A stretch of DNA of 10,665 bases from Verrucomicrobiota bacterium (GTDB lineage: Bacteria > Verrucomicrobiota > Verrucomicrobiia > Limisphaerales > CANJXF01), in NCBI GenBank assembly GCA_038214755.1, contig JBBQRQ010000131.1, forward strand, positions 1-10,665, read 5' to 3'. How positions within the stretch are numbered: position 1 is the first letter of the stretch; each line of letters starts with the position of its first letter. Positions 1 to 10,665 of the stretch are shown here, piece by piece. The position numbers and the translations under genes are program-made. The notes beneath the pieces were generated by a model that was not told the DNA's origin, made no database searches, and saw only the letters and a program-made list of their open reading frames with translations.

Positions 1-85
1 CCTTGAAGATCGGTTCGCGCCGGTCACCGCGATTCATCACATGATAAACCGCCCCCGGATACTCGACTCTCAACTTGCGCGCCAT
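1..85 (-). CDS. 5' part of a REP-associated tyrosine transposase (RAYT / IS200-like Y1 HUH transposase), runs off the window
   Basis: Manual translation from ATG at 85 gives MARKLRVEYPGAVYHVMNRGDRREPIFK, the typical Y1_Tnp/RAYT N-terminus (R..R...PG..YHV..RG..R..IF). It is absent from the ORF track because it is truncated. Confidence 0.88.
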   Translation of the reverse strand, partial: MARKLRVEYPGAVYHVMNRGDRREPIFK

Positions 86-91
86 GCCGGG

Positions 92-120
92 AGAGTGCCC
101 AACGCCGCCTTATATGTCAA
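92..120 (-). promoter_or_regulatory. Putative sigma70 promoter for a leaderless transposase transcript
   Basis: Minus strand reads TTGACA (120-115), 17 nt, CACTCT (97-92), 6 nt, ATG. The -35 is perfect, the -10 is weak, and there is no Shine-Dalgarno sequence. Confidence 0.5.
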
Positions 121-137
121 TATCAAGAACTGACCCC
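113..137 (-). mobile_element. Probable terminus of the RAYT-carrying element (GGGGTCAGTTCTTGATATTGACATA)
   Basis: A GGGGTCAG motif starts 52 bp upstream of the transposase ATG and 7 bp after the stop of the neighbouring gene. From recollection, this motif often flanks such transposases. The other end is outside the window. Confidence 0.45.
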
Positions 138-144
138 TTTAGGC

Positions 145-600
145 TCAAGGTTTTCTTAAGCGATAAAAATTATTTCCCGTGGGTGAGGGGAGGGTCAGTA
201 ACACTCGCCCGCCATTGGTGGCGAAATTCTCTGGAACGTTCGACCACCCGTTGGTCACGGTGAGATCGTTATTGTTCTGTAGTTGAAAACCCGATGCGCT
301 GTCGGGCCAGGAAACGATCACAAAATTGTTGGAGAGTGTCACTTTCAATACCGGTGACCCGGGAGTTTGCACGGCAGCAATGATGCCCCAAAAACCGCCA
401 TCCAGAATAAAGTTGCCTCCACTCATGGAGCCCGCGTCGGGTTGGCCGATGGTTCCGCTCACTGAGTAACCTCCACCCGTGCTCGTGCCTCCGCCGCCGT
501 TGATGCTGAACCAATCAATGGAGTAGCTCTGCGCCTTCAGCGGAAGAACCGCTCCGAGGCTCAGTCCCAAAACCACGAAAATAAGTTGAAGGTGTTTCAT
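145..600 (-). CDS. Small secreted protein (signal peptide, SIDW..INGGGG..S.GG.Y...GTIGQ domain, C-terminal beta domain ending FYRL), partner of the fibre protein
   Basis: 151 aa with a hydrophobic N-terminus and LKA|Q cleavage site. It lies 17 bp downstream of the fibre gene on the same strand. The C-terminal SWP...GF.LQ...W..V...FYRL pattern is common in verrucomicrobial secreted proteins. Confidence 0.85.
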   Translation of the reverse strand: MKHLQLIFVVLGLSLGAVLPLKAQSYSIDWFSINGGGGTSTGGGYSVSGTIGQPDAGSMSGGNFILDGGFWGIIAAVQTPGSPVLKVTLSNNFVIVSWPDSASGFQLQNNNDLTVTNGWSNVPENFATNGGRVLLTLPSPTGNNFYRLRKP

Positions 601-617
601 GCTTGTCTGTCTTGATT

Positions 618-3164
618 CTAGTGCCTGGACGTGGGTTGTTCCAATACTTTTTCCAGTTTTTCCAATCTTTTTTTGAGCGTTTCAATTTCTGTCTCCTTTG
701 ACTTCAATTGCTCCTCCAATTTTTGGTTCAATCCCTGAATCGCCGCCAGCGCCACGCCGTGCAGGTCGGCGTCGTTCAGGGATTTGTCGTCGGCGTTGAG
801 CGGGAACTGCGCATGGAAATCCTGCGCCATCGGGCCGAGGTGGCGTTGCGCGAAGCCGATGTAACTCCATTCGGCGATGGGCACGCGCGCCATTTTTTCC
901 AGCACCGCCCGCGGGTCGATGGGCGTAATGCGCTCCTTGCTCTGCCGGTCGCTGGTGAAGCTCCAACTCGCGCTGCCGAGCGTCCAGATCACGCTCTGGT
1001 TCGCGCCGCCGCTGCCGCTGGTGAAGGTCGCCCCGCCGATGACGTGCAACTGATTGGTGGGGGAAGCCGTGCCGATGCCCACCTTGCCGCCATTCAGGCT
1101 CATCACCAGAGCGCTGCCGACTCCCGGCGCCGTCGAGCCGACCGCGGTGGCGGACGTGTTGACGAAGAAATCTATGGCGTTGTCATTCGTCGCCGTGTTG
1201 TGCCGGGTGCGCACCCAATGGCGAAAGCCGCCACCGTGATAGGCCAGGGCCAAAGCTTTTTCATCATTGTTACCGTTGCTTTCTCCACCGGAAAGAATTT
1301 CCAGACGAGCTAGCGGTTGCGCGGAACCAATGCCGATGGCGGCGTTGAAAATATTGGTGCCGGTGAAGGTCTGGCTGGCATCGCGCAACGCGACGTTTGC
1401 CGAAAGACGAGCGTCGGCCACGGTGCCAGTCAAACTGCCCGCCGGAACAGAAGTCAGCGAGGAGATCGGCACTGAACCAGTCAGGTTGGTGGCATTAAGA
1501 CCGGACATACCGCCGCCATCGCCGGTGAAGTTGCCCAGAAAGTTGAACGGAGGATTCTGCACCAGCACCGAAAACGTGGCGGCATTGCCGTTCGCGCTGA
1601 TTAAATCGACGCGGCCATCCCCATTGACATCAGCGGCCGTGACCGATCTGGGACCCAACCCCACGGTCGGTGAGGAGGCCAACGTGAAAACACCGCTTTC
1701 GTTATTGATCAACACCGAGAGAGTGTTGGCATTGAGATTCGCACTGATTAAATCGATGCGGCCATCCCCATTGACATCCGCGGCCGTGACCGATCTGGGA
1801 CCGAACCCCACGGTCGGCGAGGAGGCCAGAGTGAAACCCCCGCTTCCGTTATTGGTCAGCACCGAGAGCGTGGCGGCGTTGACGTTCGCGCTGATTAAAT
1901 CGATGCGGCCATCCCCATTGACATCGGCGGCCGTGACCGCGAGGGGGGTATTCCCCACGATCGGCGAGGAGGCCAGAGTGAAACCTCCGCTCCCGTTATT
2001 GGTCAGCACTGAGAGCGTGTCGGCATTGGAATTCGCGCTGATTAAATCGGTGCGGCCATCCCCATTGACATCGGCGGCCGTGACCGAGTTGGGGGTATTC
2101 CCCACGGCCGGCGAGGAACTCAGCGTGAAACCTCCGCTCCCGTTATTGGTCAGCACCGAGAGCGTGGCGGCATTGGCGTTCGCGCTGATTAAATCGATGC
2201 GGCCATCCCCATTGACATCGGCGACCGTGACTGATCTGGGATTAGTCCCCACGGCCGGCGAGGAACTCAACGTGAAACCTCCGCTCCCATTATTGGTCAG
2301 CACCGAGAGCGTGTTGGCAAACTGATTCGCGCTGATTAAATCGATGCGGCCATCCCCATTCACATCGGCGGACGTGACCGAGTAGGGGCTATTCCCCACA
2401 GCCAGCGTGGTGGATAGCGTGAAACCTCCGTTCCCGTTATTGGTCAGCACCGAGAGCGTGCTGGCAACGAGGTTGGCGCTGATTAAATCAATGCGGCCAT
2501 CCCCATTCACATCGGCGGACGTGACCGAGTAGGGGAGACTCCCCACAGACGGCGAGGAGGCCAAGGTGAAGAGGTTGGAATTCACGGTGATCGCGCCCCT
2601 GGAATTGAGGGTGGCCAGGTTCACATTGGTCACGCCCGCGCCGTTGCCGAAAAAGGAACCGGTCAGGTTCACCCCGCTCTGGTTGTTCGTCACCACCGCG
2701 CCGGGCAGTTGCGCCAGCGCCAGCGCGCCGCTGATCTGGCTGGCGGGCAGATTTCCGCTCACATTCGCCGCCGTAATGGCATACGGCGTGACGGTCAGTG
2801 GTTGACGCGGACTAAGAATCGCGTAGGCCGTGGCGACTCCGTTGGAGCGCACGCTGATTTCCAGCCAGCGCGCACTGCCGTCGAACGGCTCCGCGCCAAA
2901 GTCGAGTGTGACGGTGAACAGTCCGTTGCTCACCGCCGTCGGGGCGAGGGTGAGAAATCCCGCCGTCTGGCCACCGTTCGTGGCCGCGTTGTACAGCGCG
3001 AAACGTAAATCGTAGAGACCGCTGGCCGGGTTCGCGCCGTCGTTCAACCGGCCTTGATACGTGAAGGCGGTCCCTTGGGCAAAGCAGGTTGAGAGTTGAG
3101 GGTGGAGAGTTGAGAGCAGCAACAGAACTGCGGCGCGCTGAATGAGGCTGAGTTTGGTTTTCAT
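618..3164 (-). CDS. Secreted tail-fibre-like protein with 7 FG-GAP/VCBS repeats and a C-terminal peptidase S74 intramolecular chaperone domain
   Basis: 848 aa. It has a signal peptide (CFA|Q), an N-terminal FTYQGRL domain, seven ADVNGDGR.DLISAN repeats and GKVGIGT..P fibre motifs. The S74 motif SDRQSKE (Ser codon 953-951) is followed by HLGPMAQDF, ALAAIQGL and a coiled coil. An SD-like TAAGGA lies upstream. Confidence 0.92.
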   Translation of the reverse strand: MKTKLSLIQRAAVLLLLSTLHPQLSTCFAQGTAFTYQGRLNDGANPASGLYDLRFALYNAATNGGQTAGFLTLAPTAVSNGLFTVTLDFGAEPFDGSARWLEISVRSNGVATAYAILSPRQPLTVTPYAITAANVSGNLPASQISGALALAQLPGAVVTNNQSGVNLTGSFFGNGAGVTNVNLATLNSRGAITVNSNLFTLASSPSVGSLPYSVTSADVNGDGRIDLISANLVASTLSVLTNNGNGGFTLSTTLAVGNSPYSVTSADVNGDGRIDLISANQFANTLSVLTNNGSGGFTLSSSPAVGTNPRSVTVADVNGDGRIDLISANANAATLSVLTNNGSGGFTLSSSPAVGNTPNSVTAADVNGDGRTDLISANSNADTLSVLTNNGSGGFTLASSPIVGNTPLAVTAADVNGDGRIDLISANVNAATLSVLTNNGSGGFTLASSPTVGFGPRSVTAADVNGDGRIDLISANLNANTLSVLINNESGVFTLASSPTVGLGPRSVTAADVNGDGRVDLISANGNAATFSVLVQNPPFNFLGNFTGDGGGMSGLNATNLTGSVPISSLTSVPAGSLTGTVADARLSANVALRDASQTFTGTNIFNAAIGIGSAQPLARLEILSGGESNGNNDEKALALAYHGGGFRHWVRTRHNTATNDNAIDFFVNTSATAVGSTAPGVGSALVMSLNGGKVGIGTASPTNQLHVIGGATFTSGSGGANQSVIWTLGSASWSFTSDRQSKERITPIDPRAVLEKMARVPIAEWSYIGFAQRHLGPMAQDFHAQFPLNADDKSLNDADLHGVALAAIQGLNQKLEEQLKSKETEIETLKKRLEKLEKVLEQPTSRH
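1563..2570 (-). repeat. Seven tandem 147-bp (49-aa) intragenic FG-GAP repeats
   Basis: The anchor TGATTAAATC occurs at 1598, 1745, 1892, 2039, 2186, 2333 and 2480, an exact 147-bp period. Confidence 0.97.
3089..3116 (-). repeat. Four imperfect heptamer repeats within the signal-peptide coding region
   Basis: Coding strand reads CTCTCAA CTCTCCA CCCTCAA CTCTCAA, encoding LSTLHPQLST. Confidence 0.8.
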
Positions 3165-3175
3165 GGTTGGGTTCC

Positions 3176-3499
3176 TTAATTTGATTTTTGAGTGCGGATG
3201 ATCTTCTCAAGTGCTTCGAGCCGCTGCTTCAACTCCGCGTTCTCTGTGTCTCTATGGTTAAGTTCTTTCTTCAACTCGTCCACTTTCTCATTCAACCCTT
3301 GAATCGCCGCCAGCGCCACGCCGCTTTCATCCACGGTAGTAGTGTGTTTGTCATCCGGCCCTACTCCAAACGCGGCGTAGAAATCCTGCGCCATGGGACC
3401 GAGGTGCCGCGAGGCGGCATCCTGCTTGTAGTTCCATTCTGAAAGCGGGAGCGCGACAACTTTTTGCAGAATCTCAGAAGCGCTCACGGCTTTGAAATA
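3176..3499 (-). pseudogene. 3' remnant of a second S74-chaperone fibre gene, truncated at the oriIS
   Basis: YFKAVSASEILQKV...HLGPMAQDFYAAF...GVALAAIQGLN plus a coiled coil, paralogous to the C-terminus of 618..3164. It lacks the SD(R)xxK cleavage motif, and the frame is closed by TAG at 3502-3500 where the oriIS repeat begins. Confidence 0.85.
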
Positions 3500-3501
3500 C
3501 T

Positions 3502-3661
3502 ACTGATAGGAATTTGCTTTCTGGACGCTTCGCGGTTCAACTTCAACTGATAGGAATTTGCTTTCTGGACGCTTCGCGGTTCAACTTCAGCGGGTTTGGT
3601 CGCAGCCCTGAAAACATTTTGCGACTGATAGGAATTTGCTTTCTGGACGCTTCGCGGTTCA
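3502..3661. repeat. Three identical 38-bp copies of an IS91/ISCR-type oriIS end (3502-3539, 3546-3583, 3624-3661)
   Basis: ACTGATAGGAATTTGCTTTCTGGACGCTTCGCGGTTCA occurs three times. The GATAGGAATTT core resembles the IS91-family oriIS terminus and lies downstream of an IS91 transposase 3' end in the expected orientation. Confidence 0.85.
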
Positions 3662-4133
3662 GGGAGAATTGCTTTTGCGTCGGGTTCATTAACGGCGAGA
3701 TTACGCCGGTTTTCGCCGGAGACAAGCCCTTTTTTGCAGATTTGTTGGCGCGCAAGCGGATCCGCTCGGGTTTCCGGGCCGAAGCCCGCGACCGGGCACG
3801 GTTGTCGCGGCAAATTGGCCTGGCGGCGGCTGCTCTGGGGCACACCCCACCGGTTCACCGCCGTTAGGTTCGGCGGAAAATGGCGTTGAGCAGTCGCTCT
3901 GTCCTCAGTCCGTCAGGACGTTTTCGTAGTCGGGCATGGGGTCCACGTCGTCGCATGGCTCGCGGATCCACGGCCCGGGGTCCGCGTCCGGCGGGGCGCG
4001 GGCCGGGGCCTGCAATGGCGTGCCGTTCCACAGGCTGAGATGCCGCAGGATTTTTTCCACCACGGCGCGCTGGTCAATCACGGCGATGACGCGCATGGGG
4101 TGCTGGCAGTTGGGGCAGATGAGCGGGTCGGTG
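3624..4133 (-). mobile_element. oriIS-end remnant of an IS91/ISCR-family rolling-circle element
   Basis: Transposase C-terminus, then about 240 bp of GC-rich, hairpin-rich non-coding DNA, then the oriIS motif. Confidence 0.8.
3905..4133 (-). pseudogene. C-terminal fragment of an IS91-family (Y2) transposase
   Basis: The frame extends upstream of the listed Met: TDPLICPNCQHPMRVIAVIDQRAVVEKILRHL...ARAPP, the characteristic DPL.CP.C...M..IA.I.....I..IL.HL tail. It is cut by the IS3 end at about 4134. Confidence 0.85.
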
Positions 4134-4342
4134 TGATGTTACTTCGATTTTGTGGAGAGGGCTTCTGGGGTGTAGAAAGAAGAAGCTATGGAAACAAAAA
4201 GCAAATTCTCGCGTCGTTATGATGCCGAGTTTAAACAAAATGCCGTCGCGTTGGTCCAGTCGGGACGCACCCTGCGCGAAGTCTGTCGGGACCTGGGGTG
4301 CTCCACCTGGTCGCTCGACCGCTGGGTCGCCGACATCAAAAA
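4134..4342 (+). mobile_element. Left end of an IS3-family insertion sequence (IRL plus truncated orfA)
   Basis: The terminus TGATGTTACTTCGATTTTGTGGAGA follows the IS3-type TGAT.TTAC...GTGGA.A pattern and is followed by an HTH orfA. No orfB or IRR is present in the window. Confidence 0.8.
4188..4342 (+). pseudogene. IS3-family transposase OrfA N-terminal HTH fragment (ORF reads on to 4403 through unrelated DNA)
   Basis: RRYDAEFKQNAVALVQSGRTLREVCRDLGCSTWSLDRWV matches the HTH_Tnp_1 pattern. The leucine zipper and frameshift region are missing. Confidence 0.85.
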
Positions 4343-4371
4343 CGGCGGCGCTCTCCCGAGACGCCGCTACG
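4343..4371 (-). repeat. Single GTAG-type REP palindrome
   Basis: Minus strand reads CGTAGCGGCGTCTCGGGAGAGCGCCGCCG: a GTAG tetranucleotide followed by an imperfect CGGCG-TCTC / GAGA-G-CGCCG hairpin. Confidence 0.65.
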
Positions 4372-4377
4372 ACGAAT

Positions 4378-4648
4378 CAGATGCCGGGCATAGCGGCGGT
4401 TGATGCGCTCGAAGTCCCACGCGCCCGCGACGATTTCCGCGTCCGATTCCCCCGCGCACGGTCGCGCCTCCAGCAGGATAAGCGATTCCACATTGATCTT
4501 GCCGCCGCCGAGAATCTGCCGTTCCTCCGTCAGTGGATCGGGCGTAATCCACACGCTGTTTTGCAGGTAGCCGAAGCCTTTGTCGCGCAAGTAGCGTCGC
4601 AGCCGTTCGCGCTGGGCGTTTTGTCCCGTGGGCACGTCGAAGAGCAAC
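4378..4648 (-). pseudogene. Internal fragment of a PaaX-family transcriptional regulator
   Basis: LFDVP......RERLRRYL...GFGYLQNSVWITP...AWDFERINRRY matches the PaaX central domain and the start of PaaX_C. The N-terminal wHTH and the C-terminus are absent. Boundaries are approximate. Confidence 0.8.
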
Positions 4649-4845
4649 ACGACAGCATTTTCACCAAAGGCCCGTCCGACGTGCTCGATCACGCCACCAG
4701 CGAAATCGCCAGCGGCAGCAAACTCGGCATTGACGCGACGAAGAAACTCCCCGGCGAAGGCTTCAAACGCGCGTGGCCGCCGTTAATCAAGATGGACAAG
4801 CAGGTTCAAGAAAAAATCACCGCGTTGTTCGGAGGAAAAACTTGA
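4645..4845 (+). pseudogene. 3' fragment (about 65 aa) of a UbiD-family decarboxylase
   Basis: DSIFTKGPSDVLDHATSEIASGSKLGIDATKKLPGEGFKRAWP matches the UbiD C-terminal D.LD.A......GSK.GIDAT.K motif. The rest of the gene is missing. Confidence 0.85.
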
Positions 4846-4967
4846 TTTCCAAATCAGCGATTCGGAAATTCACACAAAACATTTCAACTCGCATGAAACC
4901 CATCCGCTCAAAACCCACGAAGCTCGCCCGGCGAACTTCCTACCCGTCGCTCCTGCATGGTTACGGC

Positions 4968-6047
4968 TTAGCGCGTGATCCAACCGCCGCCTAAGACCAG
5001 ATCGTCCTGATAAAAAACACACGCCTGTCCCGGAGTGATCGCGCGTTGCGGCGTGTGCAATTTTACTTTCGCGCAGCCATTCGGCATTGAGAAAATAGTC
5101 GCCCTCGTTCCAGGATGGTTGTAACGAATCTTCGCGTCCGCCTCGATCTGCTCCGGCGGATTTTCAAATGGAATCCAATTGCAACGTTCCACCAGGAATT
5201 CGTCGCGATCCAACATCGCATCGTCGCCGACGATCACGCGATTATTTGCCGCATCCAGTTCAATCACGTAAAGCGGTTTCGCCGATGAAATGCCTAAACC
5301 TTTTCTTTGCCCGATGGTGTAAAACTCAATTCCATCGTGTTCGCCCAATTTCTTTCCGGACGTGTCCACGATGTCGCCGGAATGTTTTTCAATCAACTTC
5401 GCCTGCTGCAAAAATCCACCGTAATTGTTGTCCGGCACGAAACAAATTTCCATGCTCTCCTCTTTGTCTGCGGTCTTGAGCTGGCATTCACGCGCAACTT
5501 CCCGCGTATCGGCTTTTGTTTTTTCTCCGAGTGGAAACATGGAGAACGCGAGTTGATCCTGGCGCAGTGAAAAGAGAAAATAACTTTGGTCTTTGCGTGA
5601 ATCGCGACCTTTCTTCAACAGCGTTCGTCCGTCTGCGGTTGTCTCGACGCGCGCAAAATGGCCGGTCGCAATTTTCTCCGCGCCGAGTTGTTTTGCCCGT
5701 GTGATCAGCGTGCCAAATTTTAGATTCTGATTGCACATCACGCATGGATTTGGCGTGCGGCCTGCGCGATATTCATCCGCGAAATATTGAATGACTTTGT
5801 TTTGAAACTCCGCCGCTTCGTCGATCAGGTAATACGGAATTCCCAACTTGTAACAAACGCTGCGCGCATCCATCACCGCTTGCGGGCCGCAGCATTTGTC
5901 CTCCGCGCGCGACACGCAATCCTGCGGCCAGAGTTTCAGCGTCACTCCAACCACGTCGTAGCCCTGCTGCAACAAAAGCGCGGCTGTTGCCGAGGAATCG
6001 ACTCCTCCGCTCATCCCGCAAAGCACGCGTGTTTTGTTTCCGGTCAT
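4968..6047 (-). CDS. mnmA: tRNA 2-thiouridine(34) synthase MnmA
   Basis: SGGVDS PP-loop, TPNPCVMCN, KDQSYFL, ESMEICF, TIGQRKGL and TPGQ motifs; 359 aa. Confidence 0.98.
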   Translation of the reverse strand: MTGNKTRVLCGMSGGVDSSATAALLLQQGYDVVGVTLKLWPQDCVSRAEDKCCGPQAVMDARSVCYKLGIPYYLIDEAAEFQNKVIQYFADEYRAGRTPNPCVMCNQNLKFGTLITRAKQLGAEKIATGHFARVETTADGRTLLKKGRDSRKDQSYFLFSLRQDQLAFSMFPLGEKTKADTREVARECQLKTADKEESMEICFVPDNNYGGFLQQAKLIEKHSGDIVDTSGKKLGEHDGIEFYTIGQRKGLGISSAKPLYVIELDAANNRVIVGDDAMLDRDEFLVERCNWIPFENPPEQIEADAKIRYNHPGTRATIFSMPNGCAKVKLHTPQRAITPGQACVFYQDDLVLGGGWITR

Positions 6048-6056
6048 TGGATGCGC

Positions 6057-6085
6057 AATATAATTGGAGAGAATAAAAACGCGAA
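6057..6085 (-). promoter_or_regulatory. Possible mnmA promoter (near-leaderless)
   Basis: TTCGCG (6085-6080), 17 nt, TATATT (6062-6057), 9 nt before the ATG. No SD sequence. Confidence 0.35.
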
Positions 6086-6108
6086 CGTTTTGAAATTTTC
6101 CGCGTGTT

Positions 6109-6165
6109 TGTAACGGCGCGTCTGGGACCGCCGCATTTGAAAATTAAAAAATGGCGGCCGCTACA
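6109..6165. repeat. Degenerate REP-like palindrome
   Basis: Outer arms TGTAACGGC / GCCGCTACA (1 mismatch) with an inner CCGCC..ATTT / AAATGGCGG stem. Confidence 0.55.
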
Positions 6166-6167
6166 GC

Positions 6168-6274
6168 CGGGTAGCATCTGCCTCTGGCGGGTGCGTGAAG
6201 ACTCCTCGTTTCCTCTTGGAGAAATTGACGCCGCTCCAAGTCATTTCGCACCCGCCGGAGGCAGATGCTACCCG
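6168..6274. repeat. REPIN-like element: 28-bp inverted repeats with GTAG near the outer ends
   Basis: 6168-6195 CGGGTAGCATCTGCCTCTGGCGGGTGCG is the reverse complement of 6247-6274 at 27/28 positions. An inner CTTGGAG/CTCCAAG stem is also present. Confidence 0.85.
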
Positions 6275-6294
6275 CCGCCGCCGCGATGCCGACT

Positions 6295-7596
6295 TCAGTT
6301 CAACGCGATACCGCGACGGATGTAGGTGGGCAAATCCAAATCTTCTCCGCGATGAATGGTCGGCTCACTTTTTTCGAAACGGCCTTTGGAAATAATTTCC
6401 AGGGGCAATTCATTTTGGCTGAATCGTGAGCGGCTTTTCTTCTGACGCGAACCGGTTTGTTTGGTGAACAATTGTTCTTTTTTTTCCTCGGTGATTTCGG
6501 GAGCGGGCGGGACGATTCGCGACGCGGGCCGCGACGTTGAAGACGCATCAACTAATTGTTCATCGGTTTCAGATTCATCAGCCGGGGCGCTAGTGGGCCG
6601 CGTTGTTTTCATCTGTGAAACTATTTTTCCCTCACCCAGCGATTTTCCAGAGGCAACCAGCGTCACCGACAATCGGTCGGCAAACGTTTCCTCGATCAGC
6701 GCGCCAAAAATGATGCGGCTCTTTTCGCAACGCCCGCTGATCTCTTTCATCAGGCGGGTCACTTCGGCCATGGTCAGATCGGGGCCGCCCGTCAGGTTGA
6801 CGAGCAACGCGTCTGAATTTTCTAATAGTTCGCCATCTTCGAGCAGCGGATGCGTGGAAAGTTTTTCGACGATTTGTTGCGCGCGGTCTTTTCCGCCCGC
6901 TTCCACGGTGACGAAAGAGCTTTCGGAATTCAGGCTGCGCGTGACGGAACAAACGTCGGCGAAATCGACATTGATCAAACCAGTTTGGGTCAGCAGGCGC
7001 GAAATGCCGACAACTCCCTCCGCCAAAAATTCGTTCGCCATTTTGAACGCGTCCGTCACGGTGTCTTTTTCGTTCACCACTTTGAAAAGTTTTTCGTTCG
7101 GAAAACAAATCACCGCATCCGCCACTGAGCGTAGTTGTTGCAATCCAAGTTGTGCCTGGCGCGCGCGGCGGCGTCCTTCGAATTCAAACGGCATGGTCAC
7201 GATTCCAAGAACGAACGCGCCTGAATCTTTGGCCGCCTGCGCCAACACGCAACTGGCCGCGGTGCCCGTCCCGCCGCCGAGTCCAGCGAGAATGAAGACA
7301 ACATTCGCGCCTTCGCAAAATTCTTTCAGATGTTCGATTTCATTTTCCGCGACGAAGCGGCCCAATTCAGAATCGCCCCCAGTGCCCATGCCGTAGGTAA
7401 TTTTTGCGCCGAGACAAAGTTTTTCATCAGCCAGGCAACTTGCCAAACATTGCGAGTCGGTGTTCAAGGCAATTGTTTTGGGCCGGGCGGCAGAAGGCTT
7501 CGCGAGAGCGCTCAACGCGTTGCAGCCCGCGCCGCCCACGCCAAAAATTTTGATGGAGATTTTTCCGGTCAACGTTGAGTCAGGCAAAGTTTTCAT
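6295..7596 (-). CDS. ftsZ: Cell division protein FtsZ
   Basis: GVGGAGCN, LNTD, GLGGGTGT, PFEFEG and INVDFADV motifs, with C-terminal peptide GEDLDLPTYIRR. It lies downstream of ftsA. Confidence 0.97.
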   Translation of the reverse strand: MKTLPDSTLTGKISIKIFGVGGAGCNALSALAKPSAARPKTIALNTDSQCLASCLADEKLCLGAKITYGMGTGGDSELGRFVAENEIEHLKEFCEGANVVFILAGLGGGTGTAASCVLAQAAKDSGAFVLGIVTMPFEFEGRRRARQAQLGLQQLRSVADAVICFPNEKLFKVVNEKDTVTDAFKMANEFLAEGVVGISRLLTQTGLINVDFADVCSVTRSLNSESSFVTVEAGGKDRAQQIVEKLSTHPLLEDGELLENSDALLVNLTGGPDLTMAEVTRLMKEISGRCEKSRIIFGALIEETFADRLSVTLVASGKSLGEGKIVSQMKTTRPTSAPADESETDEQLVDASSTSRPASRIVPPAPEITEEKKEQLFTKQTGSRQKKSRSRFSQNELPLEIISKGRFEKSEPTIHRGEDLDLPTYIRRGIALN

Positions 7597-7608
7597 AAGA
7601 TCAGGAAA

Positions 7609-8826
7609 TTATTTCTGAAGCATTTCTTTCATGGCTTTTATTCCGTTGAAAATAAATCCGTTGCGGTCTCTTCGTTTTTGCTGGAGCGAACCGAACCTGG
7701 TCAAACCGATGGCCGTGGCGAATTCGGGTTGATCGAGCGCGGAGGTCAAGCCGTTGATCGAATTGGCTTTTCCGAGGGAGGCGGGCAATTGAAAGATTTT
7801 TTCGGCGAGCTTTTGAATTCCCGGAACACGCGCTCCGCCGCCGCAAATAAAAATTCCGGCGCGAACATAATCGAGCAAACCCACCTTCGCCAAATCCTGC
7901 TCGATGATTTGAAAAATTTCCTCCAGACGCAACGTCATGATCTGGCGGAGATGTTCGAGATTAATTGTTTTGCCCGATTGCCCAAACTCGCCGGAGAGCG
8001 TGATGGTTTTTCCATGCAGGCTCGCATCGAACAGCGCCGAGCCGTGCTCGATTTTCAGTTGTTCGGCGCGGCCCATCGGGATTCTCAAACCAATGGCCAG
8101 ATCGTGTGAGACATGATCGCCGCCCAGCGCGAGAACGCCGGTGTGTTTTATAATTCCATCGCAATAGACGACGTATTCGGTCGTGCCGCCGCCAAAATCG
8201 ATGACGAGGGCGCCCAATTCTTTTTGCTCATTGGTCAGCAACGCGAGGGAGGAAGCCATGCCGTTGAAGACAATGGTTTCAATTTCCAATTGCAACCCGC
8301 TCACGACGCGAATCGGATTTTGCAGGCGATTGATATTTCCGTGAATGACGTGGACATCCACCTCGACGCGCGCGCCGCACATGCCGACGGGATTTAAAAT
8401 TCCATCCTGCCCATCGACGTGGAAATGTTGGCGGATGGCGTGGACGACATTATTTTCCGTCGGCAGATTTATCGCCTTCGCATTCTTGATCACGTCTTGC
8501 ACGTCGTCCTCGGTGATCTCGCGATCGGCGGAGACGACGGGGTGAACACCGCGATTGTTGAAGCCGCGAACGTGGTGGCCGGTCACGCCCAGATACACGC
8601 TGCGAATCTCGGCGTTGGACATGTGCTCGGCTTCGACGATGGCGTTGCGCACATCTTCCTCGGCGGCGCTGGCGTCGGAGATTTCTCCTTTCCGCACACC
8701 GCGCGAACGCGATTGGCCGATGCCGATGATGTTCAACACGCCGGCGGAATTGAGTTCGCCGACCACGGCGCAAACTTTGGACGTGCCGATTTCCAAACCG
8801 ACGATGATGTTGGATGACTCAAACAT
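7609..8826 (-). CDS. ftsA: Cell division protein FtsA (start reassigned to ATG 8826)
   Basis: IIVGLEIGTSKV, IDFGGGTT, AEQLKIEHG, GGGARVPG and PEFATAIGL motifs. The start overlaps the ftsQ stop. Confidence 0.97.
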   Translation of the reverse strand: MFESSNIIVGLEIGTSKVCAVVGELNSAGVLNIIGIGQSRSRGVRKGEISDASAAEEDVRNAIVEAEHMSNAEIRSVYLGVTGHHVRGFNNRGVHPVVSADREITEDDVQDVIKNAKAINLPTENNVVHAIRQHFHVDGQDGILNPVGMCGARVEVDVHVIHGNINRLQNPIRVVSGLQLEIETIVFNGMASSLALLTNEQKELGALVIDFGGGTTEYVVYCDGIIKHTGVLALGGDHVSHDLAIGLRIPMGRAEQLKIEHGSALFDASLHGKTITLSGEFGQSGKTINLEHLRQIMTLRLEEIFQIIEQDLAKVGLLDYVRAGIFICGGGARVPGIQKLAEKIFQLPASLGKANSINGLTSALDQPEFATAIGLTRFGSLQQKRRDRNGFIFNGIKAMKEMLQK

Positions 8827-9775
8827 TTTTTTTCCTGTGGCGTGAAGGTTTGACTGCTTTTGCGGGAAGCGGGACCGGACTGGCTTCGACAAATCGGAGC
8901 GGAACATTGTTGGCAATGGAGAGGTCAAGCGTGGCAATGGCGCGCCCGAGTTTTTGATATTGGTCGAAAATCAAACGCCATCGATTCAGTTGCGCCTCGA
9001 AGCCGTTGAGCGAAAAAGTAATTTGGCTCGCGTGGCTGGTAATGGCTTCGAGCACTTCGGGGATGGCAACGTTGATGCGTTCCAATTCCGCCAAACCCAC
9101 CATGGGCGACCGATCAAACGCCGTGATTAATTTCAGCGCGGCGCGGACCTGCACCGATTCGACGCGCCGACCGGGACGCAACTCGGCGGCATTGAGGCCG
9201 GAAATAATCGGCAACGAATCATTCTGGATTGTGGGTGGCGCGATGCGAAGCCGGGGATCGAGGGGCAACATGACGTAGCCAGTTTCGTCGAGTTGATAAA
9301 TCACCTGCTCGTAATCACCGCGAGAATTACTTTGCGTCGTGATGACTTTGGCCACTGGCTCGCGTTCCGTAATCTGCAAGCGCAACGTCCGTGGCAACAC
9401 GCGCTCAATCGTGGCGGATTGAATCCACGGGACTAATTCGAGGTCCCGCTTGATGCGCGCCAAGTCGAGCGTGAGCAAATTATCGCGCGGATTCACCAGC
9501 GACCAACGGCGAATATTTTCCGGCGCGATCACTCCGTCGGTTTGCACTTCGATCTGCTGAATGGCGAACGCGTCGTTCTTATACACCAGACAGTCGAGCG
9601 CCCACTCACCGCCGCGCCAGAGCACAAACAGAACGACCACGAGCGCAAAGGTGACGCTCAAACCCAGGCCAGCCCAACGAAAGCGCGCGGCCCGGGTTTG
9701 GCTCGAACGTAATTTGACGTTGAGCAAGTCGGGACGGTCAAACCGCCGGTTTTTTTGTTTTCTTTTAAACCACAT
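8819..9775 (-). CDS. ftsQ: Cell division protein FtsQ/DivIB (start reassigned to ATG 9775)
   Basis: Basic N-terminus, a single TM helix and a POTRA pattern (PWIQSATIERVLPRTLRLQITEREPVA). It lies between ddl and ftsA. Confidence 0.92.
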   Translation of the reverse strand: MWFKRKQKNRRFDRPDLLNVKLRSSQTRAARFRWAGLGLSVTFALVVVLFVLWRGGEWALDCLVYKNDAFAIQQIEVQTDGVIAPENIRRWSLVNPRDNLLTLDLARIKRDLELVPWIQSATIERVLPRTLRLQITEREPVAKVITTQSNSRGDYEQVIYQLDETGYVMLPLDPRLRIAPPTIQNDSLPIISGLNAAELRPGRRVESVQVRAALKLITAFDRSPMVGLAELERINVAIPEVLEAITSHASQITFSLNGFEAQLNRWRLIFDQYQKLGRAIATLDLSIANNVPLRFVEASPVPLPAKAVKPSRHRKKNV

Positions 9776-9838
9776 TTTATTTCTGTAGCGTTCGGCCGGT
9801 GGCCGAATCGGCGACACGCCAGACGCTACATTTTATTT
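9772..9838. repeat. REP-like branched palindrome (9784-9830) flanked by an 11-bp direct repeat
   Basis: Outer stem TGTAGCGT/ACGCTACA, inner stems TTCGGCC/GGCCGAA and GGCG/CGCC. ACATTTTATTT occurs at 9772-9782 and 9828-9838. Confidence 0.85.
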
Positions 9839-10665
9839 TTTCGCCGCAGCGCGAGATCAATCATCGTCTGACAAAGTTGCTCGTAACTAATTCCCGCCTC
9901 CTCCGCCGCCACGGGGAACAAACTCAATTCAGTCATGCCCGGCAGCGTGTTGACTTCGAGCACGATGGGTTCGCTCCCGCCTTGCGCGGGACGCACCATC
10001 ACATCCACTCGCGCATAATCGCGACCGCCAATAGCCTTGAAAGCGCCGAGAGCCGCGTCTTGAATTTTCTTCGTTGTGGCCTCATCAAAATCCGCCGGAC
10101 AAAAATGTTCACTCGCGCCGGGCGTGTATTTATTTTTGTAATCGAACTCGCCGTGTTTGACTCTCACCTCGACGACCGGCAGCGGTTTCTCGTCAAGAAT
10201 TCCCACCGTCGTTTCGCGCCCGACAATTTTTTCTTCCATCAAAACTTGCGAATCAAATCGCAAAGCCTCGGCCAAAGCCGTCTGCCAGTTCTCGACCCGA
10301 TCCACAAATTGCAATCCGACGCTGGAACCTTGCCGCACTGGTTTTAAAACCACCGGCGGTTGCCAGCCCATCGGCCAACTGGATTCGGCGGATTCGAACA
10401 CTTCAAATTTCGCCGTCGGAACGCCCGCTGCTAAACAACGCTGTTTGGTCAAAACTTTGTTGAACGCGATGCGGCTGGCTTCAGGACCGCAGCCGGTGTA
10501 CGGCACGCGAAGGTTTTCCAGTTGCTCCTGAATCGTGCCGTCTTCGCCGAAGGTTCCGTGCAACGCGAGAAAAACAACGTCTGTTTCTCCAGGCAACGAC
10601 CAGATCGTTTCGACCGGATCAAGTTCGCGGACGTGATGTCCGAGCGAACGCAAGGCTTTCGCCAC
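9826..10665 (-). CDS. ddl: D-alanine--D-alanine ligase (5' end outside window)
   Basis: VFLALHGTFGEDGTIQ, PYTG, KPVRQGSSVG, FDYKNKY, ARVD and LEVNTLPGMT..SLFP motifs; dcw cluster context. Confidence 0.97.
   Translation of the reverse strand: MAKALRSLGHHVRELDPVETIWSLPGETDVVFLALHGTFGEDGTIQEQLENLRVPYTGCGPEASRIAFNKVLTKQRCLAAGVPTAKFEVFESAESSWPMGWQPPVVLKPVRQGSSVGLQFVDRVENWQTALAEALRFDSQVLMEEKIVGRETTVGILDEKPLPVVEVRVKHGEFDYKNKYTPGASEHFCPADFDEATTKKIQDAALGAFKAIGGRDYARVDVMVRPAQGGSEPIVLEVNTLPGMTELSLFPVAAEEAGISYEQLCQTMIDLALRRKNKM

Follow-up and report, generated by a model that had tools for sequence, protein, structure and literature searches.

The window analysed here is a stretch of 10,665 nucleotides, positions 1 to 10,665 of contig JBBQRQ010000131.1 (assembly GCA_038214755.1), from a Verrucomicrobiota bacterium. 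The features of interest are listed in Table 1. Of the relevant families, Pfam detected only FG-GAP and S74. The 848-aa product of the largest of the listed genes carries a Gly/Asn-rich stalk after the propeller and a coiled coil at its C-terminus (both recognised by eye). Its S74 domain opens with SDRQSK, which fits the SDxxxK motif as defined in the main text of Caulton et al. (PMC10769870), and the conserved region of the homologues begins at the glutamine equivalent to Gln30. The protein is likely a trimeric, MAT-like surface fibre. Its PDB sequence matches over the full length (Tc toxin B components, CRTAC1) are VCBS propellers of a generic kind and do not point to a toxin role.

Table 1. 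Location of the fibre gene, its parts and the adjoining genes in the window
Feature	Position (nt)	Strand	Basis or remark
Fibre gene, likely MAT-like, 848 aa	618..3164	-	ORF, Pfam, predicted structure
Signal peptide, residues 1-29	3078..3164	-	Recognised by eye from a basic start, a hydrophobic core and a cleavage site ahead of Gln30
Conserved fibre N-domain, residues 30-132	2769..3077	-	Predicted 7-strand beta-sandwich, no Pfam family; predicted partner docking site
Seven 49-aa FG-GAP_3/VCBS blades	1542..2570	-	Starts 2570, 2423, 2276, 2129, 1982, 1835, 1688
Variable d-a loop, blade 1 (positions 11, 12, 14; invariant Pro13 CCC between)	2529..2540	-	Recurs every 147 nt
Variable b-c turn, blade 1 (positions 34, 35, 37; invariant Ala36 GCC between)	2460..2471	-	Recurs every 147 nt
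Peptidase_S74 intramolecular chaperone, residues 738-788	801..953	-	PF13884, E 1.6e-7, above cut-off
3' remnant of a second fibre gene (S74 and coiled coil), truncated	3176..3487	-	Upstream of the 848-aa gene, same strand
Partner gene, 151 aa	145..600	-	17 nt downstream of the fibre gene; signal peptide

The N-domain of the fibre is predicted to form a beta-sandwich of about 103 aa (pLDDT 86), is equally placed in 39 aligned rows and belongs to a multi-copy mosaic family with up to 15 matches per genome. It has no clear solved relative: the best HMM match reached E 1.8e-4, Foldseek returned none at E <=0.001, and the best structural match had a Z of 7.2 and an rmsd of 3.6 with 85 aligned positions. 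Its matches in the ESM Atlas were unnamed clusters only. The partner contains a conserved Gly-rich domain of about 60 aa (355-534), for which binding to three N-domains of the fibre is predicted, and a domain of about 70 aa (148-360) that ends 18 of the 18 matching reading frames of the genome, the partner itself included. Partner and N-domain occurred together in 39 of 61 genomes; two had the fibre only, none the partner only, and 20 neither. The 60-residue domain represents a large family without a name, to which 7,746 of 7,762 scored candidates gave a match; one annotated homologue of the partner is in Pedosphaera parvula. The partner has no match in PDB or Pfam, and its scores in the ESM Atlas were 0.80; the NCBIfam model PamT (E 0.017, 14.5 bits versus a cut-off of 240) was treated as a chance match. 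The predicted complex of three N-domains with one partner gave an ipSAE of 0.88, versus 0.01 for the best control. The prediction used custom alignments, and its 3:1 layout differs from that of the calibration set, in which 116 of 157 solved pairs and 2 of 215 mismatched ones attained the ipSAE mark. Contacts agreed by at least 92% between runs, with a partner pLDDT of at least 78. The three N-domains had a pLDDT of 90-93 in the complex and all contacted the partner, the partner alone being scored. The partner is likely an adaptor or anchor of the fibre and is predicted to fasten such fibres to the cell.

Tandem Repeats Finder reported the blade array at 1563-2570 with a period of 147, 6.9 copies, 85% matches and no indels, in frame within the minus-strand ORF 3164-618 (residues 199-541). 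The preliminary description had noticed seven 147-bp repeats with a nearly identical framework and six hypervariable codons; this was confirmed, and the six codon series that it quoted (blade positions 34, 35, 37, 11, 12 and 14) are all exact. Pairwise pN was 0.62 at the six variable codons versus 0.07 in the other 43, and framework pS between blades was 0.23; codons 44-49 of blade 7 were masked in these values because this blade leaves the register. Moderate variation was also seen at blade positions 4 and 8. The third base, described as mostly C or T, is so in 37 of 42 variable codons; it nevertheless varies in five of the six, and five of the 42 end in A or G (TTG, CAG and three AGA). Mean pairwise blade identity was 0.76 for amino acids and 0.83 for nucleotides (means, not medians). 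The DVNGDG motif is present in the a-b loop of all seven blades, and PF13517 matched with E 1.5e-69. All seven blades agree in 17 of the 49 codons, among them TTA, which accounts for 6% of Leu codons genome-wide. In the blade tree the seven blades were split from 37 blades of six other arrays at UFBoot 100 and paired as (1,2), (3,4) and (5,6,7). Relative framework distance rose from 0.90 between adjacent blades to 1.50 between blades six apart (12 arrays). The blades thus form a clade of their own, have rare codons in common and are most similar between neighbours.

The AF2 model of the array is a seven-bladed propeller (pLDDT 94, pTM 0.92), as had been surmised from the repeats. The variable positions fall in the d-a loop and the b-c turn of the modelled top face, opposite the DVNGDG Ca2+ loops, so that the suggested check for variable sites on one face came out positive in the predicted structure. 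Likeness in the seven-bladed fold was found with the EPTP propeller of LGI1 (Foldseek TM 0.79) and with the fungal VCBS lectins PVL and AAL2 (TM 0.52-0.58 for PVL-type lectins). These proteins share merely 13-22% identity with the window propeller, and the shared fold names no ligand.

In the window array M2a was preferred over M1a (LRT 21.1, p 2.6e-5, omega 5.6). The sites picked were blade positions 11, 12, 14, 34 and 37, so that a site model blind to the positions recovered five of the six variable codons, a pattern beyond chance; position 35 was not picked. At these five positions amino-acid change exceeds silent change under standard codon models. The LRT was 34.9 with a framework-only tree and 18.0 with genome codon frequencies. 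Null simulations were few (44), and none of the 18 on a tree or the 26 with gene conversion reached the observed 20.5 (maximum 10.1). When the model also permitted instantaneous double and triple changes, the LRT of the window array fell to 7.6 (p 0.023). The dN/dS comparison that the preliminary description recommended supports the diversification that it had proposed from the codons. Homologous arrays were kept if they had at least five blades at exact 49-residue spacing, and the rest were dropped; this left 26 arrays from 88 loci (the window's own excluded) and 12 from 79 metagenome loci. Fourteen of the 26 were significant at p<0.01, including nine of the 11 with at least 75% nucleotide identity, although the homologous arrays are not independent because several share one protein. 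Position 34 was picked in 12 of these 14 arrays, position 12 in ten and position 14 in nine. The 12 other genome arrays and ten of the 12 metagenome arrays, mostly older and saturated, were not significant at p<0.01, and one young array (L041) was negative as well. The multi-hit model left p<0.05 in five of 11 young homologous arrays. Variable codons had diverged even where the framework had hardly changed: among 21 pairs of blades whose frameworks differ at 0-3 of 87 sites, 46% of variable-codon bases are different.

These observations are probably best explained by amplification of a VCBS blade within a likely trimeric surface fibre, in which selection rewrote residues of the predicted top face, with no retroelement found in the genome. 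Collapsed or chimeric repeats in the assembly are a most improbable source of the pattern. The contig belongs to a MAG, and its repeat region splits into short unitigs with two bins uncovered; however, unitigs at a depth of about 21-28, which probably stem from the source sample and so are not independent evidence, match most of the array with 0-1 differences, the reading frame is intact, and isolate genomes such as L045 show the same pattern. Among sequencing runs the array was carried by one DNA run, and no RNA run was listed; the Logan contigs of one run list no array variants, contigs being known to drop rare variants. An exact 26-nt framework motif had no metagenome matches. The best DNA match among 40 relatives was 70-72%, and at the protein level the closest matches lay at about 60-70%. 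No close allele was found in these searches, and either concerted evolution or a single recent amplification may account for the likeness of the blades. The preliminary description had offered a remote template and reverse transcriptase as one source of the variation, that is, a diversity-generating retroelement (DGR) acting in trans and writing template-adenine mutations into the loops (mechanism after the available text of Doré et al. 2024, PMC10907252). With DGR targets the array shares the focus of variation on codon positions 1-2 of ligand-binding loops, and all eight majority-A columns of the six codons are variable; the recurrence of AAY codons follows from the family-wide frequency of Asn at these turn positions. 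Nine of the ten non-A columns of the six codons vary as well, though; 18 A columns of the unit are invariant, framework A columns vary in three of 21 cases, and A is missing from 30 of the 56 columns that vary. When 12 arrays were pooled, the share of columns varying within the six codons was 62/68 for A, 53/66 for C, 42/45 for G and 35/37 for T. The 96.96% complete genome had no matches to PF00078 or TIGR04416, with controls detected, and no second copy of the 147-bp unit outside the array, hence no A-rich template copy (blastn, word size 7; blades 1 and 4 displayed). Unclassified RT matches were present in six of 11 homologue genomes, and RT matches were absent from five homologue genomes with significant arrays. 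Only one bAvd-like match had E<0.001, and this is an isolated 23S_rRNA_IVP gene flanked by efflux-type genes. Lacking a reverse transcriptase, a template copy and adenine specificity, the array differs from known DGR targets; the DGR reading was rejected and is almost certainly wrong.

Relaxed constraint is a rather unlikely but more serious alternative, in which surface sites are tolerant and multi-base mutation or short recombination tracts mimic dN/dS >1. It agrees with the multi-hit models, which take up most of the signal and under which six of the 11 young arrays lose p<0.05, and with the predominance of double and triple differences at variable codons of the closest blade pairs (64 of 126). 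The sites also vary across the whole family: the same positions are variable in every homologue displayed, as plain surface tolerance likewise predicts. Under a neutral model, however, double changes would have to occur at 0.1 to 1.2 times the rate of transversions, and multi-nucleotide mutation in bacteria has a low-percent share, far below such rates. Imported tracts would be expected to carry foreign Pro13 codons; the array's own codon is retained in 68 of 77 blades, which argues against recombination tracts. Nor are silent sites beside the variable codons raised, four-fold sites sandwiched by them showing 0.15-0.16 versus 0.145-0.17 in the framework. The same sites disfavour old unhomogenised loop islands and foreign loop cassettes. 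A codon-targeted mutagenesis other than of adenines, or cassette replacement at the two loops, appears very unlikely. It could account for a variable-codon divergence that stays at 0.46-0.57 while the framework diverges by 0.03-0.15; two blade pairs of L045 combine 0/87 framework with 9-11/18 variable-codon differences. On the other hand, the genome has no donor copy, no hypermutation is seen at silent sites a single base away from the variable codons, and the one run covered by Logan contigs shows no variants, which speaks weakly against it. Selection for escape, with the exposed face serving as receptor of a phage, predator or competitor toxin, has the same statistical signature as selection for binding, and the gene is patchy, with no close copy in eight congeneric genomes searched (62-97% complete). 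We consider escape improbable, since change is confined to the top-face hot spots while the exposed Ca2+ loop and the c-d loop are nearly fixed, and the enrichment of Tyr, Phe, Arg and Gln at positions 14 and 34 resembles binding sites.

The likeness to fungal HNWD WD40 repeats seen in the preliminary description extends to the same loops and to the excess of amino-acid over silent change. In HET-D and HET-E, near-identical WD40 repeats carry selected sites in the d-a loop and b-c turn, according to the available text of Paoletti et al. (2007, PMC1805685), and the window array is alike in both respects. HNWD proteins are intracellular NACHT receptors with repeat exchange among loci; the window gene encodes a secreted fibre with a 49-aa bacterial VCBS/FG-GAP blade (DxNxDG loop), and its genome holds a single array and no multi-locus repeat pool. 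The gene works like an HNWD-type receptor and is not a member of that family, having no NACHT/HET or WD40 domain. A survey of highly repetitive propellers describes blades more than 60% identical, independent amplification from single blades and about 20% VCBS members; the window array has the motif, the identity above 60% and the grouping by protein of these VCBS/FG-GAP propellers. More non-synonymous than synonymous changes were noted there for WRAP, and the terms 'positive selection', 'hypervariable' and 'binding site' are absent from its main text; new here is the site-specific selection on the predicted top face. No report of such selection in bacterial VCBS propellers was found, with most subscription literature outside the search. 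For the S74 subgroup of Bdellovibrio MATs (e.g. Bd3182), the main text of Caulton et al. (2024, PMC10769870) gives a signal peptide, a beta-rich N-domain, a variable middle and an SDxxxK S74 domain, and the window protein has the same layout and likewise belongs to a multi-copy mosaic family. The likeness of the N-domains is one of layout, that of Bdellovibrio being reported as about 130 aa and longer. The window fibre differs in its internal propeller as the variable module ('propeller' being absent from that main text), in its Verrucomicrobiota host and in the candidate anchor gene adjoining it. No report of a MAT-fibre anchor was found in the same search, and the supplementary MAT tables of PMC10769870 may already list such proteins.

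On the favoured explanation of amplification followed by selection, a single VCBS blade was probably multiplied in tandem in recent time to give the seven blades, after which a few residues of the predicted binding face probably changed under positive selection. This would create a non-symmetric binding surface with seven sides, whose ligand is most likely a glycan or another surface polymer. By analogy with fungal HET-E, cycles of amplification and diversification, with loop cassettes shuffled between blades, may renew specificity. Judging from S74 biology, the protein would be exported, trimerised via its self-cleaving S74 chaperone and would present three propellers. One copy of the partner is predicted to clamp the three N-domains, and the C-terminal domain of the partner, common to many proteins of the genome, would attach the fibre to the cell. 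A wider proposal is put forward tentatively and may well not hold: that a cycle like that of HET-E, and free of RT, operates in bacteria on extracellular VCBS propellers, with a blade re-amplified and its six top-face residues selected apart and shuffled, and that in Verrucomicrobia it does so on MAT-like trimeric fibres, clamped 3:1 and tethered by a widespread 60-residue adaptor, a type of surface element still to be identified for the Bdellovibrio MATs.

The locus would extend the fungal HET-E pattern to a different propeller superfamily that is bacterial and extracellular, and suggests a general route to variable receptors without reverse transcriptase. The array also offers a symmetric scaffold of natural origin in which every blade has six marked library positions, and the predicted 3:1 complex at the fibre base makes the attachment of MAT-like fibres a question testable with two small domains.

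The window spans all of contig C131; the genome it belongs to comprises 5.1 Mb and is 96.96% complete; the proteins' named relatives are for the most part Verrucomicrobiota. The array of 147-bp units (6.9 copies, 85% matches, no indels) lies in frame within an 848-aa ORF on the minus strand and encodes seven FG-GAP/VCBS blades of 49 residues. Seventeen of the 49 codons are unchanged across all seven blades, among them the rare TTA, which makes up 6% of the Leu codons in this genome. The six variable codons (blade positions 11, 12, 14, 34, 35 and 37) have a pairwise pN of 0.62, all other codons, the framework, one of 0.07; the framework pS is 0.23. All six codon series listed in the preliminary description were reproduced by the codon table, and the repeat array with its hypervariable codons is a genuine feature. 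The features are located in the table.

Location of features in the window, in homologue loci and within the 49-residue blade
Feature	Sequence	Position	Remark
147-bp array	window	1563-2570	
Fibre (host) gene	window	3164-618	minus strand
Partner gene	window	145-600	minus strand
Partner C-terminal domain	window	148-360	~70 aa
Mobile-element debris	window	1-140 and 3490-4692	flanks fibre-partner pair
Presumed transposase pieces	window	2-85 and 3908-4135	no significant family match
Three direct repeats, ~38-44 bp	window	3492-3661	copies also on contig C175
Transposase HTH fragment	window	4188-4346	HTH_Tnp_1, E 1.8e-10
PaaX fragment	window	4336-4692	
36-bp inverted repeat	window	6168-6274	REP-like element
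FtsZ-like protein (presumed)	window	6295-7596	dcw cluster
Second fibre-partner pair	contig C70	10462-4346	minus strand
Tandem fibre genes	locus L016	703-15700	
N-domain homologue	locus L181	6887-11090	plasmid pHAU01
Strand d	blade	1-8	AlphaFold2 strand assignment
Strand a	blade	13-19	AlphaFold2 strand assignment
a-b loop	blade		DVNGDG; AlphaFold2 strand assignment
Strand b	blade	28-33	AlphaFold2 strand assignment
Strand c	blade	38-44	AlphaFold2 strand assignment

The seven-bladed propeller proposed earlier is supported by an AlphaFold2 model of the array (pLDDT 94.4, pTM 0.92). According to its strand assignment, positions 11, 12 and 14 therefore belong to the d-a loop or the beginning of strand a, and the b-c turn holds positions 34, 35 and 37. 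The loop and the turn would share one face of the modelled propeller, opposite the a-b loop, as follows from propeller topology. Paoletti et al. (PMC1805685) place the selected residues of HET-E in the d-a loop and b-c turn too; the analogy drawn with the fungal HNWD receptors holds for the pattern, but not for membership.

The idea that a diversity-generating retroelement (DGR) acts on AAY codons is wrong; it fails on every defining feature that was decisively testable (reverse transcriptase, template, adenine bias). No reverse transcriptase and no second copy of the 147-bp unit were found in the 96.96% complete genome, nor any reverse transcriptase match in five genomes with significant homologous arrays (completeness known for one, 96%). 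The sole Avd-like match at E<0.001 was an isolated IVP-family gene. Eighteen A columns of the unit never vary, 30 of its 56 variable columns are without any A, and the third base varies in five of the six variable codons. In 12 young arrays pooled, the six codons show similar variability in A, C, G and T columns, and in the framework A columns are no more variable than the rest (82/273 vs 185/471 for C). The AAY look has two ordinary causes: the blades took their third bases from a single ancestral blade of recent date, and Asn is common at these turn positions (17% at position 11, 19% at 35 and 48% at 37 in the blade family).

Selection was tested with GY94 site models in our own implementation, not PAML. 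For the window array, M2a was favored over M1a (LRT 21.1, p 2.6e-5, omega 5.6), with posteriors of at least 0.95 at positions 11, 12, 14, 34 and 37; the LRT was 34.9 with a framework-only tree and 18.0 with genome codon frequencies. None of 18 tree-based and none of 26 gene-conversion null simulations reached the observed value. Homologous arrays, from named Verrucomicrobiota, Methylobacterium, Magnetococcales, Gammaproteobacteria and others and not all independent, were significant at p<0.01 in 14 of 26 cases, the sites most often picked being 34 (in 12), 12 (in 10) and 14 (in 9). Two of 12 further metagenome arrays, most of them older, were significant.

Pro13 sits between variable codons 12 and 14; in 68 of 77 blades its silent base is that of the codon particular to the array (CCA, CCT or CCC), and divergence at sandwiched silent sites is like that of the framework. 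The variable codons therefore changed in the same short time in which the framework stayed almost fixed, and this speaks against both old islands and foreign loop cassettes. Relaxed constraint combined with multi-base change at tolerant sites could mimic selection, since allowing instantaneous multi-base changes lowers the window LRT to 7.6 (p 0.023) and costs six of 11 young homologues their significance at p<0.05; the fitted multi-hit rates, however, look too high for mutation alone when set against typical rates, and we consider this explanation rather unlikely.

In a tree with six other arrays, the seven window blades make up a clade of their own (UFBoot 100) in which adjacent blades are sisters, and blade similarity rises with proximity along the array across 12 arrays. 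This matches the independent amplification from a single blade that Pereira and Lupas (PMC9218822) describe. The most extreme case is locus L045 of Methylobacterium oryzihabitans, a strain available in culture, where a single 2,434-aa frame encodes three propellers and blade pairs show 0/87 framework vs 9-11/18 six-codon differences. By eye, the same loop haplotypes recur there in different blades and propellers, which suggests internal shuffling. No close allele of the array gene was found in the relatives' genomes and metagenomes searched.

In the fibre protein, a signal peptide (by eye) and a beta-sandwich of ~103 aa (N-domain) with no Pfam and no clear PDB match precede the propeller, which is followed by a stalk and a Peptidase_S74 domain that carries SDxxxK. 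S74-type MAT fibres (the Bdellovibrio type; PMC10769870) have the same layout, a likeness of arrangement. Within the order, 41 of 61 genomes encode the N-domain, with as many as 15 copies in a genome. A homologue with 39% identity is encoded on plasmid pHAU01 of Herpetosiphon aurantiacus (Chloroflexota), next to a separate gene for an integrin-alpha beta-propeller repeat protein.

The partner gene (151 aa) starts 17 nt downstream of the fibre gene and contains a 60-aa domain present in 39 of the 61 genomes, never without the N-domain (39 both, 2 fibre only, 0 partner only, 20 neither; kin are not independent). Partner and N-domain share a locus in 12 of 36 N-domain loci, many of which are short. 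The two N-domain genes and two partner genes of this genome are paired; in the second pair, an N-domain gene of ~599 aa with a different body is followed by two other genes and then by the second partner gene. Locus L016 holds at least four tandem fibre genes with differing middles and a partner gene at each end. The C-terminal domain of the partner (FYRL-like end, no Pfam match) lies at most 12 residues from the stop codon in 18/18 matching frames of this genome, as expected of a sorting or anchoring domain, its likely role.

Three N-domains folded with one partner gave an ipSAE of 0.88 vs 0.01 for the best control. Of 157 solved complexes 116 attain the ipSAE mark, as do 2 of 215 mismatched pairs; for this complex these counts are only a rough guide. 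Contact agreement between runs was at least 92%, partner pLDDT at least 78, and the partner contacts all three N-domain copies. The prediction is unlikely to reproduce a known complex, since a search for solved structures related to the partner in sequence found none. The 3:1 complex is a prediction; no report of such an anchor complex for MAT-like fibres was found in the literature searched, and Caulton et al. (PMC10769870) have the MAT N-domain presumably binding an unidentified surface element.

Transposase remnants and a second, truncated fibre gene lie beside the locus, whose GC content is 58% vs 54% in the flanking housekeeping block. No close copy was found in the eight congeners searched. 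Read depth is high at both ends. Some pieces of the mobile-element debris we take to resemble Y1/RAYT and IS91-type transposases. The REP-like inverted repeat has 462 blastn matches in the genome and lies between genes presumed from their translations to be mnmA-like and ftsZ-like. The presumed FtsZ-like protein apparently lacks the usual N-terminal GGGGGN, reading GVGGAGCN, and has a long C-terminal tail (both by eye).

Neither the highly repetitive VCBS propeller nor the MAT-like fibre is a new kind; selection at specific sites of the top face in bacterial VCBS blades was not found described in the literature searched. A glycan is our best guess for the putative propeller ligand, favored because carbohydrate recognition is what VCBS propellers are typically associated with (PMC9218822). 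Many array carriers are without the fibre N-domain motif, and the diversification pattern is therefore a trait of the blade family rather than of fibres alone.
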